Positions 1 through 64,000 of a DNA stretch of 64,000 bases are shown piece after piece. Where the stretch lies: NCBI RefSeq assembly GCF_964194155.1, contig NC_135887.1, positions 25,668,001-25,732,000 of the forward strand, in the 5' to 3' direction. The notes beneath the pieces were generated by a model. The model had not been told where the DNA came from and ran no database searches. It was given only the letters and a program-made list of their open reading frames with translations. The stretch comes from Cetorhinus maximus (taxonomy: Eukaryota). The translations under genes and the position numbers were made by a program. The stretch's first letter is position 1; each line of letters begins with the position of its first letter.

Positions 1-2208
1 CGCTTGCATGTCTCTCTGGACTAACTGAGAGAAGGAGAGCTCGCGTGTCTGATCTGTGCGGGTTCTCTCTGGCAGCTCGCTATACAATCCTCGCACCAGG
101 AAGTTATCGAGTTTCACCAGCTCCTCCAAAGCCTGCAGAGGATTGAAACCTTCGGGGAGGGAGATCCTGGCATCGAGCAGCTCGTGGTTAGCTGTCCCTT
201 GGTTACGGTTCATTCTGCTGACAGGGGCCCGAGGATCGGCTGTCGAGAGATTGCCGATTGGGGCCGGAGATGATTGGTCCAAGGACTCATCGAAGGCTGA
301 CAGGGAATCCAGTGCTTCCGTGCCCTCCTCCAGGTCCTCCTCCTTCGAATGATCTCCAGAATCTTGCTCCACTGGCCAAGCCCCCTCTGAGCCCGATGTC
401 TCTGGGACCACCCCGTTAATGGGGCTGGCTGCCTGTATCTCAGAGCACCGCTCTGCCACATCCTTCAGGTGGCGGGTGATGGCAGGTGCCTCCGGTGGAG
501 CATAGCTGCCTCCTACCAGTCGCTGAGGGTGCGGTTGGTTAAACAGCTGGACCACCCCATAGCTGGTCAGGTGAGTGTGACTGTCCACCAGGTGTAAGCA
601 CACATTCTTAGCTTTAACTGCTTCCTTCCCCGTCAGTTTGTATCCGAATGTCAGATCTATCCAGTGGTGGAGGTTGAGTGAGACTTCCTTTGATTCCAGT
701 AGTTTGCGGTGAATGTCGATGAATTCCTGGTAGGAACCGCACCAGGCTGGAATATCCAGGTCTGGCATGTCAGGGTGGATGGACTGGAAGATGGTGGGAT
801 CAGTGTAAAACTCTGGGATGCACTCATCTGGTGTCCAGGATTGCATCCTCTCCATGCTTGCTGGATATTCATTGGGTTCCCACTGGGATCTCACGTGGCT
901 GCACAGGACAGACCGAGGCGTTCGGCGAGCTTTGTAAACGTAGTAGGTGATGTCAGAGAGGATATCAGAGATGTGATGAGGCACATGAAGCTGTTCCCCA
1001 GTCTGACCTCCAGCCACGAAGGCCTCCTTAGTCATCTGATAGGTGAAGTCCAGCTGCTTGTCTCCTTTGTTCAGTCGAAATTTGGATTTGCGAAGGTCCC
1101 GGAATTTTCCGTAAGGGGCAGTGAAATCCACCACCCAGGGCAGCACGGGGTGGTAGTTGGGATCCCCGGGTCTCCGCCCTGCTAACCTGTTCAACCCCAT
1201 CAGGTAGCTGAAGTTGCTGATTCTCCCGTGGACCCAGTCGGTGAGGAGTCCTGGCAGCTTCTCCAGCTGCCCGCTGCAGTCTGCCCGCTCACCACCCTGT
1301 GGGCCAGCCTCGCCCCCGATCAGCTCCGCACACTCTGGCCTCTCGTAGTCAGAGAGGCTGAGCTGGAGCTGGGTCCAGAGTCTCTCATCCACCATCAGCT
1401 GGTTCAGGGACAGGCTGCCACAGGCCAACCCCGCACGGTGGCAGGCCCGCATGGCTTGTAGGACCTGGAAGAGGATAAAGAGCACCTTGGCATGACTGCT
1501 GGCGAGCTTGGCAGGGCTGTACGTCACGACATCCCGCAGAGAGTAGCGAGAGAAGGGCTGGATCACATACAGGAAGTGGGCTGACTCGAGCAAGGCCTCA
1601 GCAGGGAGGAGATTGGGATGTGTCCCTTGGCTGACGGGGGATGGGTAAGGTCCAGCCTCTTTAGTGAGTGAGGAATCAGCACCAATGTGTATAAAGCTGC
1701 AGCCCAGCAGCCTGCTGAGCGAACCCTTCACAGACTCGAGGCAGGAAGGCCCTGGTTTCTCCATGCTAACTGTGTGGGGCCTGATGTAGCTCCCATGTGC
1801 CTTCCGCCACAGGTTTCTGTAATTCTGGTCAGTCACGTGTTTCATGAAGCCAGAAACCGTGTCCAAATCAAGCCCTCCGCCCACTCTCCCTGCTTCATCT
1901 GACCATCCTGGGGGGGAGCTGGATCTCCGTGATATGTGGTAAGCCAGCCGACTCTTCCTCAGGGTCTGGATGGAGATTCGGGTCCAGCCAGCAGGGAGCT
2001 TGTTGACTGAGGGCTGGAGGAAGGTGGCGATCTCAGCCTCACTGACACCCTCGGGCCTGGGGCAGGAGCTCGGAAGCAGTTTCCTCTCCTTCAGGCTGTT
2101 CAGCCACTTCACTGGCACATATGCCACCCACTGGCATCCTTCCCCTAACACCAGCTGCTTCCTGTCGATGCCCAAATCCTTCTCAATGCTGTCAACGAGG
2201 CACTCCAT
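1..2208 (-). CDS. WDR81: WD repeat-containing protein 81, first large coding exon (BEACH domain); runs off the window start
   Basis: Manual minus-strand translation from ATG at 2208 (in-frame TGA just upstream): MECLVDSIEKDLGIDRKQLVLGEG...KLPAGWTRISIQTLRKSRLAY; BEACH motifs DWVHGRISNFSYLMGLNRLAGRRPGDPNYHPVLPWVVDF, FRDLRKSKFRLNKGDKQLDFTY, WTPDECIPEFYTDP, LHHWIDLTFGYKLTGKEAV. Exon acceptor (pyrimidine tract + AG) at 2284-2283. Missing from the ORF track because there is no stop inside the window. Confidence 0.96.
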   Translation of the reverse strand, partial: MECLVDSIEKDLGIDRKQLVLGEGCQWVAYVPVKWLNSLKERKLLPSSCPRPEGVSEAEIATFLQPSVNKLPAGWTRISIQTLRKSRLAYHISRRSSSPPGWSDEAGRVGGGLDLDTVSGFMKHVTDQNYRNLWRKAHGSYIRPHTVSMEKPGPSCLESVKGSLSRLLGCSFIHIGADSSLTKEAGPYPSPVSQGTHPNLLPAEALLESAHFLYVIQPFSRYSLRDVVTYSPAKLASSHAKVLFILFQVLQAMRACHRAGLACGSLSLNQLMVDERLWTQLQLSLSDYERPECAELIGGEAGPQGGERADCSGQLEKLPGLLTDWVHGRISNFSYLMGLNRLAGRRPGDPNYHPVLPWVVDFTAPYGKFRDLRKSKFRLNKGDKQLDFTYQMTKEAFVAGGQTGEQLHVPHHISDILSDITYYVYKARRTPRSVLCSHVRSQWEPNEYPASMERMQSWTPDECIPEFYTDPTIFQSIHPDMPDLDIPAWCGSYQEFIDIHRKLLESKEVSLNLHHWIDLTFGYKLTGKEAVKAKNVCLHLVDSHTHLTSYGVVQLFNQPHPQRLVGGSYAPPEAPAITRHLKDVAERCSEIQAASPINGVVPETSGSEGAWPVEQDSGDHSKEEDLEEGTEALDSLSAFDESLDQSSPAPIGNLSTADPRAPVSRMNRNQGTANHELLDARISLPEGFNPLQALEELVKLDNFLVRGLYSELPERTRTDQTRELSFSQLVQRDMQA

Positions 2209-2553
2209 TCTCACGACCCGCCTGTTGAGACTTGAAGGCCATCAGCTGTCCCGGAATCAGTCCTCGGTCAGGACAGTCTCACCTTCAAAAAAAGACAAAG
2301 CAGAGCAAAATTAAACTTCACAAAAGGTCAACAGACAACTTTCTGGCCCTGGGAATACCTGCAAAATCAACCTGCTCCTCCGGCAGCATCATACAGAGCC
2401 TCAGCATCCCCAAACACTTCATCATTAACGGAGAACTGTTCGAAATATAACCAATTTGTTATGTAGGAAACACAGCTGCTACTTTGCAAACAGCAAGATT
2501 CCACAAAGAGCAATACCAAAATGACCAGATAATTTGTTGTCATGCCGAAAGTA

Positions 2554-5447
2554 GTACAGCACGGGGTTAAAAACAGAGTAAAGCTCCCTTTACACTGTCC
2601 CCATCAAACACTCCCAGGACAGGTACAGCATGGGATTAGATAGAGAGTAAAGCTCCCTCTACACCGTCCCCATCAAACACTTCCAGCGCAGGTACAGCAC
2701 AGGGTTAGATACAGAGTAAAGCTCCCTCTACACTGTCCCCATCAAACACTCCAAGGACAGGTACAGCACAGGGTTAGATACAGAGTAAAGCTCCCTTTAC
2801 ACTGTCCCCATCAAACACTCCAAGGACAGGTACAGCACAGGGTTAGATACAGAGTAAAGCTCCCTTTACACTGTCCCCATCAAACACTCCCAGGACAGGT
2901 ACAGCACAGGGTTAGATACAGAGTAAAGCTCCCTCTACACTGTCCCCATCAAACACTCCCAGGACAGGTACAGCACAGGTTTAGATACAGAGTAAAGCTC
3001 CCTCTACACTGTCCCCATCAAACACTCCCAGGACAGGTACAGCACAGGGTTAGATACAGAGTAAAGCTCCCTCCACACTCTCCCCATCAAACACTCCCAG
3101 GACAGGTACAGCACGGGGTTAGATACAGAGTAAAGCTCCCTCTACACTGTGCCCATCAAACACTCCCAGGACAGGTAAAGCACGGGCTTAGATACAGAGT
3201 AAAGCTCCCTCTACACCGTTCCCATCAAACACTCCCAGGACAGGTACAGCACGGGGTTAGACACAGAGTAAAGCTCCCTCCACACTCTCCCCATCAAACA
3301 CTCCCAGGACAGATACAGCATGGGGTTAGATACAGAGTAAAGCTCCCTCTACACTGTCCCCATCAAACACTCTCAGGACAGGTACAGCACGGGGTTAGAT
3401 ACAGAGTAAAGCTCCCTCTACACCGTTCCCATCAAACACTCCCAGGACAGGTACAGCATGGGGTTAGATACAGAGTAAAGCTCCCTCTACACTGTCCCCA
3501 TCAAACACTCCCAGGACAGGTACAGCACAGGGTTAGATACAGAGTAAAGCTCCCTCCACACTCTCCCCATCAAACACTCCCAGGACAGGTACAGCACGGG
3601 GTTAGATACAGAGTAAAGCTCCCTCTACACTGTCCCCATCAAACACTCCCAGGACAGGTACAGCACGGGGTTAGACACAGAGTAAAGCTCCCTCTACACT
3701 GTGCCCATCAAACACTCCCAGGACAGGTACAGCACGGGGTTAGACACAGATTAAAGCTCCCTCCACACTCTCCCCATCAAACACTCCAAGGACAGGTACA
3801 GCACGGGGTTAGATACAGAGTAAAGCTTCCTCTACACTGTGCCCATCAAACACTCCCAGGACAGGTACAGCACGGGGTTAGATACAGAGTAAAGCTCCCT
3901 CTACACCGTTCCCATCAAATACTCCCAGGACAGGTACAGCACGGGGTTAGATACAGAGTAAAGCTCCCTCTACACTGTCCCCATCAAACACTCCCAGGAC
4001 AGGTACAGCACGGGGTTAGATACAGAGTAAAGCTCCCTCTACACTGTCCCCATCAAACACTCCCAGGACAGGTACAGCACAGGGTTAGACACAGAGTAAA
4101 GCTCCCTCTACACTGTCTCCATCAAACACTCCCAGGACAGGTACAGCACGGGGTTAGACACAGATTAAAGCTCCCTCCACACTCTCCCCATCAAACACTC
4201 CCAGGACAGGTACAGCACGGGGTTAGATACAGAGTAAAGCTTCCTCTACACTGTGCCCATCAAACACTCCCAGGACAGGTACAGCACGGGGTTAGATACA
4301 GAGTAAAGCTCCCTCTACACCGTTCCCATCAAACACTCCCAGGACAGGTACAGCACGGGGTTAGATACAGAGTAAAGCTCCCTCTACACTGTCCCCATCA
4401 AACACTCCCAGGACAGGTACAGCACGGGGTTAGATACAGAGTAAAGCTCCCTCTACACTGTGCCCATCAAACACTCCCAGGACAGGTACAGCACGGGGTT
4501 AGACACAGAGTAAAGCTCCCTCTACACTGTCCCCATCAAACACTCCCAGGACAGGTACAGCACGGGGTTAGATACAGAGTAAAGCTTCCTCTACACTGTC
4601 CCCATCAAACACTCCAAGGACAGTTACAGCACGGGGTTAGATACAGAGTAAAGCTTCCTCTACACTGTCCCCATCAAACACTCCCAGGACAGGTACAGCA
4701 TGGGGTTAGATACAGAGTAAATCTCCCTCTACACTGTCCCCATCAAACACTCCCAGGACAGGTACAGCACGGGGTTAGATACAGAGTAAAGCTTCCTCTA
4801 CACTGTCCCCATCAAACACTCCCAGGACAGTTACAGCACGGGGTTAGATACAGAGTAAAGCTTCCTCTACACTGTCCCCATCAAACACTCCCAGGACAGG
4901 TACAGCATGGGGTTAGATACAGAGTAAAGCTCCCTCTACACTGTCCCCATCAAACACTCCCAGGACAGGTACAGCATGGGGTTAGATACAGAGTAAAGCT
5001 CCCTCTACACCGTTCCCATCAAACACTCCCAGGACAGGTACAGCACGGGGTTAGATACAGAGTAAAGCTCCCTCTACACTGTCCCCATCAAACACTCCCA
5101 GGACAGGTACAGCACGGGGTTAGATACAGAGTAAAGCTCCCTCTACACTGTGCCCATCAAACACTCCCAGGACAGGTACAGCACGGGGTTAGACACAGAG
5201 TAAAGCTCCCTCTACACTGTCCCCATCAAACACTCCCAGGACAGGTACAGCACGGGGTTAGATACAGAGTAAAGCTTCCTCTACACTGTCCCCATCAAAC
5301 ACTCCCAGGACAGTTACAGCACGGGGTTAGATACAGAGTAAAGCTTCCTCTACACTGTCCCCATCAAACACTCCCAGGACAGGTACAGCACGGGGTTAGA
5401 TACAGAGTAAAGCTCCCTCTACACTGTCCCCATCAAACACTCCCAGG
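2554..5447 (+). repeat. 69-bp tandem minisatellite, about 42 copies, in WDR81 intron 1
   Basis: Unit GTACAGCACGGGGTTAGATACAGAGTAAAGCTCCCTCTACACTGTCCCCATCAAACACTCCCAGGACAG; period checked at 2761 and 2830; no spacers. Confidence 0.97.
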
Positions 5448-5574
5448 GTTTATTGGGTTAGTTGATGATTAATTCTCTCTATTTTTAATCCGGCTCCAGT
5501 TCCGCTCCAGGTTTTGTACTTCTCTTTTTTCTGATTTCGGGAAGGGCAGCGGCTGATCCCGGTCCTACACTCAC

Positions 5575-5720
5575 CTCCCGGTCCCACACTCACCTCCCGG
5601 TCCCACACTCACCTCCCGCTGCTCCAAGAGGTGAAGCCGCTGTTGAGCGGGCATCAGCTGACCGGTCACATGACCCTCCGTTTGGATACACTGGGAGCAC
5701 GTGACCCGGAACCAGGAAAT
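5575..5720 (-). promoter_or_regulatory. WDR81: Probable WDR81 non-coding exon 1 and core promoter with CLEAR/E-box motifs
   Basis: CpG-containing unique patch; minus-strand GAG|GTGAGT donors with exon ends at 5613, 5594 and 5575; GGTCACATGACC (5664-5675), GCACGTGACC (5697-5706), ETS-like CCGGAA near 5706. Confidence 0.6.
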
Positions 5721-5735
5721 GCCAAGAAAGGGAGG

Positions 5736-6528
5736 AAGGCACAGAAATTACACCCCCCACCCCGGGACAGAGACAGAGAAACGCCCCCCCCCCCACCTCC
5801 CCCAAGAAAGAGACACAGAATCTCCCCCCACCGTCGCAGGCCAGAGACACAGAAATTCCCCACCCCCCGCGATAGAGACACAGAAACTCCCCAACCCTCA
5901 TCCCACACCCTCACCCCTGGGGACAGAGGTGCAGAAGTCCCCAGCCCCCAGGATAGAGACACAGAAACTCCCCACCCCCTGGGTCAGACACAGAAACTCC
6001 CCACCTGCCAGGATAGAGACACATAAACTCCCCACCCCTCGGGACAGAGACACAGGAACACCCCACCACCCCTCGGGACATAGACACAGGAACACCCCAC
6101 CACCCCTCCCCCCCCCACCCCCTCGGGACAGAGACACAGGAACTCCCCACCCCCCGGGACAAAGACACAGAAACTCCCCACCTGCCAGGACAGAGACACA
6201 TAAACTCCCCACCACCTCAGGACAGAGACACAGGAACTCCCCCCCCCCCACCACCACCTCAGGATAGAGACACAGGAACTCCCCCCCCCACCACCACCAC
6301 CTCAGGATAGAGACACAGGAACTCCCCCCCCCACCACCACCTCAGGACAGAGACATTGAAACTCCCTACCCTCAAGGGACAGAGAAGCAGAAACCCCCCA
6401 CCCCTGGGACAGAAACAGAAATTCTCTAGCCCTTCCCCCCAAGGACACAGACACAGAAACCCCCCCCCCCCCAACACACCGGGGAAAGAGGCATAAAAAC
6501 TGCCACCCACCTCCACCCCCACCCTGGG
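5736..6528 (+). repeat. Degenerate C-rich tandem repeat (GGACAGAGACACAGAAACTCCCC... units)
   Basis: Recurring GACAGAGACACAG-AACTCCCC cores with C runs; source of the spurious Pro/Arg ORFs at 5590-6621. Confidence 0.85.
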
Positions 6529-6893
6529 TGTTGTGTGTTGGTTATGTCTGGCTAAGAAATGGTTGCAGAGACGGAGATACACTGTGGGTGTACCTACATC
6601 ACATGGACTGCAGCGGTTCAAGAAGGCAGCTCACCACCACCTTCACAAGGGCAACTAGGGATGGGCAATAAATGTTGGCCCAACCAGGCAAGCCCACATC
6701 CCATGAATGAGTTTTTAAAAATCTGAACAATAATTGATATATTATATGAACATAACTATGTGCAGATGTACAAGACTAGGTGTTACTCAGTCTAAGCCAT
6801 AGACTTTCTCCTTCGCAACACTTAGTCATGTGACTCTGACATCATCATGTGGGTGGTACAGTTTCTCAGGAGATGCAGGCTTTGAATTCAGTA
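6529..6893 (-). mobile_element. Gypsy LTR 3' portion (inverted), interrupted by a LINE 3'-tail fragment (about 6580-6720)
   Basis: 6529-6578 and 6722-6808 are the reverse complement of the LTR segment at 7757-7896; starts TGTTG (the LTR end CAACA). Confidence 0.75.
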
Positions 6894-7754
6894 GTAATGA
6901 GACCACCAAGTCTCAAGAATTTTTTCATAAAACTAAATTAAACATTTATTAATACAAGAAAAATTGTAAGCACATACATGTCTACAAAATTACTACTATA
7001 ATAATACTATACTATACTAATACTATAATAATACAATACTATACTACAAAAATCCCCTAATTAATCTGACTCTCAGTTACACCCCCATTAAGGCAACAGT
7101 AAAACTCATAGATTAAAAGAAAAGACACCAGGCAAAGCACATGTGACTTTACAAATTCAAAATGAGGTTCCTTGCAAACACAGTTGCAGGCGTACAGGCT
7201 GGTTAGATCTTAAATGCTTCTGCCTTACACAGACAAACTCCTTTCTGTTTATACCTAGCTTTTCCTTTGAATGTAAATTTCCCATTGTATTACTAGATTT
7301 TTAATTGTACCTCTTACAATAATACCCTTTGATTCCACCAATTTTATTCGTAAACTAAAAAATAAACACATTACTTGGCATCTTCTAGCTAGGTGCAAGA
7401 TTTCACCCATTCTTTTGAATGCTTTATTTAAAAATTGCAAATTTACACCCTTAATACCTATGTTTCCAAACTTCCCCATGTTTACCTGATTACCATTTCA
7501 AACCTACTTCTTTCTATACATCAAAGCACCCAGACTAGCTAGCTTTAATCCATTTAAGACACACACACATAGACAGACACCACTAAACTCTATTTTAAAA
7601 AATAATTCCCAATAACATTATAGACATTAAGTTCTGATGAAGAGTCATATGGACTCAAAACGTTAACTGTGTTCCTCTCCACAGATGCTATCAGACCTGC
7701 TGAGTTTTTCCAGCTATTTTTATTTTTGTTATGGACATTAATCTTTTCATGACA
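6894..7754. mobile_element. Solo LTR-like element with a nested short Penelope-like terminal repeat fragment (about 7630-7730)
   Basis: AT-rich, ends ...CATGACA, contains TTTATT; the nested GAAGAGTCA...CAGATGCT...CCTGCTGAGTTTTTCCAGC motif recurs at about 50890-50940. Confidence 0.5.
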
Positions 7755-10700
7755 AAGAAAGCCCATGGCTTAGACTGAGTAACATCTAGTCTGGTACACC
7801 TGTACATAGTTATGTTCATATAATAAATCAATTATTGTTCAGGCATCTCTATGTCTCTGCAGCCGTTCCTTAGCCAGTCACAACCAACATACAACATGGT
7901 GGCAGCAGTGAAGGACTCCAAAATCTCCGAAAATCAAATTTTTAAAAGTTTGCAAGTCTGACTTGGAATAAAAGGCACCAATACTGAAGACTTTGGTAAG
8001 ACAGTTGAAAATCTCGAAAGCAACTCCATCGAAGATGTGGAGGCTGAAAGGCAGAGAAAAAAATGAACTGTCCAGCTTACTGAGAGCTACACCATAGCAC
8101 TTGCGGTCCATGAAAAATCCCCATCCATCAACAGGGTCAAAGAACCTGGAGTTGTTCAGGGAAGGCTGACCAAATCTTTAAAAAGCCTCAAGACCTTCAA
8201 ATTACTGGAGCCGTAAGCAGGCAGCACTGGGCAGATTCCATTTTAACGAGCGGCAGTTTTGATAAACCCCAGAGCCTAGATCTGAACTCAGAACCATTAC
8301 ATATGGTGACCACGAGGCAGCAATTGAAGAAAGATCAGCTGCTTAAAAGCAATTCCCCAACAAGAGGAAATCAGTGAATGAAGCTTAATACTAACTTCCA
8401 GTGATTAGTTTCGAAATTCTACAAAGTTTAGGAATGATTACCAAAAAGGAGCAGTGACTGCAGCAGCTATCAGTAAAAACCTGATCAGCGTGGGGAAACT
8501 CCATCACTGCAACAAACTCTTAAAAAGTCCAGGCAAACTACCTCAGAGCTGAGAACAGCTATAGATTCCACATTTACTTTGCCAGACTGATTTGGGCACA
8601 TGGAAGGGCCAGACCAAACACAGAATTGGGCATTATGGAGGAAGAGATTTTTTTAAGATTCAGAATTGCATCTGGATTGAATAATAAGCCAGAGGTTGAA
8701 CAAGTCAATACATTGTTGTTGGAACAATTGCTGATGATCAGATCGCAAGACAAGGCATTAATGAAACATCGGGCACATTCAAAGAAGTCTTAAAAGCCTT
8801 TGATAATTATTTTAATTTACAGAGTAACAAGATATTAACAAGAGCCAAGTTTAACAAAACGATCCAGAAATGGGGTGAACCTTTATCAATGATCTGTATC
8901 GATTGGCTGAAGATTGTGAATACGGTGATGTTAAAACTGAGCTGATATGAGATTGCATTGTGGTCGGGGTTACTGATGACACCCTATCTGACCTACTGCA
9001 ATCCAAAGAAAACTTCACTTTGGAGAAGGTGAGACAGTTAGTCAGACAATCAGAGGTCCCTCAGCAAAATAGAGCCATAATTTGAGGGGAAGACAAACGG
9101 TGGTTCAGAAAACCCTTAGTAATTGTACAACTTATTAAACAAAAGAATGTCAAAGACACTCCAGGGAAAAGGAGACCTTCTGGGACAAAAGCTCAAGACA
9201 GCATTAAGCCATGACAGCGCTGTGGCACCAAACAGCCCCACAGGATGAACACTGTCCTGCAAGAACTGCAGAATGCTTTCATTGTAAAAGGTATGGACCC
9301 TTTGGAAAAATGTGCAGAACTAAAGACTCCAGAAGCACAGAGGATAACGAGAGAATCTTTGCACACAAGGCCATTAACAAAGTTGGGAAATCTCAACAAG
9401 AAGAGGAACAATAATGTTTCCTGGGCGAGATCTAAGAGCCCATATTCACATTCTGGAAGGTGGACGTTTGTGTCAATGGATAGATTATTCATTTCAAATT
9501 GGGTACAGGAGCCAGTGGAACAGTCCTGCCCGATAAAGAACCGTGGCTAAGTAAAACAATGCTTGAGGCCATCTACCACCTGGTTATATGGCTCAGAGGG
9601 ATCAAGCTGCAGATCAAATTTACTTTACAGGCAACACTCCAATACAGGAACAAACAGATACTGGAAATATTACACGTTCTTCGCAATCAGGAACTCTCTC
9701 TTCTGAGCCGAAGCCCCTGTGTCAACCTGAATCTCATCAAGACAGAAGAGGACATCAATGAACAGACAGTCATCGGAGGTACCAAATCTGAGTCTCTCAA
9801 ACCATCCATGTGCTCTGATGATCGAGATTGGGACTTCAGCACTGATGTTTTTGACTTTCTTCACAGAGGCTCTTTTCCAGGGAGATGTCCAGGAGGGAGA
9901 GAGTAATCTTGTTTTCACTGAAGAGGGGCTGAACCATTTGGACCAATGAGTACCTGAGTGTGAGTGTGATCCTTCATCACTCTGTGCATCGCCTGAGAAG
10001 ACGGAAGATGAAACTCAAGTGATAGAATCCACTTGTACAATACCACATTCATCCAACAGTGGTGACCCCTTGGTAAATGAATCACACCTATCCATCCACC
10101 AGGAGTGGTAGTCAAGGATGCTAGCAGGTCAAACAAGTCCAGAACTAGAGACAGAACCAAGCCAGACAACGTCCACCTCTTCCATGTTCGAAGGCATTGA
10201 CCTTCCTGCTACAGCAGGGTTAAGGGGATGCAAAACGTTGATCAAGTGCCTTCCTCACAGCTTCCTGTTCTGCCTAAACAATTCTTTCCAGAAGCAGCAG
10301 TCCAGGGTTACCCAAGCGTACATGAACAAGAGGCTACAAGGAGTCATCACTCCAGAAGTAAAGAAGGATGGACAAAACCGTCAAAAGGAACCAGGGTCAA
10401 CTCAACAGATGAGGATAGGGAACATATGCAGCGTGTCATGAAATCCATTGATCTGTGGAGATTGTAACATTTAAGGTACAGGATGTTTCAATGCTTGTTA
10501 CATTGGTTCCTGCCGATTAATAAGGGTGGGACCATCTGGGAGTGTTTTGATAGGTCAATGGAACAGTTCAAAGGTCAGTGAACAGCAGTTGGCAGCCAGT
10601 CAGCTTTGGGGAGCCAGCCTACAAGTGCCAAGAGAGACAGAGGACAAAACAGGTCCCAGTTAAGTTAAAGAAAGCTGCGGGAAGCAGACTTTAAGTAAAG

Positions 10701-11506
10701 AGGGCCATTGGGAAAAGGTACCTCTTTGGAGCAGTGGTGTTCTGCTTGGCAGGGCCATACATCTGAAAGTGTGCTTATAAGCTAGTGTTTGAATTACTTG
10801 TGAATCCAGGGAGAAGGAATCTCAGGAGACAAGATTGAAAACCTGCATGGTGGGCCATTGCTAAAGCTGTCCAAGTGGGAGAGGCTTTTGGAGAAAACTC
10901 CAAGATAGGATCTTCAAAGGTGGAGATTGGAACCCTCATGGGAAAGACAAAGTTTCAGTGAGATTGATTGACTCACAGTGGGACGAACATCTGGGTGATT
11001 ACTTGAGAATTCCATAGACTCTGTCTTGGGTGTGTCTGTCATTTACTCTGTAATGTGGTGTGTTCAACCACAGTGTTTCTGTTAATTCACATGTACCTCA
11101 TCCTTACCCTGAATGTCAGAGTATAAGATATATGTAGTCAATTGTTTTATCTTTCTGAACTTGTACAGTAAAGTTTGTCAAAGACCAACCAAGTTACTGC
11201 ACGACAGAGTAAATGACAGACGCACCCAAGACAGAGCCTATGGAATTCTCAAGTAATCATCCAGATGTTCGTCCCACTGTGAGTCAATCAAGTCAAAGCA
11301 AAGAAGTCCAAAGGGAGACTACTCATCTTCCAAGCCTCACAAGGACACGATCAGGGGAGAGTTTGAAACCTCCAGACCGATTAACCTTATAAAGCCAGAG
11401 ACTTGGGGAGAGGTGAGGTAGTATGTAAACATAAATTTAAAATATCTTTGGATAAAGACTTGGGGGGAGATGTAATATTAGGGTGTTCAGGGCTGAAAGG
11501 GTTAAC
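7755..11506 (+). mobile_element. Degenerate Gypsy/Ty3 LTR retrotransposon (partial 5' LTR, PBS, gag, protease, PPT, start of 3' LTR); most of pol deleted; nested LTR-like insert at about 10467-11175
   Basis: LTR end CAACA at 7896 followed by PBS-like TGGTGGCAGCAG; gag relics (RFRIASGL...EQVNTLL, RAKFNK); zinc knuckle CPARTAECFHCKRYGPFGKMC (ORF 9211-9414); protease FKLGTGA near 9500; PPT TGGGGGGAGA 11461-11470 then TGTAAT. Confidence 0.85.
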
Positions 11507-11587
11507 CCACCCTCTGGGACAGAGACACACTACTGACAAGACACAGACCCCACGCCCAACCCCACCCCCATCACAGAAGGTGAAAGC

Positions 11588-12225
11588 GATCATAACATGG
11601 TAGAATTTCATGTTCAGTTTGAAGGGGAGAAGTGTGTGTCTAAGACTAGTGTTCTATACCTGAATAAAGGTAATTATAAGGGTATGAAGGCAGAGCTAGC
11701 TAATGTGAACTGGGAAACTAGGTTAAAAGGTAGGACAGTGGAGATGCAGTGGCAGACTTTTAGGAAGGTATTTAATAACTTTCCCAATAGATTTATCCCA
11801 GTAAGTGAGAAAGACTCTTTGAGAAGGATGCTTCATCCATGTCTGAATAAAGAAGTAAAGGACAGTGTTAAATTGAAAGAAACACTGAAGAAATCTGCAA
11901 AGATTAGTGATCAGAAGATTAGTGATCAGAAGATTCGTCAGATTTTAAGAACCAGCAAAGAAAGACTGAATAAAATGAAGAGGGAGAAAGAAGAGTGTGA
12001 GAGGAAGCTAAAAACAGATAGTAAGAGTTTCTACAAGTATTCAAATAGGAAGGAGTATCTAAAGCTAATGTTGGTCCTCTAGAGAGTGAGTCTGAGGAAT
12101 TGATAATGGAAAACAAGAAAATAATGGAGGCATTGAACATATATTTTGTTTCTGTCTTCACTGTAGAAGACTTAGAAAACTTCCCAAAGATACTTGAAAA
12201 TCAAAAGGTGAACAGGAGGGAGCAA
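11588..12225 (+). mobile_element. CR1-type LINE ORF2 fragment
   Basis: ORF 11597-12082 (DHNMVEF...LNKGNYKGMKAELANVNWETRL...QWQTF...KTDSKSFYKY) and ...EALNIYFVSVFTVED are typical CR1 post-endonuclease sequence. Confidence 0.85.
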
Positions 12226-12231
12226 ATTTTT

Positions 12232-13497
12232 TATTCATTTCTCAGATGTGGACATCATTGGCTGGGTCAGCATTTATTGCCCATCCCTAATTGCCCTTGA
12301 GAAGGTGGTGGTGAGCTGCCTTCTTGAACCGCTGCAGCCCATGTGGCGTAGGTACACCCACTGTGCTGTTAGGGTGGGAGTTCCAGGATTTTGACCCAGC
12401 GACAGTGAAGGAACAGTGATATATTTCCAAGTCAGGATGGTGAGTGGCTTGGAGGGGAACTTCCAGGTGGTGGTGTTCCCATCCACCTGCTGCCCTTGTC
12501 CTACTAGACAGTACCGGTCATGGGTTTGGAAGGTGCTGTCTAAGGAACCTTGGTGAGTTCCTGCAGTACATCTTGTAGATGGTACACATTGCTGCCACTG
12601 TGCATCAGTGGTGGAGGGAATGAATGTTCGTGGAAGGGGTGCCAATCAGGTGGGCTGCTTTGTCCTGGACGGTGCCCAGCTTCTTAAGTGTTGTTGAGCT
12701 GCACTCATCCAGGTAAGTGGAGAGTATTCCATCACACTCCTGACTTGTGCCTGGTAGATGGTGGACAGGCTTTGGGGAGTCAGGAGGTGAGTTACTCACT
12801 GCAGGATTCCTAGCCTCTGACCTGCTCTTGTAGCCACAGTATTTATATGGCTAGTCCACTTCAGTTTCTGGCCAATGGTAACCCCCAGAATGTTGATAGT
12901 GGGGGATTCAGTGATGGCAATGTCACTGAATGACAAGGGGTGATGGTTGGATTCTCTCTTATTGGAGATGGTCATTGCCTGGCACTTGTGTGGCATGAAT
13001 GTTACTTGCCACTTGTCAGCCTAAACCCGGTTATTGTCCAGGTCTTGCTGCATTTGCACATGGACTGCTTTAGTGTCTGAGGAATCACGAATGGTGTTGA
13101 ACATTGTGCAATCATCAGCGAACTTCCCCACTTCTGACCTTATGATGAAAAGACTGTCATTGATGAAACAGCTGAAGATGGTTGGGCCGAGGACACTACC
13201 CTGAGGAACTCCTGCAGTGATGTCCTGGAGCTGAGATGATTGACCTCCAACAACCACAACCATCTTCCTTTGTGCTAGGCATGACTCAAAATGGCGGAGA
13301 ATTTTCCACCTGATTCCCATTGACTCCAGTTTTGCTAGGGTTCCTTGATGCCACACTCGGTCAAATGTGGCCTTGATGTCGAGGGCAGTCACTCTCACCT
13401 CACCTCTGCAGTTCAGCTCTTTTGTCCATGTTTGGACCAAGGCTGTAATGAGGTCAGGAGCTGAGTGGCCCTGGTGGAACCCAAACTGGGTGTCAGA
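12232..13497 (-). mobile_element. CR1/L2-group LINE, 5'-truncated copy A (RT domain and 3' tail)
   Basis: ORF 13021-13440 ALDIKATFDRVWH...GVPQGSVLGP...FADD; 3' tail AAGGGCAATTAGGGATGGGCAATAAATGCTG. Confidence 0.92.
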
Positions 13498-13504
13498 GAT
13501 TGTT

Positions 13505-16500
13505 ATTATTCATTCACGGGATGTGGGCTTCACTGGCTGGGTCAGCATTTATTGCCTATCCCTAGTTGCCCTTGAGAAGGTGGTGGTGAGCTGCGTTCTT
13601 GAACTGCAGCAGTCAATGTGGTGTAGGTACACCTGTGAGGAAAGAAGTTCCAGGATCTTGACCCAGCGATAGTGAAGGAATGGTGAAATTTTCACAAGTC
13701 AGGATGGTGAGTGACTTGGAGGGGAATCTCCAGGTGGTGGTGTTCCCATGTGTCTGCTGCCCTTGTCTTTCTAGATGGTAGTGGTTGTGGGTTTGGAAGG
13801 TGCTATCGAAGGAGCCTTGGTGAATTCCTGCAGTGCATCTTGTAGATGGTACACACTGCTGTGTGTCGGTGGTGGAGGGAGTGAAAGTTTGTGGATGTGG
13901 TTTCAATCAAGCGGGTTGCTTTGTCCTGGATGGTGTCAAGCTTCTTGAGTGTTGTGGGAGCTGCACTCATCCAGGCAAGTGGGGAGGATTCCATCACACT
14001 CCTGACTTGTGCCTTGTAGATGGTGGACAGGTTTTGGGAGTCAGGAGGTGAGTTACTCATCACACGATTTCTGGCCTCTGACCCACTTTTATAGCCACAG
14101 TATTTATAAGGCTAGTCCAGTTCAGTTTCTGGTCAATGGTAACTCCCAGGATGTTGATAATGGGGGATTCAGCGATGATAATGCCATTGAACATCAAGGG
14201 GTGATGGTTAGATTCTCTCTTGTTGGAGATGGTCATTGCCTGGCACTTGTGTGGCGCGAATGTCACAAGCCTGGAAATTGTCCAGGTCTTGCTGCATTTG
14301 GACAAGGACTGATTCAGTATCTGAGGAGTCGCGAATGGTGCTGAACATTGTGTAATGTTCGAACATCCCCACTTCTGACCTTATGATGGAAGGAAGGTCA
14401 ATGATGAAGCAGCTAAAGGTGGTTGGGCCGAGGACACTACCCTGAGGAACTCTTGCAGTGATGTCCTGGAGCTGAGATGACTGACCTCCAACAACCACAA
14501 CCATCTTCCTTTGTGCTCGGTATGACCCCAACCAGCGGAGAGTTTTCCCCCTGATTCCCATTGACTCCAGTTTTGCTGGGACTCCTTGATGCCACACTCC
14601 GTCAAATGCTGCCTCAATGTTAAGGGCAGGTTGATACCCTGGCTTGGTGATAATGGTTGAGTAGGTCATTGCTAAGCATGTGCTGCTTCCATCATTTTAG
14701 TGATGATGGAGAGTAGACTGATGGGGCGGTCATTGGCCGGGTTGGATTTGTCCTGCTTTTTGTGTGCAGGACATACCTGCGCAATTTTCCACATAGTCGG
14801 GTAGTTGCCGGTGTTGTAGCTGTACTGGAACAGCTTGGCTAGGGGAGCAGCTAGTTCCGAAGAATAAGTCCTCAGTACTATTGCCAGGATTTTTTCAGGG
14901 CCCATAGCCTTTGCGGTATTCAGTGCCTTCAGCCGTTTCTTGATATCACATGGAGTGAATCGAATTTGCTGAAGACTGGCATCTGTGATGCTGGAGATCT
15001 CCAGACGAGGCCAAGATGGGTCATGCAATCGGCACTTCTGTCTTAAGATTGTTGCAAATGCTCCAGCCTTATCTTTTGCACTGATGTGCTGGGCTCCTCC
15101 ATTGAGAATGGGGATATTTGTGGAACCTCCTCCTCCAATGAATTGTTCAACTGTCCACCACCATTCATGACTGGATGTGGCAGGACTGCAGAGGTTAGAT
15201 CTGATCTGTTGGTTGTGGGATCGCTTAGCTCTGTCTATCATTTGCTGCTTATGTTGTTTGGCACACAAGTAGTCCTGTGTTATAGCTTCACCAGGTTGAC
15301 ACCTCATTTTTAGGTATACCTGGTGCTGCTTCTGGCATGCCCTCCTGCACTCTACATTGAACCAGTGTTGATCCCCTGGCTTGGTGATAATGGTTGAGTG
15401 GGGGATATGCTGGGCCATGAGGTACAGATTGTGTTTGAGTACAATTCTGCTACTACTGATGGCCCACAGCATTTCACGGATGCCCAGTCTTGAGTTGCTA
15501 GATCTGTTCAAAATCTATCCCATTTAGCATGGTGATGGTGCCACACAACAATGGAGGATATCCTCAAGGTGAAGACGGGACTTCGTCTCCACAAGGACTA
15601 TGCGGTGGTCACTCCTACCGATACTGTCATGGACAGATGCATCTGCGGCAGGCAGGTTGGTGAGGATGAAGTCAAATATGTTTTCCCTCTTTTTGGTTAC
15701 CTCACCACCTGCCGCAGACCCATCTAGCAGCTATATCATTTAGAATTTGGCCAGCTCGGCCAGTCGTGGTGCTACCGAGCCACCTTTGGTGATGGACATT
15801 GAAACCCCCCACCCAGAGTACATTCTGCACTCTTGCCACCCTCAGTGGTTCCTCCAAGTGGTGTTCGACATGGAAAAGCACTGATTCTTCAGCTGAGGGA
15901 GAGCAGTACGTGGTAATCAGCAGGAGGTTTCCTTGCCCATGTTTGACCTGATGCCATGAGACTTCCTGGGGTCCAGAGTCAATGTTGAGGAATCCCAGGC
16001 CAACTCCCTCTCGACTGTATACCACTGTGGCGCTACCTCTGCTGGATCTGTCCTGCCAGTGGGACAGGACATACCCAGGGATGGTGATGGAGTCTGGGAC
16101 ATTATCTGTAAGGTATGATTCCATGAGTATGACTATGTCAGGCTGTTGCTTGGCTAGTCTGTGAGACAGCTCTCCCAATTTTGGCACTAGCCCCCAGATG
16201 GTAGTAAGGAGGATTTTGCAGGGTCAACAGGGCTGAGATTGCTGTTGTTGTTTCCGTTGGCCCGTCCAATTTCATTCCTTATTGACTTTGTAGCAATTTG
16301 ATGCAGCTGAGTGACTTGCTCGGCCATTTCAGAGGGCATTTAAGATCCAGCCACATTGCTGTGTGGGAGTCACAGGTAGGCCAGACCAGGTAAGGACGAC
16401 AAATTTCCTTCCCTAAAGGGCATTAGTGAACCAGATGGGATTTTACGATAATGGTTCCATGGTCATCATTAGACTTTTAATTTCAGATTTTTTTTATCGA

Positions 16501-16570
16501 ATTCAATGCCGCCATCTGCCTCGGTCTCGAGATTACTAGTCAGTGACAATATCACTTTGCCACCGCCTCC
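13505..16570 (-). mobile_element. CR1/L2-group LINE, near full-length degenerate copy B (tRNA-like head, APE endonuclease, RT)
   Basis: Endonuclease ORF 15702-16187 (QQPDIVILMESYL...VLWVGGFNVHH); ORF 14672-15511 (KAMGPE...WKIAQVCPAHKKQDKSNPANDRPISLLS); RT in ORF 14208-14669; same 3' tail as copy A; many frameshifts. Confidence 0.92.
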
Positions 16571-16574
16571 TCCA

Positions 16575-16782
16575 CTGCACTGCCTGAGGGTGTGGAGTCG
16601 GCAGGGTCAACTGAAGCATTCAAAGGGAATTATATTATGATCTGAAAAGGAAGAATGTGCAGGGTCACGGGGTGAAGGTGGGAGAATGGCACTAGGTGAA
16701 TTGCTCATTCGGAGAACCGGTGCAGACATGATGGGCTGAATGGCCTCTTCCTGTATTGTACCAATGCTGTGATTCCGTGATG
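16575..16782 (+). mobile_element. CR1 3' end fragment
   Basis: GATGGGCTGAATGGCCTCTTCCTG followed by a TGTGATTCCGTGAT microsatellite-like tail. Confidence 0.7.
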
Positions 16783-17079
16783 TCAGTCCAGGGTAAGCAG
16801 TGAACAGAACAATGACAGAGCAGAGCCCGGCCTGTGGCCTCATACATTAAATATAGGACAGCTCTCAGCTCACAAAACCCACATCCTGTACAAACACTGC
16901 TAAGGGCAATGGCTATCTCTCATAACATCATTGCTGCAGGCAATGCTTATGGTGACGTCAATTGAAGGGGGATGGGTCCTTTTTCCAGGCTGAGCCCAGT
17001 GAAACCAGACATGAGCTCAGTTTAACTCTTTGAGGGTAAAATAACATTTTCAATTTCAAAACAGAAATGTTTTCCCACT

Positions 17080-17395
17080 CAGCCCCATCAGGAACTGTCC
17101 CCCAGTGAGAGTCAGCACCTTCAGGAACTGTCCCCCAGTGAGAGTCAGCACCTTCAGGAACTGTCCCCCAGTGAGGGTCAGCCCCATCAGGAACTGTCCC
17201 CCAGTGAGAGTCAGCACCTTCAGGAACTGTCCCCCAGTGAGAGTCAGCACCTTCAGGAACTGTCCCCCAGTGAGAGTCAGCACCTTCAGGGACTGTCTCC
17301 CACTGAGAGTCAGCACCTTCAGGAACTGTCCCCCAGTGAGAGTCAGCACCTTCAGGGACTGTCTCCCACTGAGAGTCAGCACCTTCAGGGACTGT
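17080..17395 (+). repeat. 33-bp minisatellite (GTCAGCACCTTCAGGAACTGTCCCCCAGTGAGA), about 9-10 copies
   Basis: Direct tandem repeats; same unit as 46175-46625. Confidence 0.95.
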
Positions 17396-17444
17396 GGGCC
17401 TTCTCTCACTGGGGGTCCTAATCTCAATTTTTAATCTGAACGCA

Positions 17445-17915
17445 AGACTTGCCTTTATATAGCACCTTCCATAAGCACAGAATGTTGCGAAGCATTTTAA
17501 GCCCAGTGATGTACATTTGAATTGTCACCACGTTTATTATAGGAAATCTAGCAGCTAATTTTCATTTAGCAAGTTCCACACACAGCAATGTGATAATACC
17601 ATATCTTCTAATTTAGTGATGTTGATTGAGATATAAATATTGGCGGTAGAACATTGCCAAAATCTCCACTACTCTTTCTCAAATAATGCCATGGGATCAT
17701 TAACGTATCCTGAGGGGACAGATATGACCTCAGTATAATATCTCAGCTGAAAGGGAACGCTCTCTGACATTGCAGCACTCCCTCCTTACTGCCACCAGAA
17801 GTGTCAGCCTAGATTGTGGGTTCACTTCTCTGAAACGGGTCTTTAATCCATCACTTTCTGAATCCACTGTGGTGATGGTGAGTGGGGGAGACTGTTATCC
17901 ATGGACCCATGGCTG
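17445..17915 (-). mobile_element. DeuSINE (SacSINE1/AmnSINE1-like) copy
   Basis: Reverse complement carries the Deu-domain-like core (GGGAGTGCTGCA...GATCCCATGGCA.TATTTGAG...CCAATATTTAT); family name from recall, not a search. Confidence 0.65.
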
Positions 17916-18609
17916 ATACACAGACCACAGCTTGTCTCCTTGCTGAGATCTATGGGCCCTCACATGGCACTCTTCTGACAAGGACACAATGGGCCGAATG
18001 GATTCCTTAATGATTCTATGACTCTTCCACTTGGCCTAGCCTGGGATTGCGTGCACCTCTCTGACAGTGTCTCACCCGTTGGCTCTGTTCTCCCTCAGGG
18101 AAAACCGCGCCTGCTCTTTCCTCTTCCGTTGGCACCACCAAGGATAGCCAGCTCTCTCAGTGGTGGAATCAAGAGGGGGAAATTTGCCAGAGTGCCCACC
18201 ATCCCCTCTGTGCCCAATCCTAACATTTTGTCATCGTCCTAACCTCCTCTCAGTGTGCTCTTACTATTTCCACTGTCCCACCAGGCCTGTGACTGACAAT
18301 AGCTCTCATTGCCATCAGCCTCTCAGTGATCCCTGGCCATGGAGCTTTCTGTCAGACACAAAGTGAAAAGAATAAGATTTGCAGCCATTCTGGGACCTCC
18401 CAACAGCCTGGAAGTGAGAGCGACCATTTCACACGAAGCCATCAACAAACTGTCATGTTAACGGAAACCAATATCTACCTCCTTGAGTTCTTTGGTTGGC
18501 TGCGCTGGTGTCGGAGTTGTTTGAAGATATAGTTCTGATAAGCACAGGACAAGTATTAAGAGGAAATGGTCTGAGACTCGGGGAGCGCCTGAGATCATAT
18601 AAGCAACCA

Positions 18610-19045
18610 AGAGAGAAGGAGAAGGTCAGGGAGAAAGGGAGACTGAAACAGAGAAATAGAGAAGGAAAAAGGCAGGAACAGAGGTAGAGGGAGAGACAGG
18701 TAGAGGAAAAAGAGGGAGTGAGTGTGGGACAGCAGGGGAGAGAGAGAGATAGACAGTAAGACAGAGAGTGAGACAGAAAGTTAAGAAGCAAGTGGGACAG
18801 AAAGAGAGAGAAAGAAACAGATATAGAGAGAAAAGAGAGAGGAATAGGGGAAAGGGAGAGATAGTGAGATAGACAGAGTGACAGACAGAGAGAGAAAGAG
18901 AGGGAAAGATAGAGGGACAGGGTGAGAGACAGATAGGGAGAAAGTGGGACAGAAATAGAGAGAGAAAGAGAGAGACAGAGAGGCAAAAACAGAGAGATAG
19001 ACAGAAAAAGATAGAGAGAAAGGGAGAGAAAGAGCGAGGAGGGAG
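18610..19045 (+). repeat. (GA)n-rich low-complexity tract
   Basis: Purine-rich GAGA/GACA repeats. Confidence 0.85.
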
Positions 19046-19319
19046 ACGAGTGACCCCCTGGGTTCCCAGCCAGAACGGGATTCAATTCGTGTCACATTTG
19101 AAGAATCAACACCCAGAGCAGAGTCGAGGAGGATCTTTATAAACCGAGGGTAAAAAAGTGATTTTTATCTCTTTTCTCTCTCTCTATTTTCTTTTGTAGA
19201 AGTTCTTTCAAATTTCCCTTTTCATTTTTATTTTATTATTTAATGCACAGAATGTTTAAAGCAATGTATTTGAAATTTGAGTCCAGTTCATTCTTAACTG
19301 GTACAATTGGTCAGAATGT

Positions 19320-19706
19320 CTCTGGGCTGGGAATCTCTCCCTGGGGCAGGAATCTCTCTTTGGGCTGGGAATCTCTCCCTGGGGCGGGAATCTCTCCCTG
19401 GGACGGGAATCTCTCTCTGGGCTGGGAATCTCTCCCTGGGGCGGGAATCTCTCTCTGGGCTGGGAATCTCTCCCTGGGACAGGAATCTCTCTCTGGGCTG
19501 GGAATCTCTCCCTGGGACGGGAATCTCTCTCTGGGCTGGGAATCTCTCTCTGGGCTGGGAATCTCTCCCTGGGCTGGGAATCTCTCCCTGGGCTGGGAAT
19601 CTCTCTCTGGGACGGGAATCTCTCTCTGGGCTGGGAATCTCTCCCTGGGGTGGGAATCTCTCTCTGGGCTGGGAATCTCTCCCTGGGACGGGAATCTCTC
19701 CTTGGG
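19320..19706 (+). repeat. 19-20-bp minisatellite (CTGGGCTGGGAATCTCTCC/T)
   Basis: About 20 tandem copies of the GGGAATCTCTC core. Confidence 0.93.
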
Positions 19707-19707
19707 A

Positions 19708-19990
19708 TAAGAACATAAGAACATAAAAACTAGGAGCAGGAGTAGGAAATTCAGCCCCTCGACCCTGCCCTGCCATTCATTATGATCATGGCTGATCTCA
19801 TTTTGGCCTCAACTCCAATTTCCCGCCCTCTCCCCATAACCTTTCAACCCGTTACTCATTAAAATTCTGTCTATCTCCTCCTTAAATTTATTCAGTGTCC
19901 CGGCATCCACTGCACTCTGAGGTAGTGAATTCCACAGATTCATGACCCTTTGAGAAAAGTAATTCCTCCTCAGCTCTGATTTAAACCTAC
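19708..19990 (-). mobile_element. CR1 3' end fragment
   Basis: AAGAACATAAGAACATAA tail then GGAGCAGGAGTAGG...TTCAGCCC, and the RT 3' region in reverse. Confidence 0.75.
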
Positions 19991-20399
19991 TCTATGGGAA
20001 TCTCTCTATGGGAAAGTTGAGAGGAGCCTCATGGAAGCTCTGTTGAGGGGACCACTGGGCAGTGTTTACCTCAGAGAGCTTGCTGTGTTCAGTGTGATGC
20101 CCATCCTCATTGTGCCAGCTTCAATCACTGCTCTGTGCCCACCAAGAGGATCTCAGCTCCGGCTATTAGCTGGGACATTACAGGTGATCTGGATATCACT
20201 GGGTCAGGAAGAGGGAGATCAGCTGGAGTTCATGTGTGTGTGCTTGAGAGTAAAAGAATATGAGTGTGTGTGTGTCAGTAAGCATGCGGATATGTGTGGA
20301 TATGTAAGCATCCGTGGATAGTGGATGAGGGACAGGTCAGGTTGAGTTGCCATGGCTGCACCATGAACAAATACCAAACCGGCACTCACCATCTCACTG

Positions 20400-21125
20400 T
20401 CTCACCATGGCAAATGAAGTACTCCTCAGGTAAATGTGTAGTAGCACATTTTGGTAGGAAGAGCAGGGAGCTCACATTACTTAGAAGGTGCAAGTTTGGG
20501 TGGGGTAGAGGATCAAAGGGATCTCCAAGCACAAATACAGAAATCGTTAAAAACCGTGCCACGGGTTAGCATGGCCATTTTAAAAAAGCAAAGCAAGCAC
20601 CAAATTTTATTTCTAGAGGGAAGTAGAGAAGCTATGCTGAATCTGTATCGAACTTTGGTTGGAACACACAGTCTGCTGTGTGCAGTTCTGGTCGCCATAT
20701 TATAAAAAGGATATAGAGGAGAAGATTTACAAGGATGATACCAGAAACATGTGGATATACACATCAGGAAAGGAGTGACAGGCTGGGGCTCTTCTCTCTT
20801 GGAAAAAAGGCTAAGGGATGACCTAATAGAGGTATTTAAAATTCTGAAAGGTTTTGATAAGAGTGGATACAGAGGGAATGTTTCCTCTTGTGGGAAAGAG
20901 CAGAACTAGATGACCGTCAAAATAAAACAGTCACCAAGAAATCCAATAGGGAATTCAGAAGAAACTTCTTTACCCAGAGAGTGGTAAGAATGTGGAACTC
21001 GCTGCCACAGAGAACGGTTGAAGTGAATAGTACAGAGATGCATTTAAAGGGAAAATAAACAAACCATGAAGCAGAAGGGAATAGAGGGTTTGATGAGAGG
21101 AGGCTTGAGTGGAGTAAACACCAGG
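20400..21125 (+). mobile_element. CR1 RT C-terminal and 3' fragment
   Basis: WQMKY..GKCVVAHFGRK; LNLYRTLV...CAVLV; FFTQRVVRMWNSLP. Confidence 0.8.
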
Positions 21126-21139
21126 GTGGACTTTATTCT

Positions 21140-21435
21140 TTTATGGGATGTGGGCACTGCTGGCAAAGCTAGCATTCGTTGCCCATCCCTAATTGTCAAC
21201 CACATTGCTATGGGTCTGGAGTTACATGTAGATCAGGCCAGTGGACCCTGATGGAAACCAGATGGATTTTTACATGGTTACCATTACTGAGACTAGTTTT
21301 CAATTCCAGATTTTTAAAATTATAATTGAATTTGAATTTCAGCAGCTGCCATGGTGGGATTTGAACCCATGTCCCCCAGAGCATTAGCCTGGATCTCTGC
21401 ATTACTAATCCAGTGATATTATGACCACACCACCA
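21140..21435 (-). mobile_element. tRNA-derived SINE sharing head and tail with the LINE at 13505-16570
   Basis: Minus strand has a B-box-like GGGTTCAAATCCC and ends in the LINE tail AATTAGGGATGGGCAA...CCCACATCCC. Confidence 0.75.
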
Positions 21436-21439
21436 GTAG

Positions 21440-22040
21440 GTGAGTGTGTGTGGAACCCGTACCCCAGTGAGAGTCAGTGTGTGTGGAACCCGTACCCCAG
21501 TGAGAGTCAGTGTGTGTGGAACTCGTACCCCAGTGAGAGTCAATGTGCGTGGGACCCATACCCCAGTGAGAGTCTGTGTGTGTGGGACCCGTACCCCAGT
21601 GAGAGTCAGTGTGTGTGAAATCCAAACTCCAGTGAGAGTCAGTGTGTGTGGAACCCGTACCCCAGTGAGAGTCTGTGTGTGTGGAACCCGTACCCCAGTG
21701 AGAGTCAGTGTGTGTGGGACCCGTACCCCAGTGAGAGTCAGTGTGTGTGGGACCCGTACCCCAGTGAGAGTCTGTGTGAGTGGGACCCGTACCCCAGTGA
21801 AAGTCAGTGTGTGTGAAATCCAAACTCCAGTGAGAGTCAGTGTGTGTGGAACCCGTACCCCAGTGAGAGTCTGTGTGTGTGGAACCCGTACCCCAGTGAG
21901 AGTCAGTGTGTGTGGGACCCGTACCCCAGTGAGAGTCAGTGTGTGTGGGACCCGTACCCCAGTGAGAGTCAGTGTGTGTGGGACCCGTACCCCAGTGAGA
22001 GTCAGTGTGTGTGAAATCCAAACCCCAGTAAGAGTCAGCG
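21440..22040 (+). repeat. 33-bp minisatellite (CCAGTGAGAGTCAGTGTGTGTGGAACCCGTACC) with a 198-bp higher-order period
   Basis: About 18 copies; variant unit GAAATCCAAAC recurs at about 21617, 21815 and 22013. Confidence 0.93.
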
Positions 22041-22754
22041 TATCTCATTCTTCCAACATGCTGCTCTTGAGAGGAAGTGGTGACTCCAACTACTGCAGGG
22101 ACAGCTTGCTCACAGCAAGGGCATCAGCAGCCTCAGAGCAAGAGTGAAAGCATCTCACATTGTTTCCTTCTCTCTGTCTGTCTGAGCACAGAGAGCGGGA
22201 GGGAGAGAGAGGGAGGGAGAACCGAGAGAGAGAAAGAGATGGAGANNNNNNNNNNNNNNNNNNNNNNNNNNNNNNNNNNNNNNNNNNNNNNNNNNNNNNN
22301 NNNNNNNNNNNNNNNNNNNNNNNNNNNNNNNNNNNNNNNNNNNNNNNNNNNNNNNNNNNNNNNNNNNNNNNNNNNNNNNNNNNNNNNAGATAAAGGGAGA
22401 AAGGGAGAAGCCAGAGAGAGAAGTAGAGAGAGAGAGAGGGTGGTGTATAGCGAAACTAGAGAGTGGGTGAGGACAGAGGGAAAGTGCAGACTCGACTGAC
22501 TGAACCCGCACCCTGCCCCATCTCCATGAACCCTGCTTACTCTGTGTGCACCAGAGCATTGCTCATTCCCTATCCATCTGAGCAAGGGTCAAACTAGCCA
22601 GATGCTGAGCACTTAGCCCCGGGTGAGGGAAGCTGAGGGGGTCAGTTTGCACTCTGCAGTAGTTGTGGCTCGGGTGTGGGAAGGTGGTTTGTGGGCAGTA
22701 ATGGCTCCATGTGTTTCTGTTCCAGCTCAGACTCCCCCATCTCCAGCTGCACAG

Positions 22755-22818
22755 ATGGCCGACAGAGTCAGCAACAGCACAGACTATACAACTATTGAAA
22801 CCACTAACACAACCACAG
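22755..22818 (+). CDS. Kinase gene, candidate first coding exon (short Thr-rich ectodomain)
   Basis: [21 protein letters not shown] with sequons NST and NTT; phase-1 donor G|GTAGGC matches the TM exon; candidate acceptors at 22725 or 22554. Confidence 0.5.
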
Positions 22819-25800
22819 GTAGGCCTGATGAACGTGGCTCGAGAGGTGGGGCGTTTGGGGCAGAGGGAAGAGGGTGGAAGTGGGGGGAAGGTTGGAGCAG
22901 TGGAGGTGGGGGAGGGCAGTAGACATAGATTATATGAGCAGTCATTGAGGAGAGGAGCTCTTATTGCAATAATAGTGCCACACAAGACTTGATGTTCCTG
23001 CCACTAATCAGCCCCCATGGATCAGTCACTATATCTTTGCTGCACTCTCTCCCTGTCTTTCTTTCTCTCTCTCTCTCTCACTCTATCTCTCACTGACTCT
23101 CTCACTTTCTCATTGTCGCTCACTCTGTCTCTCTCACTATCTCTTTCTCACTCTGTCTCTGTATTCTTCTCGCTCTCTCTCACTCAGTCTCACTCTCTCT
23201 CCCTCACTCTCTCTCTCACTATCTCACTGTCTCACTCTGTCTCTCCCTGCCTCTCTGTCTATTTCTCACTCTCTCTTTCTCTCCCTCTGCCTCACTCCCA
23301 CTCTCTGTCTCTCACTCTCTCCCTCTCNNNNNNNNNNNNNNNNNNNNNNNNNNNNNNNNNNNNNNNNNNNNNNNNNNNNNNNNNNNNNNNNNNNNNNNNN
23401 NNNNNNNNNNNNNNNNNNNNNNNNNNNNNNNNNNNNNNNNNNNNNNNNNNNNNNNNNNNNNNNNNNNNNNNNNNNNNNNNNNNNNNNNNNNNNNNNNNNN
23501 NNNNNNNNNNNNNNNNCTCACTTTCTCTCTCTGTCTCCCTCTCTCTGCCTTGCTTTATCTCTCTCGCTGTATGTGTATCTCTCACTCTCGATCTCTGTCC
23601 CTCTCTCTCTTTCTCTCTCTCTCTCGTGGAATCGTCCCAGATTGGCACTAACGCAGTAGCAGGCAGAATAAAGAACAGTTTGCCAGCTGACCGCAATGGC
23701 GGCTTTTCACACCGTATCATCCCAATCCCGCCTCATTAATCATGCAATCCCTGGGAATACATTGTTTCCATGGTGGGCGGGCTCTCATTCACCCGCCACG
23801 TCATCACCTCCCCGCTTCATCACGCTGGGCGCCATCTTTAAAGTGCAGCCGTGCGCACACCTCTCAGTGCTTCCAGCCCAGGACTGCTGCACAGAAGACA
23901 AGAAGACTGCAGCCCCCCCAGTTTAATGACACGGCCCTCAAGCACCTTTGGATGCACTGGAGGCTGCCGTGATTTCCCCTACCCCTGCTCTGGCCACAGG
24001 AAGGGCAGCAACATCACCAATCCGGCATGGGAGGAGGTGACAGTGGTGGTCAGTGCCAATACCCTGCAAAAGAGGACAGCCACCCAGTGCCACAAGAGGA
24101 TGAATGATCTCCTCCGTTCCACCAGGGTAAGTCACTCTTCTCATCACTCACAACTCACACACTCACAAACCCATCACACGCCCACAGGGCCCTCACTCAC
24201 TGCCAGCTCAAGGGACATCACCATTCACTCTCTCACACTCACCGTCACTGTCCTCATCCCGTCCATGGGAACACTCACTACCCACATATACCAGGCATAC
24301 TTATCATCTGGCCTGGCAGGCATCCTGATACCCTCTTCCCATCTCTATTCATGCAGGATAAACTGGCTCACAACAAGAGGGAGAGGTCGCAGACTGGTGG
24401 AGGAATGTCTGAAATCAAGTTCCTCACGAACTTTGAAAACAGAGCCATCCAGCTGGCTGGTGATGACCGGGACCGGTCCTGTGCTGATGGTGAGGTTGGC
24501 GCTGCTCTACCAAGTGAGGATCCAGCAGTGCAACATCCATCAGACAACCTGTGAGTGATGTATCCTGTTCTGCAGTCCCCTGCCATGCACTAATTATCTC
24601 TCCTTGCTTTTGCAGGCATATCTGGGAAACAACTGAGGGGGTCCAGGGCCCAGGGCCTCGACTCAAGCTCTGAAGAAACCTCTGAAGAGGAATCTGAAGG
24701 CACCCTCCCTGAAACCCCGTCACAGCGCTCACCCACACCCCCCACCAGCGCAGACACACACCTCGGTGGGACCTAGCTTTAGAGTAGCCTCGGGATCACA
24801 ATCTGGTGAGCACATCGCACTTTCTGATCCACAGCAGGCGGAGGCAGGGATTTCCCAGGTCCCCGGCACTCGGAGGACTGCTGGAGGCCAGAACGTTGCT
24901 GAGTCCGAGTCGGATGATGAACCTCTGGACTCGGTCATGTCACAGTTGCTGGAGCTGCAAAGGCAAGCTCGGGAACATCAGGGAGGGATGTCCGCTGCCC
25001 TCAGGTTGCAAAGCACGATGGATGGAGCTGAGGTGATAGCACCGGCATTGCAACGCACTGAGGTCAACACTGGCAGGATGGCGGCCACCATGGAGACCTT
25101 GGTCCAGGACATCGCTCCTGCACTGCTGCACAGGCTTAACTCCATTGCCACAGTTGGCTTCCAACAGTGTGCATGCGAGAGGGGTGCTGAGTAGCTCAAA
25201 TTCACTCCAGCTTCCCTTTCTCCTCATGGAGTCAGCCAGGGGCCTTTGGGCACCCATAGGGAGGAGGATCAGCAGGTGCACACCCCGAGGACATCCACCC
25301 AGGTGACTCCAGGAGTGTCCAGCCCATCCAAATCCCCTCTTCCTGTGACACCAGCAGCTCCAGCTCCACAGGCTGAGGAGGGTGCCACTGCCACACAGCA
25401 GGACCCCGAAAGCAGGTCGGGGCCCTCCAGGTCTCGGCCCTCCAGAGGACGCCCGCCAAGGTCATCACAGACAGGGCGTCACAGTCAGCAGGCTGCCTCC
25501 ACCACCGCTGTGGATCTTGGGGGAGCACCAAGACGCAGTGGCAGGGTTAGGAAAGTTAAGAAGATGTATATTTAGTGACAGCCTTGGTGCCCTCGGTGAC
25601 GGCGTGTTTGGCCAGTTCCCCCGGCAACAGGAGGCGGACGGTGGTCTGGATCTCCCGGGAAGAGATGGTGTGCCGTTTGCTGTAGCTGATCAGGTGGGAA
25701 GCCTCGCAGGTGATGCACTCGAAGATGTCGTTGACGAACGAGTTGATGACACTCATGGCTGAAGAGGAAATGCCGGTGTCGGGGTGGACTTGCTTCAGCA

Positions 25801-28800
25801 CCTTGTAGATATAGATGCTGTAGCTCTCCTTCCTGCTTTTCTTGCGCTTCTTCTCACCTTTGCCGCGTTTCTTAGTGGCAGTTTTCTTTGGCCCCTTTTT
25901 GGGGGCCATGCCCTTAGCTGCCGCTTCAGGCATTGCGAATGAAAGTGGTGACTAAGAAGAGTTAGTTGCACAGCCTGAGCGCGGGTGTTAATCACTTGTA
26001 AATAATGTTCACTATTGTCAATAAACTCCCAAGAATGTCTCCCTGCCTATGGCTCTTTGTTCTGATTAGCAGTGTTTGTGTCACTCAGATGTAAAACCTT
26101 GGTTCCTGCACAAGATAAAGGCAGGTGTCTCAGTCCAGGGCCTCTTCCCTGTGCAGTGTGTGGTGTGGCGTCACACTCACTGGACACATTACTGATGCCT
26201 GCATCTCTAAGGTGCTGGTCATTGCTGCCAGAATGTAATTTCTCTCTCTCTCTCTCACCCTTTTTCTCCCTCTCTCACTCTGTATCTCTCTCACACACAC
26301 TGTCTCTCACTCTCTCTCTCACTCTCTCTCACATATGCTGTCTCTCACTCTCTCTCTCACACATGCTGTCTCTCACTCTCTCCCTCACACATGCTGTCTC
26401 TCACTCTCTCTCTCTCTGTTTCCCTCTCTCTGTCTCTCTCTCTTTATCTGTCTCTTTCTCTCCCTCTCTCTTTCACTCTTTCTCTTACTCTGTCTCTCCC
26501 TTTCTCACTCTTTCTCTCATTCTGTCTATCTTTCACTCTATCTTTCTCTCTTTCTGTCTTTAGGTATCCCTCTCTTACTCAGTCGCTCTCTCTCTCTCCC
26601 TCTCTCGCTCTGTCTTTCTCTTTGCCTCTCACTCTTTCATTTTTTTTATTCATTCCTGGGATGTGGGCTTCGCTGGCTGGGCCAGCATTTATTGCCCATC
26701 CCTAATTGCCCTTGAGAAGGTGGTGATGAGCTGCCTTCTTCAACCGCTGCAGTCCATGTGGTGTAGGTACACCCACAGCGCTGTTAGGGAGGGAGTTCCC
26801 TCTCTCACTCCGTCTTTCTCTCACACACTTTTCTGTGTCTCTGTCTCTCTCTTTCTCTATTTCTCCTCTCTCTCTGACACTCTTTCTCTCAGTCAGTCTC
26901 TCTCTCACACCTTATCTCTCTCTCTGTCTCTCTCTATCTCTCCCTCTCTCACCCTGTCTATCTTTCACTCTATCTCTCTCCCTCACTCTTTCTGTCTTTC
27001 AGTATCCCTCTCTCATTCTCTCCCTCTCTCTCTCTCTCACACTCTTTCTCTCACTCTCTCTCACACTCTATATCTTTGTATCTCTTTCACTGTGTGTCTC
27101 TCTCTCTGTTTCTCCCTGTATATCTCTGTCACTGTCATTCCCTCTCACTCTCTTCTCTCTCTGTCTCTCTCTTTCTCTGTCTCTCTCTCTCTCTCTTACA
27201 CACTATCTCTCACTCTTCTCTGTCTTTCTCTCTCTGTCTCGCTCACTCTCTCTGTCTCCCTTGCTCTGTCTCCCTCTCTCTCACTCACTCACTCATTCTC
27301 TCTCTGTCTCTCACACTCTCTACCTCTCTCTCTCTCTCTGTTTCTCTGTCTCCCCCTGTCTCACTCACTCATTCACTGTCTCTCTCTATGTCGCTCCCTC
27401 TGTTTCTCTCTCCCTNNNNNNNNNNNNNNNNNNNNNNNNNNNNNNNNNNNNNNNNNNNNNNNNNNNNNNNNNNNNNNNNNNNNNNNNNNNNNNNNNNNNN
27501 NNNNNNNNNNNNNNNNNNNNNNNNNNNNNNNNNNNNNNNNNNNNNNNNNNNTTCTTTGTCTCTCACTCTGTCTCTCTCTGTCACTCATTCACTCTGTCTC
27601 TCNNNNNNNNNNNNNNNNNNNNNNNNNNNNNNNNNNNNNNNNNNNNNNNNNNNNNNNNNNNNNNNNNNNNNNNNNNNNNNNNNNNNNNNNNNNNNNNNNN
27701 NNNNNNNNNNNNNNNNNNNNNNNNNNNNNNNNNNNNNNNNNNNNNNNNNNNNNNNNNNNNNNNNNNNNNNNNNNNNNNNNNNNNNNNNNNNNNNNNNNNN
27801 NNNNNNNNNNNNNNNNNNNNNNNNNNNNNNNNNNNNNNNNNNNNNNNNNNNNNNNNNNNNNNNNNNNNNNNNNNNNNNNNNNNNNNNNNNNNGTCCCAGA
27901 TTTGCACTAAGTGTGGTAATGGTGTTTTACCCGCTGGCCGTGATGGCGGCTGTTCACGCTGTTTCGTCCCAAACCCGCCGCATTAATTATGCATTCCCGG
28001 GATACACACCGTTTCCATGGCGGGCAGGCTCCAATTCCCCCGCCATGCCGTCACCTCGTTGCTTCATCACGCCAGGCGCCGTATTTAAAACACAGTCACG
28101 TTCAGTGCTCCCAGCCCAGGATCGCAGCAAAGAAATGGCCCCAAAAGACAAGAAGACTGCAGCCCTCGAGCACCTTTTGGATACCGTGGAGGCCAATGCG
28201 ATGTCCTCTACCCCCGCTCTGGCCACAGGAGGGGCAGCAACGTTATCACTCCAGCTTGGTAAGCAATAGTAGTGGGATCAGTGTCAATGCTGCACAGAAG
28301 AGGTTGTCCATCCAATGCAGATAGAGGATGAATGATCTCATCCGTGCAGCCAAGGTATGGCAACCATCACTCTAAACTCACACATTCACTGGCATCTCAC
28401 TCTCTGCCAGCTCAAGGGACATCACCACTCACTCTCTCACACACAGACCCTCACATGTCCATCTAGCCTCATCTCCTCTGGAGACTGCTTCCTCAGCCCT
28501 CACCATCTTGAGGCCACTTGCACAGATCAACATGTGCCCCACACACATCCTGGGATACCCTCCTTCCCCAGTACAGCCCTCACCCTGCAGCCTCTTCTCT
28601 TGCCTGAGGCCACTTCTCCCCCTTCCCCAAGGAAGCCCTAGCCCCACAGCCGTTGAAAAGCCCCCCCATGTGGCTGATCTGGTAGGTGTGTTGGGGCCGT
28701 GTGACATTGGCAAGACTGCCTTGTGCTGGAAAAATAGCTGAAAATTGATCCCGAAACTCCCCACATTGGCTTCTGGCCACAGATTTGCCAGTGGCCTTGT

Positions 28801-31800
28801 CAGTGTATAATGGAGGTGATGGGGGGTCTCATCCATTGGCTGCGGAGCTGGTGAATGCTCCCCATTGCTTCTTATTGGGAAGGCCGGCTGCAGTAGGTGC
28901 CAGGCATGGATCAAAGACTCCAGAGGCAGGAATCTTGCCCACCAAGAGCTGCTGGCCAATCAGATCCTGCCAGCTGTGCATTCCTCGGCTGTGCAGGGAG
29001 GTAGTGGTCCCCACTGACCACCTTCTGCCTCATTAAATGTTCCTCCCAGCACCAAATTCACCATGGGGAGAAGGGGGTCAGGGCATTATATTCCCCTTAG
29101 GACTCAGTCCAGAGGTGGGAACTCGTTGGTAATCCAGCCTGACACAGGGGTGTCATGTCCTCCCCCCGGAACCTTTGGTGGTGTGGGGCATTTAATCAGG
29201 TGGGAGGGTGACATGTAGGGACCGCACCGCCTTCCTGCCTCCATCCTGGTTAAATTCATGGCAGGATGGCACATGGATGCCCTTCTCTCCCTGCCACAAA
29301 TTGAAGCCCTTAAGTGGGCAATTAGTGCCTCAAACCATGGCAGCTGGTATTAAATACCACCCATTGTTTCCTAATGCTACCTCTCTCTTTCTCTTTCTGT
29401 AGCTCACTCTCTGTGCACCCCTCACCCTGGCTGGAAGTTTCCGATCCCATTGGCAGCGGGTGTCATGGTGGGTGTGAGCAGACAATATGGTGAGAAGACC
29501 ACAAATCGGCCTCACGCCACCATGAAACCAGTTTGTGACTGTCCGCTCCACCCTTCAATGGCGGAGCCATGTTTCCCACTGCCGCCTGTCGGGAACCTAA
29601 TTTCAATACTTTAACATCTCAGTATAAGACCTGCTCACCGGAATCATCCCCCCACCCCACTTGCTGGATCATCCCCCCCTCGCTGGATCATCCCCCCTCC
29701 ACACTGGATCACCCCCCCCTTTCGCTGGATCATCCCACCCCACTTGATGGATCATCCCCCCCCCATCACTGGATCATCCCCGCCCCCTCCCCCCATGCTG
29801 GATCATTCCCCCCCCACCCCCCCCTCACTGGATCATCCCACCCCCCCACCTCACTGGATCATTCCCCCCTCCCCCCCTCACTGGATCATCCCCCCCGCCC
29901 CCCTCCCTATGCTGGATCATCCCCCCATACCTTGCTGGATTATCCCCCCCCACCACGCTGGATCATCCCCCCCACCACGCTGGATCATCCCCCCCACCAC
30001 GCTGGATCATCCCCCCCCCCCCTCGCTGGATCATCCCCCCCCACCACGCTGGATCATCCCCCCCTACCACGCTGGATCATCCCCCCCACCACGCTGGATC
30101 ATCCCCCCCCCTCGCTGGATCATCCCCCCCACCACGCTGGATCATCCCCCCCCACCACGCTGGATCATCCCCCCCCACCACGCTGGATCATCCCCCCCCA
30201 CCACGCTGGATCATCCCCCCCCCCCTTGCTGGATCATCCCCCCCCACCACGCTGGATCATCCCCCCCCACCACGCTGGATCATCCCCCCCCACCACGCTG
30301 GATCATCCCCCCCCACCACGCTGGATCATCCCCCCCCACCACGCTGGATCATCCCCCCCCCCCCCCTCGCTGGATCATCCCCCCCCACCACGCTGGATCA
30401 TCCCCCCCCACCACGCTGGGTCATCCCCCCCCCTCGCTGGATCATCTCTCCCCCCCTCCCCCCTCCCCACCAATGCTGGATCATCCCCCCCCACACTGGA
30501 TCACCCCCCCCCCTCGCTGGATCATCCCACCCCCCTTGATGGATCATCTCCCCCCCATCACTGGATCATCCTCACCCCCTCCCCCCATGCTGGATCATCC
30601 CCACCCCCACCCCTCACTGGATCATCCCCCCCCCCCTCCCTCGCTGGATCATCCCCCCCCCCACGCTGGATCATCCCCACCCCCACCCCTCACTGGATCA
30701 TCCCCCCCCCCCCACGCTGGATCATCCCCTCCCCCCATGTTGGATCATCCCCTCCCCCACGCTGGATCATCCCCTCCCCCCATGTTGGATCATCCCCCCC
30801 CCCCCACGCTGGATCATCCCCTCCCCCCATGTTGGATCATCCCCTCCCCCACGCTGGATCATCCCCTCCCCCCATGTTGGATCATTCCCCCCCCCAGTGC
30901 TGGATCATCCCCCCCCCCCCCCACGCTGGATCATCCCCTCCCCCACCCCTCACTGGATCATCCCCCCCCCCCCCCCACGCTGGATCATTCCCCCCCCCAA
31001 TGCTGGATCATCCCCCGCCATGCTGGATCCCCCGGGCACACCGGAGTGATTGTTGACGTTTTTCACAACTGAACATAAATGACTATAGCACTCGGTGAGC
31101 TGCACTTCACTTGGGACCTTGAGGTTGATTTGCCAACCTTGCTTCGGGCAGCACTCGTGGTCATCAGTGCCAGGCTTCGCAGGCAGCAACACTTCACTTT
31201 TAGGGGGGCTCATGGGCAGGTCTGGACCTACCAGACCAGCCGTAAGGCGGGGGGGGCTTTTCAACGGCGGCAGGGCTAGGGCTTGTTCGGGGAAGGGGGA
31301 GATGTGGCCTCAGGCAAGGGAAGATGCTGCAGGGTGAGGGCTGTACTGGGGAAGGGGGATATCCCAGGGTTTGTGTGGGAACACATGTTGATCTGTGCAA
31401 GTGGCCTCAAGCAGGTGAGGGCTGAGGAGGCAGTCTCCAGAGGAGATGAGGCCAGATGGAGATGTGATGGTTTGTGTGAGAGAGTGAGTGGTGATATCCC
31501 TTGAGCTGGCAGTGAGTGAGATGCCAGTGAATATGTGATGGGCTTGTGAGTGTGTGAGTTTGGAGTGATGAGATGGTTGCCTTACGCTGGTGGCATGGAT
31601 GAGATGATTCACCCTTTATCTGCACTGGATGGTCGACCTCTTGCATGCAGCATTGGCACTGACCACCTCTGCCACTGCCTCCCAAGCCGGAGTGGTGAGG
31701 CTGATGGGCTTCCTGTGGCCAGAGCAGAGGTAGAGGACATCGCGGTGAGCCTTGACGGTGTCCAGAATGCATTCCAGGGATGCATCACTGAATTGGGGGG

Positions 31801-34800
31801 GCTGCACTCTTCTTGGCTTTTTGGGCCATGTCTTCACTGGAGTGGTCCTGAGCTGCAAGCATTGAGAAGTGTGCACACGGCTGCAGTTTAAATATGGCGA
31901 CCAGAGTGAGGAAGCGGCAAGGTAATGGCATGGCGGGCAAATCAGAGGCGTGTCTCCTATGGCTGCATAATTAATGAGGCGGGAATGGAACGTTATGTTG
32001 TGAAAACCTCCTGCTGCTACCGGACTTTGTGCACATCTGGACAATTCCGCCTCTCTCTCTCTCTCTCACACTCTTTCTCTCCCTCTCTCTCCGTTCCTCT
32101 CTCTCTCTCAATTTCTGTGATCTGCTCTTTATCTCTCTCACTCTCTCACCCCCTCTCATTCTCTTTCTATAATTCTATCTCCCCCTCTCTCTCATCATCT
32201 CTCTCACTCAGTTTCTCTCACTCCCTCCCTCCACTCTTGCTCTATCTTTCACTCTCTCCCACTCTCTTACTCTCTGTGATCCCCCTCTCTCACGCCTTCT
32301 CCCCTCTTATTCTTTCTCTCAACTCTCTGTTTCTCACTCAATCTCATTCTCTCACTCCTTCTCTGATTCTTTCTCTCGTTCCCCGCTCACTCTCTCTCTA
32401 ATCCCCCCTCTCTCTTATGCTCTCTCTCCCCCTTCTCACTCTCTCTCTCATAATTTCTCTCCCCAACTCTTTCTAACTCTCTCTCTCTAACTCTCTCTCT
32501 CTCTCGTGCTATCTCTGCATCTCCTCACTCTCTATCTCTCATTCTTCCTCTTCCCCCACTCTCTCTCTAACTCTCTTTCTCTCAGTCTCACTCTCTCACC
32601 CCACTGGGTGCTGATGCTGGTGTCTCTTGTGTTTTGCAGTTGGAGTTACAACCAATTCCCCCAACACCAGACTCCACCTTTTGGTGATCTCAGCTCCGCT
32701 GATACTGACAGTGGCTGCAGTTTGTCTCATCGTGTGGTTCAAGAAGTGAGTGACCCAACAGGAGCCTCCGTTCAGGGATAGAGGAGACAGGTTCCCTACA
32801 CAAGATGCTCAGCTCTTCTCTGAAACACCTAATCACTGCACCATTATCCCCTGCAACTCTAAACACCTCACGCATCAGACGTGGGCAACGCTGGCAGGGT
32901 CAACATTTATTGCCCATTCCCTAGATGCCCTGGTTTGGGGCTCACTAAACAGGTTAATGGGTGGGGCACACAGGCTGGTGTGATGTGTCGGTGATTTAAC
33001 CACTTATGTTTGGAGATCGAGAATGATGAATGATACAGTCTCACACTAAATCCAACCTTTATTGAGAATTTTGAACAAAGCCATTTCAATTAAATCATAC
33101 AGTTACTCCTCAGGTGGTCAATCCGAGATGACTGTAGGTCATTTAGGAGTGATCTTTGACCGAGATCTTCCTGCTTGGCTCACCGACACTCTTCCCTTCA
33201 ACATAGACTTCCTCATTGAGAGCTTCTGTGTGGGACCTTTTCAGGGGTTTACATACAGAATGCAGTTTGTAAAGAATTCATGCACAATCCCCCTCTGGAT
33301 GAGGATTGGTTAATTGGGTGCATGATCGGCTGTTGGTTGGTTAGTATATTCCCAAGTTGTCTTCCATAGGCATAACCATATAAGGACTTTTACCTGTCCT
33401 CTCTGATTAACTCTCTGGTTTCGATCAGTTTGCTATGATTAACTATCTGGTTTTGATCAGTTTGCTGTGCTTACCTGTTGCATTTCAATGTAAATTGTCC
33501 TAATCAATTCAATATCATTGCAATTAACAAGTATGGATGCAATTAGCAAGTATCGCACCAATCCGGTTTCCACATTACAAACACTGCTCTAAACTGATGG
33601 CCAATCAATTACATCTTTCATTACAGATGGGCAGACGGGGCTGGTAGGATGGGCAGATGGGTTGCTGTGTGGCTGATGCAGTTTCAAATCTTTTATTCCC
33701 TGTGTTCCATGTTCTAGAACAAAGCAAAAATGCAGAAAACCTTGGGGGAATCAAATAAAACTGGGAAACAACATTCCAGAGGCAAGGAACAGAGTGTCAT
33801 TGGTGAAGGTTCTCCCTTCACCTCGACATTTGTCATCAACGCATCGAAGCACCAGTGAATTACGTTCATCACACACAGCAGCAGGAACACAAAGTTTACA
33901 GGTACAAGTGTGTACACAACCACCATATATCTGTATATACACAACCAGGGTATATCTGTGTATACACAACTGGGGTATCTCTGTGTATACACAACTGGGG
34001 TATATTAGTGAATACACAACTGGGGTATCTCTATGTATACACAACTGGGGTATATCAGTGTATGCACAACCGCCGTATATCTGTATATACACAACTGGGG
34101 TATATCTGTCTATACACAACTGGGGTAACTCTGTGTATACACAACTGGGGTATATCAGTGTATACACAACCGCTGTATATCTGTATATACACAACCGGGG
34201 TATATCTGTGTATACACAACTGGGGTATCTCTGTGTATACACCACTGGGGTATATCAGTGTATACACAACCGGGGTATATCTTATGTTAGGGTTCATTAC
34301 ACAGGGATAGGAGTAAAAGAATAAATAAGTCTTGTTGTAATCACACCTGGAATACTGAGTACAGTTTTGATCCCCTTATCTAAGGAAGGATATACTTGCC
34401 ATAGAGGCAAAGCAACAAAGGTTCACTAGACTGATGTCTGGGAGAGAGCGATGCCCCATGAGGAAAGATTATGTAGAATGGGCCGATAGTCCCTGGAGCT
34501 TATACGAGTGAGAGAGGTAGCATTTGAGCATCTCAAATTCATCAGAACACAACATTCCAGAGACAAGGGACAGAGTGTCACTGGTGAAGGGTGGATACTG
34601 AGAGGTTGTTTCCCCTAGCTGGGGAATCTAGAATACAGAGGCACAGTTGCAGGGCAAGGTGTCAGTCATCGAGGGCTGAGGTGAAGAGAAATAGCTTTAT
34701 TCAAAGAACTGTGAATCTTTGGAATTTTCTATCCCAGAGAGAGCTGTGGATGCTCAAGACTGAGATCGATAGATTGTTGGACTCAAAGGGAAGCGGGGGT

Positions 34801-37800
34801 TGGGCAGGAAAATGTCGATGTAGAAGATCAATCATGATCCTATTGAATGCCGGAGCAGACTCGGAGGGCTGAATGGTCTATTCCTGCTTCTATTTCTTGT
34901 GCTCATGCCCAACCCTGCTCCCTGGGTTCCTTTGTTCTGTTTTTGCAGTCTGTCCACTTCACTGTCGAGGATCTGTCCTTGCTCGAGGTTTTGAAGATTG
35001 GCAATCAGGGAAAGTTCTACCGAGCGAAGATCACACGTGGCAACTGCAAAGGGCATCGGCTAGTGACCTGCAAGCTGACAATGAGGAGTGAGTCATGGGC
35101 AATGGAGTTTGAACTTTGAACTCTGACCCTGTCTGGGTTACACAGTGTTGTGGGCTTTGCAGTAAGAAAGATTTGCATTTTGATAGCACCTTTCATTGCC
35201 TCAGGATGTCCCAAAATGCTTTACAGCAAATGAAGTTTATTAGAAATGTAGTCACTGTTGTAATGTAGGATATGTAGTCGCCAATTAGCGCACAACAAGA
35301 TTCCATAAATAAAATTGACTGGGACATCAGTTTCAGCGATGTTAGTTAACGCAAATACAATGGCCCCAGGAGCTCCCCGATCATCTTCAAAATAGCACCA
35401 TGGAATCATTTACATCCACCTGAGAGGGTAGAGTGGGCCGCGGCTTAATATACCACACCGAGCAGACCCTCCAACAGTGCAGCACTCCCTCAGTACTGAC
35501 CCTCCGACAGTGCAACTTTCTCTCAGTACTGACCCTCCAACAGTGCAGCATTCCCTCAGTACTGATCCCTCTGACAGTGCAGCACTCCCTCAGTACTGAC
35601 CCTCCAACAGTGCAGCATTCCCTCAGTACTGACCCTCTGACAGTGCAGCACTCCCTCAGTACTGACCCTCCAACAGTGCAGCATTCCCTCAGTACTGACC
35701 CTCTGACAGTGCAGCACTCCCTCAGTACTGACACACTGACAGTGCAGCACTCCCTCAGTACTGACCCTCCAACAGTGCAGCATTCCCTCAGTACTGATCC
35801 CTCTGAGAGTGCAGCGCTCCTTCAGTTTTGCTTTGGGGCTATGTGCCTGGATTATGTGTTTGCCGCCCTGTAGTGGGAATTGTGTCATGGCCATGTGACT
35901 TAGAGGAGGCAATGTTACCCATTAAGCTTTGGCAGACCCCTCTGAACCTGCTAACTCTGATGTTGCCTGGTTTATAATACATTGTAGCTGTACTCCAAAT
36001 CCCAGGCTCTGTTTAGGGGACATTGGATTCTTTATTCCCTCAATTTTTTCTCTCATATTCCATCCCAAAGTGATGACTGTTACTGGGCTACAGGTCCCAT
36101 GGGAGCTGAGCCTTGAGCTCCATTACTTATCTGATTACAGAATGAGTATAGCCAGGACATTGAGCCGTGAGGGAATCCCAGCCACATCTGAGATGGTCCT
36201 CCCAGTCAGTCCCCCATTTATTACCCCATTCAGTCCCCCATTCATTAGGCCCATTCAGTCCCTCATTCATTACCCCCATTCATTACCCCCATTCATAACC
36301 CCATTCATTACCCCCATTCAGTCCCCCATTCATTACCCCCATTCATTACCCCCATTCAGCCTCCCCATTCAGTCCCCCCATTAGTCCCCCCATTCATTAC
36401 CCCCATTCAGTCCCCCCATTCAGTCCCCCATTTATTACCCCCATTCAGTCCCCCATTCATTACCCCCATTCAGCCTCCCCATTCAGTCCCCCCATTAGTC
36501 CCCCCATTCATTACCCCCATTCAGTCCCACCATTTATTACCCCCATTCAGTCCCCTCATTCATTACCCCCATCCAGTCTCCCCATTCAGTCCCCCCATTC
36601 TGCCCCCACTTGGCTCTCTGGCTCCTGATCTCTGTGGCACTGAAGGGAACTCGGATCCTCTAATCCAATGACCTTGTGATTTGAATATGATATGAGTGCT
36701 GTGAGCACCAGCCTACATTCCACATTCCAACCCCCTGCCCCGTTATTGCATCAGTCTGTTATCAATGACTCTGCGCCATTTTAAAAACGTTTTTATTCCT
36801 TCATGGGACATGGGAGACACAGTGGGTATCCGCAATTGGCTCTGAGGTTGAGAAGTCCTGTCATTTTTGGACTGTGGCTTCAAGTCTCAGCAGAAACCAA
36901 GACTGGAGCTTCTTATTAATGGTAGCAAATGTCAAAACTAAGAGATGCTGAACTCTAACGCTAAGGGCATTGAACTCTAACTCCAGGGGTCTTGAACTCT
37001 AACCTGGGGCCACTGAGCTCTAACTCCAGGGGTGTTGAACATTAACCTTTCCCATTATCTCTCTGCCAGGTGTCTCCCAGAAGAAGCTGCAGTCAGAAAT
37101 CAACATCATGAACAAACTCGGCTATCACAAGAATGTCATTCAGCTCCTGCAATGGAACATAACACAAGGTAAATCAGTGGGGACAGTGGCAATGCCAGTG
37201 CGTGTGTGGGGGCCCATACCTCTGTGACCCTGTGATCTTGTATTTTACAGAGCCATACATACTGATAATGGAGCACGTAAGTCGGAATCTGAAGAGTCTT
37301 TTACAGAACAATAGACCACAGCTTTCCAGCTGCAAGGACCTGCAAACCCAACTGACATCAGCAGCGTATTTCATTTCACTGGGAATGGAACACCTCGCAT
37401 CGAAAAAGGTAAAGGTTCAGCTTGGCTCAGCACAGCTCGGTACTGTAGAGTAAAGGGTTAACATCAGAAACATACATGATGCTGATGTCATTATGATGTC
37501 AGATCACACGATTGAGAAGTAAGCGAGATCTGGAAGGTGGAGAAGCTCCAACCTCGTGTAAAGGTTGAAATGTGTAAATACTTGCTGTAAATAAACAGTA
37601 ATGGTTTTGAGAAACTACAGACTTGAGCAGCATACTTTGGGAGAATAGACAAACCCCAAAATGCCCGTCTAGTCCCCGATCACACAGTGAAACATGGTGC
37701 CAGCAAGGAAAAGACCCAGCAGACCTTAAAATGAAGGTACAGGGCTGGCAAGAAAAGAGATCCTCACAGGAAAGACAAAAGAAAGAAAAAAGACCCACCA

Positions 37801-40800
37801 AGATGTCATCGAAACATTATGGGAGCAGCAGATACAAGTGGAGACACAGACCCAGAGACCAGACAGCAGTGAGCACAGGCCTGAAGCAGCGAGCAGCGGC
37901 ACAGAAGCAGGAACAATTCCAGGGTTCAGCAGAAACATGGAATTCACATTAACACTCCCAGAACTATTTCAAAGTGCAACAGGCCCATAACTGGGATAAC
38001 TGGAGAAAAAGGTTCACAAGGTACCAAACTGCTTCAGGCTTACACAAAAAAAGAACAAAAGGACCAGGTCAGTACACTACTGTATGCAGTAGGATCTATC
38101 ACTGATGACTTGATAGTAAGACAGCGGGTTGATGAGACTTCAATTTCTTATGAAGAAGTCCTGCAAGCTTTCAACTCTTATTTCAGTGTCTGTCTGAATT
38201 TAATAATAGAGAGGGTTAAATTTAATAAAAGAAAGCAAGGACCTGGTGAAAGCATGGATTTGTTCATCAATGATCTCTGTAGGCTGGCAGGAAACTGCGA
38301 GTTTGGAACCTTAAAGGATGGGATGAATTGTAGTCGGGGTCCTAGGTGAAGCATTTTCAGATCTCTGACAGACAAGAGGGGATTAAACATTAGTGAAAGC
38401 AGAGCAGATTGTGAGACAAACAGAAATCAGGAAACAGAATTGGGCATTTGTTCGTGGGGAAGGAGAGATCCCATGGAGAAGGTCGAGTGAAACCATTTAG
38501 TTTGTAGGCCAATAGAGAGAAAGTGCGGCAAAGCCTAAGCCCACCAAAACAGGGAAAAGAGCACCATCCGCCATTTTGAAATGTCTTCGGTATGGCAGGA
38601 ACAAACTGCACAAACGAGAAGAATATCCAGAAGTGGCGGAATAATTGTGGATCCGGAAATTTTCCAGAGGACAAGGTCTCAGCCTAGAATGCATGGAAGG
38701 AGCAATATGCCATATGGGCGACATACTTATTCATGGCTCCGTGAGAGACGAGCATGATCGCAGAGTCAGAGCAGTCCTGAGAGTCTTACAGGATGCAGGC
38801 TTAACATCGAATGAAAAATGTGAGTTTGCCAAACCTAAGATCAAGTTTCTAGGTCACATGGTACAAGCCACTGGAATCATGGTTGATCCACAAAAAACAT
38901 AAGTAATCCGAGAATTTCCACAACCCAGGAACATAGCTGAGCTCCAGAGATTCCTCGGGATGGTCAGCCATGTAGGCAAGTTCCTACCAAATTTAGCAGA
39001 AGTCAACAAACCCTTGAGACAGTTGTTGAGACAGGGGCAACCGTGGAGCTGGGATGTGGACCAGCAAAATGCTTTTGATAGGATCAAACAACTTCTAATC
39101 TCTTCTGAAATCTTGGCACATTACGATCCAGAATAGTAGGGGCAGATACATCGTCTACAGGTCTGAGAGCAGTTTTATTTCAAGTGCAGAGAGACAGAAA
39201 GCGTAGACCAATCTACTATGTCTCTAGGTCACTAACAGAAACAGAACAATGATACGCCATGGTAGAAAAAGATGCTTTGGCAGCAACGTGGGCATGTGAA
39301 AAGTTTTCAGACTAGGTTATGGGATTGTGTTTCAAAATCGAAACAGACCATAAACCATTAGTCACTCTTCTGAACATGAAAGAAATTGCAAAGCTGCTGC
39401 CCAGAATCCAACGGTTCAGACTGAGATTGATGAGATATGACTCCATCACAGAGTATGTGCAAGGGAAGTATTGAACATTGGCACACACAATGGCCTGAAT
39501 TTTTAGGTCGGCGACCAGCCAGCGTGAAATGTGCGCTGAGAAGCTCAGCGCTGCTGGGGTGGGGGCAGGATGGCGGGCGCTGATGTCAGCTCAGGCACGG
39601 ATGAGCGCTGACAGAAAGCTCCCTGTAGGCGGAGAGCTGCCTCAGGGAGCTGAAGGCCTGAAAAGCATTAAATAGTTTTTAAAATCAGGAAAAAATGTGC
39701 AAACATCACAATCAGTCGCCTGAACATATACACGATAAAAATGCTGACCATAGATTTTTCTTTTTCTTTCATTTAATAACAGAAACCTCATCCTGCTCGT
39801 GGATGAGGTTTCATAAAAAATGCAAAGTCTTCCTGGCTGATTCGCCCGTCAGCCAACCATAAGGTTGGACGGACATGAAAAATTGAAGACAGTTGCACCT
39901 TTAATTACCTTAATGGGCCTCTTAATTGTCGGCGGATACGCACAAAAGTCGGAAGCACACCCACTGACTGGAATATCGCGCGAGCGAGGGATGACATCTG
40001 GACGCTCGCCTGATGTCATCTTGTGCAATTTTGTGTCCGATTGGATTGGGCCTGCACGCGCCCGCCGAGCTAAAACTTCTGCCCACTGTCACAAATATCA
40101 TCAGAAAGAACCAAACAAGAGGATTTACACTTTGTCAAGGAGGTTGAAGCATATAGATCCTTAATCACTCAGCACTTACCAGCTACTGCAAAAAAGTTGC
40201 AGGAAATAAAACAAGCCCCGAAACGAGATGAAGATTGTACTCTCCAAGTACAAGAGTATTGTCTGGGAGGATGGCCAGCCTACATCCCCACTAATCCAAT
40301 ACTACAGCAGTACTTTGAATAGTGCAAGCACCTCACAATTTATTAGTTTTCAATGAGAGAATAGTCATACCGAGAACACTTTGACTTGATATTCTTCAAA
40401 GCCTTCACCAAGGTCAACATATTGTGCAAGAGCACAGCAATCAGCCTGTTGGCTAGGCATTACAGGCTCCATGGCAGAAATTATTTCTAACTGTCTCTCT
40501 TGAGCTGTAAACAGCCAAGAACAAAAAGAACCACTATTACCTTCTACTTTTCCATGAAGGCCTTGGGACCACCTGGGAAAGGACTTGTTTGAATTTCGGA
40601 GGAAGACCTTCCTTATTTTCATTGTTTACCACTCACGGTAGATTGAAATAAACAGATTGCTTGTAATCACAGCTGAAGCAACCATCCAATCCCACAAGAG
40701 AATTGCATTCCAGACATTGTAGCATTTGACATTGGGCCACAATTTGCTGATGAGCTATTCCACAATTTTGAAACGAATATAACTTTGTTCATGTAACCAG

Positions 40801-43800
40801 TACACCTCGCTATCCTCAACTGAATGGAGAAGCTGAGAGAGGGATACGAACTGTTAAAGATTTATTGAAGAAAATTGAAGACCTTCATCTAGCTCTTCTG
40901 AGGTATTGAACCTCACCACTACAAAATGGTTTCTCACCATCAGAGTTATTAATGGATAGGAGATTGAGAACAGTTTCCATCTCTAGAGTAGAAACTCAAG
41001 CCCAATATGACCACGAGAGGATAAAACAGCATGAGGTAGAAGAAACAGCCAGGCTCAGGACTTTAATCAAAGGCATAGAACACGAGTCACCAGTGCTGAA
41101 AGGGAAAGAGTGGGGAAAGAGTACGGGTCTTAGACTAACAGAAGGAAGGCACAATCATTGAAAAAAAAACTCCCCAACCAAGATTGTACCGGATTGGGCC
41201 AGGACAGGGTATTGTAAGGAGAAACCACAGAGCCTTAATATCCTTAGAGAGAAAGCCAATAGAAACTTGGACTTACTATTCATATTCTGATGAAGAAGAA
41301 GAAAGACTTACCACAAGCTCTACAGCCACCCAGGAGAAGAACACTCAGACCGACAGAAGGGAGAAGGCGGAATATCCTCCACCTCAAAAGATCAGAATGA
41401 GATCAGGGAGGTTGGTCAAGGCACCTCAGAGACTAACCTTGTGAAGTCTGAGACTTTGTGGGAAGATGTAGGAGGAAGTAAATATGATAGGGATAAAGAC
41501 TTGGGGGGAGATGTAAAGTAAAGGATTCACATCAGATGATGATGCTGATGTAATAATGATGCCAGATCACATGACTGAGAAGTAAGCGAGATCTGGAAGG
41601 AGGAGAAGCTCCAACCTCGTGTAAAGGTTGAAATGTGTAAATACTTGCTGTAAATAAAGAGAAATGGTTTTGAGAAACTACAGACTCGAGCAGCATACTT
41701 TGGGAGAATAGACAAACCCCAAAACCCCTTTCTGGATCCCGACCACACAACGAAACAGGTACAACTCGGTACAGCTCAGCACAGCTTGGCTCGGCTTGGC
41801 ATGGCTCAGCTCAGAGCTGTATCAGAGTCCTGCATCTACCACTTGGGCTGTTATATGGTTATTTTATTCAGAAAGAGTTAGGAATTATATTGTTATGTGC
41901 ATGTATATGAATGCCACATCACTCACTACTGCACTACAATATGCCAAAGCTCCAATGTATCATTCTGCAGAAATACATTTGATGTCAGCTCCAGGATTTG
42001 TGTCGAAAAGTGTTGATTATTTCAAACTTCTGGGGACCACAAGACATAACGCAAACGCTGCGTCCAATGCTCTGACCCTGGGTCTAACTTTCTGCTGATT
42101 TTCTGTTGACAGATTGTTCACCGGGACTTAGCAGCAAGAAACATCTTGGTTGGTCGTTTTCCCCAGGAGTGTAAGATTGCAGAATTCAGCCTTGCAGTCG
42201 ATCTCTCCAACACTGCAGCCGTGAAGTGTAAGAAAGGAAGAGCGGTTAGTATATCCAGCAATAGCAAACCCACCACTCACTGAACAATCTGCCTCATCGG
42301 CTCCTGCTGACAGAATCCTGTGGGAACAGAACACATAGCCCAAAACTGGTGGGCTGCTTGAACAGCTGGGTTATGGGTGTGGGGAAGGATGGGAGAGAGG
42401 GGAGGAGAGGACTTTAACTACTGTTTCCATAATTACAGCAGACTTTCAGAGGGATGCAGAAGTGCACAGTCTGGAAAACAATAACACTGTGGTGAGACTG
42501 TGAGGAAACAGTCATCTGCCTGTCTGTGTAGGGTCGGCTGCAGGGAGCACAGGCAACAAATCCATTTCCAGTCAGGCAAGGATATCAATTCAGAGTGCAG
42601 AAGGCAGCAATATCTGAGCAGAGAGCAGACTGCCCCTTTAGCCAAGCACTGACGCTGGACAGAGCAGTTCAATGTGTCAGTGCCAGTACAGAAGAATAAA
42701 GTCGCAGGAACCAGTGCAGTTATTATTTCAGAAAATAGCATAAGTGTGCGAGGCTCTTTATGGTCATCAATGTCTCTGGCAGACTTGTCCCCACCACTAC
42801 CGTACCCCAATGTTACACAGCGACAGACCTGTCCCCACCAGTCCTGTACTCCAGTGTTATACAGTGACAGACCTGTCCCCACCAGTCCTGTACTCCAGTG
42901 TTATACAGTGACAGACCTGTCCCCACCAGTACTGTACCCCAGTGTTATACAGTGACAGACCTGTCCCCACCTGTACTGTACTCCAGTGTTATACAGTGAC
43001 AGACCTGTCCCCACCAGTCCTGTACTCCAGTGTTATACAGTGACAGACCTGTCCCCACCAGTACTGTACCCCAGTGTTATACAGTGACAGACCTGTCCCC
43101 ATCAGTCCTGTACCCCAGTGTTATACAGTGACAGACCTGTCCCCACCAGTACTGTACCCCAGTGTTATACAGTGACAGAGCTGTCCCCACCAGTACTGTT
43201 CCAGTGTTATGCAGTGACAGACCTGTCCCCACCAGTACTACACCCCAGTGTTATGCAGTGACAGATCTGTCCCCACCAGTGCTGTACCCCAGTGTTATAC
43301 AGTGACAGACCTGTCCCCACCAGTACAGTTCCCCAGTGTTATACAGTGACAGACCTGTCCCCACCAGTACTGTACCCGTGTTATAGTGACAGACCTGTCC
43401 CCACCAGTATTGCACCCCAGTGTTATGCAGTGAGAGCATAAGAAATCGGAACAGCAGTGAGCCAAAGAACCCATCGAGCCTTCTCTGCCATTGAATGAGA
43501 TCATGGCTGATCTGCTTATGGTCTTAACTCCACATTTCTCCCTGCCCCCCCATAACCCTCGACTCCTTTGTTGACCAAAAATCTGTCTAACTCACCCTTG
43601 AATATCTTTGCTGACCCAATCTCCACTGCTCTCTGAGTAAATTCCAAAATTAACTATGTCCTGAGGGAAGAAATTCCTCCTCATCCCCATCTTAAATGGG
43701 AGACCCCTTATTTTTAAACTGCCCCTACTTCTAGCTTCCCTCACAAGAGGAAACCGTCTCTCAGCATCTGCTCTATCAAGTCCCATTTGAATCTTACATG

Positions 43801-46800
43801 TTTCAATGTGATCACCTCTCATTCTTCTAAAGTCTTCTAAACAGTTCAATCTTTCCTCGTAAGACAACCCCTTCATCCCAGGAATCAGCCTGGTGAACCT
43901 TCTCCAAACTGCTTCCAATGCAAGTTTATCCCTCCTTAAATAGACAGATTAAAACCGCACACAATACACAATACTCTGGGTGCAGCCTCACCAATGCCCT
44001 GTACTCTTGGAGGAAGACTTCCCGACTTTTAAATCAATCCCTCTTGCAGTAAAGGGCAACATTCCATCAGCCTTCCCAGTTACTTGCTGCACCTGCAGAC
44101 TAACTTTGTGACCCATGAAGGTGTTCCCCACTCTCTCGTTACCCAGCTGCACAGACAGTGACCCTGTGACTGAAGGTTTGATCTTTCTCTGCAGAATCCA
44201 AGCATCCCATTCCGCTGGTACCCACCGGAATTCTTTACTGATGGGATTTACTCGCTCCACGGGGACGTCTGGGCATTCGGGATTCTGCTCTGGGAGTTGG
44301 AGACTTTGGGTAAGTGCAAGTCAGTGGAAACCATGGAAACATACGCACTTCCCAAGCCCAAGCACCAGAAATACCCCACACCCTCAAATCCCTGACACCC
44401 CCACAAATCCTCAAATCTCCAAATCCCCACACCATATCTTGCTCCCTGGCCCTCCAGGTGCATTCCATCCTCCATTCTGCCCGGCCCTACCCCTCTCCTG
44501 CTCCCCCTGCACGTCCCCTTCCCCCCTATTTCCTTCCTCCCATGCTCCCCCTCACCACATACTCCCACTCCCACATGCTCCTGCCCCCCGGTGCTCCCCC
44601 TGCCCCATACTCCCCCTCCCCTTCCCCATGTGTTATCCTGTGTACAGAATTTTGATTGCGCACTGTTTAAATATACAGAGAACAATGCAGAGTAGACACT
44701 CTTTATTGAACAGCCTGTGACCAACTCCTGGTTCCTTTGTCTCTGCAGGGAGTTCCCCATATCCGGAATTCGAGAGCGCCAAGCAGGTAGTGCTGAATGT
44801 TTGTGCCGGATACAAAATGAAGAAACCCCCCCATTGTCGAGATGAGATGTACGTGAGCAAACCTTAATTTTCTGCAGAGCGCCCAAAGACCCACCTTCCC
44901 TCACCCTCAGCTTCCCTCACCCTCCCTCATCCTCACCCTCCCTCATCCTCACCCTACCTCATCCTCACCCTCCCTCACCCCCCAACAACCTCCCCACAAC
45001 ACCCACCCTCCCTCTAACACCCACCCTCACCCTCCAACACCCCCCCCCCCCCCCCCCGCCATTGATCACTCCAAAATCCACTTTGCCCTTCCATCACCCC
45101 CCTCCCTCCCTCAGAGTGCTGCACTGTTGGAGGGTCAGTACAGAGGGAGCGCCACACCATCAGAAGATCAGCACTGAGGGTGTGCCACACTGTCAAAGGA
45201 ACAGTAATTGTGAACAATATTTATCCCGCAGCCAGCATCAATGAAACAGGTTATTTGGTCATTATAATGGATCTGTGTATGGGATGTTACTGAGTACCAA
45301 TTGTCCTGTGTCTCCTGCAATACAGCAGTAACAACACTTCCAACGTACACTTTTGGACATCCTGTGGATGTGAAAGGCTCTACAGAAATGCAGGGCATGA
45401 CTACGGTGGTCCTGATAATAACCAGATACTTGGTTTCATTGATGCTGGCTGCGGGTAACTGTTGGCCAAGGGGCTGAATTCCTGTGCTTAGGCTTATGAA
45501 CCTTTAGCTGTCCAGTGAGTCGCCATTTAATATCCCAGGAGCAGCAGATAGCATTTAATCGAGGAATCGTGGAGCTCCTCAAGGAAGGAGCTGGAATAGA
45601 CACGTCAATGTCACGGCCAAGGCCAGGAAATGGGCATCAGTGAAACCTGGAGAGACAGATTTACTCTGGATCAAGCCCCGTGCTATCCCTGTCCTGGGAG
45701 TGTTTGATGGGGACAGTGTAGAAGGAGCTTTACTCTGTATCTAACCTCGTGCTGTACCTGTCCTTGGAGTGTTTGATGGGGACAGTGTAGAGGGTTGGCG
45801 GTCCAGGTGTTTCTAAGAAATCTCTATTTTTTTCAGTTATGAGGTGATGGATTTTTGTTGGTCGCAGAGACATGAGGAGAGGCCGACACTCAGCGACATC
45901 ATGAAGTACCTGGAGGATCTGGTGGAGAATGATGCAGTGAGTAGTTGGCTAATCCTTCGGCTGCAGACTGAAGCAGACTCAGTGGGGATTTCTTACTCCA
46001 GGTCCCATCTCCACTGACTTAGTCCATGTGGAGTTGAGGTCATTCCAAGCAGCTTTCCTCTGGGAGTGGAGCTAGTGGATGGGGGTCAACAGTCCAGCTT
46101 TCTGATCTTCATTTCCCTCTTACTGAGTGTGTGGATATCAGCTGATCATAACTCCAGTTTCGTGAGATACCACAGGGAACTGTCCCCAAGTGAGAGTCAG
46201 CACCTTCAGGGACTGTCCCCCAGTGGGAGTCAGCACCTTCAGGAACTGTCCCCCAGTGAGAGTCAGCACCTTCAGGAACTGTCCCCCAGTGAGAGTCAGC
46301 ACCTTCAGGAACTGTCCCCCAGTGAGAGTCAGCACCTTCAGGAACTGTCCCCCAGTGAGAGTCAGCACCTTCAGGAACTGTCCCCCAGTGAGAGTCAGCA
46401 CCTTCAGGGACTGTCCCCCAGTGGGAGTCAGCACCTTCAGGAACTGTCCCCCAGTGAGAGTCAGCACCTTCAGGAACTGTCCCCCAGTGGGAGTCAGCAC
46501 CTTCAGGAACTGTCCCCCAGTGAGAGTCAGCACCTTCAGGAACTGTCCCCCAGTGAGAGTCAGCACCTTCAGGAACTGCCCCAGAGTGAGAGTCAGCACC
46601 TTCAGGAACTGGCCCCCCAGTGAGAATTGTTCATTTCAGAAGAAAGTTATTATGATATGCATCCTGGCTCTAAGTGTGGATCCTGACTAACACTCCAATC
46701 CCTTTCTCTCCAGGATTACATTCAGGTGGATGACTGCATTGAGCAATATCAGCTGCTGAACACATCCCCGCCTTGGACCCTGCCTCAACCTGCCTATGTT

Positions 46801-46839
46801 CAGAACACCTATGTCAAGGGCTGGCTGGATTCAGTCTGA
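22755..46839 (+). CDS. Single-pass STYK1/NOK-like receptor tyrosine kinase-family protein, probable pseudokinase (about 440 aa, 11 coding exons)
   Basis: join(22755-22818,32640-32745,33718-33901,34949-35087,37070-37168,37251-37408,42113-42244,44195-44309,44749-44848,45837-45936,46714-46839) = 1323 nt, all GT-AG, phases consistent, no internal stop. TM segment [23 protein letters not shown]; kinase motifs [43 protein letters not shown]...ERP. The start codon and first exon are less certain than the rest. Confidence 0.85.
23045..23626 (+). repeat. (CT)n-rich tract containing an assembly gap
   Basis: CT/CA-rich low complexity with an N run; similar tracts at 26240-27602 and 32050-32600. Confidence 0.9.
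23627..26235 (+). mobile_element. PIF/Harbinger transposon relic with a degenerate 3-exon Myb/SANT-like DNA-binding gene
   Basis: [12 protein letters not shown]..., [34 protein letters not shown]|gtaagt ... cag|[16 protein letters not shown]...[13 protein letters not shown]; long S/P-rich last exon ending [12 protein letters not shown]; frameshifts and an internal stop at 25194; no DDE transposase seen. Confidence 0.85.
25556..25933 (-). pseudogene. H2B: Histone H2B retrocopy (intact 125-aa ORF, tailless), probably decaying
   Basis: [24 protein letters not shown]...NSFVNDIFE...[34 protein letters not shown]; CpG-type changes at invariant sites (ERIA>ECIT, SRL>SHL, TAV>TTV); no stem-loop or poly(A); flanked by TAAGAAGA direct repeats (25557-25564, 25953-25960). 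Confidence 0.85.
26240..27602 (+). repeat. (CT)n-rich tract with gaps and a LINE 3'-tail fragment (about 26645-26800, minus)
   Basis: Low complexity; nested GGGATGTGGGC...ATTTATTGCCCATCCCTAATTGCCCTTGAGAAGG. Confidence 0.85.
27893..28720 (+). mobile_element. Harbinger Myb/SANT relic, 5' part (second copy)
   Basis: Similar to 23635-24300: [20 protein letters not shown]...[24 protein letters not shown]|gtatgg. Confidence 0.8.
29640..31030 (+). repeat. C-rich minisatellite (GCTGGATCATCCCCCCC...), G-quadruplex/i-motif prone
   Basis: Dozens of CTGGATCATCC cores separated by C5-C10 runs; gives the spurious Pro-rich ORFs 29569-31072. Confidence 0.93.
31030..32050 (-). mobile_element. Harbinger Myb/SANT relic, 5' part (third copy, inverted)
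   Basis: ORF 31616-32044: [61 protein letters not shown]; terminus GGCGGAATTGTCC on the minus strand. Confidence 0.82.
32640..32745 (+). CDS. Kinase gene, transmembrane exon
   Basis: TTTTGCAG|...[35 protein letters not shown]...|GTGAGT; phase 1 to phase 2. Confidence 0.8.
33718..33901 (+). CDS. Kinase gene, juxtamembrane exon
   Basis: 184 nt, open in the required frame: [37 protein letters not shown]...TQSLQ; basic stop-transfer residues follow the TM segment. Confidence 0.75.
33910..34280 (+). repeat. About 25-bp minisatellite (GTATACACAACTGGGGTATATCTGT)
   Basis: About 15 tandem copies directly after the juxtamembrane exon. Confidence 0.92.
34285..34890 (+). mobile_element. CR1 3' fragment
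   Basis: [19 protein letters not shown]...QRFTRL; [15 protein letters not shown]; GGGCTGAATGGTCTATTCCTGCT tail. Confidence 0.8.
34949..35087 (+). CDS. Kinase gene exon (subdomains I-II)
   Basis: [46 protein letters not shown]; AG/GT flanks. Confidence 0.88.
35165..35935 (-). mobile_element. DeuSINE copy with an internal 33-bp minisatellite expansion (35455-35820)
   Basis: Deu-domain-like flank (TTCAAAATAGCACCATGGAATC...CCACCTGAGAGGG) plus tandem CCCTCAGTACTGACCCTCCAACAGTGCAGCACT. Confidence 0.75.
36205..36605 (+). repeat. Low-complexity CCCCATTCATTA / CCCCATTCAGT repeat
   Basis: Short degenerate tandem units. Confidence 0.85.
37070..37168 (+). CDS. Kinase gene exon (alphaC, subdomain IV)
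   Basis: [33 protein letters not shown]. Confidence 0.9.
37251..37408 (+). CDS. Kinase gene exon (subdomains V-VIa)
   Basis: [19 protein letters not shown]...[12 protein letters not shown]|GTAAAG. Confidence 0.9.
37444..41757 (+). mobile_element. Gypsy/Ty3 LTR retrotransposon with both LTRs (37444-37694, 41512-41757) and a 5-bp TSD GGTAC; degenerate gag, RT, RNase H and integrase
   Basis: TG...CA LTRs; PBS-like TGGTGCCAGC at 37695; PPT TTGGGGGGAGA before 41512; TSD at 37439-37443 and 41758-41762; [11 protein letters not shown] (RT), [10 protein letters not shown] (RNase H), [15 protein letters not shown] (integrase); stops and frameshifts. Confidence 0.93.
39492..40084. mobile_element. MITE (Harbinger-like non-autonomous element) nested in the Gypsy pol
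   Basis: Imperfect ~22-bp TIRs GGCCTGAATTTTTAGGTCGGCG and CGCCGAGCTAAAACTTCTGCCC; 3-bp flanks AAT/ACT; interrupts pol at the ADTLS-like motif. Confidence 0.7.
42113..42244 (+). CDS. Kinase gene exon (catalytic loop; DFG replaced by EFS)
   Basis: [44 protein letters not shown]. Confidence 0.93.
42780..43432 (+). repeat. 44-bp minisatellite (CAGTGTTATACAGTGACAGACCTGTCCCCACCAGTACTGTACCC), about 15 copies
   Basis: Period checked at 42852 and 42896; same unit at 62422-62695. Confidence 0.95.
43436..44115 (-). mobile_element. CR1 3' fragment
   Basis: ORF 43592-43918 [27 protein letters not shown]...[10 protein letters not shown]. Confidence 0.85.
44195..44309 (+). CDS. Kinase gene exon (subdomains VIII-IX)
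   Basis: [38 protein letters not shown]|GTAAGT. Confidence 0.93.
44749..44848 (+). CDS. Kinase gene exon (subdomain X)
   Basis: [33 protein letters not shown]. Confidence 0.92.
45110..45395 (+). mobile_element. DeuSINE fragment with 2-3 copies of the 33-bp unit
   Basis: AGTGCTGCACTGTTGGAGGGTCAGTACAGAGGGAG...AATATTTATCCC...GTGAAAGGCTCTACAGAAATGCA. Confidence 0.6.
45658..45793 (-). repeat. Two copies of the 69-bp minisatellite unit, inverted relative to 2554-5447
   Basis: CCTGTCCTGGGAGTGTTTGATGGGGACAGTGTAGA occurs twice. Confidence 0.85.
45837..45936 (+). CDS. Kinase gene exon (subdomain XI)
   Basis: [33 protein letters not shown]|GTGAGT. Confidence 0.92.
46175..46625 (+). repeat. 33-bp minisatellite (same unit as 17080-17395), about 13-14 copies
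   Basis: GTCAGCACCTTCAGGAACTGTCCCCCAGTGAGA tandem array in the last kinase intron. Confidence 0.95.
46714..46839 (+). CDS. Kinase gene terminal exon (Tyr-rich tail)
   Basis: CTTTCTCTCCAG|[41 protein letters not shown]. Confidence 0.8.
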   Translation, partial: DYIQVDDCIEQYQLLNTSPPWTLPQPAYVQNTYVKGWLDSV

Positions 46840-47059
46840 CACAACCCTGGATGTGGGTGGGGAGTAAGGGCCACACCCCCCCCCTTCTATAAACCCCTGA
46901 ACCTTCAATGTGCTGGTCAGGAACCAGAATGAACAAAGAACTTTGGTGTGAAGATGGTGGAGTATTTAATATAGACTCTGTTCAGCCATTGCTATGTCCA
47001 CACCTGTCAATGATTGTTGGGGCTGCAAATATTGAAAGAATTGTCTGTATGTATCAAAA

Positions 47060-47995
47060 GATAAGTAAAAGGAACAGGAGTAGACCATTCAGTCCCTCCC
47101 TTGCTCCGTCATTCAAAAATCATGCCTGATCTGGTTGTGGTCTCACCTCCAATTTCCTGCCTACCCACCCATTAACCCTTGACTCCCTTGTCAGTCAAAA
47201 AATCTGTCTAACTCAGCCTTGAATATATTCAACGACCCAGTCGCCACTGCTCTCTGGACTGGGCAATTCCAAAGATTCATGACTCTCTATGAGAAGAAAT
47301 TCCTCATCTGTCTGAAATAGGAGGGCTCTTATTCTTAGACAGAGACCCTCGTTCTAGATTCCCCCATGAGGGGAAACATCCTTTCAACGTCTGCCCTGTC
47401 AAGCCCCTTCAGAATGTTATTTGTTTCAATAAGATCACCTCTCATTCTTCCAAACTCCAATGGGCACAGGCCCAACTTGCTCAACCTTTCCCCATAAGAC
47501 AAACCCTCTTCATCCCAGGAATCAGCCAAGTGAAACTTCTCTGAGCTGCCTCCAACGTAAGTATATCCTTCCTTAAGTAATTAGACCAAAACTGTATAAA
47601 TGTTGGTACACTGCATAATGTTTATCTTTGTTAATTATTGAGAAGTGGGCGATGCTGGCCGGGCCAGCATTTATTGCCCACCCCTAATTGCCCTGAGTAG
47701 GTGATGTTGGGCTTTCTCCTTGAATAGCTGCAGCGGTTTTGATCTGACTGAGGGGTTTCACGAGTCCTTTCAGTGGTCAGATGGTTGAATGCAGAGTTCC
47801 AGAAGAGTTTTGGAGCTGTCCAGATGAGGTAAGGACAGTTTCCTTCCCTAAATTACATGAATGAATCAGCTGAGTTTTTGCAACAATCTGACAGCTTCAG
47901 CTGAGAATAGTGTTTTATTTCCAGGTTTTTAAAAAATTGTGTTCAAATTCTCAAACAGCTGTAGTAGGATTTGAAAACGTGTTCTCTGGACATCT
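47060..47995 (-). mobile_element. CR1 3' fragment (about 47060-47600) followed by a degenerate tRNA-SINE copy (about 47640-47995)
   Basis: ORF 47335-47529 GLSYGERLSKLGL...RMRGDLIET; SINE tail GCATTTATTGCCCACCCCTAATTGCCC. Confidence 0.75.
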
Positions 47996-50900
47996 GTATT
48001 CCTAGGCCAGGAACAGCACCCTGTTCCTACTTTCTGTCTCCCAGCTCCCAACCAATTACCAAACCAATGTGTTAATATCATCTCTTCCCAGTTTTGTCAA
48101 TAATCTCTTGTGTGGAACCTCGGCATACAGATCAGCCACGTATAACAGAATGACCAGAGGGGCTGAATGGCCTACTCCTGTTCCTAATAACAGAATATAC
48201 CTGTGTGAATAATGGAATAAAACTGAATCTAACTGAGGTTAACCTCCAGGCTGTGTTAACAACATTTTGCATTGATATAGCACCTTTAATGCTTCACATT
48301 AACACTAAACTTTGACACTGTAAGGAGATATTACAGGGGACCAAAAGCTTGGTCAAAGAGGTCGGTTTTAAGGAGCATCTTAAAGAAGGAGAGAGAGGCG
48401 GAGAGGTTTAGAGACAGAATTCCAGAGCTTGGGGCCCAGGCAGTTGAAGGAATGGCCATCAATGGTGGAGTGATTAAAATTAGGGATGCACAAGAGGCCA
48501 GAGTCAGAGGAGTGCAGAGTTCACAGAGGGTTGCAGGGCTGAAAAAGATTCCAGAGATAGGAAAGAGGGTGAGGTCACTATGTTATAAATGACATTGGCC
48601 AACCACATGTTAAAGAAATGAAATCCCAAGGGTCACGTTGAAGTGGAGAGATTCCAATCCAGATCGAACAGTCACCGGGAGCTGGCAGCCAATGTATCAG
48701 ATTCCAGCGGTGATCACTGGGCCTCAGCATCCCCTACACCCACAGCCTTGGGAGGTGGCCTTGAATCCCCCAAGATGAGTCCAATTTTAAAAATGTACAT
48801 TTGTGTCAGGCCAGTGACCTGAGCTTCAATCCTCTCCCCACCTCAATACCTCTCACCTCAATCCAAAGGGAGGTACAATCTCTGGCACTGAGTGTGGTAG
48901 GGAGGCAGAGGGTGTGTGCAGAGACCCAAGTTGATTCCACAGCATCACAGCATCTGCCCCCTCTGGCCTCCCACTGATGGCACAAACTCCAATGGGATCT
49001 ACGCTGTCAGGCACTGGTGGGTAAGGTCCCAGTGTAACTGTGTGGGGTGAAGGCCCTCTGTATAACCCCAGGTAGTGCCTGCCTTCTGCCACTGCTTCTC
49101 TCCCGTCCTCTTGTAGCTTCTGCTGTTACAGGATTCACTGGACAATAGAAACTGAGTTCCATCGAGTTCACCTTCTCCTATCAGGTAGTCAGATGTTACA
49201 ACAGTAATACAGTTGTTGACCAGTCAGAGTGATCAATCTCTATCAATGTGTCTACAACAGACTGAGACATGACGTGAGGAAAACCCCCAGTGGGGGAAAG
49301 ATTTGGGAAATATAGATCCCAACTCACCTGTTCCTTTGATCTCCACTGACCACACATCATGTCTCCAATTATTCAAAACCCAAAATGTTACTTTTTGAAA
49401 TAAATCTTTCAAATTCGCAGAATGAGGCTCTGTTCACCGCTTTTATGCCAGGTTTACCTCAACTTAGTTCCTATTTCCTTGCCTGGCTTTGACAAGTTCT
49501 GATTGTCTGCAGGTCCACCTCAGTGGGAGGGTTCCTCTCTTTGTCAGATGGAGTATTTGATGGTGAATGATGCTCCCGAGAGGCTGGAGCCCCCTCAGTA
49601 CCACAGTAATCATACACTTGACAGTATTAATTAATTCCCTTTTACCATTCATTAGCAGCTCAGTGACCATGATAATGTGATGGAGTGAACGATTCAGAGT
49701 GGTGAACACAGGGCAATAAAAAGAGGGTGGGATTCACCATCACTAAATGCAAACAGAGTTACATATGAGAAAGCATTGTTCAGTGAACCATATGGCTGGG
49801 AACCCTCCTGAATGGCTGGGAGTCTGCTGGAATCGGCATCAATCTCCCAGTGGCCAAAAAAGCATCCCAGGAGGTAGGAATGTTGTTTTCTCGGTACAAA
49901 AGCTGTGTATTTCTAACATTCTCAGTTCTTAGTAAATGTATCACATGGACACATCCTCCAACTCAATTTGCCAACCCGCTGCATATACTGCGCTTGTTTA
50001 TAGAAACACACATCCAAGTAGGTCCCAACTGGAATTCCATGTTTTCCTCCTTGAGTCTCAGTTACAGGTCTGCATGTGCCTCTGTCTACTGGAGTTCAGC
50101 CTGTCTTACAAAACAAGCAGGTTTCAGTTGTGGCTATTTTAGATTTACTGTGTAAAAAATAAAATTTTTCCCTCCCATGACTTACTTTCCACTTTTAATG
50201 TTTTCATTCAGCATGCTCATTTGTGTGCAGATGTGAAGGGGTTAGAGAGAGAGGGTAAAATCACAGAATCCTCACAGCGCAGTAGGCCATTCAGCCCATT
50301 GAGTCTGCACTGCACAAAGAAATGGGATCAGGTAAAAAAATCAATAGCCGAGATGATGAGTGATGGCAACATTAATAACTGAAATGAGATCAGAAAAGGA
50401 CAACATGCATTTGCAAAGTTTTAATAGCTAAGGTTTACCTCTGTTTAGTGTGGTGAATTGTTTTCTCTACTCCTTGAGTCTAGCAGGCTGCAAATTCATT
50501 GCATTGAGTGGATAGTTTTCAGATGCCCAACTTGTTTCTCAATCAAGTGGGTCGGTGACTGTACAGGAGGAAAAATCCTGGAAACCTCTTTATATGTTGC
50601 AGTTTCCAGAATTTTCTGAACTTATATTTGCATATTTATATTAAGTTCATTTATATTTTAGGCCCAACGTGTGACTCCAAGCTCTGGCTCTAAGGGATCA
50701 GCAAAGGAGGAATTGCAGCAGTTGGAACCTCCCTCACAATTTCTCCTTTTTCTTTATTATCAAAAAACAAGAAATTAATTTCTCAATAACGAAAGCAAAA
50801 TACTGCAGATGTTGGGAATTTGAAATAAAAGCAGAAAATGCTGGAAAATCTCAGCAGGTCTGGCAGCATCTGATTCTTCTGGGACTCACAAAGTGAACTC

Positions 50901-51000
50901 TGTTTCTCTTTCCACAGATGCTGCCAAAGTTGCTGAGTTTTTATTTATTCATTTCTCTCAGGGTCAGCTTCCAGCGTCCAACCCCCTCCAACTCCTCCTA

Positions 51001-51142
51001 TATCCCGGCATGCTGTATGTCGCTCCCTCCTCCTACTCCTCCAATATCCCGGCATGCTGTAAGTCGCTCCCTCCTCCTATATCCCGGCATGCTGTAAGTC
51101 GCTCCCACCTCCTACTCCGGTATCTCGGCATGCTGTAAGTCG
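51001..51142 (+). promoter_or_regulatory. TSR1: TSR1 proximal promoter: four copies of TATCCCGGCATGCTGTAAGTCG (ZNF143/Staf-like sites)
   Basis: Copies at 51001, 51045, 51080 and 51121, ending about 33 nt before the ATG, in a CpG-rich patch. Confidence 0.55.
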
Positions 51143-51175
51143 TCTCTTCTTGCCCCGAGCGAACTCTTTGTTAAG

Positions 51176-51296
51176 ATGGCGGGCGTCGGGACAGTGAAGC
51201 AGGAGCCGCACCGGCCCGGAGCCTTTAAACAGCCCAACAAGCAGCACAAAACCGGCCGGCACCGCAGTAAGGGCAGCCTGGAGCGGGACAGCAGAG
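51176..51296 (+). CDS. TSR1: TSR1 exon 1
   Basis: [40 protein letters not shown]|GTACCG. Confidence 0.92.
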
Positions 51297-54200
51297 GTAC
51301 CGGAGCGACCGCAGCACCGGACTGAGGAAGGGGAGGAGGAAGAGGATGAAGGGGGGATAGGGGGGGATATGGGGGAGGAGGGGATATTAGGGGGGGATAT
51401 GGGGGAGGGGGATATTAAGGGGGGATATGGGGGAGGGGGGATATGGGGGAGGGGGGATATTATGGGGGAGGGGGGGATAGTGGGGGAGAGGGGGGATATG
51501 GGGGGGGGAGAGAGGGGGGATATGGGGGGGGGAGAGAGGGGGGATATGGGGGGTGGGGGGCAGCCCGGCCCCCAGATTGGGGGGGGGGGGGGCTGTTGGA
51601 GGCGGGGGCTCCCGGGGGGGTCGGGCACAGTTTAGGGGTCGGGGGCGTGGGGCTGGGCGCTGTTTGTGGGTACGGGGCGATAGTATGATATGGGGCTCCC
51701 CGAGCTAGTGGGGAAGATGGGGGCTGTGCGTTGAGGACAGCAGGTTACTGACCTCTCTCTGTTGCTCACAGGCAGAGTGAGTGTGAAAGTTATCAGCAAG
51801 AAGCTGAGAAAAAACCTGAGGAAACATGATCGCCGACACAAAGCAAATCAGATCCGACAGCAAAAGAGGGAAGCGGTGAGTTACCCCTTCCCCAAAACTT
51901 ACCCAACCCCTCACCCCCTCCTCATCCTCCCAAATCATTATGTTTCTTGCCCAAGTTTTGGTGTCAATTCTCTGTACGGCTGTAGGCTGTTAAACATGTT
52001 TATGCTGTGGCCAATGATGCAGTGAATTTTTGGTTGCTTGTTCCTCCTGCAGGTGCTCACAGAGAAGAGAATTCTGGGCAGTAAAGAGGGTCCCCCCCAT
52101 CTGGTAGGTGTCATCGTGCTGCACAGTGGTACAAGCGCCCACCATGTCCTGAGGCTGATTCAGAGCGACGTGACCTCGAGTGTGTACAGCCACGATGAAA
52201 GTGGTGAACGCTTCGGGTTAGTTTGCCCCAGGTTCAAACAGAGATTCCACTTCATCAGAGTAAATGCAGGTGAGTGGCAGAGAGTTTCTCATGATTCACA
52301 GATTGATGGAACCAGTAGAGTCAAACATTTTGTCCATGTGGCATGCTGCTCTCAATGAATGGTTAATTCAATGGTTGATATTGATCGATGTCATCCAAAT
52401 TCCTTTCAGTTCTTGCTGATGACACGAGGTGGTCATCCAGTACTTTCAGTATTTAGTTTACTGGTTGAGCACTTGCCTTTCAATGTCTCCAATTTCCCCT
52501 TTTCCTCTTGACAGGGGTGTTTCAGAGAGAGCAGGTTATAGGGATATAAGGAGAAAAAGCCAGCTAGCTATTATTGTAAAATTACTGGAATCTCACACAC
52601 AGGAGAGAGAGGTTTTAGGTCTTTTTTCTTTCAGGCTAGGAGCGATTCTGCTGCTCTGCTCTCACAGAAAACCTGATTGGTCAGGAGCCAATTAAAATGT
52701 TGTTGCCAGACAGTTCTCCATTAGACCAGACGACTCCTCAGCACCATCCTGTCTTTCATGGCACACTCTGTTCCAGGACAGCAAAATTGTATATATCCCT
52801 CACGCTATTCCAGTAGGCATGTCCTTCAAACTGCAGCCATTATAATTTTAATCCACAGTCCAACAGAAATAAAAAGATATGTTCTTTACAAGCTCCTGAC
52901 CAGGTGACCAGGGTTTGTGTGAGAGCAGTACAGCAGAATAGCTCCTAGCCTGAAAGAGAAAAGATCGAAAACCTCTCTCTCTCCTGAACGGAATTTGGAA
53001 GCCATCGATCAAAATCAACCCATCGGATCGTGTTCTCTGGAATTGGTGCTATTGAACTGTTTTATCCACCCTTAAAATCCATTTTTTTTTGTGTGTTTGT
53101 ATAGGGACTTAAGAAGGGGTAGAGTTTAAGTTATAGAGTTAGAAATTAGGTGTTCATCTTTCTTCCTTTTTCCACTGGTTAAAGACAATTTGTTCAATAA
53201 ACAGTTATTTACTTATTAAATTTACAAGCCTGGTGCTTTTATTCTGTTAACCTAAATTAAACAGTCAGGCGGATTGATCAAATGTTTCACGTTTGTCTTG
53301 GCTCGGGAAGCAGTGGGGATTGATATTACAGCGCACTATGCCCAGTGAGTCGTGACACCTTGCTGTTCTTTATATATTGTCCAATCTTCTGACCATCCGC
53401 CTATCTTTGCACAATTATATGCTTTTTCTTTAAATTTAATACTATCATAACCTTTCTAGTTAACCACGGATGTTATGTCCGTCCCTTGGACTTTTTCTTA
53501 CTCGTTGGAATGTATCTATTCTGTATTTTCTGAAATATCCCCTTAAATGTTTGCCATTGCATTTCTATTGACCTATTCCTTAACCTAATTTGCCAGTTCA
53601 CTTTAACCAGCTCCGCTTTCATGCCCTCACAATGTGAACCATGACCCCTAGCTGTTCAACCTTCCCCTTAAGAATGTCCTGTTTCTGAACACGACTGATA
53701 ACCACACGCCACATTTATACATTATGCTGTATTCTCAGCTGAAATGTCTTGTTTTTAAAAATCCCGAATCCCAAGCTCTCTGCTCTCTTCTCTCTTGACT
53801 CCCCTCACCCTTCACCCCCTCCTCCAACCCTCTCCCCTCCTTTTGTCCCCAGAACAAGAGGGCAAAACTTTAAAATCGGAGTGGTGTCAGGAAGCACCTC
53901 TTCACACAAAGGATAGTGGAAATCGGGAACTCTCTCCCCAAAAAGCTGGGGATCGATTGGAACTTTCAAGATTGATATTGATAATTTGCTGGATTTGGAT
54001 ATCAGGATTTTGAGCTAAGGTGCATAAAAATGTTTAAGATGCAGATCAATCATGATAAAATTCAATGGTGGAACAGGCTTGAAGAGAGAAATAGTCTCCT
54101 GCTGTGCCTACGTTCATGTGTCTTTTTGTCCTTCGTTTAGGTGATATCCATGCAGTTCTTGACCTCGCTAAAGTAGCGGACACGCTGATGTTTGTGTTGG

Positions 54201-57200
54201 ATCCATATGAAGGATGGGACAGTTATGGTGACTTTTGTCTCTCCTGTCTGTTTGCACAGGGCCTCACTAGCCATGGTATGTGGATTGGCTGCTGCATGGT
54301 GCTGTCAGGGATTTGCTGTTGGAATTTGATAGCGTTCGCGGATTTGTAACTGAATTAGCAATCTAGAGAAAGTGAGCTCATATACTCACTCAAATTTAGC
54401 TTTTTTAAAAGAAATCTCATCAGTAAAAGTGATCAGATTTCATAAAAATCCAACTGGGTCACTAATGTCCTTTAGAGAAAGAAGCCTGGCGACCTTACCC
54501 AGTCTGGGCCTATATGTGACTCCAGTCCTACACCAATATGTGACTCTTAACCGGCCTCTGAAGTGAGCCAGTGAGGCACTATCACCAGCCTCTCAGGGTA
54601 ACTAGGGTTGGGCAATAAAGATCTGCTGGACTTGCCAACATTACCCAAATCCCGAGAATGAATGTTTTAAAATGAATCAAATTCCAATTTTAATAGAAAA
54701 GAATTGAAAGTTATTGTATCAATTGAGCCACCTGGAAAATGAATGTTAAGGCCATTTTTTTGATGTAGCTTGTTAGGGTTCCACTGCAAGGAAATATGGT
54801 AGGGGGTGGGGTTGGGAGAAGAAGATGGGATTGAAATCCAGCAAAAGGAGATGGGCTTGTTGGGTATAATGTCCCTTTCCTGTTGCTAATATTTCTCCTG
54901 ATTGTCAGGTACCCTGCTGTTGCTGCTTAATGTGGTGTAATGAGGGACATAGAGGGCATGTGATCCTAAACGTTTCTATCTGACTGTCGCCCCACAGTGT
55001 TTGTGGTTCAGGGAATTAATGACCTTCCTGTTAAGAAGCGAACAGATGTCAAGAAGAACCTGAGCAAAATGTTGGAGAAACGTTTTCTTGACGCCAAACC
55101 CTTTCATCTGGACACTGAGCAGGAGGTTGCACTGGTCATCAGACACATTGCCATGCAGAAACAGCGACACATTGCCTTTCGAGATCGCCGATCCTACTTA
55201 CTGGCTCAGCAAGTGGCCTTCGAGGCTAGTGACAAAAGTGGACTGGTGGGAACGCTGAAGGTGTCTGGTTATGTCCGGGGCCAGGCGCTGAATGTGAATC
55301 GGCTGGTTCACGTTGTAGGGCATGGAGATTTCCAAATGGGCCAAATTGATGGTCCACCTGACCCCATGCCCCTGAACCCCAAGCCTACAAAGAAAAAAGA
55401 GGACATGGAGGTGAGAGTGAGAAAAAAGGCAGTTAACTGAAGTACTTTGATGCTTATATAACCATAAAATCTTGCACCACAGGAGACCATTCAACTCATT
55501 GTTTCTGTGCTGGCTCTTTGTAAGAGTTATCCTATTAGTCACAGTTCCCCTCTGCTCTTTCCCCACAGCCCTATAGATTTTTCCTTTTCAAGTATTTATC
55601 TAATTCCCTTTTGAAAGTTGCTATTGAATCTGCTTCCATGGCCCTTACAGGAAGCACATTGTGTGCAGAAAATAATCTCTACTCAACTCCCTCTCTGGTT
55701 CTTGAATCCGTAATAAAACGTAAAATGCTGCAAATACTCAGCAAGTTGGGCAGTATCTGGAGAGAGAAAAACAAAGTTAGTGTTTCAGGGCCATGACATC
55801 TCAGCAGATCTTAAATCTGTGTCCTCTGGTTACTGATGTTCCTGCCTGTGGAAACAGTTTCCCCTTATGTACTCGATCAAAACCTCTTAGAATTTTAAAC
55901 ACCGCTATTAAATCTCACCTTAACCTTCACTGTCCTGAGGAGAATTTTCCAAGTTTCTTAATGTAACTGAAGTTCATCATTCCTGGTACCATTCCAATAA
56001 ATATTATAAATATTTAATATCAAAATTGACCCATCTCCCACAGTAAGATTCAAGACCAAGTATAGTACTGTGCTGTGGTAGGTTTCAATGCCAGGGGATA
56101 GTTGGATCGGGCTGTCTGTACGTTTAATTCAGCTATTGTTTTTATATTGTATGTTATTTTCATGTTTCTATCATAAATTGTCATGTCCATATAAAATATC
56201 ACCTGTTTATGTAAACCTGTCACGCTGTAATTACACTTTTCACTAGTAGTAGTGCTCCAAGACAAGTGAGGTTAGGGTGAGGTGAGAGGGCAGAGGTGGT
56301 TTAGAGTTATACATTTTATTATTTTTTGTATTTTAATTCATTCCTATGTCCATATTTATAACGGAAACTGCTTATGTAAACCCGTTACACTTTTCCACTA
56401 GTGTTGATGCAGCGCCTTCACTGACAGGAGGGTGTAATTACAGCGTGATGTTTACATAGGCAACTTCTATTAAAACTACAGAAATATTTATAATGAAAAG
56501 TGATGAGCAGTGAGAGGTGAAGCATATTTTTAAAATATGTATAGATTATATATTATACGGAGAGCGAATTGCCTTTGGTTATATTTCTGGGAGTTCTTAT
56601 TTCATGGAGGGAGAGACTGGGTAGATAAATTTTGCTGCTGTTGAGGAAAATGCCTGAAAGATGGGCCCATGGGCCCTATGGGATGAGCTTGAAGCCCTCG
56701 ATCCTATACCCACTGATTATAATCCTCTTCCTTTGATAGGACCCCTGTGCCGAGATGGAAGAGGACCTGAAAGTTCTGATGAAAGCAGATTCCAGGAAGC
56801 AGGAATCACTAGAGTCAGAAGTGGTTCCGGATCCAATGGAGGGGGAGCAGACCTGGCCAACGGACGAGGAACTGCAAGAGGCTGAGGGTGGGTACTTGCA
56901 CACTGAGTACAGGCAGGCTGAGATTTAATGACCACCTTCACCATGCGTATTCTTGGGTTTCAAGAGGAAAGACCAACTCCTGGCAGCTTGAGGATGGGTT
57001 ATCACTGCCAGCCTTAGCAGCAAACACGCACAGATCCCAATAATTCATATTTAAAAAAAGACTTGTAACTTCCTGCATCCTAACATTTCTGGTGAAAACC
57101 TGTATTACCCATTTTCTGTTTAAAAGCCTAAGTGATGCTGTGTGCTTTTTTTTTGTGTCTATTTTACAGTCAAAGGGGAGACCTGTGCTGAATTGACTTG

Positions 57201-57613
57201 TCAATCATTTGGACCGGTTCTCAATCACCCCAATGTTGAGATGTAGCAATTTTCCAAATCCTTTCTGTGGTAAAGTGAACAATATCCCAAAATAAAACCA
57301 ACCCAATGTGCCTCACTGCTGCGAGGCAGTGAGAGGGGTGGGTGGGGGTGAGGCGAAGGGGCTTAGGGGGAGAGCTCCAGAGAGCAGTGTCAAGCGAGCT
57401 GGAGGCTCGATCCCAGGGAAGGAGGGAGTACACTCGAGGCTCGACCCAGCGTCTCCAAACACTAAGAGAATTGTGTGTAATATAGTCAGTCATTAACCTA
57501 ATCATCCTGCTGCTCAGCTGACTTAGACTAGATTATTGAAACAATACAGCAGATCATTATAGAAACCGTGTAAGCCTTCAACAATCACTCTGATTTGTCA
57601 TCAGATTATTCAG

Positions 57614-57675
<62 letters not shown>

Positions 57676-60600
57676 CCCACCCCCCCCCCACCCCCAACTC
57701 TCGCACTCACTCTCTCTCCTTTCTCTCCTCCCGCCCTCCCCGCTCCTCCCCCTCCAACCCCCCCAACTTGGTTCCTTGGTAACTCCACCGTCACTCACAG
57801 CTCTCCCCATCTCACTCATTTAGATGCACTAAAGGGAAGCAGGAAGATTGTTCGGAGGCTTCCGAAAGGTACGTCTGATTACCAGGCCGCCTGGATCCTG
57901 GACGATGAAGAAGAGATAGATGAGGAGGAAGGAAGTGATGATGATATGGAAGAGGATGAGCTGATGGGAGAGGCGGTGTCACAGGTGAGCCTCCTGTGGA
58001 TATTTCAGTCTCTACTATATATACACGTCTCCACAGAGCACCAGGTTCCTAAGAGCAAAACCTGCTTGATTGGATTCGCAGCTCCCATTCCCCCAGTGCC
58101 AGGAAACAGTACTGTTTAATTCTACATCCTCTGCTTCATGGCTCTCCATATTAACTTTCCTGAAGTGAAACAGCTGCTGTTTTCTGCACTGCCCAGGCTT
58201 CCCATTCACTGCGTTAAATTTAATATTTGGGTACAGTGTAGTGGTTTAGTACAATGCCCTTGTATCCCTGGGAGTCGACTGTAAAGCACTTATCTGAAGT
58301 GGGGGCCAGAAATATGCACTCAGTCCCCAGTGAGTGGGACGACGGCCATCAGTCTCTCTGGGGCTTCAAGGAATGGCAATTCTCCCTGGGTACAGTCAGG
58401 GGTATCCTGAGGGTCAGGTAAGCAAGTACAACAGGCTGACACCATATTGCAGTACTGAGGGCATGCTACAGTGTAGGAGCTGCTGTCCTCAAGCTGTGCA
58501 CCTGTTAAGCCAGATGTGAATTAACAACTGGTGAGCTGGTATCCAAGCTCATATCCTGCTGGGAACAGACTGCACCAGACACTGGTTACCTGCTCATTCA
58601 TCTCACAGCTGTTAGTGGGATATTGTAGTGTTTATAGTAGCTGCTTCTGCCTCTGTAACAGTGACTGCACTTCAGAATATTTCATTGTAGGAAGTGTAGC
58701 AACATGCCTGAGATGTGCTAAAGCATTAAATAAACACAGGCACAGCTCGACCTGACCCAGAGCTCCCCGATGCAGCCACTGGTTATACAAGTGGGAAAGG
58801 GTTATGTCACCCTGGCAGCTGATGTATTCTGGTGTTAATCCTTAACTGTAGGCCAGTGATGAAAGTGATGGTGAGGAAGAGGCTGGTGAAGAATGTGAAA
58901 CCATGACAGTTCCAGAAAGCATTCGCGATGATCATTATGATGAAAAGATTGATGAGGAGGAGGAGAGGGTGATGTTGGAAAAGTACAAACAGGAACGGAT
59001 GGATGAAATGTTCCCTGATGAGGTGGACACTCCAAAAGATGTAGCTGCTCGAGTCAGGTATGTGGGTGTTGGCTAATGTTTCTCTCAGTGGTGTGGGTGG
59101 TATTCAGTGATTCTGAGTGCAGGGCTCATTCTGAGATGTACACTGAGGGGAATGACTGACCATTCCATCCTTCAAGTATATCCTTTTTCTTTCATACAAC
59201 ATCTACAAGCAGTCGGGTTTGAGGTGTTAATGATATAAGTTAACATTCAGGAAACAAATAAGTTTCCCAGCTGCCTCGACACCAAATACTTAACCACATG
59301 CCAGGAACGCCCAACACCATTTCCTTGTTTATGCCACATTAGGCAATGTTAATCCGTCCATTGTTGGACACTACCACCAGTCTCTGCACTCCGGAGTCAT
59401 GCCTCCTGCATATGTGTTTGCTCACACGCCTGATTCATCTGTGTGACACACCACAGTCAGCAGCAAATCAATATGCATTATCTTGGTTCACGAATAGAGA
59501 TTGGTCACTGGGGTGAGGCACAGAAAGAGCGGGACTCTGAGTGTCAGCCCCTTAGAGAGAGCTTGGAGGGGGAAACCAATGAAACTGAGTATGTAAGATG
59601 CTGTTGGCAATTAAAATACCTCTGTTTTTGATGATTTGAAATATTGTAAATTCCTGGTTATGTTCCAACCTTTGCTTCTGTTCCCTGTGGGATGTTTTGC
59701 TGAGGTGAAACCCTCCATTGAAATCCTACTGCATGATATTATACCACTGGTAAATATAACCTCTGACCCCTAAAAGTCTACTTCGGGGGTTTGGATAGAG
59801 TAGGTAGTGGGTTTCTGTCTCCACTGGCAGCAGGGTCTGTAATCAGAGGAAACAGATTTAAGGTAATTGGCAAAAGAACCAGAGGTGACATGAAAATCTT
59901 TTATGGAGCAAGTTGTTGTGATCTGTAATGTGCTGGCTGAACGGGTGGTGGAAGCAGATTCAACGGGAACTTTCAAAAGGGAATTGAATAAATATTTGAA
60001 AATAAATTGTAGGCATATGGAGAAAGAGCAGAGGAGTGGGATTAATGGATAGCTCTTTCAAAGAGCCAGAGCAAACACATAGGCCAAATGGCCTCCTCCT
60101 GTGCTGTATCATTCACGGATGTTGGGGCAGGATGATTCAAGAGAAGCCAAACAATGTGCTTAGCTCCTCCTGAAATGATGTTTAATTATTCTGGACATGT
60201 TTTGTCCTGTTCTCCGCAGGTTTCAGAAGTACAGGGGTCTGAAGAGTTTCCGGACATCACCCTGGGATCCCAAGGAGAATTTGCCACGGGATTATGCCAG
60301 AATATTCCAGTTTCAGAATTTTACCAGGACAAAGAAAAGAATCTTTAATGAGATTGAAGAGGAGGAGGAAGGTGCAATGGTAATTTGAGTGTGTGTTGGG
60401 TAGGGAGGTGCGAGTGTGTAGTGTCCTTTCATAAACCGTACAAGGCAGGTCAGGATGTGGGTTTCAGAAGCAGATGAGCAGAGATGGGGGGTGGAGACTG
60501 GCGGTGTTACTGAGATGGAAATAGGTGGTTTGGATGATGGAGAGGATATGAACTCAGACACTCAGCTCAGGCCAGACAGGATGGTGACTGCAGGCAATCT

Positions 60601-63600
60601 GCTTCAGCCTCAGGCACTGGCCAGAGAGTAGCTTCTTAACTTCAATATATGAGTTTACATCTTCAGTCATCGTGCCTTTGTGTTGGTCAGGATCTGTATT
60701 TTTGTTTTATATATTTAGTACAGAAAATATTCAGAACTTGGTTTTTCTGACTACATGAGTGTAAATGCTGAGTGTGACTGGGGAACTAGCTGGATTTTCT
60801 GAATCATGCTCTGGGGGAGCTGGGTTATGCGGGTGAGCAACTAGCACCTTCACACCAGTGTATTCAGTGACTTGCCCACACCTATTTTCCAATGTGTGGT
60901 CGGAGCACATTAAATACATTTTTAAAGTGGTCAGAGAAAAAGAAACAGGCGATGGAGGTGCTCTGGGCGCTGCAGGATGTGATGTCCCATTTCTCTCTAA
61001 TTACCCTCTCCTGGGGAGGTGTCACAGTACCTCACCATATGAGAGTGCGACAGTGCTGACTCACCATTTTCACTCCCAAATGTCCTGTGTGCATCTGCCC
61101 ACGTACTTCAGCTGGTGGTCACCTGCAGGAGCCCTGGCTGCTTTTCGCCCACTTGCTGCTACACCAGCTGAGATGTTGGGAGTGGGCACGGATTAATGCC
61201 AGAACCTGGGACTGTTGTGGTCAATCAGAGCAGTGTCACATCGGCTGGTAAATTCAGCCAGAGAGAGTTTGGTAACGGATTGTAATTTATCAGTTCCTGT
61301 CAGCCTGTACTGGTGTTGTAGCTGCTCCTTACTGTAGCTGACTTGTGTTTTATTTCCATGCCCACAGCCTGGCTGGTACGTCACAGTCCATATCTGTAAC
61401 GTGCCTGTATCTGTGATGGAGAGTTTGAAACCTGAGATCCCGCTGGTCCTCTTCACCATGCTGCCACATGAGCAGAAGGTAATGCAGGGGCAAGAGAGGG
61501 GTGGGGAAACAGGACGAGGGAGGGAGGGTTGGTGGCAGAACTGTACCCCAGCATTATACAGTGTGTCACAACTCACTGGGGATAGTGCGCTGTAATATCA
61601 AACCTCACTGTTCCCCGAGCCACGACAAATGTGAAAAAGTTTGATTAAACCACCAGATTGCCCCAATTCTACCCAACTGTTTAATTTAGGTTAACAGAAT
61701 ACAAGCACCAGGTTTATAAACTTAATAAGTAAATAACTGTTTATTGAACAAACTGTCATTAACCAGCGGCAAAACAAAGAAATAGAAACTGCTAATTTCT
61801 AACACTATAACTTAAACTCTACCCCCTTCTTAAATCCCCATACAAGACACATAAGACACACAAAAACATGAATTTTAAGGGTGGGATAAAACAGTTCAAT
61901 AGCACCAATTCCGGAGATGGGTTGATTTTGATCGATGTCATTCAAATTCCTTTCAGTTCTTATTGATGACATGAGGTGGTCTTCCAGCACTTTCAGTATT
62001 TAGTTCACTCGTTGAGCACTTGCCTTTCAATGTCTCTGACAGTGATTTCCCCTTTGCCTCTGGACAGAGGTTTTCAGAGAGAGAGCAGGTTATAAAAATA
62101 TGAGGAGAAAAAAAAACAGCTAGTTATTATTGTGGAATTACTGGAATCACAGGAGAAAGAGGTTTTAGGTCTTGTTCCTTTCAGGCTAGGAGCTATTCTG
62201 CTTGTCACACATAACCTGGTCAGGAGCCAATTAAAATGCTGTTGTCAGGCAGCTCCCTTGGTCTCGGACTCTTTTCCGGTACCATCCTGTCTTTCATGGC
62301 ACACTCTGTTCCAGGACTGCAACATTGTATATATCTCTCATCCTGTTCCAGTGGACATGTCTTTCACCCTGCAGCCATTGTAATTCTGATCCACAGTCCA
62401 ACAAAAAAAATGTTCCTTACAAGTGACAGCCCTGCCCCCATCAGTACTGTACCCCAGTGTTACACAGTGACAGACCTGTCCCCACCAGTACTGTACCCCT
62501 GTGTTATACAGTGACAGACCTGTCCCCACCAGTACTGTACCCCAGTGTTATACTGTGACAGACCTGTCCCCACCAGTACTGTACCCCAGTGTTATACAGT
62601 GACAGACCAGTCCCCACCAGTACTGTACCCCAGTGTTATACAGTGACAGACTTGTCCCCACCAGTACTGTACCCCAGTGTTATACAGTGACAGAGCTGAG
62701 GATCGCACTGGCTTGGGCATTCTCAGATTGCACAATTGATCTGTCTGTTTAATGCCCATTCTAACTGAAGTAAATATTTGAGGTGGGTTAGAAATTGGCC
62801 TCACCTACTGAACTCTGTCTCTGAGGTTTTTCTTTCTTTCTGTTCCAGATGTCGGTGATCCATTTCCTGCTCAGGAGACACCTGACCAATGCTGAGCCAA
62901 TCAAGTCCAAAGAGGAGATGGTTTTCCATTGTGGCTGCAGGAGATTCCGGGCCCCTCCTCTGTATTCACAGCATACAGCAGGTGTGTGAGTTTGACAGCA
63001 CCATGCTGGGACTGGGGTGGGGGGGGTGGTGAGATGGTCTTCGAGCTGAATCAGATCTGTTCTCAACTGGTGTTCAGACTTTTATTTTCCAGTGTTAATC
63101 ACTGCACAAGAGAGTTGGGCACAAAATAGAGGTTGACATTTCAGTGCGATGCTGAGAGAGCTCCACACCGCCGGAGGCTCAGTACTGAGGGGATGCCGCG
63201 CTGCTGGAGGGTCAGTACTGAGGGGGTGCCGCACTGCCGGAGGGTCAGTACTGAGGGGGTGCCGCACTGCCGGAGGGTCAGTACTGAGGGGGTGCCGCAC
63301 TGCCGGAGGGTCAGTACTGAGGGGGTGCCGCACTGCCGGAGGGTCAGTACTGAGGGGGTGCCGCACTGCCGGAGACTCAGTACTGAGGGGGTGCCGCACT
63401 GCCGGAGGCTCAGTACTGAGGGGGTGCCGCACTGCCGGAGGCTCAGTACTGAGGGGGTGCCGCACTGCCGGAGGCTCAGTACTGAGGGGATGCCGCACTG
63501 CCGGAGGCTCAGTACTGAGGGAGCGCCGCACTGTCGGAAAAAACATAATGAGGTTCTATTTGCCGTTTCGGCTGGGTGCAAAAGGCTTGGGACACAAATT

Positions 63601-63986
63601 GAAGTAATCTCCACAGTATCCTGGCTAAATTTCTCTTTCAATCAGCACCATTAAGAGCAGATTAAGTTGTATCTTGTCAAATTAATGTTTGTATGACTAT
63701 AGTGTAGGTCAAGTGCCTGGCTTGATTGAGTCCAGAAGAACAGCGACAGTTCCTTAAAAATAAATCATTGACTGTGAAGCGCTTTGAGGTTTCCTGAAGA
63801 CATCAATTGTTATTGAAAAGTGGAAGTCTGTTGCTCCTTTCTTTAACCGTTTCCTTTTCTCTCCCACAGCCAACAAGTTCAAATATGAGCGGTTTCTGCA
63901 TTCCAACGCCACTGTGGTGGGAACTGTTTACGGCCCAATAACCTTCCCTCCAGCCTCTGTCTTGATGTTCAAACAAAGAGCAAATG
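51176..63986 (+). CDS. TSR1: Pre-rRNA-processing protein TSR1 (40S biogenesis factor, BMS1/TSR1 family), exons 1-12; continues past the window end
   Basis: join(51176-51296,51772-51875,52053-52269,54141-54275,54998-55410,56740-56887,57824-57984,58852-59057,60220-60379,61368-61478,62849-62981,63870-63986); GT-AG, phases consistent; motifs [95 protein letters not shown]. Confidence 0.97.
51330..51660 (+). repeat. G-rich GGGGGATAT-type repeat in TSR1 intron 1 (G-quadruplex prone)
   Basis: Many G5-G14 runs separated by ATAT or AGA. Confidence 0.85.
51772..51875 (+). CDS. TSR1: TSR1 exon 2
   Basis: [35 protein letters not shown]. Confidence 0.93.
52053..52269 (+). CDS. TSR1: TSR1 exon 3
   Basis: [18 protein letters not shown]...[15 protein letters not shown]. 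Confidence 0.93.
52365..53357. mobile_element. Rearranged LTR: two partial copies in opposite orientation (52365-52890 minus, 52892-53357 plus)
   Basis: Both halves match the intact LTR at 61564-62421; ends ...GTTCTTTACA and ...CGTGACA. Confidence 0.8.
54141..54275 (+). CDS. TSR1: TSR1 exon 4
   Basis: [45 protein letters not shown]. Confidence 0.94.
54425..54665 (+). mobile_element. Partial tRNA-SINE (LINE 5' UTR joined to LINE 3' tail)
   Basis: CACTAATGTCCTTTAG...CCTTACC...GTGACTCC...CTCTGAA followed by GGGTAACTAGGGTTGGGCAATAAA. Confidence 0.7.
54998..55410 (+). CDS. TSR1: TSR1 exon 5
   Basis: [15 protein letters not shown]...[30 protein letters not shown]...KEDME. Confidence 0.94.
56740..56887 (+). 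CDS. TSR1: TSR1 exon 6
   Basis: [49 protein letters not shown]. Confidence 0.93.
57824..57984 (+). CDS. TSR1: TSR1 exon 7
   Basis: [28 protein letters not shown]...EAVSQ. Confidence 0.92.
58440..58735 (+). mobile_element. Degenerate DeuSINE copy
   Basis: TGCAGTACTGAGGGCATGCTACAGTG...CATTCATCTCACAGCTGTTAGTGGGAT...CAGTGACTGCACTTCA. Confidence 0.55.
58852..59057 (+). CDS. TSR1: TSR1 exon 8
   Basis: [10 protein letters not shown]...[27 protein letters not shown]. Confidence 0.93.
59815..60120 (+). mobile_element. CR1 3' fragment
   Basis: ATTTAAGGTAATTGGCAAAAGAACCAGAGG...GGCCAAATGGCCTCCTCCTGTGCTGTATCATTC. Confidence 0.7.
60220..60379 (+). CDS. TSR1: TSR1 exon 9
   Basis: [35 protein letters not shown]...GAM. 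Confidence 0.95.
61368..61478 (+). CDS. TSR1: TSR1 exon 10
   Basis: [37 protein letters not shown]. Confidence 0.94.
61564..62421 (-). mobile_element. Intact solo LTR (858 bp) with a 4-bp TSD AGTG
   Basis: TGTCAC...CCTTACA; AGTG at 61560-61563 and 62422-62425; TTTATT on plus (AATAAA on minus); inserted into the first unit of the 44-bp minisatellite. Confidence 0.85.
62422..62695 (+). repeat. 44-bp minisatellite, about 6 copies
   Basis: Same unit as 42780-43432. Confidence 0.92.
62849..62981 (+). CDS. TSR1: TSR1 exon 11
   Basis: [44 protein letters not shown]. Confidence 0.94.
63090..63800 (+). mobile_element. DeuSINE copy with an internal 33-bp minisatellite expansion (63165-63535)
   Basis: Tandem CAGTACTGAGGGGGTGCCGCACTGCCGGAGGGT, then Deu-like body and a TGTGAAGCGCTTTG tail. 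Confidence 0.75.
63870..63986 (+). CDS. TSR1: TSR1 exon 12
   Basis: [39 protein letters not shown]|GTATGG. Confidence 0.93.
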
Positions 63987-64000
63987 GTATGGACAGCTGA

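Follow-up and report, generated by a model that had tools for sequence, protein, structure and literature searches.

The window analysed here, the whole 64,000-nt stretch of basking shark DNA, contains a histone H2B-variant insert lying antisense at the end of the Myb/SANT gene of a PIF/Harbinger-type element (Table 1). An earlier note had described this arrangement, and its basic points were borne out. The insert holds an H2B ORF (Pfam Histone, E = 2.7e-20) that overlaps the host Myb frame convergently by 20 nt (host stop 25573-25575), preceded by 19 nt of 5′ UTR. It has no poly(A), and the histone stem-loop is absent at the window locus (L001) and present at the parent gene (L004; Rfam). The exact 8-bp direct repeat TAAGAAGA (25557-25564 and 25953-25960) has no other plus-strand occurrence in the window.

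Table 1. Features of the window and of the H2B insert.
Feature	Position	Strand	Remarks
Cetorhinus maximus window	GCF_964194155.1, NC_135887.1, 25,668,001-25,732,000	forward strand	64,000 nt
Truncated PIF/Harbinger-type element	23626..26237	+	retains its left end and Myb/SANT gene; has lost the transposase arm and right terminus
Broken Myb/SANT gene	23842..25575	+	frameshift near 24760; in-frame TAG 25192-25194; translations compared with L096-L098
H2B-variant ORF	25556..25933	-	ATG 25933, stop 25558-25556; 125 aa; end TKYTSS* (parent TKYTSCK*)
Left copy of 12-bp target-site duplication, TAAGAAGATGTA	25557..25568	+	this 11-12-mer also flanks, as a duplication, Tx1, SINE, U6 and further inserts found here
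3-nt microhomology TAC	25566..25568	-	common to H2B mRNA (..AAAUAUAC) and target; parent compared with window junction
5′ leader of H2B mRNA, 19 nt	25934..25952	-	parent's upstream sequence not included
Right copy of duplication, TAAGAAGAGTTA	25953..25964	+	8 exact bases plus 2/4

The H2B insert and its Harbinger host

The source of the H2B variant is a shark/ray mRNA. The parent gene is 96.9% identical to the copy over 386 nt, and the boxes upstream of it, which we take to be CCAAT, octamer and TATA-like elements, are not included in the copy. The copy ends at ..AAATATAC, 10 nt short of the parent stop, so that it is 3′-truncated, and it carries no oligo(A) tail. The target is complementary to the last nucleotides of the H2B RNA over TAC, 3 nt, within the 2-18 nt of the tailless class of retropseudogenes, and short enough that, taken singly, it may have occurred by chance; a further insert, at L090, has a TAA microhomology (judged against L085). 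Empty Harbinger copies carry a pre-existing target matching the duplication. This result, together with the stem-loop parent, upheld the earlier reading, in which a non-polyadenylated histone mRNA was retrocopied without a tail by microhomology priming.

Other details of that reading needed revision. The duplication is real, but the 8-bp repeat is only the exact-matching part of a recurring 12-mer, whose two copies here differ at 2 adjacent bases (TGTA on the left versus GTTA on the right). A GAGTTA-type allele is found also in the empty copies L056 and L030; in the flank tree, 4 of 6 informative right-flank columns lean toward the GTTA class as the original allele, and the single left column leans toward TGTA. 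The terminal Lys codon is missing, as stated, and so is the Cys codon before it. Both Ser codons and the stop of the final TCT TCT TAA are indeed target-derived, but the microhomology is TAC and not the TCT TCT repeat. A source gene, 3′ truncation without a tail, a duplication and target complementarity are all present, as in tailless retropseudogenes, whereas the target is a Harbinger 12-mer common to Tx1 insertions and not the TT/WAAAAWW site of therian L1. The H2B copy behaves like the tailless class but is not a therian L1 product.

The Harbinger copy in the window is a dead fragment. By BLASTN, the fuller copies L097 and L098 match only positions 23626-25568 and 25953-26237, and of the two intact termini expected in a gene-capturing element the right one is missing, the right arm being deleted at about 26237. 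A tblastn query with the family transposase (Pfam DDE_Tnp_4) gave no match in the 64-kb window. The host gene matches Myb_DNA-bind_4 with a Pfam E value of 0.0034, too weakly to reach the curated cut-off, and its C-terminus changes from KVKKM* in empty copies to KVKKMYI* in the window copy.

A Tx1-clade LINE and the cargo at its target

An intact copy of the LINE that recurs at this site encodes an ORF2 of 1,296 aa with Exo_endo_phos and RVT_1 (Pfam). The best named full-length match to this protein is the Xenopus Tx1 ORF2 (YTX2_XENLA), 50% identical over the full length, and full-length fish proteins are 33-38% identical. With an APE endonuclease and a reverse transcriptase, and closest to Tx1 by protein identity, the element appears to belong to the Tx1 clade. 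Many of its ORF2 frames are full length; among decayed LINE fragments, 7 of 8 pieces gave no Pfam family. An LTR retrotransposon at the site, hinted at by a TGTAAC start, was considered and dropped, the insert being the LINE 3′ end.

The LINE targets the Harbinger Myb gene at its stop codon (..GTTAAGAAGATGTA followed directly by GTTGC). With a LINE-only query, 3′ ends fell at the target at 19 of 29 loci, at the same 12-mer, but within a further LINE copy, at 1 more, and elsewhere at 9. Similarly, young and mostly intact ORF2 copies gave 19 ends, of which 11 reached the target within 2 kb, with 1 off target and 7 not assignable. Both fractions exceed 20%, the share of copies next to a single target type above which site preference has been recognised (PMC4494074). 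Junction orientation was antisense in 26 matches versus 0 sense (loci examined, some counted twice). Anchor-exact target copies number at least about 1,600, and a manual count found a Tx1/SINE tail at 21 of the first 100 listed among 1,547 anchor-exact sites. The earlier note had missed that a Tx1-clade LINE targets the insertion site.

Tx1 copies, their partner SINE and cellular RNAs all lie antisense at the target, often inside an 11-12-bp duplication. The cellular RNAs comprise eight H2B copies (the window copy, the L010/L219 stack, L013 and L223-L227), U6 and 5S RNA inserts (Rfam) and a spliced ZAR1-like mRNA. These cargo counts are lower bounds, since the 1,547 sites with a purine-pyrimidine pair as the next two bases were counted but lay outside the non-Tx1 cargo screen. 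A pattern search for H2B at the target returned 5 loci and the equivalent H3 control 0, a weak hint of an H2B excess over H3, given a degenerate pattern with no positive control, in a comparison limited to H2B and H3.

Origin and decay of the H2B copy

The histone copy was likely pasted by the Tx1 LINE, because the LINE lands repeatedly at this spot and seven other histone copies and other cellular RNAs are found there. In the proposed mechanism, the Tx1 APE endonuclease would nick the plus strand after TGTA (predicted nick), leaving as primer the putative 3′ end of the left duplication copy. This freed end would pair with 2-4 bases (UA, UAC or UACA) of any bound RNA, any abundant RNA serving, and reverse transcription would begin at the paired bases with no need for a poly(A) tail; the duplication would then result from another nick, 12 bp leftward. 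Primer pairing with UAC inside the last codons would account for the cut before the H2B stop and for the accidental acquisition of TCT TCT TAA from the target.

The copying itself might have been done otherwise, with the Tx1 endonuclease making only the nick or break and another reverse transcriptase (of CR1, L2 or Penelope type) or break repair copying the H2B RNA into it. Unrelated repeats, presumably Penelope-like and other SINE sequences, also occupy the target, some with a 12-bp duplication (L164, L175), which suggests that a Tx1-made nick may serve other reverse transcriptases. Several inserts have duplications of 0-3 bp or small deletions (L013, L040, L044, L223-L227), and 11 of 13 young copies of this H2B variant are off target with unrelated duplications, so that most of the variant family is not targeted. 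However, of the other young copies of the variant one (L010) is stacked directly on Tx1 in the target and another (L016) is fused to the Tx1-partner SINE, and the orientation and 12-bp geometry in the window match Tx1's own insertions; we therefore regard this route as rather unlikely. The earlier note had raised capture of H2B by Harbinger, with spread next to its own Myb protein, and such a history would agree with eight Harbinger copies carrying H2B in the same place and orientation, two of which (L224 and L227) share a parent type, a 3′ junction and a near-identical 5′ end. Yet several parent types are represented among the eight inserts (74-89% alike, the two variant copies excepted), and the ends of the inserts differ. 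Their host flanks are dispersed on the tree, needing 8 label changes among 58 rows, on a star-like topology with few well-supported branches (6 of 55 starred); in the most similar pair, L224/L227, flanks are 79% alike, equal to the median, versus 89% for the inserts. The right window junction occurs once in the genome (at most 1 mismatch) and searches with the left junction gave no further copy, so that no other locus was found to share the same segment with the same junctions; this is the outcome that the earlier note had named as refuting a transposon-borne H2B, and it applies to this locus. With no transposase arm or right end in the host copy, no transposase detectable in the 64-kb window and a broken Myb frame, capture by Harbinger is barely credible.

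If the copy were, or had once been, a functional retrogene driven from transposon sequence, it might be expected to keep its ATG and frame, as it does, with a stop supplied. The frame is indeed intact, as the earlier note emphasised, but this is no sign of function because all 12 sister young retrocopies are also free of stops and indels in the aligned CDS, and 7 neutral substitutions would leave the frame without a stop with a probability of 0.75. Of five amino-acid changes (R73C, A75T, R80H, R83S and S113T), four fall on nearly invariant residues, kept among 120 H2B hits in 118 (R73), 120 (A75), 117 (R80) and 120 (S113). The private changes, 2 synonymous versus 5 non-synonymous on 87:291 sites, are small numbers that give no indication of purifying selection. 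Searches of 4 of 24 listed sequencing runs (all assembled contigs) with the left junction returned repeat-dominated tables, with no piece across the junction among the matches listed. Promoter, stem-loop and poly(A) are all absent. Given these absences, the changed residues and the equally open sister copies, a retrogene is very improbable, and we infer that the H2B copy, lacking its own promoter, is a pseudogene. Together, these results suggest with good confidence that a shark/ray H2B-variant mRNA gave rise, in a one-off event, to this decaying tailless retrocopy, which occupies the site preferred by a young Tx1-clade LINE and was likely put in place by the machinery of that LINE.

Implications and comparison with known systems

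Taken by itself, the H2B copy is ordinary. Published work already covers, separately, the targeting of DNA transposons by Tx1 and the occurrence of histone copies without tails; we found no account of the present target, or of histone copies lying at a Tx1 target, in a search with Repbase and most subscription journals outside it. Outside mammals, the LINE behind mRNA retrocopies is usually unclear, and a fixed target solves this attribution: whatever occupies the target position very likely entered via a Tx1 nick. With at least about 1,600 target copies, priming rules, RNA preference and germline expression could be read off one aligned position. More tentatively, and judging from sequence, a still-active shark Tx1 family with a sharp DNA target, almost no RNA selectivity (2-4 pairing bases, no poly(A)) and thousands of transposon copies to land in could record germline or oocyte RNA (H2B, ZAR1-like, U6, 5S) at a single position, with an unexplained H2B excess over H3. 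Because many ORF2 copies are intact, the mechanism can be tested at the bench and, if the proposal is true, an intact ORF2 would amount to a natural writer of arbitrary RNA with site specificity. A warning also follows, that open H2B frames dispersed in shark assemblies can be young pseudogenes.

Tx1-clade LINEs preferring a site in a DNA transposon are known from crocodilians, namely Tx1-Mar / SINEU and Tx1-9_AMi (Kojima 2015, PMC4494074). According to the accessible text of that paper, they have antisense insertion and tandem stacking in common with the shark LINE, and partner SINE movement is in both cases deduced from shared targets. Tx1-9_AMi prefers Harbinger elements, as the shark LINE does, but its target lies ~300 bp from the Harbinger 5′ end, whereas in the shark the LINE lands on the Myb stop codon, some 1.9 kb into the element. 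Tx1-Mar copies are 85-87% identical to their consensus, whereas many shark ORF2 frames are full length; the crocodilian cargo is snRNA-derived SINEs, and protein-coding mRNA copies are not described in the accessible text. The described target sets the shark LINE apart from both crocodilian elements (PMC4494074). Xenopus Tx1L, the source of the 50% identical ORF2 (UniRef YTX2_XENLA, P0010), inserts into the DNA transposon Tx1D, a non-autonomous piggyBac element, in contrast to the Harbinger target in the shark (PMC4494074).

Human tailless retropseudogenes include 51 histone-derived cases (Noll et al. 2015, PMC5322556). As far as that article's accessible text describes them, they resemble the shark copy in the absence of oligo(A), 3′ truncation, flanking duplications and a target that can pair with the final 2-18 nt of the RNA. 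They are attributed to mammalian L1 at dispersed TT/WAAAAWW sites, whereas the shark copies cluster at a single position of a transposon, one linked to a Tx1-clade element (PMC5322556). A vertebrate survey that counted 14,081 retrocopies in cartilaginous fishes proposed that CR1 or Tx1 LINEs sustain non-mammalian retrocopy formation, and its main text does not mention histone, shark or Harbinger (bioRxiv 10.64898/2026.06.26.734816). Compared to the evidence in the accessible part of that survey, a correlation with LINE content, the shark target links mRNA copies, one locus at a time, to a Tx1 family (10.64898/2026.06.26.734816).

The H2B insert and its Harbinger host

The earlier note had described an antisense H2B copy at the end of a Harbinger Myb/SANT gene, and this observation stood: the frame, with a leader of 19 nt, is bounded on both sides by TAAGAAGA and overlaps the host frame convergently by 20 nt. 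Pfam confirmed the histone fold, and the Myb match of the host gene was weak. The other half of that account, in which a Harbinger element carries the H2B gene, was not supported. The right junction occurs once in the genome at ≤1 mismatch, and no second copy of the left junction was found in own-genome searches. The host element is moreover dead, ending at ~26237 with a Myb frame broken by one frameshift and one internal stop, and no transposase was detectable anywhere in the window. Decayed Myb-Harbinger fragments and minisatellite arrays also lie in the window (see table).

Measured against the parent gene L004, the window copy differs at 6 synonymous and 5 non-synonymous positions. Among the synonymous differences, four are common to every copy and a fifth site varies between copies, leaving net private changes of about 2 synonymous versus 5 non-synonymous on 87:291 sites. 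The changes R73C, A75T, R80H, and S113T alter residues kept in 117-120 of 120 H2B hits. Since none of the 12 sister young copies has a stop or an indel either, the open frame reflects youth. The window copy reads as a pseudogene.

Features of the window and of related loci in the same genome
Feature	Location	Strand	Remark
H2B frame, 125 aa	25933 to 25556	minus	
Two further decayed Myb-Harbinger fragments near the host	window 27893-28685; 31002-32006	one per strand	
Three minisatellite arrays	window 19280-19730; 21440-22030; 29640-31050		
Retrocopy, presumably ZAR1-like (L139)	G000:C12:32294063-32297091, insert 1526-2550		314-aa frame intact
901-bp insert at the site (L142 = L044)	G000:C16:25620805-25623833		includes Harbinger-transposase-like stretch YRNQKGFHSLNFQL
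Arrays of intact 1,303-codon Tx1 ORF2 frames	e.g. G000:C21:34827637-34871105		spacing about 7.1-7.7 kb, equal scores
SINE stacks, unit roughly 125 bp	L199 7915-8537; L206; L211; L216		end in GAAAGAGT, resembling Tx1 3' end; units divided by remnants of 12-bp duplication
Divergent Arg/Gly-rich ORF, 222 aa, presumably H1-like	L095 ~3012-3680		same small cluster as H2B variant
Loci with 11-12 bp duplication at the site	L041, L103, L104, L107, L109, L123, L131, L145, L149, L151, L164, L166, L175, L183		

A Tx1-clade LINE at the Myb stop codon

Empty Harbinger copies read ..GTTAAGAAGATGTAG, in which TAG is the Myb stop. Of 29 copies retrieved with the left flank, 7 are filled at this point. Most often, the site is filled by a LINE 3' end lying antisense. 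A LINE-only query returned 30 loci (40 scored of 3,671 candidates); excluding the query locus, 19/29 LINE ends lie at the site, 1/29 at the same 12-mer within another LINE copy, and 9/29 elsewhere. A further 19 young LINE copies were chosen from the ORF2 list regardless of flank: in 11 the site is reached in no more than 2 kb, 1 sits off target, and the remaining 7 are unplaced, most of these running into further stacked units. There are 1,547 occurrences of the exact 25-base anchor with purine-pyrimidine directly after it, and hand counting gave a Tx1/SINE tail at 21 among the 100 occurrences listed. Inserts with two visible ends often show a duplication of 11-12 bp that starts at TAAGAAGA; duplications of 0-3 bp and small deletions were likewise found. 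The repeat flanking the window copy is the 12-mer of the site with two mismatches; a flank tree gave no clear preference for either version of these two bases.

This LINE family has many full-length ORF2 frames; that of L199 is 1,296 aa long, contains endonuclease and RT domains, and is 50% identical to Xenopus Tx1 ORF2. The intact ORF2 arrays with equal scores suggest recent activity. The sequences point to a young Tx1 family with target specificity behind the window copy, with cellular RNAs gathering at its site as well.

Cellular RNAs at the site and the H2B-variant parent

Two pattern searches for all anchor-exact sites with next letters other than purine-pyrimidine gave 17 and 42 matches: 37 mutated empty sites, 10 with Tx1 or Tx1 plus SINE, and 12 with other inserts. 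The latter comprise three H2B copies, the window copy included; one spliced mRNA, which we take to be ZAR1-like, encoding a 3CxxC zinc finger and having its 314-aa frame intact; U6 and 5S (Rfam); RNA resembling Harbinger transposase; one SINE; two pieces that are presumably Penelope-like; and two unidentified pieces. Inserts at L136 (124 bp) and L175 (316 bp, carrying the 12-bp duplication) gave no Rfam match. The L139 insert is apparently spliced upstream and terminates in intron-like sequence (GTAAGT), which suggests a copy of partly spliced RNA. The L142/L044 insert appears to be transposon RNA copied into a different transposon copy.

With further searches, H2B copies at the site number 8. 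They trace back to several parent types; on a weakly resolved 58-row tree, their host flanks require 8 label changes. H2B also seems to be in excess, with 5 matches versus 0 for an H3 pattern that had no positive control.

One parent gene with a stem-loop, L004, was found among the 40 scored of 4,410 candidates (window-locus query) and the 40 scored of 1,151 (parent-region query). Its neighbours are an H3, a second H2B, and a gene that we assume to be H1-like. Its protein is an elasmobranch H2B variant, because it shares 92-94% identity with proteins from Heptranchias, Carcharodon, and Pristiophorus versus about 80% with canonical H2B, and its diagnostic residues are also present in a ray protein. 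Dispersed copies comprise at least 13 young ones (95-98% alike, including the window copy) and at least 3 older ones. L004 differs synonymously at coding positions 30, 33, 39, and 111 from all young retrocopies covering them, which would mean that L004 changed silently since copying or that another source copy exists. In the 12 other young copies the 3' end falls within the 3' UTR or at the stem-loop start, and most have their own visible duplication; the window copy is the only one of the 13 ending within coding sequence. One of these 12 (L010) occupies the site, where it forms a stack with U6 and a SINE on top of a Tx1 element; the probability of 1 of 12 by chance is about 3e-5 to 6e-4 (hand arithmetic from per-insertion probabilities, 1,650-30,000 assumed targets). 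Two more variant copies (L008 and L017) lie in Harbinger elements at positions outside the site (Myb domain; about 400 bp past the site).

Proposed mechanism and known systems

Inserts at the site agree in position, in orientation, and in the geometry of their duplications, and they show short matches between RNA and target (TAC at the window copy, TAA at L090). Target-primed reverse transcription is an established process and the basis for the steps proposed here. Tx1 would nick the target after TGTA, the freed 3' end would pair with a few bases of bound RNA and prime synthesis, and a second nick would produce the duplication. The primer end would be set by the target and the RNA cut at whichever point can pair with it; this would account for the window copy being the only one to end within coding sequence. 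The reverse transcriptase could be Tx1's own or another. If ZAR1-like, the mRNA cargo would suggest oocytes.

In our literature search, with Repbase, subscription journals, and supplements outside its range, no report was found of a Harbinger Myb-stop target or of an accumulation of mRNA copies where a Tx1 element inserts. Crocodilian Tx1 families are described as favouring Mariner or Harbinger elements and as mobilising SINEU (Kojima 2015, PMC4494074), L1 makes tailless copies, 51 of histone origin (Noll et al. 2015, PMC5322556), and non-mammalian retrocopies are tied to CR1/Tx1 by correlation (2026 preprint, bioRxiv 10.64898/2026.06.26.734816).
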